Part shown: in pieces, positions 1 through 64,000 of the stretch | Position numbering within the stretch: the stretch's first letter is position 1 | How the letters are laid out: each line of letters opens with the position of its first letter | IMG/VR virus record: IMGVR_UViG_3300020045_003166 | Location: 13-64,012 of that record | Reading direction: 5' to 3' (one strand) | Length of the DNA stretch: 64,000 nt | DNA from: a virus | Lineage: Duplodnaviria > Caudoviricetes | Notes under the pieces: model-generated | The model's database searches: none | Seen by the model: only the letters and a program-made list of their open reading frames with translations | Told to the model about the DNA's origin: nothing | Position numbers and translations under genes: made by a program

Positions 1-109
1 GCTTAGGGATAGAGCATACCATTAATTATAGCGTAAAAATAAATTGCCATGGGGGCAAAATAATTGTTGCCTTTTTCGATTCAGTGAACTATAATAGGTT
101 CAGTTGCAC
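1..109. repeat. Direct terminal repeat, copy 1 (identical to 63892-64000); circular overlap
   Basis: Exact 109-nt identity between the two ends of the window. Confidence 0.95.
67..95 (+). promoter_or_regulatory. Sigma70-like early promoter TTGCCT-N17-TATAAT, with TGGGGGCA box just upstream (50-57)
   Basis: Hexamers at 67-72 and 90-95 with 17-nt spacer, upstream of ORF 138. Confidence 0.75.
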
Positions 110-137
110 AAAACCTAACTGATAACTGGAGAATGAA

Positions 138-347
138 ATGAGCAACCCACACAGCCATAAAACAATCGGTAAACAAGTAACTGAGCTTGTGGCAGAGCGT
201 GACCGCTTGAAAGAGTTCAACTTGGAATTACTTGAGGTTTTGAAAGAAATGTTAATTGCCAGCGGAGTATCAGAAACATATACCTTGGCTGACAACGAAA
301 TTCAGAAGAGGGCACACGCTGCTATTACCAAAGCGACCCAAAAATAA
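138..347 (+). CDS. Hypothetical early protein, 69 aa
   Basis: ORF with GGAGA RBS directly downstream of promoter. Confidence 0.75.
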   Translation: MSNPHSHKTIGKQVTELVAERDRLKEFNLELLEVLKEMLIASGVSETYTLADNEIQKRAHAAITKATQK

Positions 348-350
348 ATG

Positions 351-379
351 TTTACTTTCTGCCCCCATTGAACTATACT
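351..379 (+). promoter_or_regulatory. Sigma70-like promoter TTTACT-N17-TATACT with GCCCCCA box in the spacer
   Basis: Hexamers 351-356 and 374-379; same architecture as sites at 3466 and 17948. Confidence 0.75.
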
Positions 380-431
380 TGTTTTCAGCTTCACCGAACC
401 TGATCCGATAACTGATAACCTGGAGATACAA

Positions 432-1430
432 ATGCCCTACTTCTCGACTCGCACCGCAGCCCTTCGCAGCCTGATGGACATCTCGGCCGATGCCGTGAAA
501 CACGCTAAAGACCTTATCACCGAACGCGCTGACGGCAAGTTCTACTTCGACGAAGATGCTGCCGAACAGTTCCTGAACACCCAAGACGACATCACTAACG
601 CACACCTGGAGAACACCATGACCACCGAAATCACCCTCGAAAACTTCAAATCCGCTTCCACCGCCGACCTCGTGGCTTTCTACAATGACCACGCTGAATC
701 GTCCGTCAAGAAGTTCCGTGACCGCGCTACCGCCGAGAAGAAGGTTCAAATGATCCTGGAAGCCGTCGTCGCTGAAGAGCCGGTTGCCAAGCCCGAACCG
801 ATGATTGGTAACATGTCCCTGTCCGACACCGTCGCGTTCGCCAAGTCCGTCGCCGGTAAGAAGGCGAAGATTGCAAAGGCTGAAAAGCCCGTCAAGGCTC
901 CTAAGTCAGATCTTGGCGAAATGATAAAGTCGCTGGTCAAGCCTGAAGTGACCGACGACGTCGCTAAACCTGCTAAAACTCTACTCCCGAACGCTGAAGA
1001 AATCCTGAAGCAGCATGGCTGTCCATACTGCGGCGACACGGCTAACGGTTGCACATACGATGACGCGCCAGGTAAAGAAACCGAATATATGTTCTGTCAT
1101 ATATGCAACACGTCATTTAGCTCGGAAGACGGTCATCTCCGCTCCGCTCGCAAGGCTTCTTCCGGTAACCGTCAGGTGAGCGACACCCAAGCAGAGACGA
1201 TGAAGACCACACTGAAGCTGGACCGTACGATCGTGGCAACCGATGGCGATGAAGAAGCCCTAGTGCTGGGTGAGTGGAAGAACGCCTTCCAAATGTGGAA
1301 AGAACACGCCGACTGGATGACCTCTGCTCAGCAAGACGGCCTGACTGCCAAACTGTACAAGGCCGCTAAGGAAGGCAAACAGATCGCAATCACGATCAAC
1401 GGTCGTGACTTCTACCTCAAGAACGTCTAA
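432..1430 (+). CDS. Hypothetical early protein, 332 aa, Ala/Lys/Pro-rich linker plus CxxC...CxxC zinc finger
   Basis: RBS GGAGA; CPYCG and CHICN motifs. Confidence 0.85.
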   Translation: MPYFSTRTAALRSLMDISADAVKHAKDLITERADGKFYFDEDAAEQFLNTQDDITNAHLENTMTTEITLENFKSASTADLVAFYNDHAESSVKKFRDRATAEKKVQMILEAVVAEEPVAKPEPMIGNMSLSDTVAFAKSVAGKKAKIAKAEKPVKAPKSDLGEMIKSLVKPEVTDDVAKPAKTLLPNAEEILKQHGCPYCGDTANGCTYDDAPGKETEYMFCHICNTSFSSEDGHLRSARKASSGNRQVSDTQAETMKTTLKLDRTIVATDGDEEALVLGEWKNAFQMWKEHADWMTSAQQDGLTAKLYKAAKEGKQIAITINGRDFYLKNV

Positions 1431-1479
1431 CAAACCCGAGGGAGCTTAGGCTCCCATCTCTAATAACAGGAGAAAAATA

Positions 1480-1710
1480 ATGACTAACGTAGAACGACTT
1501 AGGCAATATCTCATTAAAGCTTCCTTTAGCTCAAATAACGACAAGTTTTCGGCTTTGGAATGTCTTAGCGAGATTAAGCAGGAAAAAGAACTGTTGCTTG
1601 AAGCATGCAAATCTGCGGTAGACTCTTTCAACACGCAAGATCATTATAGCGGTGATGTAATGTGCGAGTTAGAGGAAGCCATCGCCAAGGCCACTGGAGA
1701 AACCTCATGA
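1480..1710 (+). CDS. Hypothetical protein, 76 aa
   Basis: AGGAG RBS; stop overlaps next start (ATGA). Confidence 0.7.
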   Translation: MTNVERLRQYLIKASFSSNNDKFSALECLSEIKQEKELLLEACKSAVDSFNTQDHYSGDVMCELEEAIAKATGETS

Positions 1711-2153
1711 ACATCTTCATCCTAGACACCAACCCGGTGCTCGCCGCTCAGATGCAATGTGACAAACACGTCGTCAAGATGGTGTTGGAATCAGCTCAGA
1801 TCCTCAGCACCATAAACGGAGGTCCATACAAACCGACACACAAGAATCATCCGTGTGTGTTGTGGGTTAGCGCTTCCCCTGCCAATTATCAATGGCTATC
1901 GCGTCACGCGATAGCTCTTTGTGTTGAATACACGGTTCGCTATGGTAAGCGTCATAAATGTCAGGACATTATAGTAGACTTAGCTATAAGCGACGCGTAT
2001 GATAATGATGAGAAAGTATCTTTCGTTCAATGTATGCCCGACGAATACAAAGGTGATGATCCAGTGGAGGCTTACCGCCGCTACTACCGAGGAGCCAAGG
2101 CTCACTTTGCAACCTGGACTAACCGTGACAAACCGACCTGGTGGGAGAACTGA
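1707..2153 (+). CDS. Pyrimidine-dimer DNA glycosylase / T4 endonuclease V-like family protein
   Basis: MNIFILD...CDKHVVKMVLESAQILST...HKNHPC...AYRRYY signature; start at ATG 1707. Confidence 0.8.
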   Translation: MNIFILDTNPVLAAQMQCDKHVVKMVLESAQILSTINGGPYKPTHKNHPCVLWVSASPANYQWLSRHAIALCVEYTVRYGKRHKCQDIIVDLAISDAYDNDEKVSFVQCMPDEYKGDDPVEAYRRYYRGAKAHFATWTNRDKPTWWEN

Positions 2154-2154
2154 A

Positions 2155-2367
2155 ATGACTGAACAACAAGGAACTTGCGATCACTGTGGCGAAGAGATGC
2201 CGATCTCTAAGCTCATCAAAAGCGATAATGATTACTACTGCGCTGACTGTCATGTTGATGTCGTAGAGGAAGAGGACGTAGAGTACTGCCCAAGCTGTAA
2301 CGGTTCCGGCGAAGGTCAGTACGAAGGCTGTGTATGTTGGAATTGCAAGGGAAGGGGTGTAGTGTGA
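2155..2367 (+). CDS. Small Cys-rich protein with CxxC pairs and DnaJ-like CxxCxGxG repeats
   Basis: CDHCG, CADC, CPSCNGSG, CWNCKGRG. Confidence 0.7.
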   Translation: MTEQQGTCDHCGEEMPISKLIKSDNDYYCADCHVDVVEEEDVEYCPSCNGSGEGQYEGCVCWNCKGRGVV

Positions 2368-2558
2368 AAAATCCCAACAAACTCAGGCTGATGAACGGCG
2401 TACTCATTTGCAATGACGGATCATCTGTGACGGACTACCTGCGGGAATGGGCTGAAGAGGCTCAGGTCACATCAGATACCCCGCTCAACCTGATTCGGCA
2501 AGATGGTCTTGAGCGTATCCAATCCGATGCCTGGATGTACCGGCACAGCGCGGCGTAG
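2364..2558 (+). CDS. Hypothetical protein (GTG start)
   Basis: GTGA overlap with upstream stop. Confidence 0.55.
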   Translation: MKNPNKLRLMNGVLICNDGSSVTDYLREWAEEAQVTSDTPLNLIRQDGLERIQSDAWMYRHSAA

Positions 2559-2568
2559 GAGAGCATGA

Positions 2569-2772
2569 ATGACTACCTGTGAGTATTGCAAGACGAGCTC
2601 AGAAAGTAAGTCCTCGTGTGTGAATTGCGGAGCGCCTATGCCGAAGAGCGAGACCACCGACTGCGGTCGCGTGAAAGTCACGGCTCGCTACGGCCACGGT
2701 TGGACCGACTGGAATGCTATGCTCCGCGTAGATAGTCATGGAAAAGTAACCTGTTTGGAGAATGAGAAATGA
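2569..2772 (+). CDS. Small zinc-ribbon protein
   Basis: AGGAG RBS; CEYC...CVNCG. Confidence 0.65.
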   Translation: MTTCEYCKTSSESKSSCVNCGAPMPKSETTDCGRVKVTARYGHGWTDWNAMLRVDSHGKVTCLENEK

Positions 2773-2921
2773 TTAGGGTAATCGGTAAGCCTCACATAAG
2801 ACGCTGGTGCGGTATGTGGCTTTGCGCTGGAGCCTATTTTGCTAACTTGGAAATTTACGGATACGGTAAAACTATTCAAGCGGCCTATGACAGTTACCTC
2901 ACATATTGGAGATTAAAATGA
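2769..2921 (+). CDS. Hypothetical protein, 50 aa (below ORF-track cutoff)
   Basis: MIRVIGKPHIRRWCGMW...YWRLK; ATGA overlaps at both ends. Confidence 0.55.
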   Translation: MIRVIGKPHIRRWCGMWLCAGAYFANLEIYGYGKTIQAAYDSYLTYWRLK

Positions 2922-3136
2922 GCAATCCCTCACCCTTCGGCCAACTCCGCTCCAACCCGGCTCCTCGCGACGGAGACGCGGTCACTCTCTCCGATTGCGG
3001 TAAGGCCCTAGACGAAATTGACCGCGAGCTAAAATGGCTCGAGGGTCAAGAGAAAGAAACCCTACGTCGCATGGGAGCCTTGCAAACTCAGGCGAAGATG
3101 ATACGAATGATCGCTCGCCAACTGAGCGGATTTTGA
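2918..3136 (+). CDS. Hypothetical coiled-coil protein
   Basis: GGAGA RBS before ATG 2918. Confidence 0.65.
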   Translation: MSNPSPFGQLRSNPAPRDGDAVTLSDCGKALDEIDRELKWLEGQEKETLRRMGALQTQAKMIRMIARQLSGF

Positions 3137-3171
3137 GCTTTACTTTAGAGAAACAACAATAGGGTGTCGCG

Positions 3172-3456
3172 ATGCTCGAACGCATACTACAAAAGGTAGA
3201 ACGGATACCATTTTCAGGATGTTGGATTTACCTCGGTGAACTGAATCGCAACGGATACGGTACTATCAAAATCAAGGGTAAGCGTAAAATGGTTCACCGT
3301 CTCGTCTACGAAGCTATTATCGGCACGATACCGGAAGGCTTGATATTAGATCACGGATGTCGAGTGCGTTGCTGTTGCAACCCCTCACACTTAGAGCCGG
3401 TGACTGTCAAAGTGAATACGTACCGAGGAGAGGCTGTGTTATTTTCTGCTGAATAA
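3172..3456 (+). CDS. HNH endonuclease (HNH_3-like)
   Basis: SGCWIYLG...GYG...HRLVYE...LDHGCRVRCCCNPSHLEPVT..N motif. Confidence 0.85.
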   Translation: MLERILQKVERIPFSGCWIYLGELNRNGYGTIKIKGKRKMVHRLVYEAIIGTIPEGLILDHGCRVRCCCNPSHLEPVTVKVNTYRGEAVLFSAE

Positions 3457-3465
3457 AAATGACGC

Positions 3466-3502
3466 TTTACTTTTTCTGCCCCCACCACTATAATTGGGGG
3501 CA
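3466..3502 (+). promoter_or_regulatory. Promoter TTTACT-N17-TATAAT with the -10 flanked by inverted repeat TGCCCCCA/TGGGGGCA
   Basis: -35 3466-3471, -10 3489-3494, repeat arms 3477-3484 and 3495-3502. Confidence 0.8.
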
Positions 3503-3535
3503 GTTGTAACCGATAACCCTAACTGGAGAACCAAA

Positions 3536-3751
3536 ATGAGTATTCACCCTGATGTTCTTGAGGCGTTAGAACAAATTGACGCAGCCGTCTTCTCAGGAGA
3601 CACTTTTCAAACCCAAGAGGCGCGTCAGTGGCTACACAGCTATCTCGAGCGCTGGAATCGGTGGGACAAGACCGCGTCCTATTATGCTAAGGACGGAACG
3701 CTGATGAACCCTGAGGGTACCCGTAGTATCTTTGATGACGTAGACGAATAG
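3536..3751 (+). CDS. Hypothetical protein
   Basis: GGAGA RBS before ATG 3536. Confidence 0.7.
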   Translation: MSIHPDVLEALEQIDAAVFSGDTFQTQEARQWLHSYLERWNRWDKTASYYAKDGTLMNPEGTRSIFDDVDE

Positions 3752-3761
3752 GATAACCATC

Positions 3762-4052
3762 ATGACCGCCAAACTGACCCAAAAAGCCATCCGTGAGCTG
3801 ATCGACAATTACCTCCTCGCCGATGTTGAACTCAAGAAGATCGAGAAGTACAAGGAAAAGCTGAAGGCCGAACTCATCGCCCTGGGCGAAGGGGACCACA
3901 TCGGTAACGCTGGCCAGGTGAGCGTCAGTACGACCGAAACCTCTCGTTTGAACAATGATCTCCTGAAGGCGAAGTACGGTGAAGACCTTCTGGATTGCTA
4001 CAAGACTTCGAAGTCCGTAACCGTCCGTGTGAAACTTTTTGATAAGGAATGA
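3762..4052 (+). CDS. Hypothetical phage protein (coiled-coil N-terminus)
   Basis: Clean ORF in operon with overlapping stop/start. Confidence 0.7.
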   Translation: MTAKLTQKAIRELIDNYLLADVELKKIEKYKEKLKAELIALGEGDHIGNAGQVSVSTTETSRLNNDLLKAKYGEDLLDCYKTSKSVTVRVKLFDKE

Positions 4053-4339
4053 TGAAAATGAAAACGCTAACTCAGCGCGAAGCTAAGGAAGGAGGGTTCG
4101 TAATTGATTCATCTTGCTCTCCTAACGTGGCTTATAAAGGTCCTCGCTTCAACCCGACAGAATGGTGTTACGTTAGGTCAGGTGATGAAGAGACCCTGCT
4201 CGAGCGTATTGCCGAACTTGAAGAACAAATCAGGCTAATACGAAGCAAGGTATATTCAGCAACTATTTGCCACCCGCAAGGCGTGCAATATCTTCTTGAA
4301 GAGGCTCTTGCTATCATCGACATCGAGGTAAAGAAATGA
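4049..4339 (+). CDS. Hypothetical protein
   Basis: ATGA overlaps at both ends. Confidence 0.6.
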   Translation: MMKMKTLTQREAKEGGFVIDSSCSPNVAYKGPRFNPTEWCYVRSGDEETLLERIAELEEQIRLIRSKVYSATICHPQGVQYLLEEALAIIDIEVKK

Positions 4340-5436
4340 ACCGCTCAATTTTCCCCAAGTTCTCCCTGAATCGGACCATCCGATGGGAAGACTACCTCAA
4401 CGTCCTCACGCCGTGGGAGAATCATCAAGGTATTTGGTTCAAGCGTGAAGACTATTTTGCGCCCTTGGGCTACGGTGGTCCAAACGGTTCCAAGTGTCGT
4501 CAACTGATTCACTTGATGAGCAGTAGCCTCGAAGGTAAGACTCACGTCCTCTCCGGCGCGAGCGTCAAGTCGCCTCAGCTTTCTATGAGCGCGATTATCG
4601 GAGCGCACTACGGACTGCCGAGCCGTCTTATCGTGGGTGCGACAAAGCCCAAGACGATGTTGTATCACCCCAACCCTCGCATTGCCGCTGGGTTCGGCGC
4701 CAAGTTCGAATTCATCAACGTCGCCTACAACCCGGCTCTTCAGCGTGAAGTAGCGAAGCTGACCAAGCCTTCCAGCCTCGTGGTGAAGTACGGTATTACA
4801 GTGGATCACAACACGTGTGTGCTAGAAGACCTCGTAGACTTTCACTCGGTGGGCGCTAATCAAGTCGCTAACCTACCTGACGAGGTCGAGGTCTTGATAG
4901 TACCTGCAGGGTCTTGCAACTCGCTGGTCAGCGTTTTGGTCGGACTGTACGCGGATTCCAAGAACGTGAAGCTGCTATACACGCTCGGGATTGGCCCTAA
5001 TAAGATGGAATGGGTGCGTGAGCGCTGCCTGAAGATGGGTATCGACCTTGATCACGCTCCGTTCAAGTGGAAGCATCACAGTCTTCATGACACCGGGTTC
5101 TCCACGTATCAGGACAGTATGTCTGAGAGCTTTGACGGGATTGATTTTCATCCGACGTACGAAGGCAAGATGATCCGTTACCTGAAGAGCAAGGGATGGC
5201 TCCCGGAAGACGGTACGGTTGGCTTCTGGATAGTCGGTAGCGAGCCTAACCTCAAGATCATTGAACCGTTTTACACGACCGATCCCGAGAGTATCCTGGC
5301 CGAAGGCGAGACGGTTGATATCTTAGCCAAGGCTGAAGCGATGTACGACGACATGCCGACCCCGAAACCCGCTTGGGACAACCTCGGAGTCACGACGCAG
5401 TCCGTGTGGATTGAGAAAGCAAAGGCGACCGTATGA
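4336..5436 (+). CDS. PLP-dependent enzyme (fold type II), likely decarboxylase acting on amino-acid-modified thymidine in DNA
   Basis: WFKREDY...NGSKCRQ (Schiff-base Lys), VPAGSCNS phosphate loop, HPTYEGK; context of the T-modification cluster. Confidence 0.8.
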   Translation: MNRSIFPKFSLNRTIRWEDYLNVLTPWENHQGIWFKREDYFAPLGYGGPNGSKCRQLIHLMSSSLEGKTHVLSGASVKSPQLSMSAIIGAHYGLPSRLIVGATKPKTMLYHPNPRIAAGFGAKFEFINVAYNPALQREVAKLTKPSSLVVKYGITVDHNTCVLEDLVDFHSVGANQVANLPDEVEVLIVPAGSCNSLVSVLVGLYADSKNVKLLYTLGIGPNKMEWVRERCLKMGIDLDHAPFKWKHHSLHDTGFSTYQDSMSESFDGIDFHPTYEGKMIRYLKSKGWLPEDGTVGFWIVGSEPNLKIIEPFYTTDPESILAEGETVDILAKAEAMYDDMPTPKPAWDNLGVTTQSVWIEKAKATV

Positions 5437-5978
5437 GCTACTTGAATCATGACCAAATCGTCCAGGCTTGCAAAGCGGGTGCGATAGAAAACTGGTCATC
5501 GGAGTGCGTGAATGCAGCCAGCCTAGACTTGCGTTTGGGCGAGACGATCTTCATGGAAGAGCCGGGTCGTACGATTACGCTTTCCTACCGTAACCGCGAT
5601 CCAATGAGGATGCGTGAGTATACTCTCGGTAAAGAAGGTATCATTATCATGCCCGGCGAGTTCTTCCTCGCGCACACGGTTGAGCAGTGTAACTTCCCGG
5701 ACGACCTCGCCGCCTTGTTCCGTATCAAGTCTAGCATGGGTCGCATAGGGCTTGAGCATATGGACGCCGGATGGGTCGATCCCGGTTTTCATGGGGCACT
5801 GACGCTCGAGTTCAAGAACATGACTCAACATCATGCTATCCTCTTGCGTCCTGGCGACAAGATCGGTCAGCTGATCTTCTTCCGAGGCGACAAAGTCAAT
5901 GAAGACCAGAGTTACCGGATGAAGGGTAACTACAACGGCCAGAGTGGTATCATGCAAGCGGGTTACAAGGAGAAGTAG
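5433..5978 (+). CDS. dcd: dCTP deaminase
   Basis: ASLDLRLG, PGEFFLAHT, KSSMGRIG, GWVDPGFHGALTLE, PGDKIGQLIF. Confidence 0.9.
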   Translation: MSYLNHDQIVQACKAGAIENWSSECVNAASLDLRLGETIFMEEPGRTITLSYRNRDPMRMREYTLGKEGIIIMPGEFFLAHTVEQCNFPDDLAALFRIKSSMGRIGLEHMDAGWVDPGFHGALTLEFKNMTQHHAILLRPGDKIGQLIFFRGDKVNEDQSYRMKGNYNGQSGIMQAGYKEK

Positions 5979-6152
5979 ATGAACTCCTGTTATTCATGTA
6001 AAAACTATCACCGCTACAGGGAATCTGAGTCATGGGAACTGGATTACATTTTATGGTACGTATTTGTGTGCGATGCTCGCCCAACTATTGTAAATCTTAA
6101 ACAGTTTCCTTTTACGAATACTAAATGCAAGTCCCACAAGGAGGATAAGTAA
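5979..6152 (+). CDS. Small Cys-containing protein, 57 aa (below cutoff)
   Basis: MNSCYSCKNY...CKSHKEDK; begins immediately after dcd stop. Confidence 0.5.
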   Translation: MNSCYSCKNYHRYRESESWELDYILWYVFVCDARPTIVNLKQFPFTNTKCKSHKEDK

Positions 6153-6325
6153 TGGATGCTGAAGAATTCTACGAGTGCTTCAAAGAAGCTCTTGACGCGC
6201 TTGGACCAGGTTTTAGACGAAAACAAGATGTAAAGGTCAGTATCAAAAATGGGCGATTTTGCATGTCATTCGATGTGACTGAGATTGCTATTTTACTTGA
6301 TACGAAGATAACGGAGGACAAGTGA
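6152..6325 (+). CDS. Hypothetical protein, 57 aa (below cutoff)
   Basis: GGAGGA RBS, TAATG overlap; MDAEEFYECFKEALDALG... Confidence 0.55.
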   Translation: MDAEEFYECFKEALDALGPGFRRKQDVKVSIKNGRFCMSFDVTEIAILLDTKITEDK

Positions 6326-6630
6326 TGGCTATGGAATTACGAGGTTCTCTCAACCTCAGTAAGTACTTCAAACTCAGTTCTAATCAGCCTAAGTTCTACG
6401 GCAAGGCACTGATCAACGGGGTAGAGTATACGCTGAAAGGCTGGGAGAAAGTACGACAGGATACGGGCGAAGTCTGGATCAGCCTACTGTTCGAAGACCC
6501 TGCGGACCAGGAAGAGAAACTGGCGGAAGAGTTCGCCCCAACCCCTAAACGGATGGAGCCGGTACGCCGACCCCGAACCGTTCAACCGAGACATCATCAG
6601 GAGCTTAGCGATGACGACGTGCCTTTCTAA
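6322..6630 (+). CDS. SSB-like small protein with acidic DDDVPF tail
   Basis: Beta-rich N-terminus (PKFYGKALINGVEYTLKGW) and SSB-type C-terminal DDVPF. Confidence 0.6.
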   Translation: MMAMELRGSLNLSKYFKLSSNQPKFYGKALINGVEYTLKGWEKVRQDTGEVWISLLFEDPADQEEKLAEEFAPTPKRMEPVRRPRTVQPRHHQELSDDDVPF

Positions 6631-6919
6631 CGAGACGGAAAACCCCCTCACTTATGTCGATCACGATGGTGCACGACGCGTAGTCCGCGGGTGCAAGCTG
6701 ACAGTGGATCACCTAGATCGCTACTGGATATGGAGCGAGCGGGTAAACCACAACATTGTCTACCGCACCAAGGGGCGCGAGAACGCATTACTTGGCGCGA
6801 TTGACTCGTTACTCTTCACCATCCAGCTACGGGATGAGCGTATTGCTGCGTTACAGCGAGTATACGACCTTGCGCAACGCTTTGCTGCCGAGGCTTTTCC
6901 AGAGGAGGAATCAGAATGA
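6611..6919 (+). CDS. Hypothetical protein within modification cluster
   Basis: ORF overlaps both neighbours; GAGG RBS for the next gene lies in its 3' end. Confidence 0.6.
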   Translation: MTTCLSNETENPLTYVDHDGARRVVRGCKLTVDHLDRYWIWSERVNHNIVYRTKGRENALLGAIDSLLFTIQLRDERIAALQRVYDLAQRFAAEAFPEEESE

Positions 6920-7908
6920 TGGACTACCGCCTGAAAGAGAATCGCCTGGAGTATTTTACCAAGCTCTACGCGATGAACCTGGAATATGGTATCATGCCGG
7001 GTTTGGTCTACCTTTACATGCCCGAGCTGGCTAAGAAGTATTCCTGGGACATGGAACAGCGGCTCTGGTTTGCCTTCTTGAATGGCAATACGCAGAACCC
7101 GATCACCAGTATGCGTATCTTCCGCCGGTTCCCCGAGCCTCCGCAGAACAAGGCTGAGCTTCAAGACCTCGAGGTTTGGTTCAACGCTGAATGGGAGCGC
7201 CTAAGTTTTGACACGGACCGCCGCTACCAGAAAAAGGACTTCCCGGCCGCAGTAATGTCCTACTGCCGAGCACTTCACGCATTTGAAACTCAGGAAAACC
7301 TACTCACCGGGACGTACGAAGAACTGTGGGAGCGCGTGACTACGTGTTTCAAGAGCTTCGGACGGCTAGCGACCTTCTCGTACCTGGAATACGTCAAGAT
7401 CATGGGAGCGGGAGCCGCGTGTACCGACCTGTTGTTTGAAGACAAGTCCGGCAGCAAGTCCCATCGCAACGGTATGCTGTTTTTGCTAGGTCATGATCAC
7501 CTGGTATGGGACAAGCGACAACCTGATGGACATGATGGAGACTACGGTGACCATTTCAAACGAATGTGCGCATGGCTTGACGGACAAGCCGCAAATTACA
7601 TTAGAGATTGCGGAATTCAACACCGCGACCTGGGTAATTTCACCCTGGAAAGTCAGTGTTGCCAGTTCAAGAACGGTTTCTTCCGTCGGCGCTATCCGGG
7701 TGTCTATGCCGACATGGCTTGGGATCGGATTAAGTGGTATGAGGATCGATCACTGTTCGATGTGACCTCCGACTTCCGCCGGATACGCGAAGATCACCTG
7801 CCCGAATGGTTACGCGAAGAGTGCGAGTCGCCGGTAGTAGATCGCAAAGTCAAAGCCTCACGATTCATGGAAACGGGCGTTCCGTTCCGTGCTGAACATT
7901 TCCTTTAG
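6916..7908 (+). CDS. Amino acid:DNA transferase (AADT / aGPT-Pplase2-like)
   Basis: DYRLKENRLEYF, RLWFAFLNGNTQN, FDTDRRYQK, FGRLATFSYLEY, SKSHRNG, RRRYPGVYAD recalled as M6 gp51-type motifs; cluster context. Confidence 0.75.
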   Translation: MMDYRLKENRLEYFTKLYAMNLEYGIMPGLVYLYMPELAKKYSWDMEQRLWFAFLNGNTQNPITSMRIFRRFPEPPQNKAELQDLEVWFNAEWERLSFDTDRRYQKKDFPAAVMSYCRALHAFETQENLLTGTYEELWERVTTCFKSFGRLATFSYLEYVKIMGAGAACTDLLFEDKSGSKSHRNGMLFLLGHDHLVWDKRQPDGHDGDYGDHFKRMCAWLDGQAANYIRDCGIQHRDLGNFTLESQCCQFKNGFFRRRYPGVYADMAWDRIKWYEDRSLFDVTSDFRRIREDHLPEWLREECESPVVDRKVKASRFMETGVPFRAEHFL

Positions 7909-7917
7909 GAGACTCAA

Positions 7918-8496
7918 ATGAGCAAGAAAATCGTATCACTTCGTGGCACCAGCGGTTCCGGCAAGAGTACCGTGGCCTTCAAGATCTTCGAAAAGTACCC
8001 TCGCCAGGAAATCGTCGGAGCCGACGGCAAGATTCAAGGCTACAAGGTGGATGCTCGTCCCGAGGTGAAACATCCTATCTACGTCCTGGGCAAATACACG
8101 ACGGCGTGCGGTGGGTGCGACCAAATACCGACTCAGCAAGAAGCTGCTGACCGTGCCGTACACTATCACCGCGACGGTCACGTACTGATGGAAGGTCTCC
8201 TGGCTTCGGCAGCAGGTCCGGCAGGAGCGGTTACGATGACGATCCAAGCCACGGGAGAGGCCGTTTTCGCCATCCTCGACACACCGGTAGACCTTTGCAT
8301 TGAGCGCGTCAAAGCCCGGCGTCTAGCGCGTGGAGATGAGCGCCCTCTCAATGAGAAAAACACCAGGGATAAGTGGCAACAGACAAGAAGTACGGCGAGC
8401 GCCCTGTTCAAACTCGGTTACGACGTCCGACCCATTGATCACACTCAAGCGTTCCAAGACGTGATGGACATTTTCGTGGGAGCCGAGCGTGATTAA
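7918..8496 (+). CDS. P-loop kinase (5-hmdU DNA kinase or hm-dUMP kinase)
   Basis: Walker A GTSGSGKST; LGKYTTACGGCD; LMEGL; DTPVDLCIERVKARR (NMP-kinase-like lid). Confidence 0.8.
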   Translation: MSKKIVSLRGTSGSGKSTVAFKIFEKYPRQEIVGADGKIQGYKVDARPEVKHPIYVLGKYTTACGGCDQIPTQQEAADRAVHYHRDGHVLMEGLLASAAGPAGAVTMTIQATGEAVFAILDTPVDLCIERVKARRLARGDERPLNEKNTRDKWQQTRSTASALFKLGYDVRPIDHTQAFQDVMDIFVGAERD

Positions 8497-9394
8497 TCCT
8501 TTCAACCGACCCACTATCTACGCTCCGTGCCTGAATGACATTCTGTACTGGGTAGCTGAGCGGGAACGTATCCGTGAGGCCAAACTGATGGATAGCGTGG
8601 AGCCATGGACTGAGGATCCCATTCTCCAGAAGTATCGCTTTTGTAACGTCCGTCGTCGTCACGACCGGATGAGTCAGTGGATGATTTATAACATGTTCGC
8701 TCCGTACAAGGCTGACGATGATAAAGACCTTTGGTTCGTGTCCGCTGTTGCTCGCTACGTGAACTGGCCGCCGAGCCTCTTGTCGCTCTTGATGAACGGA
8801 GCTATCCCGCTTAGCGCTGAGAAGTTCGACCCTTACGTCTTCGTGGCCGTGATGGACGACCTCAAGAAACAAGGGCTCAAGTGCTGGGGAAGTGCGTATA
8901 TGATTTATCCGTCTAGTACGAAGGGAGCTAACAAGGCCGAGACGGTAGCCTTCCGCTTCCTGCAACCCCTAGTGGATCACGCTGAGGAAGTCCGTAAAGC
9001 GGTAGCGAGCAATACCGTCGAGGGGGTAGTGACTGAACTGTCTAAGTTCTATGGCTGGAATACCTTCTTGTCTGGCCAGGTGGCGGCAGACCTGACGTAT
9101 TTTGCCGATGAACTCGGCATGGCGAAAGACCTGTATAATTGGGCGCCTATTGGGCCGGGTTCGCAGCGAGGATTGAATCGTCTGTTTGGGTATCCATTAG
9201 CACACGCTTGGAAACAAGACGACTTCAACAAAGCGTTGATGGTAATCTGGCAGGATATTGCTGAGCAGTTAGACCTTGAAGACATCACGTTACATGACGT
9301 CCAAAACGTGATGTGCGAAATGGACAAGTACTGGAGAGTGCTCGCGGGTGAAGGTGCTCCCCGTTCGATTTACGTGCCGGAAACGGCTTACTAG
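8489..9394 (+). CDS. 5-hmdU DNA kinase helical-domain / aGPT-Pplase1-like protein
   Basis: ERERIR...PWTEDPILQKYRFCNVRRRHDR, GQVAADL, GPGSQRGLNRL, DVQNVMCEMDKY; GTG start overlapping the kinase stop. Confidence 0.8.
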   Translation: MINPFNRPTIYAPCLNDILYWVAERERIREAKLMDSVEPWTEDPILQKYRFCNVRRRHDRMSQWMIYNMFAPYKADDDKDLWFVSAVARYVNWPPSLLSLLMNGAIPLSAEKFDPYVFVAVMDDLKKQGLKCWGSAYMIYPSSTKGANKAETVAFRFLQPLVDHAEEVRKAVASNTVEGVVTELSKFYGWNTFLSGQVAADLTYFADELGMAKDLYNWAPIGPGSQRGLNRLFGYPLAHAWKQDDFNKALMVIWQDIAEQLDLEDITLHDVQNVMCEMDKYWRVLAGEGAPRSIYVPETAY

Positions 9395-9403
9395 GAGAAT
9401 AAC

Positions 9404-10387
9404 ATGGAAATCAGGACAAGAAATGTCAATACCGCTCTCAGCGACGCCCTCTGGCGTCTCAAGGTCTGCGGAGTCGGCGAGCAAACTCGCAACGGACCGG
9501 TCATCGCCTTCCCCGAGCCGATTATGACTATCTACGAAAGGCCTCAGGAGCGAGTATTGTTCTGGGGAGAGCGCGACGCCAACCCGATCTTCCACTTGAT
9601 GGAATCGATTTGGATGCTGGCCGGACGCCGAGACGTCAAGTTCCTGGAACAGTTCAATTCCAAGATCGGTCAGTATTCCGATGATGGCGAAGTGTTCAAT
9701 GCGGCCTATGGCTATCGCTGGCGTACTCATTTTGGGTATGACCAGCTGAAACTGATCATTGATATACTGAGAGCCGACCCCAACACTCGTCAGGCGGTGA
9801 TGCAGATCTGGGAACCGGATGACCTGTTCAAATTCACTAAGGACAAGGCTTGTAACACTCAGGTCTTCTTCGAGATTCGTCAGGGATATCTCAACATGAC
9901 CGTGATCAATCGCTCGAATGACATGTGGTACGGGTGTTACGGAGCAAACGCGGTACACTTCAGTATGCTGATGGAGTTCGTCGCCCACGCCGTCGGTGTA
10001 CCGATGGGAGAGTACCGTCAGTTCAGTAACAACCTCCACCTCTACACCGAGTTGTATGATGCGGTAAAACACCTTGACTGTCCTCCCGAGCCATATGACT
10101 ATGACGCCTATCAACATGGCGTGCGCCCCTCGCCGATACTCAATATCGGCGATGATTGGCGTTCCTGGCTAGAAGACGCCGAGGCTTTTTGCGACGACCC
10201 ATTTAGAACTAAAGACTTTACGCACCCATTTTTCTTAGACGTAGCATGGCCGATGGCAATGGTCTCTAAGGTGCGTAAGGACAAGACGGGAACCGGGATA
10301 GACTGGGCGCACTCCATCGTCGCTGAAGATTGGAAAATAGCCGTTGGTGACTGGATTGAACGGCGTGAATTAGCTAAGCAAAAATAA
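9404..10387 (+). CDS. Thymidylate-synthase-fold dUMP hydroxymethylase
   Basis: TRQAV, catalytic KACN, RSNDMWYGCYGANAVHFS (Asn suggests dUMP substrate), NNLHLY; no DHFR gene seen. Confidence 0.8.
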   Translation: MEIRTRNVNTALSDALWRLKVCGVGEQTRNGPVIAFPEPIMTIYERPQERVLFWGERDANPIFHLMESIWMLAGRRDVKFLEQFNSKIGQYSDDGEVFNAAYGYRWRTHFGYDQLKLIIDILRADPNTRQAVMQIWEPDDLFKFTKDKACNTQVFFEIRQGYLNMTVINRSNDMWYGCYGANAVHFSMLMEFVAHAVGVPMGEYRQFSNNLHLYTELYDAVKHLDCPPEPYDYDAYQHGVRPSPILNIGDDWRSWLEDAEAFCDDPFRTKDFTHPFFLDVAWPMAMVSKVRKDKTGTGIDWAHSIVAEDWKIAVGDWIERRELAKQK

Positions 10388-10390
10388 CGC

Positions 10391-10424
10391 TTGCCCCCAT
10401 TACGGACTTGAGCTATAATGGGGG
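10391..10424 (+). promoter_or_regulatory. Promoter TTGCCC-N17-TATAAT with CCCCC/GGGGG boxes
   Basis: -35 10391-10396, -10 10414-10419, GGGGG 10420-10424. Confidence 0.75.
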
Positions 10425-10454
10425 TACTTACTAACCGATAACAGGAGAAATAAA

Positions 10455-11066
10455 ATGAGTAAAAAATACGAATTCACCGGCGAGACGAAAATCCACTTCG
10501 GCGTGACGCTTCGCCGGATTCGCGCACTTGTGACGATTATCGGCGTCGTTTCGTCCGGTGATGCTGGCGGGTGGATCGAGTCAGAAAAATGCCTTGATCA
10601 CAATGGTAATGCGTGGGTCTCTGGTAATGCGTGGGTCTATGACGATGCGTGGGTCTCTGGTAATGCGCGGGTCTATGGTAATGCGCGGGTCTATGGTAAT
10701 GCGCGGGTCTATGGTAATGCGTGGGTCTATGACGATGCGTGGGTCTCTGGTAATGCGCGGGTCTATGGTAATGCGTGGGTCTATGGCGATGCGCAGGTCT
10801 ATGGTAATGCGCAGGTCTATGGCGATGCGCAGGTCGAGTCAAAAGAGTCTATCTGCTCGTTCTCCGGGTTCGGTTCTGAATTCCGCACGACCACTGCATT
10901 TATCGATAAAGAGCTTGGCATTCGAATCGTATGCGGATGCTTCACCGGAACGCTTTACCAGTTCCGCGAGAAGGTTATTCAGACGCACGGAGAAGATAGC
11001 AAGAACGGGAAGTTGTATCTCGGCATGGCGAACATGATTGAATACAGGCTTGGGAGCGAGAAATGA
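10455..11066 (+). CDS. Hexapeptide-repeat (left-handed beta-helix-like) phage protein
   Basis: KKYEFTGETK...RIRAL N-terminus, 13 x G(N/D)A(W/R/Q)V(S/Y), C-terminal TTAF...CGCFTGT. Confidence 0.85.
   Translation: MSKKYEFTGETKIHFGVTLRRIRALVTIIGVVSSGDAGGWIESEKCLDHNGNAWVSGNAWVYDDAWVSGNARVYGNARVYGNARVYGNAWVYDDAWVSGNARVYGNAWVYGDAQVYGNAQVYGDAQVESKESICSFSGFGSEFRTTTAFIDKELGIRIVCGCFTGTLYQFREKVIQTHGEDSKNGKLYLGMANMIEYRLGSEK
10605..10838 (+). repeat. 13 x 18-bp tandem repeat (consensus ggtaatgcgcgggtctat)
   Basis: Read directly; encodes the hexapeptide repeat. Confidence 0.95.
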
Positions 11067-11317
11067 TCAGTCGCTTAGATCAGCTCGAACGCCGAGTCCT
11101 CATGATGGAATTAGCCTTGCGAAATCACGGGGTTACGATTGATGAATATCCCAGACCACAGGCTGAAGAAACCTATGAACCCAAATTTGCTCCAGCACAA
11201 CTCCGCGCATTAGGGCAACCTTACTGTCCCAAGTGTTACACGTTTGGTAATGAACATCGCAATACGTGTCCTTACTCGGACCAAGGTATGACAAATCATG
11301 TAAGGATTACCAAATGA
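11063..11317 (+). CDS. Hypothetical protein with CxxC
   Basis: ATGA overlap; CPKC...C. Confidence 0.6.
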   Translation: MISRLDQLERRVLMMELALRNHGVTIDEYPRPQAEETYEPKFAPAQLRALGQPYCPKCYTFGNEHRNTCPYSDQGMTNHVRITK

Positions 11318-11814
11318 AAGACCGTCTAAACTTCATCATCTCTGGTAGCGAAGTCGTCCGCTATCACACCGTTCGTACGCTGACCTCCGAAACCGTTGGG
11401 CATCATTCCCACATGGTGGCAATGCTCTGTATCATTCTCCATCCGGAGGGTTGTCCAAGCCCTAACCTGTTGTGGGGAGCCTTGGCGCATGACCTGGCAG
11501 AACACCAAACTGGGGACATCCCCTCCCCGGCCAAACGGGAGTACGGGATTGGCGACCAGGTGTCGGAACTGGAGGAAAGACTCTTGAGAAGTGTGAATTT
11601 AGACGTAAATCTGTCTAAACTAGAAGCTCGTATCCTGAAATTAGCTGACTTGGCCCAGGGTGCGCTGTTTTGCGTACGAGAACTTCAGCTGGGTAACACT
11701 TTGATGAAAATCGTGTACGAGCGTTACAAGTCCTACGCCGAAGGTATGGTCTTAGTCGGCAAAGAGCGTGAGCTGTTCAATGTAATTCAACAGATGAGAG
11801 AGGAAATCAAATGA
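11314..11814 (+). CDS. HD-domain phosphohydrolase (YfbR/5'-deoxynucleotidase-like)
   Basis: VVRYH...ETVGHHS...ALAHDLAEHQTGDIPSPAK...LKLAD. Confidence 0.85.
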   Translation: MKDRLNFIISGSEVVRYHTVRTLTSETVGHHSHMVAMLCIILHPEGCPSPNLLWGALAHDLAEHQTGDIPSPAKREYGIGDQVSELEERLLRSVNLDVNLSKLEARILKLADLAQGALFCVRELQLGNTLMKIVYERYKSYAEGMVLVGKERELFNVIQQMREEIK

Positions 11815-12209
11815 GCGCGGATAAAAAACAAATCGGTGGCGAGCACTACAAGAAACACGGTGAGCGTATTCAACACTGGAATGTCGTGGCTGAAATGGGC
11901 TGGGACTATTTCATCGGCAACGCGACCAAGTACCTCTGGCGTCTTGGCGAAAAAGGCGGTCCGGACAAAGCGGTCGAAGACATCAGCAAGGCGATTCACT
12001 ACTTGGAAAAGAAGCGTGAGCTGATGATGGGGGAACTTCATAAGTCAAATCAGTATGTTCCAAAAACGAACCCTGAGATCAACGCTCTCAAACGCGCAGA
12101 ACAGGATGTCACCCGAGCCTATAATCCTATGATACCTACGGAGTTCCTCAAAGTCAGCGACGTCACTGGTCCAGGACCTGGACCTGGATACGTTAATCAG
12201 GATCGATAA
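11811..12209 (+). CDS. DUF3310-like protein
   Basis: QIGGEHY...GNATKYLWRLGEKG...EDISKAIHYLE. Confidence 0.8.
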   Translation: MSADKKQIGGEHYKKHGERIQHWNVVAEMGWDYFIGNATKYLWRLGEKGGPDKAVEDISKAIHYLEKKRELMMGELHKSNQYVPKTNPEINALKRAEQDVTRAYNPMIPTEFLKVSDVTGPGPGPGYVNQDR

Positions 12210-12216
12210 TCATGGA

Positions 12217-12465
12217 ATGGACTCAGTTAGATACAATCATGTGTATGCTCGCGTTTATCATCGGCTTTCTACTGGTGAAATGATGACAACTCTACTCTTT
12301 ATTTGGGTGGTGTCGGCTGCTATTCCGGGTGTCAAATATAGTCACTGGGAAATGAGTGGTGTGCTTTACACTGAAGCCGCTTGCGCCAATGCCGCTAAAT
12401 CACTTAGTTTAGACGCTAGAGAGTTTCGTTGTGTTGTACAGGCTACAGGAGAGCTAGTAAAGTGA
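12217..12465 (+). CDS. Small hypothetical protein with hydrophobic segment (start may be 12280)
   Basis: MMTTLLFIWVVSAAIPG...CANAAK...C. Confidence 0.5.
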   Translation: MDSVRYNHVYARVYHRLSTGEMMTTLLFIWVVSAAIPGVKYSHWEMSGVLYTEAACANAAKSLSLDAREFRCVVQATGELVK

Positions 12466-14378
12466 GCAAGACTATCGTATGGGATATAGAAATATTTGCT
12501 AATGTTCTACTTTTCTGCGGACGCGTGTTGGAGAACCGTAATGTCATCGCTATTTGGCACGACGATCCGGACGCCCTGGCGAACATCCGAGCGGTGTTCG
12601 ACTCAGGCTGTACGATGGTGTCATTCAACGGTATCAAGTTCGACACGCCGGTGACGTCTGCGCTACTCGCGGGTAAAGACATCTCTACGGTCAAAATGAT
12701 AGCCAACTCTATCATCGAACACCAGATGCAACCGTGGGAGGCTCAGCGTCGGTTCGGCATTCCCGACTTGAAGTTCGACCATATTGACTTGATAGAAGTC
12801 GCACCGAGTTTCGTAGGTCTAAAAGCCTACGGTGCGCGGATGCATATGCGATGGCTGAAAGACCTGCCGTTCGAACATGACGCCGTGATTACTCCCGAGC
12901 AGCGTCCGTTCGTTCAGGAGTACTGCATCAATGACCTGGACACAACCGAGGAGTTGTACCGACGGCTAGAGTTTCAGCTAAACCTACGCCGGCAAATGGG
13001 AGTGGAGTACAAGTGCGACTTCCGTAGCAAGTCTGATACGCAGATGGCTGAAGCCGCTTTCATCAAGAGGCTCAACCTACCTCGCAATAACAAACGGTTG
13101 CCGAAGTCGATCGTCTATGACGCGCCACCGTATATTCAATTCGAAGACCCTACTATTCAAGGTATCTTTGACCGGGTAAAAGAAACCGTGTTCCCTATTA
13201 ATCAGAAGACTGGTCACGTAGAACTGCCGGACTTCTTGGGTAAGGAACAGATTAAACTCAACTCGGGTACTTATCAGCTCGGAGTCGGCGGTATTCATTC
13301 TACTCACGACAAGAAAGTCTGTTACGTCGCAACTAAAGACTACGTCGTCACTGATATTGACGCCGCTTCTTTCTATCCATCGATTTGGGTACTCTGGGGT
13401 GAGGTGTCTGGAGACTACAATGAAGCTCTGACTGAAGAGTACAGCAAGATCTACTATCGACGCTTAAAAGCGAAGGCCGACGGGGATAAGGACACCGCCG
13501 AAGGTCTGAAGGTTCCTATCAATGGGTCTTTCGGAAAGCTATTATCTCATTACTCACCGATGTACGGACCAACCCTCGGACTGTTCATTACTTTAACCGG
13601 ACAGTTCACCCTGCTAATGCTCATCGCATGGCTCGAGAAAGTGGGTGCAGTGGCGCTCTCTGCCAATACCGACGGTATCGCTATGGGTTACCCTGCCGAG
13701 CTAAAAGAAACCGTAGAACGTGTCGTCTCGGACTTCGAGAAGCTCACTAAGTTTAGTTTTGAGTACACCCCGTATCGCGTATTAGCGATGAAAGACGTGA
13801 ACAATTACATCGCGGTTAAGACCGACCGTAAAGTGAAAGCGAAAGGTATTTATGCGCCTCTTGATCTCAAGAAGAACCCGACAGCCTCGGTTTGCGCAAA
13901 TGCAGTCTGCGAATGGCTTGCGAAAGGAACTCCGTTCATTGATACTATCAAATCGGCTCCTTTTACGGACTTCATCTCGGCACGTTCAGTCACCGGAGGA
14001 GGTGTTCAAGGAACTAAACTGATTACCTTGAAAGACTTGGCAAAAGATCCGTTGGATTCCTACAACTCAGTTGTCGGTACTGAAGGTGGCGAGTATCTGG
14101 GAAAGGTCGTGCGTTGGTATCAATCCACGGACGAACAGATGGAATGTATTCGTTATCAGACTAACGGTAACAAGGTGCCGAAGACCGACGGAGCCAGGGC
14201 TTGTATGATCATTGAAAATAAAGTTGCCCATCCGTCGGATTTAAACTATAATACTTACCTCAAGGAAGCCATATCAATAGCTATTAACGTGGGTTGTAAG
14301 GATTTCCTAACGGACGAACAGATAGCGCTGGTGACGCCTCCACCTAAAGTCAAGAAACCCAGAAAGGTAAAATCATGA
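12462..14378 (+). CDS. DNA polymerase, family B-like, with 3'-5' exonuclease
   Basis: Exo WDIEIF, SFNGIKFD, YCINDL; pol DIDAASFYPS, KVPINGSFGK, NTDG; GTG start. Confidence 0.9.
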   Translation: MSKTIVWDIEIFANVLLFCGRVLENRNVIAIWHDDPDALANIRAVFDSGCTMVSFNGIKFDTPVTSALLAGKDISTVKMIANSIIEHQMQPWEAQRRFGIPDLKFDHIDLIEVAPSFVGLKAYGARMHMRWLKDLPFEHDAVITPEQRPFVQEYCINDLDTTEELYRRLEFQLNLRRQMGVEYKCDFRSKSDTQMAEAAFIKRLNLPRNNKRLPKSIVYDAPPYIQFEDPTIQGIFDRVKETVFPINQKTGHVELPDFLGKEQIKLNSGTYQLGVGGIHSTHDKKVCYVATKDYVVTDIDAASFYPSIWVLWGEVSGDYNEALTEEYSKIYYRRLKAKADGDKDTAEGLKVPINGSFGKLLSHYSPMYGPTLGLFITLTGQFTLLMLIAWLEKVGAVALSANTDGIAMGYPAELKETVERVVSDFEKLTKFSFEYTPYRVLAMKDVNNYIAVKTDRKVKAKGIYAPLDLKKNPTASVCANAVCEWLAKGTPFIDTIKSAPFTDFISARSVTGGGVQGTKLITLKDLAKDPLDSYNSVVGTEGGEYLGKVVRWYQSTDEQMECIRYQTNGNKVPKTDGARACMIIENKVAHPSDLNYNTYLKEAISIAINVGCKDFLTDEQIALVTPPPKVKKPRKVKS

Positions 14379-14710
14379 ATATCAATAATGCAACCGTCTA
14401 CGTGGTATACAATGATTCACGCAAGAACATGACGGCTGCCGAGAAGTTCGGTAAGCTGAAAGACGTCTACTCTTCCGTGGGTCGCGTCTACAACGGCGAC
14501 AAGCTGATTGAACACGCTCGCCGAGTGCTGGACAACTGGCAACCTGGCGACTACCTCCTCTTGGTGGGCGACCCGACGCTGTGTGGGATTTGCATGGCAG
14601 TGGCTCTTGAATCCGAAGAAGAGATCAACGTACTCCGTTGGGACCGCGTAAATTTCGACTACGTCCCCTTGAAACTTAATTTTGCGTATCAGGAGGCACT
14701 TAACGTGTAA
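14375..14710 (+). CDS. Hypothetical phage protein adjacent to polymerase
   Basis: ATGA overlap; DYLLLVGDP motif. Confidence 0.75.
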   Translation: MNINNATVYVVYNDSRKNMTAAEKFGKLKDVYSSVGRVYNGDKLIEHARRVLDNWQPGDYLLLVGDPTLCGICMAVALESEEEINVLRWDRVNFDYVPLKLNFAYQEALNV

Positions 14711-14712
14711 TT

Positions 14713-14748
14713 GAGGTATAATTATTTTCGTACCAAATCGATTGGTAC
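14713..14748 (+). promoter_or_regulatory. GAGGTATAAT -10-like box followed by a 7-bp inverted repeat GTACCAA-N5-TTGGTAC
   Basis: Box 14713-14722; palindrome 14730-14748; upstream of AAA ATPase. Confidence 0.5.
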
Positions 14749-14768
14749 ATAACTATAGGAGTCATAAC

Positions 14769-15506
14769 ATGAGTTGGAAAGAATCCCTAGTTGTGGGTAA
14801 GCAAGAGTTGCCGCCACGCATTTGCATTTATGGCACTTACGGTATCGGTAAGAGCACGATCGCCAGCCTGTTCCCGAACCCGATCTTCATCTCCACCGAA
14901 GACGGTATCGACGGTCTGGACGTGACGAGCTTCCCCAAGGCGAAACACGTTACCGACGTCGCGAACAGTATCAAGACCTTGATCAAGGAAGAGCACGGTT
15001 TCAAGACGGTCGTGGTCGATACGGTTGATTGGCTGGTCGAGCCTCTTGTGGTGGAAGACGTCGAAGCCACTCACGACGAGAAAGAGCTGGCCTACGGTAA
15101 AGGGCAGATGCTCGTGGCCGAGAGCTTCCGTGAGATCCTTCAGGGTCTGGACATCCTGCGTCGTAAGCGTGACATGAACGTGTTACTCATCGCTCATGCC
15201 TGTATCGTCAAGTTCGCGTCGCCGATGACGGAGTCGTACGACCGCTATCAGCCGAAACTGCCTAACCGCTGCAACGCGCTGTTGCAAGAGTGGGTAGACG
15301 TCCTGGGTTTCGCCGCCTTCAAAGTCATCATCAAGAAGGAAGATGCTGGCTTCAACAAGAAGCTGGCGAAGGGTGTGGGCACGGGCGAACGGCTGCTTCA
15401 CCTGATTGAAAACCCGGCCTTCGTGGCTAAGAATCGGTACTCGTGCCCGGACAATATCGAGCTCACGTTTGCTGAAATCATCAAACACATTCCCGTAAAG
15501 AACTAG
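14769..15506 (+). CDS. AAA_24 / Sak4-like ATPase (recombination)
   Basis: IYGTYGIGKST, TVVVDTVD, YGKG, LIAH, RYQPKL, AKNR. Confidence 0.85.
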   Translation: MSWKESLVVGKQELPPRICIYGTYGIGKSTIASLFPNPIFISTEDGIDGLDVTSFPKAKHVTDVANSIKTLIKEEHGFKTVVVDTVDWLVEPLVVEDVEATHDEKELAYGKGQMLVAESFREILQGLDILRRKRDMNVLLIAHACIVKFASPMTESYDRYQPKLPNRCNALLQEWVDVLGFAAFKVIIKKEDAGFNKKLAKGVGTGERLLHLIENPAFVAKNRYSCPDNIELTFAEIIKHIPVKN

Positions 15507-15516
15507 GAGAAATATC

Positions 15517-16074
15517 ATGGCAAAATTTGGATTTGACACTCAAGATTATGATCCGCAAGACCGCGACTTCGAAGTCCTCCCGAAGGGTGAGTACACGCTG
15601 AAAGGTACCGAAGCCGAAGAGAAGGCGACCAGCAAGAATGACGGCAGCTATATCGCAGGCGTCTTCGAAGTGGTCAAGGGTGAGCACGCCGGTCGCAAGG
15701 TCTGGATGAACTTCAACATCAACAATCCGAGCGACAAGGCTGAGAAAATCGGTCGTGAGCAGATCGTCGGCTGGGCGCGTGCGTGCGGTAAGCCGAACGC
15801 CCAGGACACGGACGAACTGTTGGAGCGTAACTTCCAGGCCAAACTCGACATCGAGAAGGGTACGGGAGGCTACTCGGACAAGAACAAGATCAGCGCGTTC
15901 CTGATGCCAGAAAAGAATGCCGCTCCCGCGCCAAAGGCTGAGCAAAAGAAGGCTCCTCCGAAGGCCGAACCTGCGGAAGAGGAAGCTGAAGAGACCAAAC
16001 CTGTGCCGGAAAAGAAGAAAGAGGCTCCCAAGACTGCTCCGGCGGGTAAGAAGCCAAATCCATGGGATGATTGA
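15517..16074 (+). CDS. DUF669-like ssDNA-binding protein
   Basis: LPKGEY, GRKVWMNFNINN, CGK, acidic/aromatic tail KPNPWDD. Confidence 0.8.
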   Translation: MAKFGFDTQDYDPQDRDFEVLPKGEYTLKGTEAEEKATSKNDGSYIAGVFEVVKGEHAGRKVWMNFNINNPSDKAEKIGREQIVGWARACGKPNAQDTDELLERNFQAKLDIEKGTGGYSDKNKISAFLMPEKNAAPAPKAEQKKAPPKAEPAEEEAEETKPVPEKKKEAPKTAPAGKKPNPWDD

Positions 16075-16398
16075 TTTGGTTAGGGTTGGCGGCTCAGCTG
16101 AAAACTGAGTAAAAGCGTTCCCCGGTGCCGCGCCAACGCCGGGACTTACACAGAAACCCTTCTGAATAGGGAACTAACTGGAAAGCTCTGTAATTGCGGG
16201 AGTAAGGAAGCTCGGAGCCGTAAGGGAGGGTTTCTGTGTGAGTGCAGGACGTAGTGTTAAGTCGCAGCACGTCGTTTCGGAGGTCGCGCACCGAGCACTC
16301 ACTTAGTTCCGCCACCCTCGCCTGACTTTATGAAAGGAACTCGCGGCGGGAAACTGCGATGAGGGTGGCACCTAACGCACTAACTGATAGGAGATAAC
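16075..16398 (+). ncRNA. Candidate structured non-coding RNA of unknown class (strand inferred from surrounding operon)
   Basis: 17-bp helix 16144-16160/16227-16243 plus several 6-10 bp helices; no credible ORF. Confidence 0.6.
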
Positions 16399-16629
16399 AT
16401 GAGTATTAGAGAAAAGCTATTTGGTCGCCCCGAGCGAGATGCTCTGATAAGAGTGATACGTGAGCAAGAGGAACGTATTGAATCTCTACGGGGTAACCTG
16501 ACAGGGATGAATAATGCGGCTGAGACCTGGGAAAAGCGTTACTTTGAACAGCGACGTCAATATGATGAGCTAGTATTCTCGCAAAGAAAACTCATTCACG
16601 AAGGTTTGCGCGACATGGGAGTAAAGTGA
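16399..16629 (+). CDS. Hypothetical coiled-coil protein
   Basis: AGGAG RBS. Confidence 0.7.
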   Translation: MSIREKLFGRPERDALIRVIREQEERIESLRGNLTGMNNAAETWEKRYFEQRRQYDELVFSQRKLIHEGLRDMGVK

Positions 16630-17465
16630 TGGCTGAAATCAAACAAGCGTCTCACGGTATGATCGATCGCATTTACGCTCATTACGAGAAACAGAATGAA
16701 AAACCTATCTACCTGGCGCGTATTGGCGCGTCTAGCATTGGTGACCCTTGTCTGCGTTCTATTTGGCTGTCCTGGCGAGCGTACGATGACAAGAAGTTTG
16801 ATGGACGGATGTTGCGCCTCTTTTCCACCGGACATCTTCAAGAAGAGCGTATTCAAGCCGATCTGAGCAACGCCGGATTCAAAGTCTGGACGCACCAGGA
16901 CGACGGCAATCAGTTCACCTACACAGACGAAACCGGTCACTTCGTGTGTAAATTGGACGGGGTGATCAAAGGTGTTATAGGCGCCGAGAAGACGCCCCAT
17001 GACCTAGAAATCAAGACCCACAGCGTCAAGAGTTTCGACGAGGTCTTGAAGAAGGGTGTAGAGAAGGCGAAACCTGTTCATTACTGGCAGATGCAAGCCG
17101 GAATGCTCTTCAGCAAGCTCCCTCGCGCCCTGTACGTCGCGCTATGCAAGAATGATGAACAATATCACATCGAGCGGATCTACCCGGACCCCGTTATCCA
17201 GGAAGAGATCGGCCGTAAGATCATCAAGCTCGTAGAGGCGCGAACCCCTCCGGTCGGTATAAGCGATGACGCCGGAGCGTTTGATTGCAAGTGGTGTGAC
17301 ATGAAAGAAGTCTGCGTGGGTAAGAAACCTATCAAGACCTGTCGCTCTTGCGATCACGTTCAAGTCGTGCCGAAGAACGGCGAGTGGCTTTGTACGCTTC
17401 ATGGTAACGTACTGAGTAATGAAGAACAGAAAAACGCATGTTTTGAATATTCGGTGATCTCGTGA
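16626..17465 (+). CDS. PD-(D/E)XK (Cas4/RecB-like) exonuclease
   Basis: IGASSIGDPCLR, FSTGH, KLDG, LEIKT, HYWQMQ, CKWC...CRSC cluster. Confidence 0.85.
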   Translation: MMAEIKQASHGMIDRIYAHYEKQNEKPIYLARIGASSIGDPCLRSIWLSWRAYDDKKFDGRMLRLFSTGHLQEERIQADLSNAGFKVWTHQDDGNQFTYTDETGHFVCKLDGVIKGVIGAEKTPHDLEIKTHSVKSFDEVLKKGVEKAKPVHYWQMQAGMLFSKLPRALYVALCKNDEQYHIERIYPDPVIQEEIGRKIIKLVEARTPPVGISDDAGAFDCKWCDMKEVCVGKKPIKTCRSCDHVQVVPKNGEWLCTLHGNVLSNEEQKNACFEYSVIS

Positions 17466-17941
17466 CTCTCACGATAGGGATTGACCCAGGTCTTACGGGA
17501 GCCGTTGGCGTACTAGACAGTGGTAAGTTCGTACGGGTAGAAGACATCCCTACGACGCTGAAGGGTTCAGGGGTCGTAAAAAATGAGGTTGATCCTTACG
17601 GACTTTACAAGATGCTCCGTTACGTCACCCAAGGTCACGAAGAAGCCGAGATTGCCCTCGAGCGCGTTTCGGCGATGCCCGGCCAAGGGTCTTCTAGCGT
17701 GTTCAGTTTCGGGGACACCTATGGCTGTTGTCGCTCGGCAGCGACCATCTCTGGACATCCGGTCTTCCTAGTACCTCCGGCGACTTGGAAAAAGCACTTC
17801 AAGATCGGGCGTGATAAGGAAGAGGCTCGCGCCCTGGCTATCCGGCTGTTCCCGGACGCACCATTGAACCTGAAGAAGTTCGCGGATCGTGCTGAATCAT
17901 TACTGATGGCTCGGTGGCTGTGGGAAACGCGACATTCCTAA
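17462..17941 (+). CDS. ruvC: RuvC-like Holliday junction resolvase
   Basis: IGIDPGLTGA, IALERV, SVFSFG, PATWKK, DRAESLL. Confidence 0.85.
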   Translation: MTLTIGIDPGLTGAVGVLDSGKFVRVEDIPTTLKGSGVVKNEVDPYGLYKMLRYVTQGHEEAEIALERVSAMPGQGSSSVFSFGDTYGCCRSAATISGHPVFLVPPATWKKHFKIGRDKEEARALAIRLFPDAPLNLKKFADRAESLLMARWLWETRHS

Positions 17942-17947
17942 TCAGGC

Positions 17948-17983
17948 TTTACTTTTGGAAAACCCCCAGCTATAATGGGGGCA
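17948..17983 (+). promoter_or_regulatory. Promoter TTTACT-N17-TATAAT flanked by CCCCCA / TGGGGGCA
   Basis: -35 17948-17953, -10 17971-17976. Confidence 0.8.
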
Positions 17984-18009
17984 CCTTAACAAATAACAGG
18001 AGAAATGAA

Positions 18010-18183
18010 ATGGACGTCTTCCTAATCTGGGTTGCCCTTGAAATCGGCAAGGTACTTTGTTACCCGAACACGTGCGCTACCGAAATCATTCAAGAGATCA
18101 GTGCTCCGGCGGAGGAGAAGAAACCCGAAGAGCCGGAACCGGTTGTTACTGAAGAACCTGTTGAGGAGAAGAGTGATGAATGA
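18010..18183 (+). CDS. Small hypothetical protein with acidic/Pro-rich tail
   Basis: AGGAG RBS; first gene after promoter. Confidence 0.6.
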   Translation: MDVFLIWVALEIGKVLCYPNTCATEIIQEISAPAEEKKPEEPEPVVTEEPVEEKSDE

Positions 18184-18427
18184 AATCGACCTTCGCTATC
18201 GGCTAATTGACGGCCTGATTCTCGTAATCGGCTTGTTGATCTTCCTCGCCTTAGTATCCTGGATGCAGCAAAAAGACTTGAATGACGCCCTAGAGTTTCA
18301 GAAGGAAACCGCTCAGCGTTATGCTCATATGCTCGCCCAATGTATGAACGGTAAGATTCTTTATGACAAACGTAGTGATAGGCTCTATGCTTGTGATAAA
18401 GTCCTTGAAATCAACCTGAATAAGTGA
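18176..18427 (+). CDS. Small membrane protein (1 TM)
   Basis: LIDGLILVIGLLIFLALVSWM. Confidence 0.65.
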   Translation: MNEIDLRYRLIDGLILVIGLLIFLALVSWMQQKDLNDALEFQKETAQRYAHMLAQCMNGKILYDKRSDRLYACDKVLEINLNK

Positions 18428-19395
18428 GAACTGCTATGAAACCTCTTGTTATTTACCACGCCTCATGTGCCGATGGCTTTGGCGCCGCGTTCGCTGCTTG
18501 GCTGAAGTTGGGCGACGACGCTGAGTATTTTCCATGTCAGTACAACACCGAAGCGCATTTGATTGGGCTAGGGTTGCCGATTGTCTCAGGTCGAGAAGTT
18601 TATATTCTTGACTTTAGCTTTCCGCGTGATCGCATGGACTACATCTTTGCAAACGCCAAGTGCGTCGTTTGGCTTGACCACCACAAGACAGCGCTCGATA
18701 TGTGGCTTGCAGATAAACTAGACTTCCCATTTACAGAATTTATAACTGAGGAGGGTAAGTCGTTTGCTACGTACGGGAGCAACGTGCATATCCAGTTAAA
18801 TAACTGGAAGTCTGGCGCGATACTTGCTTGGGAATACTTTCATCCTGGAGCGGAAGTCCCGCAGTTCATTCGTCATATTGACGACTACGACCGCTGGCAG
18901 TTCAAGCTCCACGGGACTAAAGCGTTCCAGAAAGCGCTCTGGTCTTATGCTCCGTGGTCGTTCAAGCAATGGCAGCATGAATGGGACACAACATGGGGCT
19001 ACAGTTCTGCTGATGGGTTAGAGGGTATCCCTAACACCTACCGTGAAGGCGAAGCAATACTCCGCGCGCATGACCAGAACGTTCAGGCGGTGGTGAAGGG
19101 GTCGACACGAGTTTGCACAATGACCCTAGATAGACCCGTTGCAGACTACCATGGCCTCGCTACCAACTGTCCGCCACATCTCACAAGTGACGTAGGTCAT
19201 GTACTCGCCACGCAGTCCGGCACGTTCGGACTGTGCTGGACGCTTAGTCAAACCGGACTCATTGCAAAGTGTAGCCTTCGCAGTAACGGTGAATATGACG
19301 TATCAGCCATAGCCAAAGCATTCGGTGGTGGAGGCCATCGTAATGCCGCTGGCTTTGAGGTTCCGATTCAAACGTTACTTAGGTGGCTGAAATGA
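18424..19395 (+). CDS. DHH/DHHA1 phosphoesterase
   Basis: IYHASCADG, YILDFS, WLDHHK, IDDYDRW, SLRS, FGGGGHRNAAGF. Confidence 0.9.
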   Translation: MRTAMKPLVIYHASCADGFGAAFAAWLKLGDDAEYFPCQYNTEAHLIGLGLPIVSGREVYILDFSFPRDRMDYIFANAKCVVWLDHHKTALDMWLADKLDFPFTEFITEEGKSFATYGSNVHIQLNNWKSGAILAWEYFHPGAEVPQFIRHIDDYDRWQFKLHGTKAFQKALWSYAPWSFKQWQHEWDTTWGYSSADGLEGIPNTYREGEAILRAHDQNVQAVVKGSTRVCTMTLDRPVADYHGLATNCPPHLTSDVGHVLATQSGTFGLCWTLSQTGLIAKCSLRSNGEYDVSAIAKAFGGGGHRNAAGFEVPIQTLLRWLK

Positions 19396-19868
19396 AAACA
19401 GTAGAAGAGATTGCGCTGGAAGCGGCGAAAGATTACCTGAAGCTCAAGCTTGGCAACCGAGCAGGTTTCAACGTTTACGACATTGATGATGAAGACGCCG
19501 ACATTCTGATCGCAGAGATTGAGCAAGAGTGCGCCAAGTCGTTTATGGAATTCCTCGCCGCAGTTGATGCGGAGCGGGGGAAGGATGCAGTCGGCTGGAT
19601 GTGGCAGCACGAAGATACCGGGAATACGGGTGTAGTCGATCAGTGGCAAATCGATAACGGGTGGGAAGAAGGCAACCCGCGTATTCACCTTATTAGCCCA
19701 GTATTCCTCTCCCCCACGATCCCAGAGGGTATGGCGCTGGTTCGCTCACCAATCACAGAAGAAATGCACATCGCAGCAATTAAGGCGCTACTAAGAGCGC
19801 CGGGGATTAATGACCTTCCGCAGAGAATGCTTGACGCAATGATCCAAGCCGCAGGAGTGACGAAATGA
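19383..19868 (+). CDS. Hypothetical mosaic phage protein
   Basis: AVGWMW...P(V)F(L)SP...PEGMALV modules typical of variable early genes. Confidence 0.65.
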   Translation: MAEMKTVEEIALEAAKDYLKLKLGNRAGFNVYDIDDEDADILIAEIEQECAKSFMEFLAAVDAERGKDAVGWMWQHEDTGNTGVVDQWQIDNGWEEGNPRIHLISPVFLSPTIPEGMALVRSPITEEMHIAAIKALLRAPGINDLPQRMLDAMIQAAGVTK

Positions 19869-20887
19869 GCCTGACAGACGAACGGAAATGTGGAGCCGAA
19901 GCCGTAGGGGGTAAGCGCTGCTTACCAGCCGGTCACAACATGGGAAGGCTTGATATTCCAAGCAATCATCAAGCCGAAGCGACGAAGCCCGCCCTGCAAG
20001 AACTTGACGAACCGTTCGCCACAATCCTGCACGAGAACTTGTTTGATTTGTGTGAGGGCGAAGCGACGAAGCCGCAGGAGCCGGTTAGCTATCAGGAGTT
20101 GTTTGATGCAATCGCTGCTGCAACCTCAGTTGCGTGTTTTCCGGGGATCAACATATCCATTAAGGACTTCACCGCAAAGATAGGGCCGCTCTACACCACC
20201 CCGCAGCCCTGCCCGAAGTGCGTTGCATTAAAGGAACTCTTCACGGTTGACAAAGACGGCCGAACTATGGCCGATCAATATCTGGACGTGAAAGCAAAGT
20301 ACGCCGAGCTTCAAGTGGAATTCACAGTATTTCATAACATAGCGCATGACCGCTTTGCGAAACAGTCCGAGCGTATCAAAGAGCTTGAGGCCGAGCTTCA
20401 ATTCCTCCGCCCCGGAAAGGTTGCGATTGTACAACAAGCTGAGCATATTTCACAGCTTGAAGCAGTGGTTATCCAAGCTGGCGTAGAAGCATCAGAGCTT
20501 GAGGCCGAGCGTGACGCACTGAAGGATGAAAATGTCCGACTTGAAAAGCAAGCCTGTGACTACTATTTCAAAATCACTACCCTTATTCAAGAGCGTGACG
20601 CGCTGGCGATGATAGCGCAGCAGATGCGGGAGGCGCTTGAGTCAATTCAACGATACGGATTTGACACACTCTCCGGTCGAGTTGACGGACCAGATGACAG
20701 AGCCTGGCAACGAGCGGGCGTAAATGAAATGACCAAACGCGCGCAATCCGCCCTCGCCCTCCCCGACACATCCGAGATCATCAAGCGGCACGATGCGGAA
20801 CTGATTGCAGCAATACGGTCTGTTCCGTGCAGTAATTGTGGGATGGTAAGCAAAGCCGTAGAACTGGAGAAATCATGTTTGAAGTAG
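19865..20887 (+). CDS. Hypothetical mosaic coiled-coil protein
   Basis: Repeated ELEAE / ERDAL segments. Confidence 0.65.
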   Translation: MSLTDERKCGAEAVGGKRCLPAGHNMGRLDIPSNHQAEATKPALQELDEPFATILHENLFDLCEGEATKPQEPVSYQELFDAIAAATSVACFPGINISIKDFTAKIGPLYTTPQPCPKCVALKELFTVDKDGRTMADQYLDVKAKYAELQVEFTVFHNIAHDRFAKQSERIKELEAELQFLRPGKVAIVQQAEHISQLEAVVIQAGVEASELEAERDALKDENVRLEKQACDYYFKITTLIQERDALAMIAQQMREALESIQRYGFDTLSGRVDGPDDRAWQRAGVNEMTKRAQSALALPDTSEIIKRHDAELIAAIRSVPCSNCGMVSKAVELEKSCLK

Positions 20888-20984
20888 AACAGCTCTTATC
20901 AGTACTTTGGTACACCTACAATGCGCGATGGTATATCGGTGGGGCGCTCCTTATTACAGCAGCAATCATCTGGGGGTTGAAATC

Positions 20985-21050
20985 ATGACCGACAGAGAGA
21001 TGCTTGAGCTTGCGGCGAAGGTGGATAGATATGAGGATGATGGGAAATGA
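20985..21050 (+). pseudogene. Probable truncated gene remnant (MTDREMLELAAK..., 21 aa)
   Basis: N-terminus recalled from longer phage proteins; ends after 21 codons at the next start. Confidence 0.35.
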
Positions 21051-21262
21051 ATAAGATTCGCATCTCGCTAACTCAGCCCGACACTATTATCAAGGGCTCA
21101 ATCAAGATAGAAGGCTCCACGAGCTTCGTTCAGTCATGTCTAGCTGAAGTGATAGTCAAGACGGCTCACGCATATAAGTGTTCGCCCGAGAGAGTACTTC
21201 AAGACATTTATCATGTTATTTGCAAAGAAAAAGAAGCCGATGAAAACTCAGTACCCCAATGA
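21047..21262 (+). CDS. Hypothetical protein
   Basis: ATGA overlap. Confidence 0.55.
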   Translation: MNKIRISLTQPDTIIKGSIKIEGSTSFVQSCLAEVIVKTAHAYKCSPERVLQDIYHVICKEKEADENSVPQ

Positions 21263-21392
21263 GCCTAAACCCTCACTGATTACTTGCACGTGTTGCAAGG
21301 CTAAGAAACCCCGCGAGGAGTTCCCTAGCTCGCTACTCCGCATTTCAAGTAAGTGTTACAAGTGCTCCCCACTCATTGAAAGAAAACCATGA
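21240..21392 (+). CDS. Small zinc-finger protein, 50 aa (below cutoff)
   Basis: CTCCKAKKPREEF...CYKC; stop abuts the convergent gene at 21393. Confidence 0.5.
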   Translation: MKTQYPNEPKPSLITCTCCKAKKPREEFPSSLLRISSKCYKCSPLIERKP

Positions 21393-23267
21393 TTACTTGG
21401 TGGCGCTCAATCTGCGCATACGTTCGTTCAAAGCCCCCTGGGGATACTGACCCAATCCGAAAGCCGTTCGAGGTAGCACACCTTGATGAGGAGCTAGCCG
21501 AGCTTTTAACCCTTGAAGACCTGATTGCTGGAGGGCTACCAATGGAGACCTTGTGCTCGGTGTCGCCCCAGACAGGACGTCCTCCGCACCGACCAGTCTC
21601 GCCGCCGTATTCGACTCCGACAAGCCTCGCATCCCCGGAATCCTACTGGCAACGGTCTCTGCCGCCGTTACCGGGTGACCCGTTACTGCCCGTAATACTT
21701 GCGCAAGACCCCCTCGCATTTCCGGAACTTGCCCATCTCGCGAGAGTGCCGTGGCTCGAACGTCGGGCAAGTTGCGAAGAACGTCCGTCATGTCCTGTCC
21801 ACGACGACTCATGGTCGGGTATAGACGGTCTACCATGGGGATGCCAGCGTTGCTTGTCGCGGCCGACAACCCCTCCTGACCGGTCTTGAACCCTCGTCCA
21901 TGGCTCATAGACTTGCGAGCTATGGGATTATCAAGTACCGTCGGAGCCACCACCTCGCGATAGTATTTCGTGGCGTCTTTGTATAGATTCAAGGCTTCAT
22001 TGTTTCCGGCGTGTTTAGCAGCCCAGGCTTCCGCATCTGAGTCTAGCGCCGTTTTAAAGTCTTGAAGGTACTTTCTAGCTGCGCGATTCTCCGCCGGAAT
22101 AGACGTACCCATTCGCTCGGCTGTATCAATTCCCCGATTGAGCGTATTCAAGGCTTTGTTAGCCGCCGTACGCATGGTGTGAAAATTATCAAAGCTCAAA
22201 TCCACTTTAGCTAGGTCCGAAGCCTTCGCACCCTTAGTCGCCGCCGCGTCAAAGCCGTAGCGCCCCAGTAGCTCCGAAGCGACTTCGTACCCTGGATTGT
22301 TCGTGTTCGTAATCGAGCGAGCCGTATACATCGGCTTGAACGCACCGAGGTTATTCGCCGCGATGTGCTCATCAACCGCTTTGTATTTTTGAGCACCTTG
22401 ATTTACCCGCTGCTGAGCCGCTTCCGCCAGTTCGTCTACGTAAGCCCTGCCGACGTCCGGCACTTCCCCTTCGGGCAGTTGCAACGGACGGTCGAGTACG
22501 TTACGAAGCTCTTTCGCTTGGCCTGAGACGCGTTCTCCGTAACCTGGCAAAGCCTTCTCAACCGAAGCCATAGGTGACGTGGGATAAAGCTGCCCGAGGC
22601 TAGTAGGCGGCAGTCCTAGACGCTCACCAGCCGCCTTAGTACGCATCGCAATTTCGCCTTCGGGAGTATAGCGACCCATTCCCGCACCCGCGACCTTACC
22701 CACACCCTGAATGCCTTTTCCGACCGCGCCCATGGTACCAGCACCGATACTACCGCGCAGTAGAGAATTGAGTAACTCACCACCGATACTCGTCGGCTTT
22801 TCACTACCTGGACGAGCAAAACTCAGAGCGCCTTCTAGCGCCATCTGAGCGGGAATACGAGCAGGGGATGCTGCTGCCGTAGCCGCTTGGCCGAGGAAAC
22901 GCCCAGCCTGAGCTTCAGGGTTAGAGAACAGTTGCTTATTGATACCCTCACGCTCGGCTCGATCCGCCTGAATCTTAGTCATGAGGTCTTGACCCGCTTG
23001 ACCTTCCGGAGAGAAAGCCATCTGACCCTTTTCTTTCAGACCCTGATAGATGTCAGTCAGGTCTGAGCCGATACCCGCGAGTCCGAGTTGAAGACCACTC
23101 ATTCCAAGTGACGTGTCTACGGGAGCAGGTTCAGCCGCTTTTCTTTGAGCCGCTGCGTTTAGTGCCGGACCTATTGCTGGGTTTACGGCCGCAGCGGGAG
23201 TCACGCCGTTGATAATAGCGTCTAGCACCTCATCACTCATATCGCTATAGTTCGGATCAGCCATCAT
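21393..23267 (-). CDS. Internal virion / DNA ejection protein
   Basis: Long Ala/Gly-rich helical protein at the distal end of the structural operon. Confidence 0.6.
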   Translation of the reverse strand: MMADPNYSDMSDEVLDAIINGVTPAAAVNPAIGPALNAAAQRKAAEPAPVDTSLGMSGLQLGLAGIGSDLTDIYQGLKEKGQMAFSPEGQAGQDLMTKIQADRAEREGINKQLFSNPEAQAGRFLGQAATAAASPARIPAQMALEGALSFARPGSEKPTSIGGELLNSLLRGSIGAGTMGAVGKGIQGVGKVAGAGMGRYTPEGEIAMRTKAAGERLGLPPTSLGQLYPTSPMASVEKALPGYGERVSGQAKELRNVLDRPLQLPEGEVPDVGRAYVDELAEAAQQRVNQGAQKYKAVDEHIAANNLGAFKPMYTARSITNTNNPGYEVASELLGRYGFDAAATKGAKASDLAKVDLSFDNFHTMRTAANKALNTLNRGIDTAERMGTSIPAENRAARKYLQDFKTALDSDAEAWAAKHAGNNEALNLYKDATKYYREVVAPTVLDNPIARKSMSHGRGFKTGQEGLSAATSNAGIPMVDRLYPTMSRRGQDMTDVLRNLPDVRATALSRDGQVPEMRGGLAQVLRAVTGHPVTAAETVASRIPGMRGLSESNTAARLVGAEDVLSGATPSTRSPLVALQQSGLQGLKARLAPHQGVLPRTAFGLGQYPQGALNERMRRLSATK

Positions 23268-24880
23268 TTAGCCCCTTGAAAACGTGTCGCTATTTGCGAA
23301 TTGAGTTGAGCGAGCCGCGCCATCTCTTCCTTCATCAAGCGTTGCTTACGTTGATTCCATTCAGGAGGAAGAATACCACGATTCTCAGTGGCCATCTTGT
23401 TCGCTTCTTCAGCAAAGCGCATACGCGTCTTCGCCATGTTTTGCATCAGGTCAATCAGAGCCGTGCGACCTTCAGCGGTGCCTTCAAGACCAGGTACTAG
23501 ACCGCGTAGGATCTTCTGTTCGAAGTCGGACATCGCGCCGGGCATCAGGTTCTTTCCTTCAGCCGTGCGGGTGAGTAATGCCATCTTGCCGCTTATAGAC
23601 GAAGCCAGGTCGGCTGCGCCAACTTCCGGACCGACGTCAATACCGATCGTCTTCAACCCTGAACGGATACCTTGAACCTCTTTAGCCAACTGACCTTCCG
23701 GCATGTTGGGAGTCTGGTACAACTTCTTCAACATATCTAGCTGACCGAACAGCTGATTAGAACTTTCAGCAGCGATGTTCAGGTTAGACTGTTCTTCACC
23801 CAAGGCTTTACCCGCGAGCTTACCCGTTTCCTCTTCCATAGCGCGTTTTGGCTTGTCCTTATACGTCATTCCCGGCACGGTGGTAGCCGGCTTTTCATAG
23901 CCGGACAAAATACCTTGAAGGGTTTTGGTATCATTTTCGGAGGCTTGGGGATTGGCCGCTATACGAGCTTGAAGTCGAGCCACGGTAGCCGCATCTTCCG
24001 GACTGAGTTTAGTCTCCTGAGGTAGAGTCGGCCACGCCGGTAATTCACCAGTAACTTCACCCTTACGTACTCGACCCGCTTCCTCATCGCGCGAGGCTTG
24101 GGCAGCAGGAGCAATCTTCATTTCCGGAATCGCTGACGGAGTTGCCGCTTTCACGCCAGGGATAGAGTTGGCTTCACCCTTCACGGTGGTACCGCCGAAC
24201 TCAGCGAGGGTCTTATCTGTCTGAGCGCGAGCGTACTCTTCAGGGTTAGGAAGTTCGGCAGTCACCGCCTTGTTGTAGAACGTCTGGAACATCCGAGCCT
24301 TGATTTGATCCTGCGATCCGGTCAGAACTTCAGTACTATAGCTTTGAGTGAGTGGGTCCCATTTAGCCGCGACGAGCTTTCCATCAACTACTTTGATCGT
24401 CGGCTGAGAAACCTTCGAGCCTCCACCCATCGCTCGGAGTAATGCTGCACTTTGATCTTTAGATTCAAGAGCACGAACTTCGTCCTGGCGCATCTTCGTG
24501 AGCGAGGCTTGATTCTTCAGGTCGTTTTGCTGCTGAGTCTCCTGACCGGCTCCGTACGCGCCACCGACCTGACCGATCATCGCGCCGATATTGCCCCATG
24601 TAGGAGCAACTTGAGACGCCGCCCGAGCCATACCACCCCAGGTAGCCGCTTCATTGGCTTCCGGCGTACGACTCTGCTCTACCATTTGAGCGTACTGTTC
24701 CATCTCACGATTGTAGGCCTCTTGCTGCTGTTCAAGATAGCTTTGTTTTTGCTGAGACCCTGCGAGCAAGTTCTTGAACATATCACCGATAGCGGAGTTA
24801 CCCCCCGAGGCAGAAGGCACCATGGCTTCAGCCGGATTAGCTACTTGACTAAGTGCGCCTTGATTCATAACTTCAGCCAT
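23264..24880 (-). CDS. Internal virion / DNA ejection protein
   Basis: Gln-rich coiled coil; C-terminal LMPGAMSDFEQKIL...PGL motif. Confidence 0.6.
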   Translation of the reverse strand: MAEVMNQGALSQVANPAEAMVPSASGGNSAIGDMFKNLLAGSQQKQSYLEQQQEAYNREMEQYAQMVEQSRTPEANEAATWGGMARAASQVAPTWGNIGAMIGQVGGAYGAGQETQQQNDLKNQASLTKMRQDEVRALESKDQSAALLRAMGGGSKVSQPTIKVVDGKLVAAKWDPLTQSYSTEVLTGSQDQIKARMFQTFYNKAVTAELPNPEEYARAQTDKTLAEFGGTTVKGEANSIPGVKAATPSAIPEMKIAPAAQASRDEEAGRVRKGEVTGELPAWPTLPQETKLSPEDAATVARLQARIAANPQASENDTKTLQGILSGYEKPATTVPGMTYKDKPKRAMEEETGKLAGKALGEEQSNLNIAAESSNQLFGQLDMLKKLYQTPNMPEGQLAKEVQGIRSGLKTIGIDVGPEVGAADLASSISGKMALLTRTAEGKNLMPGAMSDFEQKILRGLVPGLEGTAEGRTALIDLMQNMAKTRMRFAEEANKMATENRGILPPEWNQRKQRLMKEEMARLAQLNSQIATRFQGAK

Positions 24881-24889
24881 GTTGATTCC

Positions 24890-25777
24890 TTATTTAGTCG
24901 CGGTAGTGGCGAGCGTGCGTGCTCCCAAGAATCCCTGAGCAGCCGCCGCCAGCGGAGACATCTGAGCGGTAGTCGCACCTGGATTGCTCACGGCCGAATA
25001 GCTCGTCGTGTTCGTCGGTTGTCCGCGAATGATGTCCGACAGGAAGGACAGCTGAGTCTTCGGGTAATTCAGTTGGTTCGTGTAATCTGTCTGCGCCAGG
25101 TTCATGTTCTGTTGCTGCTGAGCCTGTTGCGTCTGTCCTACGGTTTCCAACGCACCCGCCTGTTGCAAGCCGAGTTGCTGCGTTGTCTGCGCGAGAGACT
25201 GTTGGCGTTGCAAATCGGCCAGCGCCGCGTTCTGAGCCTGAGTATAACCCGCTTGCAACGCGGTGGATTGCTGACCCAAAATAGACTCATTAGCGTCGCG
25301 AACCGCGTTGTTAGTGAAGTCGGAATTCCGCGTAGAGCCGAATTGACCTGCGCCCGTGAAGGTGCTATTTACCTGAGGGAGTAGGTTTTCACTCAAGTTA
25401 CGCTGGCCGAGCTGAGCGATACGATTGACGACTGAATCCGTATACGGGCTCATGTACGAACCGACCGCCTGAGGTAGCGTCTGACTAGCGAGGTTCAAAG
25501 CAGGCTGGTAATTACCCTGACTGTTGATAATCTGCTGCTGAGCCTGTTGCTGAGCGGGAGTGAAACCCGCGATACGTCCGGCGTCTTGCCCGTACGTAGC
25601 AGAGTTCGTAGGTGCCGTGTAAGGCTGATAGGCTTCACCCGCTACTGCAGTAGCCTGGCTGGCCAGCCCTCGCGTGTATTCCTGAAGCCACGCGGGAAGC
25701 TGAGTTCCTGAATCAGTCAGTGTGCCGGTTACTGACGCGGGAGTGCTACCGCCGAAAAGGTAAGATTGATCAGCCAT
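24890..25777 (-). CDS. Gln-rich pilot / DNA-transfer protein
   Basis: LPAW...Y, YQPY, YMSPY...V, AGQFGSTR, NQLNYPK..LSFL. Confidence 0.65.
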   Translation of the reverse strand: MADQSYLFGGSTPASVTGTLTDSGTQLPAWLQEYTRGLASQATAVAGEAYQPYTAPTNSATYGQDAGRIAGFTPAQQQAQQQIINSQGNYQPALNLASQTLPQAVGSYMSPYTDSVVNRIAQLGQRNLSENLLPQVNSTFTGAGQFGSTRNSDFTNNAVRDANESILGQQSTALQAGYTQAQNAALADLQRQQSLAQTTQQLGLQQAGALETVGQTQQAQQQQNMNLAQTDYTNQLNYPKTQLSFLSDIIRGQPTNTTSYSAVSNPGATTAQMSPLAAAAQGFLGARTLATTATK

Positions 25778-26877
25778 TATTTTGCTCCCTTACTCTTCAT
25801 GTACTCAAGTGGTGATTTAGCCTTAGGAGGAATCTTGTTCTTGGGAGCCGCCCGCTTGTGGGTACGCACTTTCTCGCGCATATGATCAAGAGCCGCCGCA
25901 CCTGCTTCATTGTTACCGTCACCTAGTGCCGAGACGACGTCCGAATCGATAACGTACTCACCGTCTGACACCTTAGCATCGATAGTGTCCGCTTGACCCG
26001 ACGCGCCCCCTCTAACGTACCCGAGAGCGCCGCCCTCGCAGAAGCCGAGGAAGTTCTTCTTGGGTTTCTGTAACTTCTTCATCGCTTCCGCTAGAGCCTG
26101 GGCTTCGAGCCTCGCCGTTTCTGCTGCGTAAGCGTCTGCTTCCGAACCCATTGAGCGCCGGGAAGAGGTTTCGGGCACAGGTGTCGAAGAGTCTTCCGCC
26201 TCACGCATGAGTTTCTCTACGTCGCGCCCCTGGGCGTACTTGCGTATATTGGCCAAACCCCCCTCTGCAAAATAGGAAGGGATGCGATTGTTGGTGAAGA
26301 ATTCTGATTCACCGCGACGAACCGTTGGTGCAGCTGAAGTACGTTGATTGGCCAGCCGCAACGGAGCACTGTACATTTCAGCCTGAGCCTGTCTTGCAGC
26401 AAGGGCTTCAGCTTGTTTCCGTTGAGCTTCTTTCAGCAGCTTATTCTGCTTCATCGCACCTAAAGCCGAGATACCCGCACCGCCAAGTCCTGCCGCGAGT
26501 TTGCCTCCGGGAGACTCAAAGAACTTGCCTGCCGACTGCAACTGACTATTCAGTGAATCGAGCCATCCGCCGTTTTCAGCGGTCGGAACCGAGGTATAGC
26601 TACTTGGGTTACCGATACCAAGACCTTCGTACCCACCTTGATCGAACATTGACGTATTCAAGTAGCTCGGTAATTCGTCGTAGGCGGAGGCTGGGTTCCA
26701 GCTACTTATGGCGCCAGAAATAGAAGGCATCCAATCATTCACTGAACTCGCTAGTGAAGAGATGTCGCTATACGCGGACGCCGGATTCCAGTTACTTGCC
26801 GAGTCCGACACGTTTTCCCACAAATCGACAGGGTCGTAATCAAAGTTCATCCCAGACAAATCGAAATCATCAAACAT
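25777..26877 (-). CDS. Putative internal virion protein with AEGG motifs and a GQADTIDAKVSDGEYVI domain
   Basis: YFAEGG, FCEGG; D-x-I-x-A-x-x-SDGEYV motif resembling tape-measure C-termini. Confidence 0.65.
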   Translation of the reverse strand: MFDDFDLSGMNFDYDPVDLWENVSDSASNWNPASAYSDISSLASSVNDWMPSISGAISSWNPASAYDELPSYLNTSMFDQGGYEGLGIGNPSSYTSVPTAENGGWLDSLNSQLQSAGKFFESPGGKLAAGLGGAGISALGAMKQNKLLKEAQRKQAEALAARQAQAEMYSAPLRLANQRTSAAPTVRRGESEFFTNNRIPSYFAEGGLANIRKYAQGRDVEKLMREAEDSSTPVPETSSRRSMGSEADAYAAETARLEAQALAEAMKKLQKPKKNFLGFCEGGALGYVRGGASGQADTIDAKVSDGEYVIDSDVVSALGDGNNEAGAAALDHMREKVRTHKRAAPKNKIPPKAKSPLEYMKSKGAK

Positions 26878-26887
26878 TATATACTCC

Positions 26888-28465
26888 TTAGGACCTGTTG
26901 TCGCCGGGTTCGGTATGAATTATAACCTTTCCAGCCTCATAAAACCCGTTCAACACGTTACTTTCAAATTTTAATAGTATGTGTCGACGCTGTTCTCTCA
27001 TATCTACCTTGCCGGTGGTCGGCGTAAACGTATACGACGTTATAGGTTCCATAGGAGCTTGTGCAAATTCATATCCGATAACGGATACGGTCATATCTCC
27101 AGCCTGAATGAAATCCGGCTCTACTCGAGTGAGTCTTGTCCACTTGCTAATACCCTGCTGACTGTCACCAACACCGCCCGTAGGATAGCCGAAATTCTGA
27201 GTGGTGTAATAGCTTTGAATCGCTAATTCATTATCACCTATGACCGCGTTATACCCAAACTCATGTTGATATAGGCCATACTTACCGGATAGCTCGGCTT
27301 CAGACCCCGCCCAGATCGGATACTGGATTACCTGAGAGTAAAAACCCGCCGAGCGCGACATTGAATTGTCATACCATGTCTTCAGCCGGAGATTGAATAC
27401 GATCGTGGCGTTACATTCCGTAGAATCCCCACGCGGGTAGTGCCAGATGATTTCACCAAAGCGAGGTATCTTCGTGACCCATATCTTCTGGCGCTGGGAA
27501 TAATTCAAGTTGTCAAAGAACCAGTTCTGATTCAAGTCATTTTGTAGCTCTTTTACCGAGCTGTCAAAGTATAGGAACCGGTCGACGCCAATCCAGAAAT
27601 AGATACCGTCATATTCAATGACGCCGTTCTGAGCTAGAATGCTGGATTGAGTAGAAAGCGTTGAGAAGCGAAAAACCGCCTGACCGCCGACGTAATCCAT
27701 ACGAATGACGGAATCTAGTGACCAGAGGATAGCGGCCACCTGTCCAGCCCGCAGAGGGAGACCAGCGACAATTTTAGCTCCAGTTACTCGGTCCGCACCC
27801 GCATCGCCAGGGATAGCACTCGTGCTCCAAACTTGCGGTTGATTAGCGTCTGACCACGCGACCAGGCCGTCTGAACCGTACAAAATCGTATACGGAGCTA
27901 CTAAAAGCACTCCCCCCGAAACGGCGGGAGCGTCCGTAATCATAGCGAACACCGACAAGGCTGAATTAGCAAGCGCCCAGTAAGGCTTGGTCGCACGGTC
28001 GTCGTCAATGTTACGTAATGATTGATTACAGTGCGCGACGACGATCGTACCGGCTGTACCTACGGCTTCATCATACTGGGTATCGGCGGTCCAGAGGTTG
28101 TCATCATTTGATACGAAGCCTACCGGCGTACGATCATGAATGTCATTACCGACGACATTTGAATCGACGAGGAGGGTCTCGATCTTAGACTTAGAAAAAC
28201 ATAGACACGTGTTCAGGTCCTTACGTGACCAGAGAAGAAACTTACGTATCGGACCTGAGAGTTGGTCAGTTACTCGACGATACCCGCCCATCTTTTTCGC
28301 CTTGCCGCGCTGAAACCTAACCCATTGACCGTCTGAGCAATACTCACCTTCCAAAAGGGTGCCGTCTCGCTTTATACCCGGCTGCGGGGTAAGCGTGAAG
28401 ACCATCTCATCGGCGTTTTGATTATCGGCCATATTAAGTCCCGGAGACGTGTTCGTACCATTCAA
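26888..28465 (-). CDS. Tail tubular / stabilisation protein (P22 gp10 or T7 gp12-like)
   Basis: PGIKRDGT...DGQWVRFQRG..KKMGG; beta-propeller-like composition; position. Confidence 0.7.
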   Translation of the reverse strand: MNGTNTSPGLNMADNQNADEMVFTLTPQPGIKRDGTLLEGEYCSDGQWVRFQRGKAKKMGGYRRVTDQLSGPIRKFLLWSRKDLNTCLCFSKSKIETLLVDSNVVGNDIHDRTPVGFVSNDDNLWTADTQYDEAVGTAGTIVVAHCNQSLRNIDDDRATKPYWALANSALSVFAMITDAPAVSGGVLLVAPYTILYGSDGLVAWSDANQPQVWSTSAIPGDAGADRVTGAKIVAGLPLRAGQVAAILWSLDSVIRMDYVGGQAVFRFSTLSTQSSILAQNGVIEYDGIYFWIGVDRFLYFDSSVKELQNDLNQNWFFDNLNYSQRQKIWVTKIPRFGEIIWHYPRGDSTECNATIVFNLRLKTWYDNSMSRSAGFYSQVIQYPIWAGSEAELSGKYGLYQHEFGYNAVIGDNELAIQSYYTTQNFGYPTGGVGDSQQGISKWTRLTRVEPDFIQAGDMTVSVIGYEFAQAPMEPITSYTFTPTTGKVDMREQRRHILLKFESNVLNGFYEAGKVIIHTEPGDNRS

Positions 28466-28961
28466 GGTACAGATTACATAGGTTTCCCGCCGTACCTGAA
28501 GTAATACGGATGAGGTACTTAGTGTTTTGCTTCAGCACCCACTCGGAATCGTGACTCACGTTTGATGAACCTTTAGATTGGTTTGTCGAAGTACCTGAAG
28601 CATATGAACTTATTAGTGTACCATCAGTAGTTCCCCCGCTCGTACCTTTGTGAATCGTAGCCGTGGAAGGGTTAGCCGAGTTACGGTTAGCGTTGTAATA
28701 GGTCTGTAGTGTCGTGCCTGTGCGGTCAGAAGCCTCGTATACGAAAAACGAAGTCACCGCAACTCCATCAATACTGAGTATCAGGTGCATACTCTTGCCG
28801 GATACAGGTGTAGTGATTAAATAGTCCTGAGAGGCTCCGCTACCGAGCGTTACCGGATTAGAGTATCGAAACGTCTCGCCATTGTGAATAAAAGCGTGTG
28901 GAGCCTCTATAAACTTTACACTTTTGGAAAAGGTTTCAACGGGTAACGGGACATAGCTCAT
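28434..28961 (-). CDS. Hypothetical structural protein
   Basis: Beta-rich; EWVLKQNTKYLIRIT. Confidence 0.65.
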   Translation of the reverse strand: MSYVPLPVETFSKSVKFIEAPHAFIHNGETFRYSNPVTLGSGASQDYLITTPVSGKSMHLILSIDGVAVTSFFVYEASDRTGTTLQTYYNANRNSANPSTATIHKGTSGGTTDGTLISSYASGTSTNQSKGSSNVSHDSEWVLKQNTKYLIRITSGTAGNLCNLYLEWYEHVSGT

Positions 28962-29341
28962 ATTAGTACCCAGCCTCCGAGAATAGCTTTGAATCGCAGC
29001 GATGTTCCAAGAACGTCCATTTCCACTAAAGTCTCACCATAAATCAAATCGGTACCCGAGAGCTGTACGTATAACTTGAATGGTGAGGCCACTTTAATGA
29101 TTTCAATATCACGCCCGTTACCCGTAAGCGGTAGGGTTATCGTGATGTCTTTAAGCGTAGTGTCTACGGCAATAATATCCTGATTGAGGGTGACCGTAAA
29201 GTCATCGGTCACTTTGAAGACCTGTGATATTCCTTGTAAGGATAGAACTGAGGTGTGGTCCAATATTCGATCAGACGAATGCCAGTGATCAAAACAATCG
29301 CCCGCTGACGTCAAAGAAGATTCTTGCGCTGAAGTTAGCAT
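28958..29341 (-). CDS. Hypothetical structural protein
   Basis: DIIAVDTT...TITLP motif of tail accessory domains. Confidence 0.6.
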   Translation of the reverse strand: MLTSAQESSLTSAGDCFDHWHSSDRILDHTSVLSLQGISQVFKVTDDFTVTLNQDIIAVDTTLKDITITLPLTGNGRDIEIIKVASPFKLYVQLSGTDLIYGETLVEMDVLGTSLRFKAILGGWVLI

Positions 29342-30279
29342 TAGCGTGCTCGACTTAAAGGTCCGAGAGAAACATATCCACCTTCACACCAATTACTTCC
29401 ACTACTACCGTCACTGTCATCGCTTCCACTGTAACCGCTATCACCGCTCCAACCCCCATTATCCTGAGATTGAGATTCGCTTGGAGTACCGCCTTGGATT
29501 TCACCGAGCGATGACTGGAAGTTATTACTAAGAGCACCTTGTAGCCCTTGACCAAATGAATTAGCGTTCAATCCTGAACCTAAAGTATCCGCTCCGGCAT
29601 TTTCAGCGCCGACGCCGATGGATCCGGGTGTCTCTCCCCCATAATTATATCCGCCGAAAGTGCCTGAATCTATTCCAGAACCTATACCCTGATGCCCCCA
29701 GAAACCGCCTTCAAACCCTGGAGTAAGATCTGGGTACATACCCGCCATTTCCCCAAACCCTTGTGCCGCGTTGAGACCTAGCATTGAGGCTAAGCCGTAA
29801 GCCATACCTAACGGAGGACTAATAGCTCCCGCTATTTTACCAAACGCCATGTTAGCGAGACTTTCTGCGTTGATGCCCTTACCCGCCTTTTGCCCGACAA
29901 CCGAACCGAGCGTTCCCGCAACCGCGCCAGGGATACCTGTGTAATTGAGTCCGATGCTCGTAGCTGCGCCCAATCCACTACTTACCAGGCCTGGTAATCC
30001 AAATCCCTCGGTAAAGGTTATCTCATTTTCGGAAGGGGTAAGCTCTGATTGATAATTTGGATTATAACTGGAGGATGAATCAGAACCTAGAATGTCCGCA
30101 CTCGAGGCGTCTGCTAAGGCTTTCGCTTTAGCCGTCTCCTGAGCAATTTGATTTAAGGGGTTGGTTGAGGGGTTGGAGTTGTTGGAGTTAGCCCACGCAT
30201 TATACAACTGAGACGTAGAGGCTATAGGAGATGCCAAGCCGCTCCAATACGGTAACCCCCAGCTATATTGAACGGTCAT
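29341..30279 (-). CDS. Gly/Ser-rich protein ending in WCEGGYV
   Basis: GGAGA RBS; low-complexity; hydrophobic Gly-Ala segments. Confidence 0.65.
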   Translation of the reverse strand: MTVQYSWGLPYWSGLASPIASTSQLYNAWANSNNSNPSTNPLNQIAQETAKAKALADASSADILGSDSSSSYNPNYQSELTPSENEITFTEGFGLPGLVSSGLGAATSIGLNYTGIPGAVAGTLGSVVGQKAGKGINAESLANMAFGKIAGAISPPLGMAYGLASMLGLNAAQGFGEMAGMYPDLTPGFEGGFWGHQGIGSGIDSGTFGGYNYGGETPGSIGVGAENAGADTLGSGLNANSFGQGLQGALSNNFQSSLGEIQGGTPSESQSQDNGGWSGDSGYSGSDDSDGSSGSNWCEGGYVSLGPLSRAR

Positions 30280-30344
30280 GAAGATCTCCTAACTTACTGA
30301 TTTCAAGATATTATAGCGCATTACCCTGATTAATTAAACTTATA

Positions 30345-30893
30345 TTACGTTTCCGAAATACCCATGAATGGGCTTGGCGAGAACGTGAGTTGGGGCTTGC
30401 CATTGCGGAGGTCTCCCCAGAGTTTCCATCCGAGGTTAATCCGCAGGCAACGCATCGAGGAACCCCAACGCCTGACATAGTACCACTGGAAGTAGACGGG
30501 TTCCCCATCGCGCAGGATGACCCGTTCTACCAAGCCATTGTGAATCGGACGGTTGGAGGTTTGTTCATCACCTGTTACCACTAACGTGTCGGAAGCCAGG
30601 ATCGTAGCCCCCAAGACTTCGATGGCAAAGCCATACATCGAGTTACGATACAGCCAGCAGAACCGATTAATCCAACGTTGGAATTTGGTATCCTGCACCT
30701 TGTAGGGTCTGTGTTCAGTCTTCCAGCCGTCATCACCATCAAGCGAGTTGTCAGGTGTCTGGAACCACCAGAGCCACTTGGGTAACCACCCATCCTCAGA
30801 TGCGAAGAGAACAGCCAGCGGCGCTAGTGGATAATTAAGCAGCGAGGTCAGAAGACTGACAAGCGTAATGGCAACATACTTGGCGTACATCAC
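30345..30893 (-). CDS. Phage protein with N-terminal hydrophobic segment
   Basis: [19 protein letters not shown]...WLYRN...INLGWKL. Confidence 0.7.
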
Positions 30894-31288
30894 TCAACCC
30901 CCTTCGCGTAGAAGAACATCGTATCAACCTGTGCATCCGTAAGCCCAAACCGTGTTGCCATTGCCAGCACCATTGTCCCCTGACGTTCGAATGCTCCGGT
31001 TGCCCATGCAAGCTTCGCTGCTCTCGGAGTATCAGGCAAGTTAATATAGGCTTCCACTTCCTCATACATCTGGAAGGCATCGAGAGTCACCTTGCCTTGG
31101 TAGTTGGTCACTGTCTGTGGGACAGGAATAACTACTGGATCAGCAGGTTCAGAGGTATTCCCTTTAGAAAGCCAAGCGAGATATTCACGATAGTCTGAGT
31201 TGCCTTCATCGTTTGGGATGCAAGCAGAATCAGAAAGACGAAGGATGGAGGTTGTGTTAGTTAGCTTGTACATTTTATAGCTCCGCAA
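30890..31288 (-). CDS. Tail-fibre-associated protein
   Basis: [25 protein letters not shown]; [11 protein letters not shown]. Confidence 0.7.
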
Positions 31289-33593
31289 TCAATAACGCAG
31301 TAGTTGGAGGCACAATGAAAGCAGAAGCCCCTAAGGTCAGTCCCGCAGCCCCTGTAGCAGCAAAGTGTGCCATACCACTGCTGTTATTTATGGTTATAGA
31401 GCAACCAGTGCCAGTACCATTAGGTTGAAGCACATTAAACCCAGTAGTTGTACTAAGTGTTGGGAACACAAACATACTTGACACATCTAAATATCCACCG
31501 ACAGTTGATGTACTAAAACTCTGACCGGATATGTTTTTAAGTGGGCGCACGTGCCGCTGGCACAGCGCAAGTTCTAAACCAATAGGGGGGTTCACAAATG
31601 GAGTTGCTACTGTCCCTGACTCAAGCTGTATATCCCCGAAGAAGTATGATTTGGACGTAACAGAGTTTGCAGCCGAATCAATGAGGATCAGCATTAACCC
31701 ATTCGCCACATCTGCCTGTGAAAGCACAGGGTATGTGCAAGACAGCTTAGTTATTACCGCGTCTGGAACAACCCCGAGCGTCATGCTGCTAATGAGTGTG
31801 ACGCCTGTAAAATTGTCAATTGTATTGGCTTTGTATAGCTGCGCAACAAAGGTTCTTGCCCCACCGGTAAGCTGGTAAAGAGTTGCCGATAGAGTTAATG
31901 CCTTTCCTTGCAGATCAGTAGTGTTGGCGGCTTCAATACGCTGCGCTATGGAGACTTGTCCGTTTGTCCAAGTACCATTAATAACTTGGACAGAACCAGA
32001 GTTCCAAGTTGAGTTAAGAATCGTCCCTACCGTAGCTGTGATCCCTGTACCACTTTGAATTGCACTAAGCCATTGGTCTACGCCATAGACAAACGCGGAA
32101 CTCAAAGCTACTGAGCCGCCCCGCTGTTTAATCCGCATGCCCCCGTTAATCAACTTATTCCGACTCTCAAACGCGGAACCCATTGCGAGGGTTCCGGCAA
32201 TTGATCCGTTTCCGGTGAAGACAGGGTCAGCTTTAGGAGCTTTCTCGGTATCAAGCTCATTCAAGGCTGTTTGGACATTAGTCGCAGCAATACCTCCGGC
32301 TGGAGTGTTTACAATATTAGATGCGATTAAAGAAGTTAGAGCCGCTTTCTCAGTATCTAATTCATTTAGGGCGGCTTGAACATCAGTCGCTGCAATTCCA
32401 CCAGATGCTACGTTAGCAATATTGGATGCCGTTTTATTTACCCATACTGGCGCACCTGACCCGCCGGATACCATCAATTGCCCCGAAGTTCCAGGAGGAA
32501 CAAAAGCGGTCACATTAGGAGCCGACTGATATACTACCGAACCAGAAGCCCCTCCAGTTAGCGTTGTTGCAGGAGCGGAAGAAGTCTGAGCCAAAACGAC
32601 GTCGGTTCCGTCGCAGTAAATGATGGCTCGGTCAGTGTTGGCCAAGACCACGCTTGCTCCGGACGCCGTCTTGATAGTAAGCGAGTACGCTCCGCTATAA
32701 GAGCATTGAAGGTAATATACAGCCACTACGGCGGGAACGATCACTGTTATATTTGACGGAGCCGTGCCAATAAACTGCATCAGCTTATTTTGAGCCTGCA
32801 CGCTCGTAAGCGTGAATGGTGACCCTGTCGTAATATCCAACACCAACTTCGTGAATTGAAACTGGGTACTACGCCCATATCCGACGGTAACCCACTTAGT
32901 GCCGTTACATATTACGAAAGCGGATTCACCAGGAGCAATATCCTTTGTAGTAAGCTCGTCGATCAGCTCTGAACCTGATGGATTAATCGTGATCGATCCT
33001 GTTCCCTGATTCGACAACGAGAACATATAACCGTTGGTCGCGGAGGCTGCGGCTATTAGGTCCAGCGCTAGAGCACCCCCGTATGAAATTAGAGTCTTCG
33101 CTCGGTCAGTCAGCATTAAACTATACGTAGTCGCCGACAGACTGACCGCGTCATAATTCTGAGCCAGTTGCGAACTGATTACTTTCAGACCTGCACCAGC
33201 TAGAGCTGAGGCGTTCGCCGTCGTAGTGCCTGAGCCCAGACCTATAACCTCCCAGACCCCTTGAACAGTTGAGTTGTCGGTCAGGTAAACCGCACGGACT
33301 TCGCCCGTAGCTAGAGTACCGATCTGCGTGCCGAGGCTGTCTTTCAGCGTGATAGTAAATAGGCTGAGGTTGTTAAACGTGATCATTCGCCCAACAGACA
33401 CTTCCATCGCCGATGGGAAGGTGATCTCGAACGCACCTGTAGCCTGAATGTCAAGAATATCATACAACAGGTAAGTTCCTGAACTTGTCTCCGGCCAGTA
33501 AAACTGTTGATTAGAACTTAGTGTGATTTCCGCGTACGAGCTTTCCGAGGAAGGGATTGCCTGACTGCCGAAAACTTCGGTATAAGTCGTCAT
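31275..33593 (-). CDS. Tail fibre protein
   Basis: Beta-rich Thr/Gly/Ala composition; 2 x [17 protein letters not shown]; RNKLINGGM...[11 protein letters not shown]...ELALCQR C-terminal domain. Confidence 0.8.
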
Positions 33594-33596
33594 ACT

Positions 33597-34226
33597 TTAT
33601 TCTCCTGAACGGGACGTAGCGGCTCTGTCCCCACTGATTCGACGAGTTGTTTCCTGTGCAATACCCTGCAACGCTCGGTCATAAAGCGATTGGAATTCAG
33701 CGATACGCTCCGGGCGCTTCAGGAACGGCTGGGCTTCCAAGAGCGTGGCGTATAGCAAAAGCTGAGGTGCATACTGAGTAATCCAGTTAGTTTGATTGGA
33801 CGCAGATAGAGGCTCTGGTCGCTCGTAGTAGGCGATTTCGAATTCGTAATTCTGATCTGGCGTCGGTACGAAGAGGTAATGCTCGTATTCGTAATCTGCA
33901 TAATATCGCGGAACACCCTGGTCAGCGGCGTTAGGCCAAAACGCCCGGCAATAATCGTAAGTTCTCGGCTGCAAAAACGCCATAGAGCCACTTGCGTTTA
34001 TACTCAAACTAACGGTCTCGCGCCAACGGTTAGGCTTGGCTATTGTCGCGCCCGAAAGCGCCCCTTTTACGTATTTCTGCAGACCCAACCCTCGGACTTC
34101 CGACGCGAGGCGGTTCTCAGCCATCATGACGAAGCGAGGTATCTGCTCAATGAACGGGTTGTCATTACGCTCAGCGTAAAGGGCGACGTCAGTAAGTAGG
34201 GAATCATACGTAAGTGCCTCAGCCAT
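33597..34226 (-). CDS. Head-tail adaptor / tail tubular protein A-like
   Basis: TYDSLL...IPRFVMMAENRL...VPTPD..Y..EIAYY...LLLYATLLEA. Confidence 0.7.
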   Translation of the reverse strand: MAEALTYDSLLTDVALYAERNDNPFIEQIPRFVMMAENRLASEVRGLGLQKYVKGALSGATIAKPNRWRETVSLSINASGSMAFLQPRTYDYCRAFWPNAADQGVPRYYADYEYEHYLFVPTPDQNYEFEIAYYERPEPLSASNQTNWITQYAPQLLLYATLLEAQPFLKRPERIAEFQSLYDRALQGIAQETTRRISGDRAATSRSGE

Positions 34227-34227
34227 T

Positions 34228-34449
34228 TCATTCTACCTTCGTATCTGGTCTAGGATGTTGAAGCGTGATGTCTTCAGCCTTGCGAGCCGGTAAACGCCAT
34301 GGGTCGTAAATGTCTACGCATTCTCCGCAATACCAGTTCTGATTGTTTGGATCCTTGACCAACTGATCATAGTAAATCTTTTTCTGACAGCGGCCGCAAA
34401 TCGCGATAGCCGCTGTACCCTTGGCTCGGACTGGAAGATAGAGTCCCAT
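34228..34449 (-). CDS. Small zinc-binding structural-region protein
   Basis: AICGRC...CGECVD...DPWRLP. Confidence 0.7.
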   Translation of the reverse strand: MGLYLPVRAKGTAAIAICGRCQKKIYYDQLVKDPNNQNWYCGECVDIYDPWRLPARKAEDITLQHPRPDTKVE

Positions 34450-34451
34450 GA

Positions 34452-35435
34452 TTAGCGAGAGTACACACCAATTGAAGGGGTTAGGTAGATCGGAGCGCCG
34501 TCCGTCTCTCCCTGTTCTGCTTCAAACACTTGTTTATCAGCCATCTGTACGACCATTTGGGCCACCGTAGGATCCACTGTCGGGAGCTCAAAGCAGAGTC
34601 GAGCCGCCAAGAGCCAGATGATTCCATCAAGCCAACGCTGAGGAATTTCTAACTGTTGAATCAGACTGCCGACGTCCTGAGGCTGGCGATGAATGAATAG
34701 AGTGAGGTGGTTCGTCGCGATGTCGGGTATCGGCCACAGCGTTAGCGTAGGGGTCAGCTTCTTTTCAAAGAAGTAATTGATAGCAGGATGACCCTGCTGA
34801 GTCTTCGCGTTGATGGCTGAATAAGTGTCGCGGCTCCACTGAGTCATCGGGAGGTCGTAAAGCGAAGTGGCGACTACGACGTCGGTCACCGTCGGGAAGG
34901 GTAAGAAACCCTGAACCGTATAGTAACCCTTGTCTTCGATCACGGGGAGATCAAACCAATAGTACTGATTGGCGATGTAGGTATTAGAAGCGACGGACAG
35001 AATGGACGTGTAAGTTACGCCGTCCGAAGAGTTGCCAACCGTGAGAGCGCCGGTATAAGCGACGCCGAATTTCACTCCGACACGCAAGCCCTTAGCCGTA
35101 TCGATCAGAGACGCGACTCCACCGCCTACCGTAACTGAGAAGGCGGAACTTGCGAGTACGGGCTGAGTGTGAACGACATTCAGTACGTCAATAGTACCAG
35201 GAGGAGTAAGGTAAGTCGCTTTACCTTCTTGCAAGCCCAGCAAGACCTTATCCACACACCACAGATTCAATCCTCGATTGCCGAGGTTGAGCATCAGCAT
35301 GTAGAGACACTCTTTGGCAATCAGGACCGTTTCTGGAGTTTGGGCAGAGGGGAGAACACGCACCCGACGAAACGCATGCTCGAATAGAGCACTAGTATCT
35401 ATTACGGTTGAAGCGACGGTTCCGCTAGTGGTCAT
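34452..35435 (-). CDS. Head-closure / tail connector protein
   Basis: MTTSGT...L..ML..LGNRGLNLW...LWPIPD...EIPQRWL. Confidence 0.65.
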   Translation of the reverse strand: MTTSGTVASTVIDTSALFEHAFRRVRVLPSAQTPETVLIAKECLYMLMLNLGNRGLNLWCVDKVLLGLQEGKATYLTPPGTIDVLNVVHTQPVLASSAFSVTVGGGVASLIDTAKGLRVGVKFGVAYTGALTVGNSSDGVTYTSILSVASNTYIANQYYWFDLPVIEDKGYYTVQGFLPFPTVTDVVVATSLYDLPMTQWSRDTYSAINAKTQQGHPAINYFFEKKLTPTLTLWPIPDIATNHLTLFIHRQPQDVGSLIQQLEIPQRWLDGIIWLLAARLCFELPTVDPTVAQMVVQMADKQVFEAEQGETDGAPIYLTPSIGVYSR

Positions 35436-35444
35436 GCTAACCTC

Positions 35445-35720
35445 TTAGGTGTAAAGAACGATCACTGATCCAGCAGCCACGACTAGAAACAATCCATTTT
35501 TTGCAGCCACACCTACTGATCCGCCGACAATCGGTGCAACCGCACCTGCTGCGAGCGTTTGTGCGAACAAAATAGTGCCGCTCGTACTCGTGCCGTCGTA
35601 GATCGTCACGGCTCCGCCGGTGATCGTCGAAATAACACCAAATAGCCCGGAGGGACCTGTCTTAATCTGTACTCCAGCAGTTGCACCGCTGGGGAAATAA
35701 CCAATTTTTTCAGCAGCCAT
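35445..35720 (-). CDS. Small structural protein
   Basis: GGAGA RBS before ATG 35720; beta-rich. Confidence 0.65.
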   Translation of the reverse strand: MAAEKIGYFPSGATAGVQIKTGPSGLFGVISTITGGAVTIYDGTSTSGTILFAQTLAAGAVAPIVGGSVGVAAKNGLFLVVAAGSVIVLYT

Positions 35721-35742
35721 GAGTTTCTCCAAATAATAAGCA

Positions 35743-35758
35743 GAGGGGTTTCCCCCTC
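35743..35758 (-). terminator. GAAA-tetraloop hairpin (GAGGGG-GAAA-CCCCTC); weak terminator or processing site
   Basis: Perfect 6-bp stem after the stop of 35774-36502; only a partial U-tract. Confidence 0.4.
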
Positions 35759-35773
35759 CACCTATAGGACCGA

Positions 35774-36502
35774 CTAGACCTGGGTAACCCCGCACGCACC
35801 GATACGAGTAGCGTTCGGACCACACGCGATAGCCGGAAGAGCAATCGTAGCCACCAAACGGCGAGAACCGTTAGCTGCGGTCGCTAGAGTGATGTAACCC
35901 CGAACGTCAGTAGTTGATTGAGTAGCCGGAGACGTCACGTCACCCACCGTTACCGCCGCGAGGAGACCAACGGTCGCGTTGTAATTGAAAGTGATGTAAT
36001 CTTTCGTCGTGATGCGATACGGCAGACCGATCAGATCACTGAAACCGACCGTAATACCGTTGGTACCGGCAGTTGCATTGGCATTGGTAACGCTAGTCAC
36101 GGACTTGAACATCTTGGTAGACGTAACCGTGCTGGTCGTCGGAGCCGCAAGGGTTTGCGACATCGGCTGACCATAGATATCAAAACCGCTGATCTTGTAC
36201 GTGGCCGTATTGGCGCCAGCTGCGGTGATCGTAACCGAACGGGCGACGTCCAGGTTATAGATGTTGGTGCCGTCAGCCGCCACGGTAACCGTAACACCCG
36301 TACCTGCCGCCAGATTGAAACTCGCGCCCGAACCTGGATTCTGGGTCGTGGCGAGGCCCGCAGCTTGAAGCGTAACCGGCACGACGTCGTACACATAAAC
36401 TCGACCCATCGGACCGACGCCGAGTTCCATATTGCTCGGGCCGTCTACATTCACTTTGCCCGAATTTACCGGACCCAACATAATGTCATCAGAAACTTGC
36501 AT
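35774..36502 (-). CDS. Putative capsid decoration / structural protein
   Basis: Follows MCP terminator; Thr/Ala/Gly-rich. Confidence 0.65.
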   Translation of the reverse strand: MQVSDDIMLGPVNSGKVNVDGPSNMELGVGPMGRVYVYDVVPVTLQAAGLATTQNPGSGASFNLAAGTGVTVTVAADGTNIYNLDVARSVTITAAGANTATYKISGFDIYGQPMSQTLAAPTTSTVTSTKMFKSVTSVTNANATAGTNGITVGFSDLIGLPYRITTKDYITFNYNATVGLLAAVTVGDVTSPATQSTTDVRGYITLATAANGSRRLVATIALPAIACGPNATRIGACGVTQV

Positions 36503-36541
36503 TTGAATCTCCTCTGGGGCTTGAACCCCTCAAGGTAATAT

Positions 36542-36568
36542 AAAAACTCCCCAGCGAAGGCCGGGGAG
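36542..36568 (-). terminator. Rho-independent terminator after major capsid gene
   Basis: CTCCCCGGC-CTTC-GCTGGGGAG followed by TTTTT on the - strand. Confidence 0.8.
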
Positions 36569-36579
36569 TGGGTTTTGCA

Positions 36580-37590
36580 TCAGGTACCCGGAGTACCGAA
36601 CATCGCACGCCAGTCAGTCCAACCCGAACCGAAGCGCATCGTGCTCTTGTAGCGAACGCTGTCGGTCTCAAAGTCGCCTTCCATTGACTTCTCGATCTTG
36701 CGACGCCACAGGGTCTTCATACCTTCCGACGCATCGGTCTGGACGAACCAGGCGGTAGCCGAGGTGAGACGCGAGAGAACAGCAACATCCGACAGCATAC
36801 CCATCGACTTGACCGGGTTGAGGTCGTTGTTGTTCGTACCTGCGCGCAGCACGCTCTTCAGCAGGACTTCAGCCTGGAGCATGTTACCCGGCGCGACGAC
36901 CAGCTTCTTCGGCGTGATGCGAATCTTCTTACCACGAGGATCAGCCGCTTGACGAATCTGGATCATCATCTGTTCCAGGGACGTTTGCGACAGTGCTGCC
37001 GAAGTGGTTAGCAAGTTCGAAGCCGACGGATCACCCGCTGCAACAGCCAGGGCCGCTGCGTGATTGTTGACACAGAGCGCCGAACCGTCACCACCGGTAT
37101 ACGAGCCGTTGAAGGCGCGATTCAAGTGATTGGCGTGGATCGTCTCGAGCGTCTCGGTCATCGACTGAGCCAGGTGCTTGGAGAACGTGGAACCGATGCG
37201 AATGTGATCACCGTCTTCCACCAGTACCTTGGTCAGCGCGAAAGCCAGACCGTACACTTCGTACGGATAGCGCTTGGCGAACAACTGGCCGCCAGCATCA
37301 TAAGTAACCGGCGTACTGTCGGGGAGAGCCGGAGCAGAGCCCATACCGTAGAGCATCGGCTCTTCATGATAAGCTCGAGTGATACCCGGACTCTCAGTGA
37401 AGATCTGTTTGTACTCATCAGCGCGTTGGTCGTAGACCCCGTCGAACGCTTGATTGAGGATCGGTTCCACAATCGAACGGAAGTCGGAATTGCGCATGGG
37501 AACCACACAGGCGAGAAGGCCGGTACGGACCATGAACATAGTCAGTACGAGGTAGAGGCTTTCAAGGAAGCCAAAGAACATCTTTTTCAT
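36580..37590 (-). CDS. Major capsid protein, with N-terminal hydrophobic leader
   Basis: FRSIVEPILNQAF, YGLAFALT...EDGD, HANHLNRAF, KKLVV...L..AE.LLKS, SATAWFV, RFGSGWTDWR; followed by terminator. Confidence 0.85.
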   Translation of the reverse strand: MKKMFFGFLESLYLVLTMFMVRTGLLACVVPMRNSDFRSIVEPILNQAFDGVYDQRADEYKQIFTESPGITRAYHEEPMLYGMGSAPALPDSTPVTYDAGGQLFAKRYPYEVYGLAFALTKVLVEDGDHIRIGSTFSKHLAQSMTETLETIHANHLNRAFNGSYTGGDGSALCVNNHAAALAVAAGDPSASNLLTTSAALSQTSLEQMMIQIRQAADPRGKKIRITPKKLVVAPGNMLQAEVLLKSVLRAGTNNNDLNPVKSMGMLSDVAVLSRLTSATAWFVQTDASEGMKTLWRRKIEKSMEGDFETDSVRYKSTMRFGSGWTDWRAMFGTPGT

Positions 37591-37601
37591 TTTCAGCTCC
37601 T

Positions 37602-38171
37602 TTAGATTGAATTGACTTCAGCCAGCATCTGGTTCTTGGCGATTTGCACACGGACGATCGTGTAGGCATCACCCCACGCGTTGTCAGCATACGGCGCCAG
37701 ACCCATGATACGGAAGTTGCCCACCGCAGCCGCGCCCTTGAGGGTGGAGTTCATGTACGAACCCGTAACACCCGTATTGACGTTACCCGCAGCGATCACG
37801 ATATCAGCTGAATCACCGATAGCCGTAACTGCAACCGCACCACCCGCTTGAATTTCGCATTCCATAAGCGGATCGAACGGAATGACGTACCATTCGATGT
37901 TGGTGACACCCGACAGCGATGCCGGCCAGTAAGTTGAGTACGTCGGCTTGCCGGTGGCGTCATTGTAACGGCAACCGTCGAAAATGCCATAGGCTGCATC
38001 ATTGGCCGCGATGATCGCAGCGATAGCGCCATCGCCGGTGAGCTTGACAAGATCACCCTTGTAAACCGCCGCCGAAGGAATCGTAGTGAAACCAGACATA
38101 ACGCGTGTCCGAATCGTCCCAGAGGGATGATAGACCGCACGTACGCCCGAAGGAGAAGCATAAGAGCTCAT
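37602..38171 (-). CDS. Putative capsid-associated (decoration/cement) protein
   Basis: Directly upstream of MCP; YKGDLVKL...GIFDGCRY. Confidence 0.6.
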   Translation of the reverse strand: MSSYASPSGVRAVYHPSGTIRTRVMSGFTTIPSAAVYKGDLVKLTGDGAIAAIIAANDAAYGIFDGCRYNDATGKPTYSTYWPASLSGVTNIEWYVIPFDPLMECEIQAGGAVAVTAIGDSADIVIAAGNVNTGVTGSYMNSTLKGAAAVGNFRIMGLAPYADNAWGDAYTIVRVQIAKNQMLAEVNSI

Positions 38172-38182
38172 GATTTAGTCCT

Positions 38183-38752
38183 TTACTGAATGAAGGTAGG
38201 ATTGCGGGGATTACCGCGTCCGAGATTGTTGAAGTCCCCCTCGATCTGCGCCAGTCGTCGACCGTCACTATCTTCATCATTCTTACTGGACACATTGTCA
38301 CGGATTGAAGCTTCTTGTTCCATCGGCATGTCGTGATGGTAAATAGTCATCAAATCGGTGTACGTCTCGGTCGGAATCTTGAACAGCAACATCTCATTAC
38401 AGGCGATACAGCCGTCAAACTCACCACCGGTCGCCAGGAACTGGGTACCGAATGCCGGGACTTCTGAAGCCTTTACTGGAGCATAACCACGTTGAATCCG
38501 CTTGTAGATCGGATCCGTACTATTGGTCGTACTCAGCCAGCAACAATGAAAGCCTGGGAGTTTGGGAGGAGTGGGGAGAACTTCTTGTACCCAGTCTTGT
38601 CGGAGCATGCGACGACGTTCCGAGGCTGAAAGAGCACTTCCATCTTGCTGAACGCGATCAACATCCGCGCTATCACGAGAGCCACGTACAGGCGTCCCTG
38701 CATCCTTCTTGAGGCGGTCATCGCCGAAGGTGTCTTTGATTGGATTAGCCAT
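38183..38752 (-). CDS. Head-region protein of unknown function
   Basis: LPTPP..PGFH.CWLST...RGY.PV...EMLLFKIP. Confidence 0.7.
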   Translation of the reverse strand: MANPIKDTFGDDRLKKDAGTPVRGSRDSADVDRVQQDGSALSASERRRMLRQDWVQEVLPTPPKLPGFHCCWLSTTNSTDPIYKRIQRGYAPVKASEVPAFGTQFLATGGEFDGCIACNEMLLFKIPTETYTDLMTIYHHDMPMEQEASIRDNVSSKNDEDSDGRRLAQIEGDFNNLGRGNPRNPTFIQ

Positions 38753-38763
38753 GTCATGTCTCC

Positions 38764-39735
38764 TTATTTGTTCGAACCGTGTGTACGGTCGTATTCTTGA
38801 AATCGGCGAATTGCATCTGCGCGTTTGGCGGGATCATCAAATGTACCGGCATCTTTCAGAGCTTGAACTCGCTCTGCGGATAAACGGTAAGTCCCTTTGG
38901 GCGCAGTGCCCGATTCCGTTCCTGAACCTGCCACCGGTACACGAGGTTTCGAGGGCTGATTACTTGGAGTCCGATTATACCCTGAAATAGCCCTATGAGG
39001 CAAGTATTTTTTAACCCGTGAATCCAACTCTTCCCAGTATTCCTTGGTCGTCGGGTTCCAACCTTCCTGTACCAAGCGATTGTCAATCTTCATCACCAGA
39101 TCACTATCGGCATCGCTCCCAGCCGGATCATACCACGAATTCTTTTCAATCCAGGCGTTAGCGTTCTGAGCCATGCGCGGATCAAGAGGCTTTGGCTGTT
39201 GTTGAGCCTTCGTCCCCATGTTCTTCTTGGCGTTCTGCAACATGTTGAATCGGTTCTGAGCCGCAAACATCTTCTCCTGGGCATCTACCGCAGTGGCTCC
39301 GTCCGCCATTTCAATAGCCTTGCGATTGACTTCCTTGAAATGATTGTAGTAATTCGACGCTTCGGTAATGGCTGAATCAAGCTGCGCCGCCTGATTACCG
39401 ACCGAATGCTGTTCCACCGACGCGAGCCGGGTAGACAGTTCATTCAGCATTTCATCGCGAGACGCTAGCTCACGCTTGAGCGACTCTACGTATTCCTTAC
39501 GGCTGGCTTTGTTCTGCACGCGCCGTGCCCGGTTGCGTTCGCGCCGTGCGTCAGCCTCTTCTTGAGTTTCTTCGGCGTGGCCGGTTTCGTCATCTGCGTC
39601 ATGCTCATTAGAAGCGACACGTTCGTCATCCTTGTCATCTTCTTTGATTTCAGGTTTGGCGTCTTCACCCACTTGCAGCGAGCCATCGTCGAGTTCCTTG
39701 ACGACCAAGTCGTCTTTCTTGTCTTCATTTTCCAT
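38764..39735 (-). CDS. Capsid scaffolding protein
   Basis: Acidic N-terminus, long coiled coil, W...NSWY, LSAER..AL; position. Confidence 0.7.
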   Translation of the reverse strand: MENEDKKDDLVVKELDDGSLQVGEDAKPEIKEDDKDDERVASNEHDADDETGHAEETQEEADARRERNRARRVQNKASRKEYVESLKRELASRDEMLNELSTRLASVEQHSVGNQAAQLDSAITEASNYYNHFKEVNRKAIEMADGATAVDAQEKMFAAQNRFNMLQNAKKNMGTKAQQQPKPLDPRMAQNANAWIEKNSWYDPAGSDADSDLVMKIDNRLVQEGWNPTTKEYWEELDSRVKKYLPHRAISGYNRTPSNQPSKPRVPVAGSGTESGTAPKGTYRLSAERVQALKDAGTFDDPAKRADAIRRFQEYDRTHGSNK

Positions 39736-39758
39736 TTCTGTTTCCTTTCACAGAATGA

Positions 39759-40019
39759 TTAAACCAATTCCCAATCTTCGGCGAGCATGTCGGTCTGACT
39801 ACACAGCCATGGAACAATCTGTCCGTCGGCTGTTTTCATATCGACATGAGCATGATAGTTAATCTCCGTCCCTTCTGGATAGATACCCAGTAACGGAGCA
39901 CGATTGACCTTAAAAGTAGAACCGGGCACGAGGAATAAAAACATCCCTTTACCGTTCCAACCGGCGCGAGCAACACGTTGTCCGGCTTTCAAGCCCGCAA
40001 GAGCTGATCCAAAGTTCAT
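39759..40019 (-). CDS. DUF2829-like protein
   Basis: MNFGSAL..LKAG.RVARAGWNGKGMF...PWLCSQTDMLAEDW; start at ATG 40019. Confidence 0.8.
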   Translation of the reverse strand: MNFGSALAGLKAGQRVARAGWNGKGMFLFLVPGSTFKVNRAPLLGIYPEGTEINYHAHVDMKTADGQIVPWLCSQTDMLAEDWELV

Positions 40020-40029
40020 ATCTGTATCC

Positions 40030-40437
40030 TCACAGAAGTTGGTCAAATGATTCGAAGTTGCTCTCCACCACCAATTGCACGTTCGTATCATCGAACACGG
40101 CGAAGATAGCCTTCTCTTTTTGCCCAGGAATAGGAGCCTCGAAACGGAAGCCTCCCCAGCGCGGCAGGATAACCAAGTCACCCACTTTAGCCCAAGCCCC
40201 CTCTTTCCACTCTTCACCCGAAGAACGGTCCCTAAAGGCTATTCCTCCAACTGCGACGACGAGTCCCAGCTGGGTGTTACCGTTGTTAAAGTCCTTCGTG
40301 TCTTCCACCAGGACAATACCACCTTGAGTCTTCTCCTTCAAGGTGCGAAGTTGCACCAGGATTTTGGCTCCGGCGGGTTTGGCGCCCGATTCAACTTGTG
40401 GGAAGTGTTGCTGGATGTAATCGTTTTTTGTATTCAC
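40030..40437 (-). CDS. groES: GroES-like co-chaperonin
   Basis: KPAGAKILVQ...KTQGGIVL...GLVVAVG...KVGDLV. Confidence 0.8.
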   Translation of the reverse strand: MNTKNDYIQQHFPQVESGAKPAGAKILVQLRTLKEKTQGGIVLVEDTKDFNNGNTQLGLVVAVGGIAFRDRSSGEEWKEGAWAKVGDLVILPRWGGFRFEAPIPGQKEKAIFAVFDDTNVQLVVESNFESFDQLL

Positions 40438-40634
40438 GATCGTTGCTCCTCTTTCAGATCATCGCGCAATAATGATTCAAGGGTTTCCAGCGCGAGTTGG
40501 AGACCTTGATAACGTCCAGCCTGCACCCCATGTTCGAACGGATCGGACTTGGGACGCATCATGGACGCTTCAGCAACACTGAGTTGTTGATCTTTGATGT
40601 GACCTATGAACTTTGTTACCAGGTTTTGATTCAC
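40434..40634 (-). CDS. Hypothetical protein
   Basis: GRYQGLQLALETL; GTG start. Confidence 0.65.
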   Translation of the reverse strand: MNQNLVTKFIGHIKDQQLSVAEASMMRPKSDPFEHGVQAGRYQGLQLALETLESLLRDDLKEEQRS

Positions 40635-40798
40635 TTGGCTTTAAGCTTCTTAGGTGCGGGTTTGGCTTCAGCTGGTTCATCATCGATAATAGGCTGAATG
40701 TCGGTAGAGAGGTTATAACCGATGGAAAAGTGAGCCAGACTCTTGTCGCTTTCTACAACAGTCTGGACGCCGTCGGGAGTAGTGACTAGATATTTCAT
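40631..40798 (-). CDS. Hypothetical protein, 55 aa (below cutoff)
   Basis: MKYLVTTPDGVQ...KKLKAK; ATGA/GTGA overlaps. Confidence 0.55.
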   Translation of the reverse strand: MKYLVTTPDGVQTVVESDKSLAHFSIGYNLSTDIQPIIDDEPAEAKPAPKKLKAK

Positions 40799-40959
40799 TT
40801 ACACTTCCCGCCTTTCTTCAGACCGCGTTTCTTGAGTTCAGCCACGATGAGTTTCTTGTCTTCGGCAGCGTCCATGTGTTTCTCGACTTTACCGCCGTCT
40901 TTGTAAGCCTTCAAGCCGGGTTGAGCTTGGCCACCCATTACTTTCGCAAGACGTCCCAT
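40795..40959 (-). CDS. Small basic protein, 54 aa, with YKDGGKV and KKGGKC motifs (below cutoff)
   Basis: AGGAG RBS; MGRLAKVMGGQAQPGLKAYKDGGKVEKHMDAAEDKKLIVAELKKRGLKKGGKCK. Confidence 0.7.
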   Translation of the reverse strand: MGRLAKVMGGQAQPGLKAYKDGGKVEKHMDAAEDKKLIVAELKKRGLKKGGKCK

Positions 40960-40974
40960 TACTTTCTCCTCAGG

Positions 40975-41517
40975 TTAGGCTGCGAGTAGCAGCAATTCAA
41001 TGTCATGTTCGTCATCATTAGCCGCTTCAATCGCTTCCCATTCAGCGAGCTTCTGACTGTACGGATTCAGCCAACTTCTAAATTCAGCACTAATTATATT
41101 TAAAAATGGCGTGACCAGGGGGATTTCCACGCGGGGAGGTTTTACGTAAATGGGTTTCGGTAAGACCGGAGGTACCCAGATTTCTACGTCTACTTCCCGA
41201 CGAGGCTTTTTGACAACTCGGAGCTTGGGCTCCACGGGTTTTGTTTCCGAGCCTTGGCCCGTTCCTTTCGCCGTTTCTTTTCCTTGCTTTTGCTCATACT
41301 TTTTCAATTCCTCTTCTTGTAAGTTGTAGAAGAATGCTCTCCAATACCCGGACCGAGCATCCACCTTCTTATTACCGTCACACCAGAACCCGTTAGACCA
41401 GAACCCAGTAGACCAGAACCCGTCTGCCCAGAACTTACAATCTCCCGGCGCGACTTGAGATTGCTTGAATGCGTTCGTACTGAATGAAGCCTGGGAGAAA
41501 GAGTTCGAGCTGAACAT
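40975..41517 (-). CDS. Hypothetical protein with Trp-repeat segment
   Basis: FWADGFWSTGFWSNGFW; C-terminal DDEHDIELLLLAA. Confidence 0.65.
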   Translation of the reverse strand: MFSSNSFSQASFSTNAFKQSQVAPGDCKFWADGFWSTGFWSNGFWCDGNKKVDARSGYWRAFFYNLQEEELKKYEQKQGKETAKGTGQGSETKPVEPKLRVVKKPRREVDVEIWVPPVLPKPIYVKPPRVEIPLVTPFLNIISAEFRSWLNPYSQKLAEWEAIEAANDDEHDIELLLLAA

Positions 41518-43127
41518 TAGGAGGGCTCACCCACGCCTCGCCACTTGTCGGTTGATTGACCTATGCCGATGATCTCGATACTGTTCATTTGTACCGCATT
41601 GACGGCTACAGGGGCTGCGTTCATTTCCGCCAGTAGCACTGTCGTGATGAGCTGGTTGCCCTTCTCGGTCATCGTAGATTCATTGTAGAACGCGCCATAC
41701 CCTTCAATCCAGTACTCGCCGCCCGTACACGACGCGTCAAGCGTGATGTCCCCACCGGAGATGTTCATTTCAGCCAGGCTTCCGGCGACCGCGTTCTTAA
41801 TCAGTACCGAGCCACTGGCTAAGTCCGCAGAGAAGACGGTACTAGCGTGGCTACCCATATCTAACACCGTAAAGTCACCCTCGACAATCGCTCCAGCCAC
41901 TGACAAGGTTTTGCCCGGAGCTATGAAGATATCAGCTTCCATACGTCCGTTTGCAACTTCGCCTTGAATATTGTATACGTTTTTCAGGTAGCAGTCGCTG
42001 AAGACGTTTGCTGCGTTAGACGACGGGCTCATCACGCCCGTTACGGTCATGTTTTCTATGCGACACGAATTGAATACTTTTAGGTTCAGGTCAAAGGTAT
42101 CCGCCGTGAATCCGGTTTCGCCTCGCAGTATTACATTGTCAAAGCCGTCATCCGCCGAGAAACTACCAGTCAGAGCGTACGTATTGAATCCATTAGCGAG
42201 CGCTATAGCTCTAGCGTCAGGTAGATTGTTTACCGGATGGGCTGGAGTACCTAGTGGCCACGTCGTACCCGAAGCCCCATTGACTGAATCAACGTGTACC
42301 GCTCCGTAGAATGATAACCGATCAACCTCTTCATCAATGTCTATCAAGGCTGCGTCGGTGTGTAGATTGATATCATTCTGTAGGGTACCGATAATCTGTC
42401 CGGCAGTTCCGGCGAGGTACGAGCCGGGTAGGATAGTGGTCCATGGGTCACCGGCGGAGGCTGCTGAATTGACCTTGTTACCCATCGTACCCGCTACATT
42501 GAACACCGCCGCTACCGAGTTCCAGACCTCATTCGCCACGCTCTGGGGAGTAACCTCTGCGCCTTGACCCGAGATGGTGGCAGAAATAAACCCGTTAGCC
42601 GTGGCTGTGGCCGTCGGCGTAAAGGTCATAGTTAGGGTCGCGCCTAAGCCTGACTGAGCTCCGAGCACCGGCGTCATAGTGAAACTCGGTCCCGTGAAGC
42701 TCGCCTGAGCTAGTAACGCACCGACGATAACGGGGTTATCAACGGTAAAGCCCATAGAAATAGAGGCTACACCACCGACTACAAGGGCTAACGCCGCCTG
42801 ATCAACCGCCATGTCCAGCGTGATGTTGGCGCTGAGGTTACGCCCGTAAACGCCCGTTCCCGTTGTCGTGACCGAGAATCTGGTCTCATTATGACTCGCC
42901 AAACCTCCGGGCTTGCGGGGCATCAGCCAGGCTACGGGATGACGAGTACCCGCAGGGATAGAGGCTTGAGCGTTGAAACTCGCCTCACCCGCTAACTGAT
43001 TACGCTTGAAAGCCGTGAGGTTGTAACTCGCGGGGAGACAGGAAGGGTTAGCCCCGTCAATCATTGACGTAGCCGTAGTAATACGGCCAGCTAGATTGTA
43101 GCGGAAACCGTTACCCAGGAGCCCCAT
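41517..43127 (-). CDS. Putative fibre/appendage protein with beta-helix-like domain
   Basis: Beta-rich; VWNS...GTMG; C-terminal VNAVQMN...G.GQ..DKWR. Confidence 0.6.
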   Translation of the reverse strand: MGLLGNGFRYNLAGRITTATSMIDGANPSCLPASYNLTAFKRNQLAGEASFNAQASIPAGTRHPVAWLMPRKPGGLASHNETRFSVTTTGTGVYGRNLSANITLDMAVDQAALALVVGGVASISMGFTVDNPVIVGALLAQASFTGPSFTMTPVLGAQSGLGATLTMTFTPTATATANGFISATISGQGAEVTPQSVANEVWNSVAAVFNVAGTMGNKVNSAASAGDPWTTILPGSYLAGTAGQIIGTLQNDINLHTDAALIDIDEEVDRLSFYGAVHVDSVNGASGTTWPLGTPAHPVNNLPDARAIALANGFNTYALTGSFSADDGFDNVILRGETGFTADTFDLNLKVFNSCRIENMTVTGVMSPSSNAANVFSDCYLKNVYNIQGEVANGRMEADIFIAPGKTLSVAGAIVEGDFTVLDMGSHASTVFSADLASGSVLIKNAVAGSLAEMNISGGDITLDASCTGGEYWIEGYGAFYNESTMTEKGNQLITTVLLAEMNAAPVAVNAVQMNSIEIIGIGQSTDKWRGVGEPS

Positions 43128-44036
43128 TTAGCCACCCCAACCGTACTGTCCAGCCGCGTAGAACGTACCGCCTGAGGTAGTCGCGCCCGTATTGTAGACT
43201 AGGAACTGTAGGTTACACCCATCACGGAGACGCGGGAAACTCGGCACCGTATTCACGTAATCGAATAGGTTATACAATCCGGTCTGGGGCACAGGGATCG
43301 GCAGCGATGCTAGTGGATAACACAACCCAATAATCACGGAGCCTGACGCGTGAGCGGTACCACCCCAAGTCAGGGTTTCAATGTCTTTCACGCCGACGTC
43401 ATTACCCGCGAGAGGTAGGAAGGGTCCATATTTGTTCGCCGCATTACCTGAGTTCAGGATAGCTCCGCTCAGAGCGGAAGCCGTAGAGACGCAACCGGCT
43501 GTCGTCACGCGTCCCGTAGTACCGCCTGAATTCGTGTAGGTAATTTGTATCGTAGGCGCGTTAGCGCCCATGTTGGCATAGGCCGCTACGAACATGCGAA
43601 GTCCGGCACCCTCGGGGTATCTGTCCACGTTAGCGGCAGTGCTCCCAATCGGGGTCATTACGACCGTTTTTGCGCCCGCTGCGCTCACGTTTGTAGTAGT
43701 GAGTTTGACGTACCCAATCAAGTCTACAGGTAGGATGAACCAGGGTGCGCCAGCCGCTGCGACAATCGAGCCCCCTAAGGCTGTCAAGTGTTTAGTGGCG
43801 GGTGAGACATCTCCGCTGAGGTAGGTAGCACCTTCAGTCCAGGTTCCGTCTGTGGCCGTGAAGTTCAACTCGGTACCACCGTAAGTCGCTGCGGGAGGAG
43901 AACCTGCTGCGTTAATCAGGTGTTGCCAGTGACCCGCCATGCCGGCAGCTACAAAGTTTTTCTGGAAGATAAATCCATTGGTCTTGCCGTTGGAGGTCAT
44001 CTGATTAATCATATCGTCTTGCGAAGTCCAGCCCAT
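43128..44036 (-). CDS. Hypothetical structural protein
   Basis: Clean ORF; probable paralog of 44041-44940. Confidence 0.7.
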   Translation of the reverse strand: MGWTSQDDMINQMTSNGKTNGFIFQKNFVAAGMAGHWQHLINAAGSPPAATYGGTELNFTATDGTWTEGATYLSGDVSPATKHLTALGGSIVAAAGAPWFILPVDLIGYVKLTTTNVSAAGAKTVVMTPIGSTAANVDRYPEGAGLRMFVAAYANMGANAPTIQITYTNSGGTTGRVTTAGCVSTASALSGAILNSGNAANKYGPFLPLAGNDVGVKDIETLTWGGTAHASGSVIIGLCYPLASLPIPVPQTGLYNLFDYVNTVPSFPRLRDGCNLQFLVYNTGATTSGGTFYAAGQYGWGG

Positions 44037-44040
44037 GTCA

Positions 44041-44940
44041 TTACTCCCATTGCGTCGTGAGGACGCCGGTTAAAATAGAAGATGCTAGCGAGCCAGCATT
44101 ACCCAAACTGATGAACCCTAGTATAGCGCTCGGCTTGACTTCGTAAACAGGTATGTGAATCAAGGCTTCCATATGCGTTGCAGCTCCATAGCTGTCTAAG
44201 CTGCCGGTCGTCGTGCGTCGACATTCCTGGGTGGCCTGTGTGTCTAAAATAGGCTTCACGATTACGATAGCCATTAGACCACCACCTGCTGCCGTAAAGG
44301 TACAAGACTCTACGGAAATAGCGCTTGAATCACCAGCCTGTAGGCTGAGGAACGGTAGAGAATTAGTGGCGGCACCGTTAGTAGAGGTCAATAGAATACC
44401 CCCACCGGCGACTACCTTAGTGTTGGTCGCGACGGTTGTCCGCCCAGCCACGCCATCTTGATTCGTATAAGACAGCGTGAAAGTACCGTTAGTAGAGCTG
44501 GCTGACTGAGCCACGCACATGATTTGACCACCCTGCGGATACCGACTCGGGAGCGGGTTGGTCTGGACCATATCCTGTTGCTCGCCCACGGCGTCGGTGT
44601 CTACGAACGGGTAGTACATCAGGTAATCGGCGAGCATCAAACGCTGATTCTGATTGCTAGTACCTGTCGCGCTACTGGCCGCAGTCATAGTGCAAACGTC
44701 TTTGATGAATTGCGACTTACCGATGTTCGGCAGGTTAATCCCTCGGTTGGCTTCTACGTAAGCTGATTCAAGTGGTGAAGAGGCGTAGAAGTTAGCGACA
44801 GGATTGCCGGCGTAGTAAGTGTAATCAATGAAGTCGTTAGCGGACGTAGCTGCACTCGCCACGGTCTTACGGAACGTGGTGATGTGCCGCTGTCCGCGCT
44901 CATGGGCGTTAGCCCACTCGGCGACGTTCTTGAATCCCAT
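44041..44940 (-). CDS. Hypothetical structural protein
   Basis: Shares P.RY..G, YTN..G..GR.T and F(L)PL motifs with 43128-44036. Confidence 0.7.
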   Translation of the reverse strand: MGFKNVAEWANAHERGQRHITTFRKTVASAATSANDFIDYTYYAGNPVANFYASSPLESAYVEANRGINLPNIGKSQFIKDVCTMTAASSATGTSNQNQRLMLADYLMYYPFVDTDAVGEQQDMVQTNPLPSRYPQGGQIMCVAQSASSTNGTFTLSYTNQDGVAGRTTVATNTKVVAGGGILLTSTNGAATNSLPFLSLQAGDSSAISVESCTFTAAGGGLMAIVIVKPILDTQATQECRRTTTGSLDSYGAATHMEALIHIPVYEVKPSAILGFISLGNAGSLASSILTGVLTTQWE

Positions 44941-45380
44941 TAGTCGGCCACGATATCCAGATCGCCACCCGCGAACTGAGGCTGAATCAAGTTTGCCACC
45001 GCGAGTGAGGAGCTAAGCTGACCCGAGAACAGTAGCAGACCAGCCCCAGACGCCGCTGTGCCGATACCGACATAAGTCACGGTTGCGCCGGTTGCTCCAC
45101 ACTGAGGAAATTGGACTAGGGAAGCGTTAGTCGCAGTGTTACCTGCGATAGTCCAAGCGCCCGAGGTACGTACCACACCTACGCGTGCGTAATTCGTATA
45201 GACGGTTTCATTGGTAGACTGCGTACCCGCTTCACCGGGATCACCCGTATGCAGGCTAACGTAGAGGCTTCCCGATGCAGCTGAGGGCTGAAGACCTGCC
45301 GCGTCACCTATCAGAGCGATAGCGTTGTTGTTGAATACTAGCTCTAATAGCTCGGTTTCAAAAGCATTTGACATACTCAT
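44940..45380 (-). CDS. Phage tail-fibre-associated protein
   Basis: MSNAFETELL...LYVSLHTGDPGEAG...NYAR(V)...VQFP. Confidence 0.7.
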   Translation of the reverse strand: MSMSNAFETELLELVFNNNAIALIGDAAGLQPSAASGSLYVSLHTGDPGEAGTQSTNETVYTNYARVGVVRTSGAWTIAGNTATNASLVQFPQCGATGATVTYVGIGTAASGAGLLLFSGQLSSSLAVANLIQPQFAGGDLDIVAD

Positions 45381-45395
45381 AACATTACTCCTTGA

Positions 45396-46187
45396 TTAAG
45401 CGGGACGCATTGGATCAGCCGGAGTACCGCTTCCGGTCAGGGGTTTGGAATTGATTTGTACTGTATTTACAGGAATTGCGGTTGCTTGCAGCGCGGCAAG
45501 GACGGCGGCGGCGATTCGGGCTATGTCGGCGTCTGAGAGGGAGCCGGTGAATGTGCCTGCGGCTCTTGTGGCAACCCCTGAAACTGTCGCGGAAACCGAA
45601 ACAAGGTTCCCCGAGGCGTCGTGCGTCGTGGCTACTCCTGTCCTGATGGCACTGCCGATCACAGACGCAGAGAGCGCGGAAAGAGCCCCGGAGGCCGTGT
45701 GGACTGTAGCCGCGCCAGTTCGTACCGCGGACCCTGATACCGTCGCGGTCACTGCAACCAGGGCACCACTGGCGGTATGCGTTACAAATCCGACCGACCG
45801 TGTAGCCGATCCTGAAACACTAGCCGCGCCAGATGCAAGCGCCCCAGTAGCCGTGTGCGTGACCGTGCCGACCCGTAAATCAACGCGAACTGGATCGCCA
45901 ACCGGAACCATCCCTACTTTTAACTGCCATTCAAACCAATATAAATCATCGGGCGCATCTGAAAACTCGAAGCTGGTATCCTCATACGCAACCAACTTGC
46001 CAGCGCTCGGCCATGTGGTGATCGTCCCGCAGATTTCCTTACCGTTATCCGCAGGGAAACTTAGACTTTTGAACGCATAACCCGCGCCATCATCCCCAAA
46101 CTCTGGAATGTTTTCAGCCAGTACGCCGGTCTTGGGCGTCCCGAGTATCCGTCGCCCCGCTGACGATTGGTTTAGGTTGCGCAGCAT
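45396..46187 (-). CDS. Appendage protein with 4 x ~26-aa THxASGxL...VSGSAxR repeats
   Basis: Repeats read in translation. Confidence 0.7.
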   Translation of the reverse strand: MLRNLNQSSAGRRILGTPKTGVLAENIPEFGDDGAGYAFKSLSFPADNGKEICGTITTWPSAGKLVAYEDTSFEFSDAPDDLYWFEWQLKVGMVPVGDPVRVDLRVGTVTHTATGALASGAASVSGSATRSVGFVTHTASGALVAVTATVSGSAVRTGAATVHTASGALSALSASVIGSAIRTGVATTHDASGNLVSVSATVSGVATRAAGTFTGSLSDADIARIAAAVLAALQATAIPVNTVQINSKPLTGSGTPADPMRPA

Positions 46188-47527
46188 CAGGCCACCGTTC
46201 CGGCCTGATAATAAACAAACGAGCGATCTGTCGATGCGACGATCAATTCACCAGCGCCCGCAGGCAGGCCCGAGGCGATTGTCAACACGCCACCCGCAGA
46301 CAGCGTGCCCGTGCCATAAACTACGGATGTAGGCGCTACGCCGATGCCCGTGCCTTGTCGCCACTCCCACACAACCGCCAGCGCGTTTTGAACGGTGCCG
46401 GTGTTGTTGATCATGGCTTCGGAGGTGAATGAGCCTGAGGCTCCGGTGCGTGTCGCCGATCCTGATACCGTAGCTGATGCTGATGCTATGGAGCCGCTAG
46501 TGCTGTGCGATACTGTTGCCCCGGTGCGTGTTGCGGCTCCTGAGACTGTTGCAGATGCGGATGATAGAGAGCCTGATGCGTCGTGCGTGACTATTCCCGC
46601 CGAAATAGTGAAACTGAACGTGTCTGAATCGACTGTCTGCGCTGCCGTGTCTGTTGCTCGGACACTGAGCGATGAATATGTTCCTGCCGTTGTTGGCGTA
46701 CCAGAGATAACCCCTACGCTTGATACCGTGACCCCCGCAGGCCATGATCCGACAGCCGCAAAGGTCAGCGCATCCGAGTCGCTGAAACTGTCTGAAATCG
46801 TATTCGATGACAGCGCCGTCCCGACCGTTCCTGTCTGATTTCCGATGTTCGGGCCGGAGAATGTTGGCGCGGCATTTCCGCCCCCTGCAACCCCTTTGAG
46901 CACCACCGAAACTTGAGCGGGCTGCGTACTCGTTCCACCCGTCCATGAATTTGATACGCTGGCAGATGTCCCGAGCTTGTACGAGGCTACACAAGCATGT
47001 TCGCCGTCGAATCCGATCTGTGATCCGAGTTGTGCCTGCCCCGGCGTTATAGTGGGCGTGGTTGACGAGTAGATAACAAATGAATTAAGTGTTACATCAA
47101 ACTCCGTGGCCGAAATAGTACCAACAAACGGTGATGTTGCCGATGGGACGCTTTGGCTTAACGGCGTACCAAACGCGCTTGCCTGATCTACGTCATTCCA
47201 TGCAGCGACCTGTATGGCGCACCTTGCGCCCCACCAGCTACCAACCCCAACAAATGCGTTAAAGGTGCCTTCTGGCGGATTATGTAAATACCAAATTGAT
47301 GTCGTGGCCTGCGAAGTTTGCGGCTGCGCGTATAGTAGAGACATTGCTGCGCCATTGAACGTAACCGTCCATCCAGTAGCGGTCGAGGCAGTCCCCTGTA
47401 GTATTAGTATTATGGTCTTGTTCGACCCCGCGCCAACCGTGACGGGCAGATTGTGCCCAAACGGTGACGCGCTATCTAGTGTCCCTGCCCATTGTGCTAC
47501 GCTGCCGGCCTGTAACGATGGTTGCAT
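46187..47527 (-). CDS. Appendage protein with Ig/cadherin-like domain and 2 x THxASG repeats
   Basis: NAAPTFSG...DSDALTF...PAGVT.SS.GVISGTPT..GTY...VRATD. Confidence 0.7.
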   Translation of the reverse strand: MQPSLQAGSVAQWAGTLDSASPFGHNLPVTVGAGSNKTIILILQGTASTATGWTVTFNGAAMSLLYAQPQTSQATTSIWYLHNPPEGTFNAFVGVGSWWGARCAIQVAAWNDVDQASAFGTPLSQSVPSATSPFVGTISATEFDVTLNSFVIYSSTTPTITPGQAQLGSQIGFDGEHACVASYKLGTSASVSNSWTGGTSTQPAQVSVVLKGVAGGGNAAPTFSGPNIGNQTGTVGTALSSNTISDSFSDSDALTFAAVGSWPAGVTVSSVGVISGTPTTAGTYSSLSVRATDTAAQTVDSDTFSFTISAGIVTHDASGSLSSASATVSGAATRTGATVSHSTSGSIASASATVSGSATRTGASGSFTSEAMINNTGTVQNALAVVWEWRQGTGIGVAPTSVVYGTGTLSAGGVLTIASGLPAGAGELIVASTDRSFVYYQAGTVA

Positions 47528-47529
47528 GC

Positions 47530-48783
47530 TTATCCCCTAACCGACACGCGCCTGAAATCTATTGACCCAATTCCACCAGTGAATGTTGAGGCGATGGTGT
47601 AGATAATTAAAAAATTGAGTGACGTTGGGGTAGTTCCCCCCGTCCGTTTAGTTGTATTTCGCAGCACGTAGGTTTTCGACAATGATGCTGACGGCTCGAA
47701 ATCTATCGATACCTGCGGGGATATAAACTCTGTTGTGTTGGCCTGAATGTAGGTGCTTACGTTAGATATTTGTGTTGTGTTTACTGCGTTGAGACGTATT
47801 TCAGCGGAAACGTCAAACTGTGCAGGGTCAATCGAGGACATTGCGCGGCCTTGCAATGCAATCCCGGTGTTAAGGTGCTGTCCGCTTGTAGCCGCTGATA
47901 TTGCGACACGCTGCCACGGCGTTTGATTTGCATCGCCAATATCCGCCGCGACTTTTGAGCAAACTGCTGTCATGTTATAGCCGGTTACACCAGTATTATT
48001 TGCCACAACCCCTGTAACCGATCCACCTACCGATCCACCAGATCCGGCCATAAATGGGTTAATCACCCACTGAGGATGCGCCGGGTAAATGTCTGTCGGG
48101 TCTGTTATCAACGGGCTAGGCTTCCCGGCAAGTTCTGCGGCCAAAGCAGACGCCAGCGCCGCGCCACACACCGCAACCCCTTTGTGGTTTAGATGTACAT
48201 CATCTACAAAATACGATGCAATCTGCGACCCGTCGGGATTGCGTAATCCAAGCGAGTCGTTCACGAACATAAACCTGCCCGGATTCGCTGCGGCAAAAGC
48301 CGCAAGCCACGAATTAGCCGCGATTGAGCTTGTATTTCCTGCCACGTTCGATACTGGTGGGACCGATAGAATAATCACCCGTTTTGCGTATGTCGCCAGC
48401 GCATTACATAGTGACGTTGCCGCCGTTGTTGGAAATGCGCCGCCGCCTCGTATATCGTTTGTTCCGACTCGACTAACCGCGTAACCGATAGAGCTTTCGC
48501 CAACAGACGCCGCGATTCCCGCGAAGCCAGGCGAGCCAGCGGTGTACAGGTTGTTCACCCGCGACAGAATATCTGCAACAGTCTCGCCAGAAACCCCACA
48601 ATTTGCCAGCAGCTTGAGCTTACCCCCGTTAGCTCCGTTGCCGGTGTAAAACGGGGTCAACCCGTAGCCTGCTGCCGTTAGCGAGTCGCCAATCAGGGCT
48701 GCGTATGAGTTTGCATTAAACCGCCCCCCAGCGATCACTCCACCAGAGGCACATCTATAGGAATCGGCAACCGGAGAGGTCAT
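47530..48783 (-). CDS. SGNH/GDSL hydrolase-domain protein
   Basis: IGDSLT (block I), GVSGET (II), GTND (III), DDVHLN (V). Confidence 0.85.
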   Translation of the reverse strand: MTSPVADSYRCASGGVIAGGRFNANSYAALIGDSLTAAGYGLTPFYTGNGANGGKLKLLANCGVSGETVADILSRVNNLYTAGSPGFAGIAASVGESSIGYAVSRVGTNDIRGGGAFPTTAATSLCNALATYAKRVIILSVPPVSNVAGNTSSIAANSWLAAFAAANPGRFMFVNDSLGLRNPDGSQIASYFVDDVHLNHKGVAVCGAALASALAAELAGKPSPLITDPTDIYPAHPQWVINPFMAGSGGSVGGSVTGVVANNTGVTGYNMTAVCSKVAADIGDANQTPWQRVAISAATSGQHLNTGIALQGRAMSSIDPAQFDVSAEIRLNAVNTTQISNVSTYIQANTTEFISPQVSIDFEPSASLSKTYVLRNTTKRTGGTTPTSLNFLIIYTIASTFTGGIGSIDFRRVSVRG

Positions 48784-49173
48784 TTACAGAGGCGCGGTGT
48801 AGGTGATGCTAGTAACCGAGATCGTGTCACCACTGGCAATTGTTGTACCGTTAGTCATGTTGACGTCTGAACCGGTAGTCGCAACGGCACAATGTAATTG
48901 AACCGACCCGGCTGCCGTTTCAATCGTCGCGAAGCCAATCGTCCCAGCCGTCGGGGGCGCATCACTAGCAATTGCGCTGTTACTCACAACACCCGCCGCG
49001 CCAGCCGTTAGCGATCCAGTTGCGGTGTTGGAATGCAGGACTGTGGCGTTTGGAGCATCTGCGGTAGGCGTCCCACCAGAGGCGCGGAACTTGACTTTAA
49101 ATCCAGCACCAACCGCTGTAGCCACCGCAGCGGCTATTGTGGTGCGCAAAGCTGCGACGTGTGTTACTGACAT
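48784..49173 (-). CDS. Small structural protein
   Basis: AGGAG RBS; GTIGFATI...G..SDVN...IASG..(I)SVTS.TY. Confidence 0.7.
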   Translation of the reverse strand: MSVTHVAALRTTIAAAVATAVGAGFKVKFRASGGTPTADAPNATVLHSNTATGSLTAGAAGVVSNSAIASDAPPTAGTIGFATIETAAGSVQLHCAVATTGSDVNMTNGTTIASGDTISVTSITYTAPL

Positions 49174-49305
49174 GGTGTTTCTCCTTCTTCGGGCGTTTCA
49201 ATCGGGGTGCAGACCAGATCAACAGTTTCGGTGAGCCCGGTCGCTGCTCGGGTGATTTCAAGCGTCATGGTCATGACGGCGGGTGCGGGTTGCAGGTCGT
49301 TCATT

Positions 49306-49761
49306 TCAATCCTCTACGGGGCAGTTGTTTCGTTTGCAGTAGTCTTGCCAGGCTCCAAGCTTGTTGGCGTCTTCGGCTGCAAACTGAATGAACTCTCGTT
49401 CACAAGCCACTGGTTTTTCGACGGCTCCATCATCCACCGGGACACTGGCGGGGCTTTCACAAGCGGGGGCAGGCTGGCACAGTTCGGGGTGGCGCAGGCA
49501 GTAAGTAGTAACGGCATTAGCGCGGATAGCAGGTACTTTGGATTCATAGTCTTTCCTCACTTCTTGGAGATTCGTCTCGCGCTGATCCGCAAGCTCGTTG
49601 AGTGCCTTGAGTTGGTCAGCTTGCGCTTGGGCGACAGTAGCCTTGAACGAGGCAAGTTCATCCCTCTTTCCAAGGTACAGATTAGTAGACAAAGCCAATA
49701 GCGCCGAGAGTATCGCGATGATAATCCAGGGTGCTGCTTTAATCAGGGCTAGTGGATTCAT
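49306..49761 (-). CDS. i-spanin (Rz-like)
   Basis: N-terminal TM followed by coiled coil; lysis cassette. Confidence 0.75.
   Translation of the reverse strand: MNPLALIKAAPWIIIAILSALLALSTNLYLGKRDELASFKATVAQAQADQLKALNELADQRETNLQEVRKDYESKVPAIRANAVTTYCLRHPELCQPAPACESPASVPVDDGAVEKPVACEREFIQFAAEDANKLGAWQDYCKRNNCPVED
49314..49547 (-). CDS. o-spanin (Rz1-like lipoprotein) embedded in alternate frame of i-spanin
   Basis: Signal peptide with lipobox LTAC; Pro-rich; fully nested. Confidence 0.75.
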   Translation of the reverse strand: MNPKYLLSALMPLLLTACATPNCASLPPLVKAPPVSRWMMEPSKNQWLVNESSFSLQPKTPTSLEPGKTTANETTAP

Positions 49762-49925
49762 GCGACTATTATACCTCTTTTTCGGAGTCGGTATTAACTT
49801 TTTCGTACCCTTCCATCTTGGTACCTATACACTCATTCAAACTCTGGCACCCGTGCGGACAATCGTACGGGCGTCGAGCCGGTCTATCAGCTCTAGGAAC
49901 GTATCCGAGACAGCACCTCGGCTGC

Positions 49926-50168
49926 TCAGTTTGGAGGAGTAGTTCGGTTTTCAGCATAGATCTTAAATACCCAACCGGCGAATAACGTGGCAGGAGCCTG
50001 TGCCGCTGCAATTATAGCGGCAGTCTCCAATCCAGCTAGCTTGCTTGAAGCCGCAAACAACATTCCCCACCTCGCCACGTCCATCAACATGTACATCGCC
50101 AGCGCCATCAGAATCGTAGCTCGCACATGATGCCGCTCCAGTACTTCCTCTATCTTCTGGCTGATCAT
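49926..50168 (-). CDS. Holin-like membrane protein (2 TM)
   Basis: Two hydrophobic segments; adjacent to endolysin. Confidence 0.6.
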   Translation of the reverse strand: MISQKIEEVLERHHVRATILMALAMYMLMDVARWGMLFAASSKLAGLETAAIIAAAQAPATLFAGWVFKIYAENRTTPPN

Positions 50169-50179
50169 ACATATTTACC

Positions 50180-50593
50180 TCAAGGATAGAATACTCGTCG
50201 TCCTGACTTTGGCGCTTTAGTGGTCCAGTGACTCCAGTGAAGCGTCGCGTCCGGATGCTCGATATAGATTCCACATGATTCAAGGCGATCAAGATTAGCC
50301 AGACACCATTTGTCAATCGATCCGTCTGGGTCATAGCGATCCACGGCCAAGCCCTCTTTGTGGCTAGACTGCGGAGCACCCTGTGGGCAGTTCTGCGGAC
50401 GGAAACCTCCGAAAGTAGAGCCACTAACTCCGTTGCCGGTTACGGGATTGTCGGGGAACTTCACACCGTCGGATTTGGCCAGAGTTTCAAGACGGGAGCA
50501 CGCCACTAACAGGTTAGCCGCATTAGCTTGACGTTCAATCGTCCAATCCGGTGATTCGGCATGTTTACCTACATATTGCGTCAGCGTAATCAT
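50180..50593 (-). CDS. Endolysin, peptidase M15-like
   Basis: GFRPQN...SSHKEGLAVD...WSH zinc-ligand pattern. Confidence 0.8.
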   Translation of the reverse strand: MITLTQYVGKHAESPDWTIERQANAANLLVACSRLETLAKSDGVKFPDNPVTGNGVSGSTFGGFRPQNCPQGAPQSSHKEGLAVDRYDPDGSIDKWCLANLDRLESCGIYIEHPDATLHWSHWTTKAPKSGRRVFYP

Positions 50594-50977
50594 TCAAGCT
50601 CCCAATTTAGTTTTAATCGCTTGGATCAGACTATCCCACACCGCGATAGCGATGAATCCACAGAAAGCGATGAAGGCCCATACAACCGTAGACTGACTTA
50701 CCTTTTCCATCATGCGATTGCGTACGTCTTGACGCTTGATCAAGTTGTCCACAAACTCGGCCCTCAAGATCATGACCTCCACGCCGCCCAGGTTTTTCAG
50801 TAACAAGTCAGATTGAGCGTCGCGTTCGTCTTCGCGTTTGGCATGAGGTATAATCACGGCGGTCAGTCGATTGATACTGTATAAGATAAGCCTATCAATT
50901 TCTCGACGGTCACCCTTGAGGTAGAGTTCAATTTCTTCCTCGGTGAGTACGTGGGGAGGAGTTTCTTGACTAGGCAT
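50594..50977 (-). CDS. Membrane protein, possible holin/antiholin
   Basis: C-terminal TM VVWAFIAFCGFIAIAVW. Confidence 0.55.
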   Translation of the reverse strand: MPSQETPPHVLTEEEIELYLKGDRREIDRLILYSINRLTAVIIPHAKREDERDAQSDLLLKNLGGVEVMILRAEFVDNLIKRQDVRNRMMEKVSQSTVVWAFIAFCGFIAIAVWDSLIQAIKTKLGA

Positions 50978-50982
50978 GATTA

Positions 50983-53664
50983 TTACTCGGCAGTGATTTG
51001 GACTTTACGCATCCCGATGGTCTTGCCATCCGGACCTTTAATGAGCTCGGTAGGCGCATTCATATGTTGCATAACAGCCCTTAAACCTTCGACGGTGGCG
51101 GTTAGAGCGTCCCCGGTCTTGGCCTTCTCAAGCTGACCTAACATATCTTGCATCTGCTTCATCATGGGGCTGAAATCGGGAGCTTCTGGCGCTTGCGCCG
51201 GGATAGCCGCGACCTGGTTTTGCAACTCCAACAACTTGAGCTGAAGAGCCGTTTCATTGTCATCGCGGTTCTTCATCAATTCAGTCATCTGGTGTTGTTT
51301 GTTGTCGGCCTCATTCTTGATCAACTCGATTTGCTGTTGCATCGCGTCAGCCTGTTGTTCAGCTTTAAGACTGATAGCTTGAGTCTGAGTAGCAAACTGA
51401 TTCTTCAACGCTTCAATCAACGGAGCCGTCTGACGGTCTTGCGTCTCGAGGTCTTGAGTGAACTTCAATTCATTGTCCTTACGACCCTGCTCAGCCTTGT
51501 CGACTTCCGTCTTGCGCTGAATCTCAGCCATGGCGGCTTCAAAGGTCTTCTGAATAGCGGGATCAACCGGAGGCGGAGGCTGTTTGCTTTGCACGATCTT
51601 AGCCGCTTCCTGAAGGATGGGTAGGAGACCTTCCATCGTTTTCGAGTTAGCTTCCTGAGCCTTCATAGAGGCTATGAGTGCTATCTGGTCCGGACTCATG
51701 TTCTGACCTTGCGATTCAATCATCACGACCATCTGAGCCGACTGAGCCGCGAAGCCGTAGTCTAGTATCAAGTGGTCATTGACATGAGCCATTAGAGCCG
51801 CGAGCTTCTGTCCGTCTACCTGACCCTGAGCAATCATAGGTTGCATGATGAACATCAGGTGACACTTGATATGGGCGAGGTGATCCTGAGGCTCTACGGC
51901 CTTCAGCATCTTACCTTGCATGATAGAGATGTTCTCGGTCACCGGATCAGCCGTCACCAACTCATCTGGCTTCGGTAGGAACTCATCAATACCTTCTACG
52001 CGCAGCAACTCCAGCATACGCCGACGCATAGCGACTTTATTCCACGGTATTGAAGGATCTTGTACATCCGTTGAAGCCAGTTGCATCACGCTTTGCATTT
52101 GAGCGAAGCGTTGCGTTTCACTGAAGATATTGGGATCAGACACCGGAGCGATGTCGCTGCTGTCCAGGAAGTCTTCAGGTACGAGGTCGAACTTACCTAG
52201 GTCGGCGAGCGCGTGTTCCGGATAGTCGGCTATCAAGCGGCATATGATCTTCAGGGCTTTACGCTGGGCGTCGTGCAACCGTGCGTGAATACTGGAGAAG
52301 ACCTGCGAGCCTTGTTCAATCAGCGCCAAGGCTGTACCGACAGGCATGTTAGCACCCGCGTCTGCGATACGCTCTTCAGCGGTAGCGACGACCCCCTTGG
52401 CCTGGGCCGTGATCCAATCTAACAACTGGAACAGGACCGCGGATGGCGGGTTGAACGGAACCGGCATCATCACCTTACGGATGTCATCCGTACCTGCGGG
52501 AGCTTCAATCTCGGTTACGGCCGTCATGTCTAGTGAAACATTCTGCCCACTCGACCGACCGCCCTTCAGTTTAATAGCAGTAGGGGCGTTGTTGATATGG
52601 GCAGAATCTAGTAGAGCGCGGAGTGCGCCAGTCAGTGCGGCCGCAAGACCGCCAATCAGGTGTGGGAAGCCTATACCATAGGCACCACGCCAGGGGATGA
52701 ACTTGTCTTCTACCCACCAGTCCAGGCGTTCTTTACTCTCGTCACTTTCTTTCCAATTGCGATAGATAGCACAAATAGACCCCGAAGGCTCATCAATGTG
52801 AATAACGTAAGGAGCAATACCGTCACCTTCAACATCCCAGTTGCAAGTAACTTCGTATATAATACGGCATCCGTCTTCATTATACCCACTGTCCTCTTTG
52901 CCTTCGATCTTGGCCGTAGCCTTCTGGGAGGCGGTCTCTTCAACCTGTTGATCTGACTGACCAAAGACGTCCTTATAGAACTTAGCATCAACATACTCTT
53001 GAATCTTCTCTTCCGTCAGGTCTTTTTCGTGAGTGACTCGGTTAGACGCGTAGAAGGAATTAGCGGAGTACGGCAGATAGACCTTGTCTACCGGCACGAA
53101 TTCCATACGGATACGACGGCCATCAAACCAATACTTCTCGTACTGGGAGCCTCCGAGCGGGAGTTGGGTGAGGAGCGTTTCTTTCTCGGAGCGATACTCA
53201 GGCATGCGCTCTACGAGGTAGAAGTTCAGGAAGTCACGCTTCTTGCGCGCCTTGTCTAACTTCAGTGAAGTGGCTTCGCCTTGAATCTTAGTACGGACTG
53301 GACCGTTGCTCGGGAACAGTTCCTTGATAGCTCGGGCTGAGAAGTCTACGCAGCCTTCAGCGAGTACCGGGTGAACGACCTTGGCCGCTCCATCAAACGT
53401 CGCGCCGCCTGGAGCGTCATCGCCCAGACCGGTACGCCTGATTCCTTCTTCTTGAGCGGCATCTCTAGCTTTTCTTGCCTCTTTATCTTTTTCTATTAAA
53501 TCTATCAGCGATGTTGAAATAGTATTTAGCTCAAAGTTACTCATCGACTCCGCTAAGTTACTATAGAAATCATCAGACGTGACTTCCTCTTCTTCAGGTA
53601 GATCAGTGATTACAGCTGAGCCGTCAGCTAATTCCTCAACACCTTCAATATTAGATTCAAGCAT
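50983..53664 (-). CDS. Portal protein (P22-like, long C-terminal helical extension)
   Basis: VVHPVLAE, ELFPSNGPVRTKI, QLPLGGS, KFIPWRGAYGIG, MPVGTALALIEQG...S.IHARLH. Confidence 0.9.
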   Translation of the reverse strand: MLESNIEGVEELADGSAVITDLPEEEEVTSDDFYSNLAESMSNFELNTISTSLIDLIEKDKEARKARDAAQEEGIRRTGLGDDAPGGATFDGAAKVVHPVLAEGCVDFSARAIKELFPSNGPVRTKIQGEATSLKLDKARKKRDFLNFYLVERMPEYRSEKETLLTQLPLGGSQYEKYWFDGRRIRMEFVPVDKVYLPYSANSFYASNRVTHEKDLTEEKIQEYVDAKFYKDVFGQSDQQVEETASQKATAKIEGKEDSGYNEDGCRIIYEVTCNWDVEGDGIAPYVIHIDEPSGSICAIYRNWKESDESKERLDWWVEDKFIPWRGAYGIGFPHLIGGLAAALTGALRALLDSAHINNAPTAIKLKGGRSSGQNVSLDMTAVTEIEAPAGTDDIRKVMMPVPFNPPSAVLFQLLDWITAQAKGVVATAEERIADAGANMPVGTALALIEQGSQVFSSIHARLHDAQRKALKIICRLIADYPEHALADLGKFDLVPEDFLDSSDIAPVSDPNIFSETQRFAQMQSVMQLASTDVQDPSIPWNKVAMRRRMLELLRVEGIDEFLPKPDELVTADPVTENISIMQGKMLKAVEPQDHLAHIKCHLMFIMQPMIAQGQVDGQKLAALMAHVNDHLILDYGFAAQSAQMVVMIESQGQNMSPDQIALIASMKAQEANSKTMEGLLPILQEAAKIVQSKQPPPPVDPAIQKTFEAAMAEIQRKTEVDKAEQGRKDNELKFTQDLETQDRQTAPLIEALKNQFATQTQAISLKAEQQADAMQQQIELIKNEADNKQHQMTELMKNRDDNETALQLKLLELQNQVAAIPAQAPEAPDFSPMMKQMQDMLGQLEKAKTGDALTATVEGLRAVMQHMNAPTELIKGPDGKTIGMRKVQITAE

Positions 53665-54277
53665 TTTGTTTTACCCTGTCATAGTAAGCCGTCAGGCTGC
53701 GCGATAGCTTTTCACACGTTTCTGCGCTAACTTCCCTACCACGCATTCGGTCTGACAACTTCTTTCGCTCTTCGGCGTCTTCATAGCGACGTTTAGCAGC
53801 GGCTGAAAGTTTCGCTTTGGTTTCTTCTGATACTATTTTACCGGTGAGCTTTTTCGCTATCTGTTCTCGCACCCCAGGTTGAGCCATTCGACTAGTAACA
53901 GCTACAGCGATTTTATCTTTCGCTCGCTGAGTCATAACTTTGCCGGTGTTGAATGCTGAAAGTATAGCTTTGGATTCATCGCTCATCACGTTGCCGGTAA
54001 CACCTTCGCCACCATCCGTAAGGTTGTAACCGTCAGGCGCTTTAGTGTTAAAGACCTTGATCGCTTTCTTTTCGGCTTCCTTAAGATAATCCCACCCGCC
54101 AACCGCTAATGTTTTGACTTCCGGAAGACCGTGTTTATTGATAGCGTGGTGAATTGCGAATTCAGGACGATTTCTTGCAGAAGACAAATGCTCTGAAAAT
54201 CGAGCGTGAGCGCTCTGTCGGGTTATCCCTACATAGGATTTGCCGTTAGGGAAGTCTAGTCTGTACAATTCAGCCAT
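53657..54277 (-). mobile_element. Free-standing GIY-YIG homing endonuclease with NUMOD3-like repeats
   Basis: LYRLDFPNGKSYVGIT, R...H, E...I, GYNLTDGGEG, repeated SEETKAKLS-like units. Confidence 0.85.
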
Positions 54278-54278
54278 A

Positions 54279-56351
54279 TCAGTTTCCCGATTGAATTGCA
54301 CGAATTATAGCCGATAAATCAGCGACCGTTTCTATTTTATTTGGGCGGACACGGCCACCTTGGGCGAACCGCTGGCCAAATTTAGCCTGTAAATCATCTA
54401 TCTCTTCTGGCGACAGATACTCATTGATAGTGTGTCCGGCTTCGGTCAGCTTCTGCTTTTCCAGTTCATTGAACGCATCTTGACTACGACGCAACCCCGT
54501 ATTCTGCAAGTCTCCCACATCACTCCACTTGCCAGATTTCACGAAGTCTTGGACCATCGGTAGGTATTCAGGGTTAGGAGCGCGATTTTGCTTACCTTTG
54601 ATTTGGACGATGCGAGGTGAAGATTGAGATGGATTAGCTTCTAGGAAGTCGTCAATCTCAGCAAAGGTAGGGTGTCTACCGAGTTGTTGTTGAAGCGTCT
54701 TGACGGCAGTATCTTCGTCATAAGGTGTTGAATCCACTCCAGTCTCAATAGTCACATGAGGCTGACCCTTCGCATCTCTCAGGGAATAGATACGCGAGCG
54801 TCCGCTAGCCACATCATCGCAATAGCCTCCCACGCAGTGACCCATAGTGTCGCCTTCGTATTTGAGGGCGTCGCGTAAGGCTGCATAACCTGGGCGATAA
54901 GTGTCGCTGATTGCGTCTGGGGTATCTCCACTTAGATCACCTTTCAACTCCACCCACTTCAACCCTTGCGGATTAGGAACTGACTTCTTTATGATCGAAG
55001 GATCAAGCGCAACAAGTGATGGGTGTTTAGACATTCCATCATTAATCAAAGCGCTGTCGAAACCCTGATTACGTAGCTCTTCCAGCATCTGGGGTGCTTC
55101 CTCAAACACCGCGTTGTCCCCTTGTTCAAGGTACTGGCCAGCCGGTGTTCCTTCTTGATGGATACCGAGCATCTTAGCCACGTTCTCTACGTCCGTGTCA
55201 GTGGCTGAACGTCTGGGTTCTAGATGATGCTGAGTTACCTTACCTCCGAAGTTCTGGCTGAACAACTCCGCCGCTACCTTGTCGGGCGTGAAGAAGTTAC
55301 CTTCCCCGGCTCGGAAGTACTTACCTTCAGGATACTCTTTGTGCAACACGGTCGCCGCGTTGTTAGCTCTCGCTTGATCGGCTTCAGCCTTCATCGCTGC
55401 TCGCCAAGCGTTGATGGCCGACACACGCTCCACGGCCTGAGGAACTGATACCTTAGAGAGTCGGTCCGCCGGGAACTGCAAATGGCGAGGTAGTCCCGAT
55501 TCAGGATTGATCGCGTTAGAGAGTTCGTCGATGAGGTGATTGAAGCCGAGGTTGTTAGAAATCGAGTTGTCCTTAGGAGACAGCACGGCCATCTCTTCCC
55601 CAGGTTTGTAAGGATTCGGATGATAGCTTTTACGGAGCATTGAATCGGATACGTTCTCCCAGGTTCCAGCTAATGGCGAGGTGTGCATCCCTTCCTTTGG
55701 GAAGCCTGATTCCATTCGAACTTCTTTTACGAAGGCCGGAGCGTTCGTTCCCCATATCTCACGAATAGAAGGGTCGTGGGTAATACCCTTCTCCGCCAAA
55801 GTCCTGATAGGATCTTCCGGAGTCGCCATCTCGTTTTTGATGTACTTAGCGAGAGGTTTGTCGATCCATTGATTGATGGCTTCTTCTTTTCCAGGATACT
55901 TTAAAGCGTTTTCAACAGCAGCGCGTTGAGTCTCTGATAATTGGTCAGCGTACGGACGTAACGCCTCTGGGTTATTCCAGCCTGTTTTCTTCAACCCCTT
56001 CAAAGCTCCTTCCACGGACCCTTCCAGCCAGTTACCTCCCTTGTTCTTGATCACTCCTCCCATCACGGCGAGCGGGGAAATACTCTTAGCGAGCATCGCC
56101 AGCTTAGTCGGTATCCCTGAGCCGATTAGGTCATCAGGACTGATCATGGGCGCTTCAAGCCCAGGCTCTACTTCGTATTCAGGTTGCCAACGCTCGGTAG
56201 AGGGAGCTTGGGACATCACTGAGGCTTTGCGAGAGGTCTCCGCTTGTCTCTGAGGGAGTTGGGCTTGATAACGAGCGAGGACGCCTTCAGGACGTACTGT
56301 ACCGCCAGAGGCGAAGGCTTTGGACCAAGGATTGACAGGTAAGGAGGGCAT
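54279..56351 (-). CDS. Multidomain protein: PcfJ-like C-terminal domain plus ADP-ribosyltransferase-like module
   Basis: YEGDTMGHCVGGY...IYSLRD..GQPHVTIE...QIKGKQN; FRAG..FFTPD..AA..F...GFDS...VALDPSIIK. Confidence 0.65.
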   Translation of the reverse strand: MPSLPVNPWSKAFASGGTVRPEGVLARYQAQLPQRQAETSRKASVMSQAPSTERWQPEYEVEPGLEAPMISPDDLIGSGIPTKLAMLAKSISPLAVMGGVIKNKGGNWLEGSVEGALKGLKKTGWNNPEALRPYADQLSETQRAAVENALKYPGKEEAINQWIDKPLAKYIKNEMATPEDPIRTLAEKGITHDPSIREIWGTNAPAFVKEVRMESGFPKEGMHTSPLAGTWENVSDSMLRKSYHPNPYKPGEEMAVLSPKDNSISNNLGFNHLIDELSNAINPESGLPRHLQFPADRLSKVSVPQAVERVSAINAWRAAMKAEADQARANNAATVLHKEYPEGKYFRAGEGNFFTPDKVAAELFSQNFGGKVTQHHLEPRRSATDTDVENVAKMLGIHQEGTPAGQYLEQGDNAVFEEAPQMLEELRNQGFDSALINDGMSKHPSLVALDPSIIKKSVPNPQGLKWVELKGDLSGDTPDAISDTYRPGYAALRDALKYEGDTMGHCVGGYCDDVASGRSRIYSLRDAKGQPHVTIETGVDSTPYDEDTAVKTLQQQLGRHPTFAEIDDFLEANPSQSSPRIVQIKGKQNRAPNPEYLPMVQDFVKSGKWSDVGDLQNTGLRRSQDAFNELEKQKLTEAGHTINEYLSPEEIDDLQAKFGQRFAQGGRVRPNKIETVADLSAIIRAIQSGN

Positions 56352-56388
56352 GGAAGCAACCTTGAGTAAGATTGCTCCCGATTATACT

Positions 56389-56649
56389 TTATTCTTCAGC
56401 CGAAGGCAACTCAACACTCTTCCGAGGTTTGCTGATAGGTCTCACGGGGTACAGCGAGCACTTGGTCACGGCGCAGGCTTCCACTTGCTGACGCCAGTTG
56501 CCTTCACCCTTCGCATTCTCATCGTAGATACAATCTTTGCAATGCGCGTTTATTGCACCGCGAAGGCTTAGCTTAGGTGCTCGAGTGGCTGTCTCGCCAC
56601 CTTCTTCGCTTTCGTCTTCTTCCTCAATAGCACGGGTTAGGTCATTCAT
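56389..56649 (-). CDS. Small Cys-rich phage protein
   Basis: AINAHCKDCIYD...VEAC....CSLYPVRP; AGGAG RBS. Confidence 0.75.
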   Translation of the reverse strand: MNDLTRAIEEEDESEEGGETATRAPKLSLRGAINAHCKDCIYDENAKGEGNWRQQVEACAVTKCSLYPVRPISKPRKSVELPSAEE

Positions 56650-56683
56650 AGTTATCTCCTGTAAAAGTACTAATTATACCTCG

Positions 56684-58252
56684 TTAACTGGCGTATGGAT
56701 TCATTCGAGCGGATTTAGATTTGTATTCAACCTCCTCAATTTCATCCTCATCGGTCTCGGGCATCTCCAGCTGTCCTCCATCACGCAAGAACGTCAGGGC
56801 CTGAGTGTAAGTATCCACGTAGTCATCGTGTTCAGCGTTAGGGAACAGCTCCACTTGATTGACGAAGGGTCTTGCCCAGGTCACGAACTTACCAGCGTCC
56901 TTGTTTGATTCAAGGATGTAGATGTTGTCCAACTCATGCACGGCTGATACCGCATGGGCGCGAGCGATCTTGGACATCCGTCCTGGGTTGTACGGCACGG
57001 CCGGTATCTTGGCTCGTCTCAAGTCTTGAAGGATACTGATACCTGACGACTTGTTCTCCACCAGGATAGCGTCTGCCTTCTTGCCTCGACGCTCATCGGT
57101 CTTACCGTACAGTGAATGCCAGTCCGCCAAGACCTTCTTGCGGAAGTCAGGATAGCCCAGGTGATCGTCCCAGGCATCTAGCAAGATAGCCCCACGTATT
57201 CCTCGCTCCTCGAAGATGCCCCAGACGGTACAGGCTGACGGGTCATTGCTAGACGTCGCGTCGTCATCGTAGGCACCATCGTAGCTCTGCACGACGTACT
57301 CGAAGGCGGGGAGCTTCCACTTGACAGGCCAGAGCTGGAAGTGTTTGATCTTCAGGATACCACCACCTGCCGGAGCCGGTCTCTGTTGCATCTGCCCGGC
57401 ATAGGCCTGCTCACCCAGGGCTTTCTTGTAGGTCGCCACCGTGTTGGGTCCGAAACGTTCAGGGAACATCAGCTCCCCTTCGGTCTTGCGTGGGTCAGTG
57501 AAGCCAATGGACGTACGACACGACCGAGCCTTCTCGTATTCCATAGGTAGCATCAGGTGCTCGTACCCCAGCATCTCTTTCAAGATAATACCACTGGGAT
57601 CCTTCTCGTGTAACCGTTGCATGATAACCACGATGGCCGACTCGTCATTATTGACTCGAGTGGGTAGGGCTTCACGGAAGGTGGATTCACACGCAGCGAG
57701 TGCGGCATCGCTGTTAGCATCGTCTACGCTCAGCGGATCGTCTAGGGTGACGCGGTCTCCCCGTGAGCCGGTCATTGAAGTGAAAGCCATCGCTTCCCGG
57801 AAGCCGGTCTTGTCATTCTCGAACTTGGTCTTGGCGTTCTGGTCTCCCATCAGGAGGATTGGCCAACGCTCTTGATACCAGTCGGATTGAATGAGGCGTC
57901 GGCATTTGATGTTGTCACGCACGGCCAGGTCTTGCTTGTGAGCCGTACTCAGGAAGCGCATGTACGGCATATTCAACGGACCCCACTCCCACGCTGGCCA
58001 GAAGACGTTCGTGAGTAGGGACTTCATTGAACCGGGCGGGACGTTCATCAGCAACCTGAAGATGTCCTTGTCGCTCACGGCTTGAAGGTGTAGGCATATA
58101 GCGTCTAGTGCCCAGCCCCACTTGAGTTCAGTGGAAGGCTCTATCACCTGCCAGGCTTGCTTGACGAAGGCTGACAGGGAGGCTTCAGCTTGGCGCACCT
58201 CTCGCTCACGGCGCACCGCATCCAGCATAATGATAGGGCTTACTTCACTCAT
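56684..58252 (-). CDS. terL: Terminase large subunit
   Basis: LLMNVPPGSMKS (Walker A), VTLDDP (Walker B), QSYD, LVENKSSG, HDDYVDT. Confidence 0.92.
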   Translation of the reverse strand: MSEVSPIIMLDAVRREREVRQAEASLSAFVKQAWQVIEPSTELKWGWALDAICLHLQAVSDKDIFRLLMNVPPGSMKSLLTNVFWPAWEWGPLNMPYMRFLSTAHKQDLAVRDNIKCRRLIQSDWYQERWPILLMGDQNAKTKFENDKTGFREAMAFTSMTGSRGDRVTLDDPLSVDDANSDAALAACESTFREALPTRVNNDESAIVVIMQRLHEKDPSGIILKEMLGYEHLMLPMEYEKARSCRTSIGFTDPRKTEGELMFPERFGPNTVATYKKALGEQAYAGQMQQRPAPAGGGILKIKHFQLWPVKWKLPAFEYVVQSYDGAYDDDATSSNDPSACTVWGIFEERGIRGAILLDAWDDHLGYPDFRKKVLADWHSLYGKTDERRGKKADAILVENKSSGISILQDLRRAKIPAVPYNPGRMSKIARAHAVSAVHELDNIYILESNKDAGKFVTWARPFVNQVELFPNAEHDDYVDTYTQALTFLRDGGQLEMPETDEDEIEEVEYKSKSARMNPYAS

Positions 58253-59174
58253 CGCCCATCTTCTTCAGCAATGATTCAAGGGTCTTCAGTTCTTTCTCGG
58301 TCAAACCCTTCAGCGCCTTAGCATCTATCTTAGGAGCCGAGATGTCCTTGGTCTCCAGCTCTTGTCGCACGGGCACCTTACGGTGTACGTAGTCCATCAA
58401 GGTTCTTGCCGCCGTGATACGATCCCCGGTCCTCACGTTCTCGCTACGGTAGGTACGCGCCAGGAACTCCAGCGGCATCTCCCCGGAAGCCTGTAGCCAG
58501 CGCACGGTCGCCGCTTGAGTGTCGTCCAGCCCATCCGCTTGACTAGGTAGGTCACCGGCTTCAATATCCAGACCCATCGCTTGATTCAGCATGCGACGTT
58601 CCTTCTGTATCTCGGGTGCCAGCGCACAGACCGTGTCGATCATCTGCTGAGTCTCGTACTCGAAGATCCATTCCTCCATCCAATGGAAATGTTCAATGTC
58701 GTCTTCAAAGCGGAGGGTCGGACGATGACCCCAGACCTGCTGAACCTTCTTGTACAGCTTCGTTGAGCTCTTGATCTGTTCAGCCTTGGGCTGAGTCGCC
58801 AGGGCTTCGTCTATCCTCTTGCGTAAGTGTAGCGGACAGGCTTCGTACCAGGACCAGGCGTTCCACTCTTCAATCGGTGCATAGAAGCTGATTGGCATCA
58901 CGACGCGACGACTGACGAACTCCGGATCGATACGGTGCGGGAACATAGTGCTCCAGAAGGCGGCTCCTTGCTCGTCTCCGGTAAGCGAGTCCCACCACTC
59001 CCGAGTGTATTGACCGTCATCCGTCGGAGTAACCGAGGTGGGTGAGAACGCCGGAACGCGGTATTGCGCAATCTTCACTCGGATGTCCAACGGTAAGTAG
59101 TCATACTTCGGACACGACGGCGATGGGAAGGTCGACAAGCAATGCCGATTACGGTAATTCAACTCTCTACTCAT
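58245..59174 (-). CDS. terS: Terminase small subunit with long N-terminal extension
   Basis: C-terminal MPLEFL...RITAARTLMDYVHRK; directly upstream of terL. Confidence 0.7.
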   Translation of the reverse strand: MSRELNYRNRHCLSTFPSPSCPKYDYLPLDIRVKIAQYRVPAFSPTSVTPTDDGQYTREWWDSLTGDEQGAAFWSTMFPHRIDPEFVSRRVVMPISFYAPIEEWNAWSWYEACPLHLRKRIDEALATQPKAEQIKSSTKLYKKVQQVWGHRPTLRFEDDIEHFHWMEEWIFEYETQQMIDTVCALAPEIQKERRMLNQAMGLDIEAGDLPSQADGLDDTQAATVRWLQASGEMPLEFLARTYRSENVRTGDRITAARTLMDYVHRKVPVRQELETKDISAPKIDAKALKGLTEKELKTLESLLKKMGDE

Positions 59175-59314
59175 TCAGTATCTCCTAAGCGCTGATTACG
59201 CTGATTGCACTATTATACCTTGAAACCGCTCCGACACGCCAAAAACCACCCGTTTTAACAGCCCCCACATGCCCCTAACCGAAAGTATTTAGGGGTAAAT
59301 ACTTTTAAGTGACC

Positions 59315-59610
59315 AGGGGGTATAGTCGGAATTAGGGGGTATACCGAGGGGTCAAAACAAAATTCTATACCCCCTAGTGAACCCCCCATGACCCCCCAAC
59401 TCATTACTCTATAGAGCCCCTCTTTTTAGGGGGTATAGGGGGTATAGAAAGAGAAGAAGATTAACCGATAAAAACGTAAAAGTTAACCTCTGTATTCTAT
59501 ACCCCCTAATGACTTATACCCCCTAATCCTCTATCCCTAACTCTCCATAGCTTTCGTTACCCATTTTACCATGCCCCCAATACCCCCTAATTTCTCTTCA
59601 TACCCCCTAA
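59315..59610. repeat. Cluster of about 9 (T)AGGGGGTA(TA) / (TA)TACCCCCTA boxes in both orientations; probable replication origin
   Basis: Copies at 59315, 59333, 59366, 59427, 59436, 59498, 59515, 59581, 59601. Confidence 0.8.
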
Positions 59611-59612
59611 TT

Positions 59613-62075
59613 CTACTGCACGATGGTTTCCATCCGATAAGCTGACCGCTTCTCCACCGTATAGCTCACCAGTCTCCAGAGCACCCCTTCTTTATCCATA
59701 AAGGGGAAATCTTTCACGGCATTCAGGGCGTATCCGCATCTAAAATTCAAGTCTTGCTTTGGTCGCTTACTCAGGATATTCACCCAGGCTTCTTGTTCAG
59801 ACTCCGGACCGATATTCACCGCTAAATCGGTCGACCTAAAATACTTCCCAGTCTTACTCAGCGGACTCCGCATTCCCGTTACCCACAGGTGATGGACAAA
59901 CTCCAGAAAGCTATAACGAGACTCTTCCGCCGAGTCTATTGTGCGATCTTCATCCTCCATGGCCGGAGGCGCAACGTCCATGTGACAAATCATCATTACC
60001 GTACGACGCACCATGTAGTCCCACATCTTAAATCGGTGATTCGGTTTCCAATCTCCGTCCCCTTGCTCCATCGCCCATTTGATCATACCGATGGCGGCAG
60101 AGACCATCTTAGAGCGGTTTTGCAGCGTGTGTCCTACCACGTCCATGTAACGGAACTTGCGATTGGGATCGAGGTTGGTTCTCGCCAGTCTAATAAACAC
60201 CGAGCGGGTTTGTAGGTCTAGTGACGGAGCGGTATTTACCCCGTTGAGGAGGAACATAGTATTGTTAGGTACGCTACGCGTCTCATTCGTACCCAACACT
60301 CGGAACTCGGGATTGGTAGAAGTCAAGGCTTCCGTCAAGGCGGCACTGCGGAACTCTCCGTCGTGATTATCCAACGTCACCACACGCCGACCTCGGGACA
60401 AGATGGCCGAGAGTTGCTTCTCTTGCTCTTCGTCGTTACCACCTCTAGATAGCTGACCCAGGGACTGTTCGACTCCCGCCGAAGCCGCGATAACTCCGCT
60501 CAAGACGCTCTTACCGTCGCTGTACTGCGACGACGTAATGACGTACATAGGACAAATGTCTAACACCGGGCGGATCACCGCCGTCAAGATAGCCGACAGC
60601 GACGCCGCATAGTAACGTCCGGCTCCTCCACCAATGAAAGGAAAGTCTATCAAGACGTCCTTGATAATCGGAATCGCTTCGTCCGGGAACATCGGCTGCA
60701 CGGCGAACTCACAGGCCGAGAACAACTTCAACTCCTCATCGTATCCCCAAGCGGAATCTATGATACGACCCGAGGAAGTAATCAACGGCGTGTTACTCAC
60801 TCCTCGCAGTTCCGGGAGCATTCCCTTGTACGTCGCGGGATCGGATATTTCCATCGCCAGGGACGTCGGGCACTTGATGTCTTGGTCATTCAAGATACCG
60901 GTCGCCTTGTCCATCACGGATTGGGAGAACCGTATCTCTCGCGTCAGCCAAGACGCCGCCGTGACCCCCTTAGACAACGCCGTGATATGGGCTTTCGTAC
61001 CGACCTTGTTCACCACACAGGCTTGCCCGGCCATCTGGTAAAACTTCTCGCTTTGGACCATCGCCGATAGAGTGTGGTCTATCCACAACGGTTCTTTAGA
61101 GGTAATGATCTTTACGGCAGGGCGAGCGTCGTCGATCTCTTTACTACCGAACTTGAACGTCTTACTCAGCCACTTGCAAAGCGCCTTGGGCCAGCGATCA
61201 CTGTTATATAGGTAACCGATACCGGCAATGTTTTCCCCTTCCGCATGGCGTGCCCGAGACGTCTTCAAAGACGCCAACCGATCCTCGATACCGGTCTGGC
61301 CGGACTGATCGGCGATGTAGCGCACCGACTTCTCTATTAACTCGTCGGGTATCCCCGCCGCGATCATAAATCCACACCAGTACATCATGTCTTCGTGGAA
61401 CTTACCGCTCTGGAAGTGTGCTACGGAATGGAAAGAAGCCTTGGCGACCCGAATGCACTGATTCAAATAGTCCCGAGTTGTTTCCGGGATCGGACCCTTA
61501 GGAACCTGAGTGGAGTTACCTTCCCACCGTACACTATCAATTATATAACCAAGCTTGTGGTCTACTATCGTACTCGTAGGTGCCATCGTCTGGCCGCCAT
61601 TAGTGCGGAGTTCAATAGCGCCGTTACCCGTAGGACGCTCCACCGTGATGTTGCGCCCTGGGTCACTCACTTTGTATAGCCAGTGGGCTAGCTGTTGTTT
61701 ACCGTCACCATAGTAGCGACCGAACTTGAATGGCGTAGGTGGGAGGAACAGTGGGAGGATGTCTATCAGTTCCCGATCATCAATATCGACATCGCAGATG
61801 TTATTGCCGGTCTCGCCGGTGATGATACCTATGTTATGGTAGCCTGTGAAGTCCGTTACGTGAGGAACCGGACGCTTTTGCCATTCATCCCCCACCGGCG
61901 CTTTCAGTCCGGGGTGGAGCATCACCGGGCGGAAGCCTGATTCAATTAGCTGGTGATAGGTAGATCGTATGAGTTCTTGATGCTTGAGTTGTTCGTAACC
62001 TTCTTCCCTGAGTCTTGATTGAGCCTGAGTTGAGGTCAATGCCTTCGGCTTCATCTTTACTACATTCGTATTCAT
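59613..62075 (-). CDS. Primase (Prim-Pol/AEP N-terminus) with C-terminal NTPase-like domain
   Basis: LHPGLKAP..W, NIGIITG....CDVDID, IELR..G.QT.AP.S; later DGKS and VVTLDN. Confidence 0.8.
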   Translation of the reverse strand: MNTNVVKMKPKALTSTQAQSRLREEGYEQLKHQELIRSTYHQLIESGFRPVMLHPGLKAPVGDEWQKRPVPHVTDFTGYHNIGIITGETGNNICDVDIDDRELIDILPLFLPPTPFKFGRYYGDGKQQLAHWLYKVSDPGRNITVERPTGNGAIELRTNGGQTMAPTSTIVDHKLGYIIDSVRWEGNSTQVPKGPIPETTRDYLNQCIRVAKASFHSVAHFQSGKFHEDMMYWCGFMIAAGIPDELIEKSVRYIADQSGQTGIEDRLASLKTSRARHAEGENIAGIGYLYNSDRWPKALCKWLSKTFKFGSKEIDDARPAVKIITSKEPLWIDHTLSAMVQSEKFYQMAGQACVVNKVGTKAHITALSKGVTAASWLTREIRFSQSVMDKATGILNDQDIKCPTSLAMEISDPATYKGMLPELRGVSNTPLITSSGRIIDSAWGYDEELKLFSACEFAVQPMFPDEAIPIIKDVLIDFPFIGGGAGRYYAASLSAILTAVIRPVLDICPMYVITSSQYSDGKSVLSGVIAASAGVEQSLGQLSRGGNDEEQEKQLSAILSRGRRVVTLDNHDGEFRSAALTEALTSTNPEFRVLGTNETRSVPNNTMFLLNGVNTAPSLDLQTRSVFIRLARTNLDPNRKFRYMDVVGHTLQNRSKMVSAAIGMIKWAMEQGDGDWKPNHRFKMWDYMVRRTVMMICHMDVAPPAMEDEDRTIDSAEESRYSFLEFVHHLWVTGMRSPLSKTGKYFRSTDLAVNIGPESEQEAWVNILSKRPKQDLNFRCGYALNAVKDFPFMDKEGVLWRLVSYTVEKRSAYRMETIVQ

Positions 62076-62260
62076 GTTCTTATCCGGTCGACGTTATCCG
62101 GTTATGGGGAGAGAACTCCCAGGGAACATCTCCCCAGGAGCACTCAAGTGCGGTAGCGATCCGCGAAATGGTGACCGGAAGACACCACCTCTCAATTATG
62201 CGCTCTTTTGATTCAAAACACCAAGTTGATTAAAAATGTTCTGCGCAGCTTATCACTTCG

Positions 62261-63772
62261 TCAGAAGTGTTCTTTCAACACTTCAGCATACTTACCTCGT
62301 TTGCGTATGGTCACGGCTCGAGGTTCCGGGAGACCCCAGCACATTACCTTAGCTCGCTCGGCACTTCGGGGCGCGTCGGCTCCTCGCAAAGCAAACCACT
62401 CTTCAGCCATTTTCCTAGCATAGCCTCCGTATTCAGGACAAACAAATTTATTCGCACTGATTATTGCGCCTCCCGTAATTTGACATTGATATACTACCAT
62501 GAGTAAGTGAGTACCTTCAATGCTTTTGCTTTGCAATACGACGTAAGTCATGCCTCGGACTATTCCTTCCATACCGCCGGGAGAGGCAAGCATAGGATCC
62601 AGGTCGGTCACCTCATCAACGGTCTTGATTTTGCGAGCTACTCCGGGCTTCGGCTTAGGAGATACCTTCGTGACCTTGCCCGACTTGGTCTCTTGGTAAG
62701 CGTCTTCCATACCGACGCAGATACCGCCGTGGAGCGCTAGGTTACCCGAGTAATCTATCACCAGACAGTTTTTCTTACCGGCAATCGCTCTAGTTCCGCG
62801 ACCAAGCATTTGCTGCCAAAAGGAAAGAGACGTCGTGGGTCGGATGCAGACTATGCAATCCAGCTGTTTGAAGTTGAACCCGGTACTCAGCACGTTGACT
62901 GAACACATCACCGGGAACTTACCCGCTTTCCATGCGTCCAGGCGTCCGGTGCGGTCTTCCGTATCGCCGACGACTACCGAGGCCGGTTTTCCGGCTTCCG
63001 TAAACATCTCAGCAGCGCGTTCGGCGGTAGCTACCGTGGGACAGAAGACCGCGATGTGTTTCCTACCCGAAGCCAATTCCTTGACGCTTTCCACTACCGC
63101 CTTGAGCCACGCGTCGGTCTCCAACTCTTCTACCGACCGTTGGTCAAACTCCCCGGCGAGCTTTTTGAGCTTCTTAGTGTCGAGCGTGATATTGGCATTC
63201 ACTCCGATGAGAGGCGCTAGGTAGCCTTCCCGCACTAACTCTAGTATATCCGTCTCGTAACACAAGTCCGTGAAGTATTTCCCATCGCCCCAGACCGGAC
63301 CGTCCATACGGAACGGGGTAGCCGACAAACCCACTCGGTAGGCGTCTGGGAAGGCAGCGAAAGTCGTGGGGTAGAACTTGGCATCGCTGTCACGTTCGGC
63401 GCACAGGTGACACTCATCCACAATAATTAGATCAAAGGGCACGATCTCCCCTCGCTTGGCAGGACCGTACAACGACTGAACACTGGCGAACAACACGTCG
63501 TGCCCTTTGTCCGTCCGCTCAAGTCCGGCACACAAGACGCCCGGTTCAATCCCGGTCAGCGCGATAAACTCCAAAGAATTCTGTTGGACTAATTCTGCCA
63601 CGTGGGTGGCTATAAGAACGCGTCCGCCTTTCGCCAGGATCTTTTCCGCCAACCGAGCGATGACCAAACTCTTACCGCTGCCCGTGGCCATACTGACCAC
63701 CGGATGGTCTCCTCGGCGTAAGGCTTGCCAGACCGAATCAACGGCTTCCTCCTGATACTTTCGTAATTTCAT
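62261..63772 (-). CDS. Superfamily 2 (DExH) helicase
   Basis: LRKYQ, ATGSGKS, VDECH, GLSATPFR, NVLSTGFN, QQMLGRGTR; GAGG RBS before ATG 63772. Confidence 0.92.
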   Translation of the reverse strand: MKLRKYQEEAVDSVWQALRRGDHPVVSMATGSGKSLVIARLAEKILAKGGRVLIATHVAELVQQNSLEFIALTGIEPGVLCAGLERTDKGHDVLFASVQSLYGPAKRGEIVPFDLIIVDECHLCAERDSDAKFYPTTFAAFPDAYRVGLSATPFRMDGPVWGDGKYFTDLCYETDILELVREGYLAPLIGVNANITLDTKKLKKLAGEFDQRSVEELETDAWLKAVVESVKELASGRKHIAVFCPTVATAERAAEMFTEAGKPASVVVGDTEDRTGRLDAWKAGKFPVMCSVNVLSTGFNFKQLDCIVCIRPTTSLSFWQQMLGRGTRAIAGKKNCLVIDYSGNLALHGGICVGMEDAYQETKSGKVTKVSPKPKPGVARKIKTVDEVTDLDPMLASPGGMEGIVRGMTYVVLQSKSIEGTHLLMVVYQCQITGGAIISANKFVCPEYGGYARKMAEEWFALRGADAPRSAERAKVMCWGLPEPRAVTIRKRGKYAEVLKEHF

Positions 63773-63891
63773 GTTGTTCCTCATTCAAGGTAAGAACCCA
63801 CCTAGAGCCTCCGAGAAGGGATTATCGCGTTTGCTTAGGTATTGCTATAGCTATTCAGTCAATCGCCAAACCTCGTAATTCAACCTATCAG

Positions 63892-64000
63892 GCTTAGGGA
63901 TAGAGCATACCATTAATTATAGCGTAAAAATAAATTGCCATGGGGGCAAAATAATTGTTGCCTTTTTCGATTCAGTGAACTATAATAGGTTCAGTTGCAC
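63892..64000. repeat. Direct terminal repeat, copy 2 (identical to 1-109)
   Basis: gcttagggatagagc...ttcagttgcac repeated exactly. Confidence 0.95.

What the first reader, a model, noticed from the sequence alone, without database searches (positions are those of the whole stretch)
4336..12209. Thymidine-hypermodification operon in a podovirus-like phage, with a PLP enzyme but no recognisable radical-SAM, flavin or acetyltransferase tailoring enzyme
Seen: a tightly overlapping run of PLP enzyme, dCTP deaminase, AADT-like protein, P-loop kinase, HMUDK-helical-like protein and TS-fold enzyme, with an HD hydrolase and DUF3310 just downstream. Established (phages M6, ViI, PaMx11): 5-hmdU is incorporated, phosphorylated on DNA, then displaced by an amino acid; M6 adds a radical-SAM isomerase before PLP decarboxylation, ViI uses O-serine plus PLP decarboxylase, and PaMx11 uses a flavin lyase plus acetyltransferase. 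Inference: a PLP enzyme needs a free primary amine and no CxxxCxxC radical-SAM gene is visible, so an O-linked serine route (5-NeOmdU-like) or a new amino-acid adduct is likely. The virion module here is podovirus-like, unlike the siphoviruses and myoviruses from which I recall these pathways being characterised.
Basis: partly seen in the sequence, partly recalled or inferred. Interest (0 to 1): 0.8.

Follow-up and report, generated by a model that had tools for sequence, protein, structure and literature searches.

The report
ViI-type thymidine hypermodification operon
An uncultured 64-kb phage carries the full, already characterised enzyme kit for replacing thymine in its DNA by an amino-acid-derived base, most likely the aminoethoxymethyl-uracil of Salmonella phage ViI, so it is a new carrier of a known pathway and not a new chemistry.

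Summary
Window 4336-12209 is a tightly packed plus-strand operon. It encodes a fold-type II PLP enzyme, a dCTP deaminase, an amino acid:DNA transferase (AADT), a P-loop 5-hmdU DNA kinase, an HMUDK-helical protein, a TS-fold hydroxymethylase, an HD nucleotidase and a DUF3310 protein.

The cluster is a mosaic. The gene order AADT, kinase, helical protein, TS, HD, DUF3310 matches Pseudomonas phages M6 and PaMx11, and those genes are their homologues. The AADT and the PLP enzyme instead resemble Salmonella phage ViI gp247 (serine:DNA transferase; 28% identity, E 8e-25) and gp226 (O-serinyl-T decarboxylase; 36%, E 1e-67). The catalytic Glu245/Cys249 of the AADT and Lys53 of the PLP enzyme are conserved.

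No radical-SAM, GNAT or DAO-type flavoenzyme was found in this complete genome or in four complete relatives. The best reading is therefore the ViI route: 5-hmdU, then 5-PmdU, then O-serinyl-T, then 5-NeOmdU. The pathway class is near certain. The amino acid is inferred, at about 0.55-0.6.

The lineage has hundreds of environmental relatives. In it the PLP gene is optional: one complete relative lacks it. The virion module is collinear with Caulobacter phage RW and related to HTVC023P-type podoviruses.

This is a new member of a known kind. The scan has noted such clusters in at least 38 other genomes.

The parts
4336..5436 (+). Fold-type II PLP enzyme, ViI gp226-type decarboxylase of the DNA-linked amino acid. 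Predicted aldimine lysine is K53.
   Evidence: 36% identity, E 1e-67 to ViI gp226. K53 aligns with ViI K92 and M6 K36 and is invariant. AF2 model has pLDDT 91; best PDB matches are D-cysteine desulfhydrase and the ACC deaminase homologue 1j0a.
5433..5978 (+). dCTP deaminase, supplying dUTP/dUMP. Whether it is mono- or bifunctional is undetermined.
   Evidence: PF22769 1.6e-36. TIGR02274 scores 124 bits, above the 92.8 cut-off. Present only in the four closest relatives.
5979..6919 (+). Four small ORFs (57, 57, 102 and 102 aa) of unknown function between the deaminase and the AADT.
   Evidence: No Pfam or NCBIfam family. Two have homologues at other positions in relatives. The ESM Atlas returned only unnamed viral clusters.
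6916..7908 (+). Amino acid:DNA transferase (AADT, clade 2 aGPT-Pplase) of the ViI gp247 side of the family. Catalytic residues E245 and C249.
   Evidence: PF18724 scores 61.2 bits against a cut-off of 26.2. 28% identity, E 8e-25 to ViI gp247, and no BLAST hit to M6 gp51 or PaMx11 gp46. E245, C249 and K252 are invariant. Tree.
7918..8496 (+). P-loop 5-hmdU DNA kinase (HMUD1 type).
   Evidence: 35% identity, E 2e-30 to the characterised PaMx11 gp49, and 27% to M6 gp54. HMUDK_HMUD1 scores 26.7 bits. Walker A motif present.
8489..9394 (+). HMUDK helical protein (former aGPT-Pplase clade 1), homologue of M6 gp55 and PaMx11 gp50. Its role is unknown.
   Evidence: PF18723 scores 148.5 bits. 28% identity to M6 gp55. 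The domain is fused to the kinase in SP10 gp186. Invariant C276, E277 and K280.
9404..10387 (+). TS-fold enzyme, predicted dUMP hydroxymethylase.
   Evidence: 46% identity to M6 gp58 and PaMx11 gp51. Below every NCBIfam thymidylate synthase cut-off. Best solved relative is the MilA CMP hydroxymethylase. C150 and N182 are kept, the E. coli W80 column is a gap, and H147 is replaced by N.
10455..11066 (+). YdcK-like hexapeptide-repeat beta-solenoid protein. Probably an unrelated accessory insert.
   Evidence: PF18836 repeats. Matches PDB 2f9c, YdcK, at 4.7e-23. Present only in the window and L004. Homologues occur in unrelated temperate phages.
11266..11814 (+). HD-domain YfbR-like 5'-deoxynucleotidase, homologue of M6 gp59 and PaMx11 gp52. 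Its role in clearing dTMP is inferred.
   Evidence: PF12917 3.3e-10. BLAST to PaMx11 gp52 at 9e-11.
11811..12209 (+). DUF3310 protein, homologue of PaMx11 gp53.
   Evidence: PF11753 scores 28.9 bits. BLAST to PaMx11 gp53 at 3e-12. Conserved in 23 of the 25 related loci; the two without it are short contigs.
12429..14378 (+). Family A DNA polymerase that must incorporate 5-hmdUTP.
   Evidence: phrog_1252 6e-155. Follows the cluster in all relatives whose contig reaches that far.

Best explanation
The operon is a complete thymidine-hypermodification pathway.

Before replication (inferred from family functions): the dCTP deaminase feeds deoxyuridine nucleotides to the TS-fold dUMP hydroxymethylase. 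The HD nucleotidase, and perhaps the DUF3310 protein, help to deplete thymidine nucleotides. The phage polymerase then builds DNA with 5-hmdU in place of T.

On the DNA polymer (by homology to enzymes characterised in vitro by Lee et al. 2021):
1. The P-loop kinase phosphorylates 5-hmdU to 5-PmdU.
2. The AADT uses Cys249 and Glu245 to expel phosphate through a C5-methylene intermediate. It then adds an amino acid through its side chain, most likely the hydroxyl of serine, giving O-serinyl-T.
3. The PLP enzyme (Lys53) binds the free alpha-amine and removes CO2, giving 5-(2-aminoethoxy)methyl-dU (5-NeOmdU), the base of Salmonella phage ViI.

The genes are a mosaic: an M6/PaMx11-type backbone carrying a ViI-type transferase and decarboxylase. 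The pathway class has a probability of about 0.9. The identity of the amino acid and the final product are inference, at about 0.55-0.6.
For: - Family assignments are above cut-off for the AADT, HMUDK_hel and dCTP deaminase.
- BLASTP to characterised enzymes: PLP enzyme to ViI gp226, 36%, 1e-67; AADT to ViI gp247, 28%, 8e-25; kinase to PaMx11 gp49, 35%, 2e-30; TS-fold enzyme to M6 gp58 and PaMx11 gp51, 46%.
- Neither the AADT nor the PLP enzyme gives a BLAST hit to the glycine-route enzymes M6 gp51, PaMx11 gp46 or M6 gp52.
- In the AADT tree the window family sits with ViI gp247 and is separated from M6, PaMx11 and PhiW-14 by a branch with 100% SH-aLRT support.
- The Cys and Glu that Lee et al. 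showed to be essential by mutagenesis (PMC8989533, section read) are invariant here.
- The PLP lysine is invariant, and the confident model has a fold-type II fold.
- The TS-fold enzyme keeps the catalytic Cys and the uracil-specifying Asn but fails all thymidylate synthase equivalog cut-offs.
- No radical-SAM, GNAT or DAO family gene and no homologue of M6 gp53 or PaMx11 gp47/gp48 occurs anywhere in the genome.
- The core is conserved and collinear in 25 related viral contigs.
Against: - Identity to the characterised ViI enzymes is low (28% and 36%), and no specificity determinants of AADTs are known, so serine is not demonstrated.
- ViI gp247 sits on a very long branch.
- The closest cultured AADT homologues, in mycobacteriophages (about 36%) and Glutamicibacter phage Montesquieu (38%), are uncharacterised.
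- The nearest solved structures to the PLP enzyme are desulfhydrases and deaminases, not decarboxylases.
- The kinase scores 0.3 bits under the Pfam cut-off.
- Nothing here measures the DNA itself.
Confidence: 0.6

Rival explanations
1. The pathway architecture is the same, but the AADT attaches a different amino acid that keeps a free alpha-amine, such as threonine, homoserine, cysteine, ornithine or lysine through the side chain. PLP-dependent decarboxylation would then yield a thymidine derivative that has not yet been described.
For: The AADT is only 28% identical to ViI gp247. It belongs to a large, separate environmental clade together with uncharacterised actinophage enzymes. Within the family, known members already use serine, glycine and putrescine (PMC8989533, Table 1).
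Against: Both the transferase and its partner PLP enzyme find the ViI serine-route pair as their best characterised homologues, over their full length. No extra tailoring or amino-acid biosynthesis gene accompanies them.
Confidence: 0.25
2. The PLP enzyme is not a decarboxylase here. It performs a typical fold-type II reaction, such as elimination or deamination, on the DNA-linked amino acid or on a free metabolite. The final base would then be different, or would be the untrimmed amino-acid adduct.
For: The best structural neighbours are D-cysteine desulfhydrase and ACC deaminase. The PLP gene is dispensable in the lineage: a complete relative lacks it. In some relatives it lies about 5 kb from the AADT.
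Against: It is 36% identical over almost its full length to ViI gp226, which was shown to decarboxylate O-SerT and has the same structural neighbours (1j0a; PMC8989533, section read). It co-occurs with the AADT core in 14 of the 25 related loci.
Confidence: 0.08
3. No hypermodification is made. The TS-fold enzyme is an ordinary thymidylate synthase, and the kinase and AADT genes are inactive or serve another purpose.
For: No direct chemical evidence exists for this uncultured phage. TS and hydroxymethylase cannot be told apart with certainty from sequence.
Against: The TS-fold enzyme fails all thymidylate synthase equivalog cut-offs. It is 46% identical to the enzymes of the hmdU-dependent phages M6 and PaMx11. 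All catalytic residues of the AADT, kinase and PLP enzyme are intact and conserved across diverged relatives.
Confidence: 0.03

Closest known systems
Salmonella phage ViI (Vi01) 5-NeOmdU pathway: gp247 serine:DNA transferase, gp226 PLP decarboxylase, gp67/gp243 kinases (Lee et al. 2018, 2021)
   Same: The tailoring logic is the same: AADT plus a fold-type II PLP enzyme, with no radical-SAM isomerase. The window's AADT and PLP enzyme have these two proteins as their best characterised homologues. The catalytic Cys/Glu and Lys are conserved.
   Different: Identity is only 28% and 36%. The kinase here is the HMUD1 type, whereas ViI gp243 is the HMUD2 family. ViI genes are scattered over a 157-kb myovirus genome, while here they form one operon in a 64-kb genome. 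A dCTP deaminase is linked to the cluster.
Pseudomonas phages M6 (5-NedU) and PaMx11 (5-AcNmdU), Mesyanzhinovviridae
   Same: The gene order AADT, P-loop kinase, HMUDK_hel, TS-fold enzyme, HD, small protein is the same. The kinase, helical protein, TS-fold enzyme, HD and DUF3310 are homologous at 27-46%.
   Different: Their AADTs transfer glycine through its alpha-amine and belong to the other deep clade. Their tailoring genes (rSAM + PLP, or FAD lyase + acetyltransferase) sit between the AADT and the kinase and are absent here. Here the PLP gene lies upstream of the AADT.
Glutamicibacter phage Montesquieu cluster (MONT_38-42, 51-52)
   Same: It is a cultured phage with a closer AADT (38% identity) directly followed by a fold-type II PLP gene and P-loop kinases. 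It also carries a clade 1 aGPT-Pplase and a TS/hydroxymethylase.
   Different: Its kinases are the Ploopntkinase3 type. The base it makes has not been determined, so it does not help to fix the chemistry.
Caulobacter phage RW group and HTVC023P-type pelagiphages (virion module only)
   Same: Twelve collinear structural genes are shared with phage RW; the capsid protein is 65% identical. The capsid protein is 37-40% identical to HTVC023P/HTVC027P and CRP-901/902.
   Different: Phage RW has a different replication module and none of the modification genes.

Membership tests
Amino acid:DNA transferase (AADT, clade 2 aGPT-Pplase, PF18724) | Profile match above the curated cut-off | tested here: met
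   61.2 bits against a cut-off of 26.2; 59.7 bits in the genome search.
Amino acid:DNA transferase (AADT, clade 2 aGPT-Pplase, PF18724) | Essential cysteine and neighbouring glutamate (mutagenesis in M6 gp51 and ViI gp247; PMC8989533) | tested here: met
   E245 and C249 (with K252) align with ViI E282/C287 and M6 E243/C247. They are invariant in 31 and in 18 sequences.
Amino acid:DNA transferase (AADT, clade 2 aGPT-Pplase, PF18724) | Serine specificity with O-linkage, as in ViI gp247 | not testable with these tools
   Only clade placement with ViI gp247 and the presence of a ViI-type PLP partner speak for it. No specificity residues are known and no structure is solved.
5-hmdU DNA kinase (HMUD1-type P-loop kinase) | Profile match, Walker A motif and homology to a characterised member | tested here: inconclusive
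   PF18748 scores 26.7 bits, just under the 27 cut-off. However, GTSGSGKS is present, and the protein is 35% identical, E 2e-30, to the characterised PaMx11 gp49. The gene also sits next to an HMUDK_hel gene, as in M6 and PaMx11. I file it as a member on the homology.
HMUDK helical domain (former aGPT-Pplase clade 1, PF18723) | Profile match above cut-off; linkage to the kinase | tested here: met
   148.5 bits against a cut-off of 25. The gene overlaps the kinase gene by 8 nt. The same two domains are fused in SP10 gp186.
ViI gp226 / M6 gp52-type PLP decarboxylase of DNA-linked amino acids | Fold-type II PLP fold with the aldimine lysine | tested here: met
   K53 aligns with ViI K92 and M6 K36 and is invariant. 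The model has pLDDT 91 and matches 4d8t and 1j0a at Foldseek probability 1.00.
ViI gp226 / M6 gp52-type PLP decarboxylase of DNA-linked amino acids | Decarboxylation of O-SerT in DNA | not testable with these tools
   Inferred from 36% identity to ViI gp226.
dUMP hydroxymethylase (TS-fold) | TS fold with catalytic Cys and a uracil-specifying Asn, but not a canonical ThyA | tested here: met
   C150 and N182 are conserved. The E. coli W80 column is a gap and H147 is N, as in M6 gp58 and PaMx11 gp51. The protein is below all NCBIfam TS cut-offs. The best PDB match is a pyrimidine hydroxymethylase. The product itself is not testable.
M6-type 5-NedU pathway | Radical-SAM glycinyl-thymine isomerase next to the PLP enzyme | tested here: not met
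   No PF04055 match in this genome or in four complete relatives, with all 14 control genomes positive. No tblastn hit of M6 gp53. Only one CxxxCxxC motif occurs in the genome, in a 91-aa frame.
PaMx11-type 5-AcNmdU pathway | FAD-dependent lyase and GNAT acetyltransferase | tested here: not met
   No PF01266 or PF00583 match. No significant tblastn hit of PaMx11 gp47 or gp48.
dCTP deaminase (TIGR02274) | Equivalog score above cut-off | tested here: met
   124.1 bits against a cut-off of 92.8.

The most novel reading that the evidence does not exclude
The AADT of this large, uncultured, probably freshwater phage lineage attaches an amino acid other than serine through its side chain. The optional PLP enzyme would then trim it to a thymidine derivative that has not yet been described. 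Relatives that lack the PLP gene would package DNA carrying the untrimmed amino-acid adduct as their final base.
Probability: 0.25. Interest if true: 0.6.

Novelty: new member of a known kind. Interest (0 to 1): 0.32.

Why it matters
Hypermodified thymidines protect phage DNA from restriction enzymes and other nucleases. They are also of practical interest as enzymatic routes to functionalised DNA.

This locus extends the ViI-type route (AADT plus PLP decarboxylase) out of the Ackermannviridae. It places it in a compact operon of a 64-kb phage lineage whose AADT and PLP enzyme each have more than 700 environmental homologues at E <= 1e-5. It also shows that modules from the M6/PaMx11 and ViI systems recombine.

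The natural presence or absence of the PLP gene among otherwise collinear complete genomes is a ready-made comparison. It can test whether an untrimmed amino-acid adduct can serve as a final modification. It does not open a new chemistry unless the amino acid turns out not to be serine.

Tried and rejected
- Megablast of the region against 50,697 phage records found no match.
- The look-up of sequencing runs listed no run, so no read-level or habitat evidence was obtained.
- The single-sequence fold of the YdcK-like protein was poor (pLDDT 47) and was not used for a fold search. Its possible acyltransferase nature stays untested. I rejected it as a pathway component because it occurs only in the window and one full-length relative, and because its homologues sit in unrelated temperate phages.
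- Complex prediction of the kinase with the helical protein returned no verdict.
- The ESM Atlas look-ups of the two 102-aa ORFs gave only unnamed viral clusters or scores at chance level.
- A profile-profile comparison of the AADT and HMUDK_hel alignments was not significant (probability 0.5%). The published paralogy of the two aGPT-Pplase clades could therefore not be reproduced with these small alignments.
- A weak tblastn hit of the PaMx11 acetyltransferase to ORF 6322-6630 (E 0.06, 39 aa) was dismissed as chance.
- The promoter and terminator scans were at background level.
- Pfam scans of further unassigned ORFs found no hidden tailoring enzyme.

Full report
**What the window is.** The window is almost the whole of a 64,012-bp IMG/VR virus record with direct terminal repeats, which CheckV rates as complete. 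Plus-strand early and replication genes fill 1-21 kb. Most of the rest is a minus-strand virion module, followed by primase and helicase genes.

**Checking the observation.** They are joined by 1-52 nt overlaps or 0-9 nt gaps, apart from one 67-nt gap before 10455. Family searches confirm each of them:
- 4336-5436: a PLP enzyme. PALP is weak at 17.7 bits, but phrog_3650 gives 4.8e-84.
- 5433-5978: a dCTP deaminase. TIGR02274 scores 124 bits against a cut-off of 92.8.
- 6916-7908: ADDT/PF18724, 61.2 bits against 26.2.
- 7918-8496: a P-loop kinase. HMUDK_HMUD1 scores 26.7 bits, just under the cut-off of 27. The Walker A motif GTSGSGKS is present.
- 8489-9394: HMUDK_hel/PF18723, 148.5 bits.
- 9404-10387: a TS-fold enzyme, phrog_5131 2.4e-110.
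- 11266-11814: an HD/YfbR-like protein.
- 11811-12209: a DUF3310 protein.

**Comparison with the characterised systems.** I fetched the ViI, M6, PaMx11, PhiW-14 and SP10 loci. I used the protein table of Lee et al. 2021 (PMC8989533) to pick the enzymes that were tested in vitro. BLASTP shows a mosaic.
- The M6/PaMx11-type genes are the kinase (35% to PaMx11 gp49), the helical protein (28% to M6 gp55), the TS-fold enzyme (46% to M6 gp58 and PaMx11 gp51), the HD protein and DUF3310.
- The gene order AADT, kinase, helical protein, TS, HD, small protein is the same as in those phages.
- The AADT finds only ViI gp247, the serine:DNA transferase (28%, E 8e-25).
- The PLP enzyme finds only ViI gp226, the O-serinyl-T decarboxylase (36%, E 1e-67).
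- Neither of these two gives a BLAST hit to the glycine-route proteins of M6 or PaMx11.

**Catalytic residues.**
- AADT. Lee et al. showed by mutagenesis that a cysteine and a neighbouring glutamate are essential. They correspond to window C249 and E245 and are invariant in every aligned member.
- PLP enzyme. The lysine proposed for the PLP aldimine (ViI K92, M6 K36) aligns with window K53 and is invariant. An AlphaFold model built on 32 homologues is confident (pLDDT 91). Its best solved matches are D-cysteine desulfhydrase and the ACC deaminase homologue 1j0a. Lee et al. report 1j0a as the template for gp226.
- TS-fold enzyme. It keeps the catalytic Cys and the Asn that specifies uracil. Like M6 gp58 and PaMx11 gp51, it has a gap at the E. 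coli W80 column and has N in place of H147. It is below every NCBIfam thymidylate synthase cut-off. Its best solved relative is a pyrimidine hydroxymethylase.

**Absence of other tailoring enzymes.**
- No Radical_SAM, GNAT or DAO family match occurs in this genome or in four complete relatives. All 14 control genomes were positive.
- M6 gp53 and PaMx11 gp47/gp48 give no significant tblastn hit.
- Pfam scans of the remaining larger ORFs found nothing relevant.
- The YdcK-like protein matches only the uncharacterised YdcK structure. It is present in just the window and one full-length relative. Its homologues lie in unrelated temperate phages. I therefore treat it as an inserted accessory gene. 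An acyltransferase role is not strictly excluded.

**Relatives.**
- Twenty-five IMG/VR contigs carry the same AADT at 50-86% identity. All of them keep the core AADT, kinase, helical protein, TS-fold enzyme, DUF3310 and polymerase wherever the contig reaches that far; the HD gene is found in ten of them.
- The kinase and the helical protein are always separate, abutting genes. In SP10 gp186 they are fused.
- The PLP gene is present in 14 of the 25 loci.
- One relative that CheckV rates complete has no PLP gene, by protein search and by profile search with positive controls.
- The dCTP deaminase occurs only in the four closest relatives.
- Database searches return more than 700 homologues at E <= 1e-5 for both the AADT and the PLP enzyme. 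Almost all come from metagenomes.
- In the AADT tree the window family groups with ViI gp247, mycobacteriophage JAMaL gp3 and Glutamicibacter phage Montesquieu. The glycine and putrescine transferases lie across a long branch with 100% support. ViI itself is a long branch.

**Mechanism.** The inferred steps are as follows.
1. dCTP deaminase and the TS-fold hydroxymethylase make 5-hmdUMP. The HD nucleotidase helps to remove thymidine nucleotides.
2. The polymerase incorporates 5-hmdU.
3. The kinase makes 5-PmdU on the DNA.
4. The AADT replaces the phosphate by an amino acid.
5. The PLP enzyme decarboxylates the adduct.

Steps 3 to 5 rest on homology to enzymes reconstituted in vitro. A PLP enzyme needs a free alpha-amine and there is no isomerase, so the amino acid must be attached through its side chain. 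With ViI-type partners, serine, and hence 5-NeOmdU, is the most economical reading. The amino acid is not shown. A different side-chain-linked amino acid remains possible, at about 0.25.

**Virion type.** Twelve structural genes are collinear with Caulobacter phage RW, and the capsid protein is 65% identical. Phage RW has none of the modification genes. The capsid protein is 37-40% identical to HTVC023P-type pelagiphages, which a paper describes as Podoviridae (PMC9599517). 'Podovirus-like' is therefore plausible but indirect.

**Verdict.** The layout (AADT plus PLP without rSAM) is the published ViI logic. Lee et al. 2021 already described metagenomic permutations of these genes. This scan has logged such clusters in at least 38 other genomes, including a related AADT judged ordinary. 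This is a new member of a known kind. The modest added value lies in the M6/ViI mosaic, the optional PLP gene and the unexplained, apparently catalytic helical protein.

Noticed in passing
window 8489-9394: The so-called helical domain protein has invariant C276-E277-x2-K280 and a W82-F83...N92-W93-P94-P95 block across 13 relatives that are only 40-83% identical. This looks like an active site and not a passive domain. Its role is unknown; M6 gp55 was dispensable in vitro. It might act on the 5-PmdU that is not aminoacylated.
   Followed up: partly
L021 (IMGVR_UViG_3300025387_000022, 54 kb, CheckV 100%): A complete relative keeps AADT, kinase, helical protein, TS, DUF3310 and polymerase. It has no PLP gene by either protein or profile search, with positive controls. 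The PLP-less contigs L015 and L017-L023 form one AADT clade; L007 and L024 also lack it but are incomplete contigs.
   Followed up: partly
window 10455-11066: A YdcK-like protein with about ten GNA(R/W)VY hexapeptide repeats is inserted between the TS-fold and HD genes. It follows the only sizeable gap in the operon and a promoter-like site at 10391-10419. Some database records label homologues 'putative acyltransferase'. It is present only in the window and L004 (partial in L003).
   Followed up: partly
window 21393-58252 (minus strand): The structural module is collinear with Caulobacter phage RW: 12 shared genes, capsid protein 65% identical, 893-aa protein 43% identical. The closest large terminases are from phages of Paracoccus, Rhizobium and Roseobacter, which hints at an alphaproteobacterial host.
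   Followed up: partly
L028 (M6 gp54), L029 (PaMx11 gp49), L036 (SP10 gp186), L031 (JAMaL gp4); phrog_800: The 5-hmdU DNA kinases of M6, PaMx11 and SP10, and the P-loop kinase (Ploopntkinase3) next to the AADT-like gene of mycobacteriophage JAMaL, are annotated 'terminase small subunit' in GenBank. phrog_800 carries the same label. This looks like a propagated misannotation.
   Followed up: no
L031 (Mycobacterium phage JAMaL 785-3460): These mycobacteriophages (genus Coopervirus, Bclasvirinae) carry an AADT homologue (about 36% identity to the window's). It lies between a queuine tRNA-ribosyltransferase-like gene and a P-loop kinase, at the genome left end, with no PLP gene nearby. This may be an uncharacterised DNA modification.
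   Followed up: no
window 5300-5436: The PLP enzyme of the window and its closest relatives (L002; P0124-P0127) has a helical C-terminal extension of about 45 aa. Most relatives (318-331 aa) and the ViI gp226 alignment lack it.
   Followed up: no
window 1662-2153: An early gene with a pyrimidine-dimer DNA glycosylase (DenV-like, PF03013) domain.
   Followed up: no
window 47530-48783 (minus strand): A GDSL/SGNH hydrolase domain protein lies inside the virion module. It is probably a virion-associated esterase and is not linked to DNA modification.
   Followed up: no

Follow-up and report, generated by a model that had tools for sequence, protein, structure and literature searches.

Phage genomes hold many unannotated non-coding gaps beside their replication genes. 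One of these, a 324-base gap between an SSB-like gene and the nuclease genes of an uncultured phage, raises the question of what such an interval contains and what it might do. An earlier note made from the letters of the sequence had read it as one RNA of about 300 nt with mutually exclusive helices. The gap is instead a real, strand-specific chain of four folded RNA modules that is absent from Rfam, and since it splits into modules found independently in other phages, the reading as one RNA does not stand. The fold is under selection for pairing and the distribution is modular, as shown below.

Genomic Setting and Transcription Context

The whole stretch of DNA that was analysed, hereafter the window, is a complete phage genome of 64 kb bounded by direct terminal repeats. 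Early and replication genes occupy its + strand from 0.4 to 21 kb, and the remaining genes lie on the − strand. The gap (16075–16398), the + strand of which has no ORFs, sits between the SSB-like gene and a 76-aa ORF; a Cas4-domain exonuclease gene and then a RuvC-like resolvase gene follow. The neighbouring features are:

15517–16074, + strand: upstream gene, DUF669/SSB-like protein of 185 aa (Pfam DUF669; PHROG single-strand DNA binding protein families)
16381–16398, + strand: leader of the downstream cistron, with the TAACTGATAG motif and the Shine-Dalgarno sequence AGGAG (16389–16393), ahead of the ATG at 16399
16399–16629, + strand: 76-aa ORF, function not assigned, the first gene 3′ of the gap
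16626–17465, + strand: Cas4-domain exonuclease (PHROG 1990, E 2e-80)

Scans of the gap for sigma-70-type promoters and, on the + strand, for intrinsic terminators returned neither; the best −10-like hexamer, TGCGAT, is without an A at −11. Because the scans see no promoter or terminator inside it, the gap is presumably read through from upstream, and an independent sRNA gene, one of the roles considered in the earlier note, is unlikely. Early sigma-70-type promoters are located at about 3465, 10413, and 17947, and the gap should belong to a polycistronic early mRNA that starts at the promoter near 10.4 kb and extends to the following promoter, at ~17.95 kb.

Downstream of the last folded module of the gap (module C, described below), the order is TAACTGATAG-GAG-ATG. 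The TAACNGATAR leader motif has seven matches in the window, versus 0.57 expected, and is also found 3′ of early promoters, at 116, 409, 3507, and 10432. The early promoters at 3465–3516, 10391–10441, and 17947–18012 (also those at 67–125 and 351–418) carry a CCCCCA box in the spacer, and at three early promoters a TGGGGG box past the −10 element completes an inverted repeat around TATAAT. At each CCCCCA-box promoter, a TAACNGATAR leader comes next, before the Shine-Dalgarno sequence. In read-through RNA, these inverted repeats would fold as a hairpin before the leader, like module C; indeed, the arrangement of module C, a hairpin and then a TAAC leader, is that expected of the read-through RNA at three early promoters.

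Among the 30 early proteins, PHROG and Pfam scans revealed neither an antiterminator nor an enzyme for RNA processing. A set of thymidine hypermodification genes at 4336–10387 comprises a PLP enzyme, a dCTP deaminase, an amino acid:DNA transferase, a 5-hmdU DNA kinase, and a thymidylate synthase homologue. Inside ORF 10455–11066, an 18-nt unit is present in 12 tandem copies (10567–10872), which correspond to YdcK-type β-solenoid hexapeptide repeats in the protein. The non-coding region 59400–59620 contains about nine TAGGGGGTA/TACCCCCTA-like boxes in both orientations, some with one base changed, as well as inverted repeats of 17–19 bp, and is likely a replication origin or other protein-binding array.

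Overall Fold of the Gap

The chain consists of the following elements:

16089–16149, + strand: module A, two hairpins (hp1 and hp2); five copies (window, L002, L003, L051, and L047)
16144–16243, + strand: long hairpin of 20 contiguous pairs, three of them G–U, around a 60-nt interior (arms 16144–16163 and 16224–16243)
16238–16302, + strand: optional fourth hairpin, closed by GTGAGTGC/GCACTCAC; window and L002
16307–16372, + strand: module C, a three-way junction (stems P1, P2, and P3); three copies

The whole element is present in two IMG/VR relatives of the window, L002 (nuclease 90% identical) and L003 (87%). The comparison set thus comprises three full copies (window, L002, and L003) and two partial ones (L051 and L047), all from one set of samples, and the covariation statistics are thin because the copies are few and the sample set is single.

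On the + strand, the gap has a minimum free energy (MFE) of −123.2 kcal/mol, compared with −108.0 ± 5.2 kcal/mol for shuffled sequences (z = −2.93), and 0 of 100 shuffles folded as well; the z-score of the − strand is −1.98. The G–U pairs in hp2, the long helix, and P3 become C–A mismatches if they are read on the other strand, and the fold is therefore strand-specific. Accordingly, the proposal in the earlier note of a structured intergenic RNA is backed, for the gene strand, by the z-score together with compensatory changes in the homologues.

The strand specificity also bears on the idea of a DNA-level element, i.e., an origin of replication, hairpins for single-strand initiation, or a palindrome bound by a protein. 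Its location in the replication module would suit such an element, as would the inverted repeats likewise found around the −10 boxes at three early promoters. However, an iteron-rich, origin-like region is present elsewhere (59.4–59.6 kb), the gap lacks both repeats and an AT-rich stretch for unwinding, and compensatory changes and rewritten helices are unexpected for a protein-binding palindrome. With the G–U pairs added, a role of the gap as DNA is hardly credible.

Competing Helices and Comparison with Known RNA Classes

The pairings read by eye in the earlier note are all present, including the three that compete with the main stems, and its long helix (16144–16160/16227–16243) was correctly located, although it extends beyond the 17 bp given there to 20 contiguous pairs. 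The inference drawn from them, that the density of alternative helices is exceptional, does not hold. Stems of at least 8 bp that are possible in the gap number 14, compared with 13.9 ± 3.8 in shuffles (102 of 200 shuffles equal or exceed the gap), and in the thermodynamic ensemble the long helix has a probability of 0.99, P1 of 1.00, and P3 of 0.89, whereas that of each competing pairing is approximately 0. Only one competing helix, GTGAGTGC/GCACTCAC, has a counterpart in a relative (GTGAGC/GCTCAC in L002); the pairings 16082–16092/16309–16318 and 16170–16177/16303–16310 have no equivalents in L002 or L003.

These results weigh on the view that the gap is a switching, riboswitch-like cis-regulator or a self-cleaving ribozyme that works through exclusive helices or a pseudoknot. 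Alternative pairings do exist, GTGAG has two partners, and a TTCC upstream of P1 always has a GGAA. Nevertheless, the alternative helices are at chance level, of negligible probability, and, with the one exception, unconserved, and the loops that a ligand pocket would require vary among the copies. Rfam searches at E up to 10 revealed no ribozyme or riboswitch, and no ribozyme core was recognised by hand. A switch or ribozyme is thus very improbable.

The Rfam scan that the earlier note had named as a check gave no family for the gap: the whole window had no match in Rfam 15 at the gathering thresholds, and positions 15950–16500, searched at E up to 10, gave three chance-level matches (best E 0.95) that were far below gathering. 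ARAGORN found 0 tRNA or tmRNA genes in the window, and the tRNA model RF00005 had no match at E up to 10. The hammerhead core is a three-way junction with the strands CUGANGA and GAAA and a UH cleavage site. In the gap, the CUGAGUA of hp1 is without the essential G8, the junction strands of module C are 1, 3, and 1 nt long, and Rfam has no match, so that a hammerhead was rejected. Hence ARAGORN, Rfam, and the hand check of the core agree with the earlier impression that the region resembles no tRNA, tmRNA, or hammerhead. The HDV-like fold is a nested double pseudoknot in which the 3′ strand of P2 lies downstream of P1 and P4. It was rejected by hand, as no conserved P2 partner is found 3′ of module C, a position that a tRNA occupies in L003. 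The scan showed no intrinsic terminator (a GC-rich hairpin with a U-tract) on the + strand of the gap. Other candidates, namely an attP-like core and antiterminator RNAs of the nut/boxB or put-like kind, were weighed and not adopted.

Module A

Module A starts 15 nt past the stop codon of the SSB-like gene. Its first hairpin, hp1, is closed by CTCAG/CTGAG (16093–16097/16105–16109) and has a variable loop that always contains TGAA. The second, hp2, pairs 16121–16127 with 16137–16143, and the RNAalifold register gives 10 bp with a bulge; the linker between the two hairpins is TAAAAGCG. ACUUAC rather than a U-tract follows hp2, in contrast to an intrinsic terminator. In the global fold of the window sequence, hp1 and hp2 have a probability of only ~0.05; both are formed in the MFE structure of L003, and hp2 is also formed in that of L002.

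The mean column identity of the five copies is 95%, and the variation is nearly confined to the hp1 loop, one linker base, and one base of the hp2 loop. There is no informative covariation, and where the differences fall agrees with the fold. A covariance model of module A (R1) scored 86–93 bits and found a single copy in each complete genome. The two partial copies, L051 and L047, belong to phages with SSB and nuclease proteins only 32% and 35% identical to those of the window, yet they hold the first 62 nt of the element, and nothing more of it, at 92–93% identity. Module A is the sole nucleotide similarity between these phages and the window. Such conservation, which includes loops and linker, is above the need of plain protective hairpins and hints at a sequence-specific partner.

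A resemblance of the hp1 loop CUGAAAA to the anticodon loop of tRNA-Phe was rejected, as the other four copies have different 8-nt loops. In the two distant phages, TATAAC repeats ~10 nt apart adjoin the Shine-Dalgarno sequence between module A and the exonuclease start, three in L051 (2538–2588) and four in L047 (1655–1704, − strand); these repeats may represent a variant form of the TAAC leader.

Long Hairpin and Optional Fourth Hairpin

The 20-bp helix exceeds the stems in all 200 dinucleotide shuffles, in which the longest was 16 bp and the mean longest 10.8 bp. Elsewhere in the 64-kb window, hairpins of at least 15 bp are found solely in the iteron-rich region at 59.4–59.6 kb. In all three full copies, the long hairpin begins with CTTACA, and the remaining sequence is unrelated; the helix has 20 bp with one A–C mismatch in L002 and 16 bp in L003. 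When one mismatch was allowed in the scan, the helices at this place in the relatives were 19 bp (L002), 22 bp (L003), 20 bp (L081), and 17 bp (L079). Thus, every close relative that has the gap carries a helix of at least 17 bp there under that scan, and no helix of at least 17 bp with at most two G–U pairs was found outside this slot in 80 loci. A related case is L090, in which a hairpin directly 3′ of the SSB gene has an interior of 31 nt that is 90% identical to that of the L002 hairpin; its outer 17-bp helix is unlike L002 in sequence, but the pairing is retained. Collectively, the long double-stranded helix is the most constant feature of the slot in close relatives with the gap.

The fourth hairpin shares 6 nt with the base of the long helix, and the ensemble probability of its closing stem is approximately 0 once the long helix forms. 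Its GTGAG(T/C)...CTCAC pattern is present in the window and L002 and not in L003. In the window and L002 alike, GTGAG is able to pair with CTTAC or CTCAC.

Module C

The P1 stem of module C pairs 16311–16319 with 16361–16369, with an additional G16320–U16360 pair. P2 is formed by 16321–16323/16335–16337, and P3 (16341–16346/16354–16359) has 6 bp and a 7-nt loop, with an alternative GCGG-GAAA-CUGC tetraloop hairpin. A conserved ACC directly follows the junction. Module C loosely resembles the top half of a tRNA, in that a 9-bp stem is stacked on a hairpin and ends in ACC.

Covariation among homologues, another check named in the earlier note, was positive for P1 of module C, with three compensatory pairs in three sequences, and uninformative for module A. 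All 27 of 27 cells in the 9-bp P1 alignment are paired, and three of the nine pairs are changed on both sides; this level of covariation was reached by 17 of 500 column shuffles, with only three sequences to draw on. For the module C alignment, 92.6% pairing was observed, compared with 33–56% in slid controls, and RNAalifold independently recovered P1. The covariance model of module C (R2) scored 79–92 bits and found a single copy per genome.

Although the TTCC upstream of P1 finds some GGAA partner in every copy, a pseudoknot between the two was rejected, since a 0-nt loop would have to span the 9-bp stem. A promoter hidden in module C was likewise rejected: the −35-like hexamers lie at spacers of 18–19 nt from TGCGAT, which is without A-11.

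Distribution of the Modules and Content of the Slot

No match to the element was obtained with blastn against 50,697 isolated phages. The nuclease identity of the closest isolated phages is <40%, and in this sense the window has no cultured relative. At the protein level, ENA and Logan contain many nuclease homologues with 60–87% identity. In eighty other nuclease loci, blastn found no further copies, and the same was true of covariance models, which were applied to 32 of the 80; covariance model searches of 100 loci and seven phage records likewise gave no additional copy. The module C pattern retrieved only the known three copies from viral contigs, and no other pattern-matched locus scored with R2. 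Several candidates were set aside: a weak covariance model match (G002:6745–6806) lies within a 622-aa ORF; six matches from a metagenome scan for module A were all judged to be chance; one locus retrieved by the module C pattern (L062) proved unrelated on inspection; and a match in a genome contig of Micromonospora sp. HK10 (L166, 7567–7595) was also judged to be chance, its upstream half being unlike. The 29-nt L166 stretch corresponds to hp2 and the next bases of the L051 version with one difference, at an N of the search pattern.

The modules do not follow the relatedness of the nucleases. L079 (66% nuclease identity) and L081 (58%) are closer to the window than L051 and L047, yet they are without modules A and C. 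Their gaps at the same place are structured on the + strand (z = −4.9 and −3.7, respectively), each with a helix of 17–20 bp, and the gaps of L002, L003, L079, and L081 fold at z-scores of −3.2 to −4.9. The hairpin chains at the slot in L079 (2243–2500) and L081 (2177–2500) are unrelated in sequence to that of the window and may be further orphan RNA modules. Since a gap is altogether missing from most of the more distant relatives, the element is dispensable.

Genes are also found in the slot. In L003, tRNA-Met(CAT) and tRNA-Leu(TAA) genes (1652–1818) are inserted precisely at the junction of module C with the TAAC leader, and in L081 a tRNA-Met(CAT) gene (2101–2176) is at the start of the gap; the tRNAs thus share the SSB–nuclease slot but lie on opposite sides of the structured RNA. 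These tRNAs were all that scored in an Rfam search of the relatives. In L002, a free-standing homing endonuclease gene (1796–2446; 216 aa, NUMOD3 motif, PHROG 314) separates the SSB-like gene from module A; it abuts the 5′ edge of the module precisely, and its stop codon is inside the hp1 loop. With modules, tRNAs, an endonuclease gene, and unrelated hairpins as its content, the locus is therefore a variable slot for RNA cassettes.

Two readings arise from this distribution. According to the first, the modules are stable non-coding RNAs, cut from the operon transcript like the tRNAs of this slot, that act in trans, as a decoy, a protein sponge, or an anti-defence RNA, much as the T4 tRNA cluster holds unexplained stable RNAs. 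It would account for the tRNA genes in the same slot of L003 and L081, for the compact junction of module C with its conserved ACC, and for module A, the kept loops and linker of which, despite the divergence of the flanking proteins, fit a sequence-specific partner. However, the scans show no promoter or terminator belonging to such an RNA, neither ARAGORN nor the Rfam tRNA model detects anything, the middle of the element is unconserved in sequence, and the element occurs once per genome and is missing from most relatives. Trans-acting RNAs are accordingly an unlikely explanation, if one to be kept in mind.

According to the second, the modules are mainly recombination linkers or footprints of cassette exchange, conserved boundaries of the PeSL (promoter-early stem-loop) type where co-infecting phages swap hairpin cassettes, tRNA genes, or a homing endonuclease gene, and the RNA fold is secondary. 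Module A as the sole nucleotide similarity to L051 and L047, missing from the closer L079 and L081, is what exchange of this kind would leave, and the insertions in L002, exactly at the module A edge, and in L003, exactly between module C and the leader, point the same way. PeSLs, by contrast, have promoters and many copies, whereas here there is no scanned promoter and one copy, and selection on the fold is indicated by P1, with its compensatory changes, and by the long helices, which are rewritten and still pair. We consider linkers of this type distinctly unlikely as the main explanation; they are compatible with the spacer favoured below.

A bolder reading takes modules A and C to be phage RNA cassettes of a new class, sequence-specific and passed on horizontally, which bind a defined partner from host or phage (RNA polymerase, a ribonuclease, or a defence protein, for instance) and move among unrelated phages in the company of tRNAs and homing endonuclease genes. 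Clusters of tRNA genes in T4-like and T5-like phages adjoin stable RNAs and homing endonuclease genes. We consider this bolder reading improbable.

A Proposed Spacer for mRNA Processing and Stability

The explanation preferred here, tentatively and at somewhat less than even chances, is that the gap serves as a non-coding intercistronic spacer for mRNA processing and stability, which would uncouple the expression of the SSB-like protein from that of the nucleases. The module A hairpins, directly behind the SSB-like gene, would shield the 3′ end of its mRNA. The 20-bp helix would be a processing site of RNase III size that splits the message into two halves, and the module C junction, with the TAAC leader, would give a protected 5′ end to the message for the 76-aa protein, the exonuclease, and the resolvase. 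The two halves could then differ in stability and hence in yield, with abundant SSB and low-dose nucleases as the outcome. Cleavage, stabilisation, and the effect on expression are predicted steps of this model.

The spacer model is supported by selection for pairing, as seen in the three compensatory pairs of P1 and in a long helix that is rewritten yet paired. It is also supported by the slot of L003 and L081, in which tRNA genes are found; tRNA genes act as RNA processing signals, and the model therefore explains why they fit there. The helix 16144–16163/16224–16243 has the size of an RNase III substrate (about 20–22 bp of dsRNA). For this enzyme, 22 bp is an ideal substrate and cellular substrates are ~20 bp or less, and its cleavage can leave stabilising 3′ hairpins (PMC3867540). 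On the other side, the sequence conservation of module A is beyond the reach of the model, which keeps the trans-acting RNA and the PeSL-like linker alive as rivals.

Thus, the RNA element is new, with no Rfam family, but familiar in kind, and it is confined to a handful of uncultured phages. It illustrates that a gap of this sort may consist, as a mosaic, of RNA modules that are conserved separately rather than of a single RNA: one 62-nt module (A) is common to very distant phages, and a helix of ~20 bp is the one feature that all close relatives with the gap retain. If the processing model is true, it offers a simple rule for setting the SSB-to-nuclease ratio from one transcript and also accounts for tRNA genes landing in the slot; if it is false, module A is a good candidate small RNA, presumably with a specific partner.

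Comparison with Known Systems

Among known arrangements, the slot is similar to the tRNA clusters of T4- and T5-type phages in that it holds tRNAs (L003 and L081) or an endonuclease gene (L002) beside folded RNAs. It differs from them in that the window has no tRNA and no module scores as tRNA-like.

The PeSLs of T4-type phages are composite promoter–terminator motifs with many copies per genome (PMC2839356, PMC4122927). As in PeSL cassettes, a short non-coding stem-loop motif edges a variable slot here, sits at insertion/deletion boundaries, and is common to otherwise dissimilar sequences. Unlike them, modules A and C show no composite of promoter and stem-loop, no promoter being found by the scan, and each has one copy per genome.

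Stem-loops of selective RNA processing and stabilisation (SRPS), the logic that the proposed spacer would follow, have been described in the cip-cel operon of Clostridium cellulolyticum and in E. coli operons (PMC4423207, PMC10667835). The layout of the gap is theirs: stem-loops lie at the 3′ end of a gene within an operon, with no scanned promoter or terminator between the cistrons, after a protein in high demand and before enzymes in low demand. SRPS hairpins are, however, simple and unconserved in sequence, whereas very distant phages share module A at 92–93% identity and module C folds as a three-way junction.

Phage T7 offers the other close parallel in its RNase III sites (R1.1 and others; PMC3867540). 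Their sequences are unrelated to that of the gap, and they carry an internal loop that leads to single-strand cleavage, whereas the gap helix has 20 uninterrupted pairs. Both are nevertheless long, near-perfect hairpins in an untranslated intercistronic spacer of a polycistronic phage mRNA; the hairpin of the gap has about two helical turns, as in the T7 sites, and, if it were cleaved in the same manner, hairpins would remain at the new ends.
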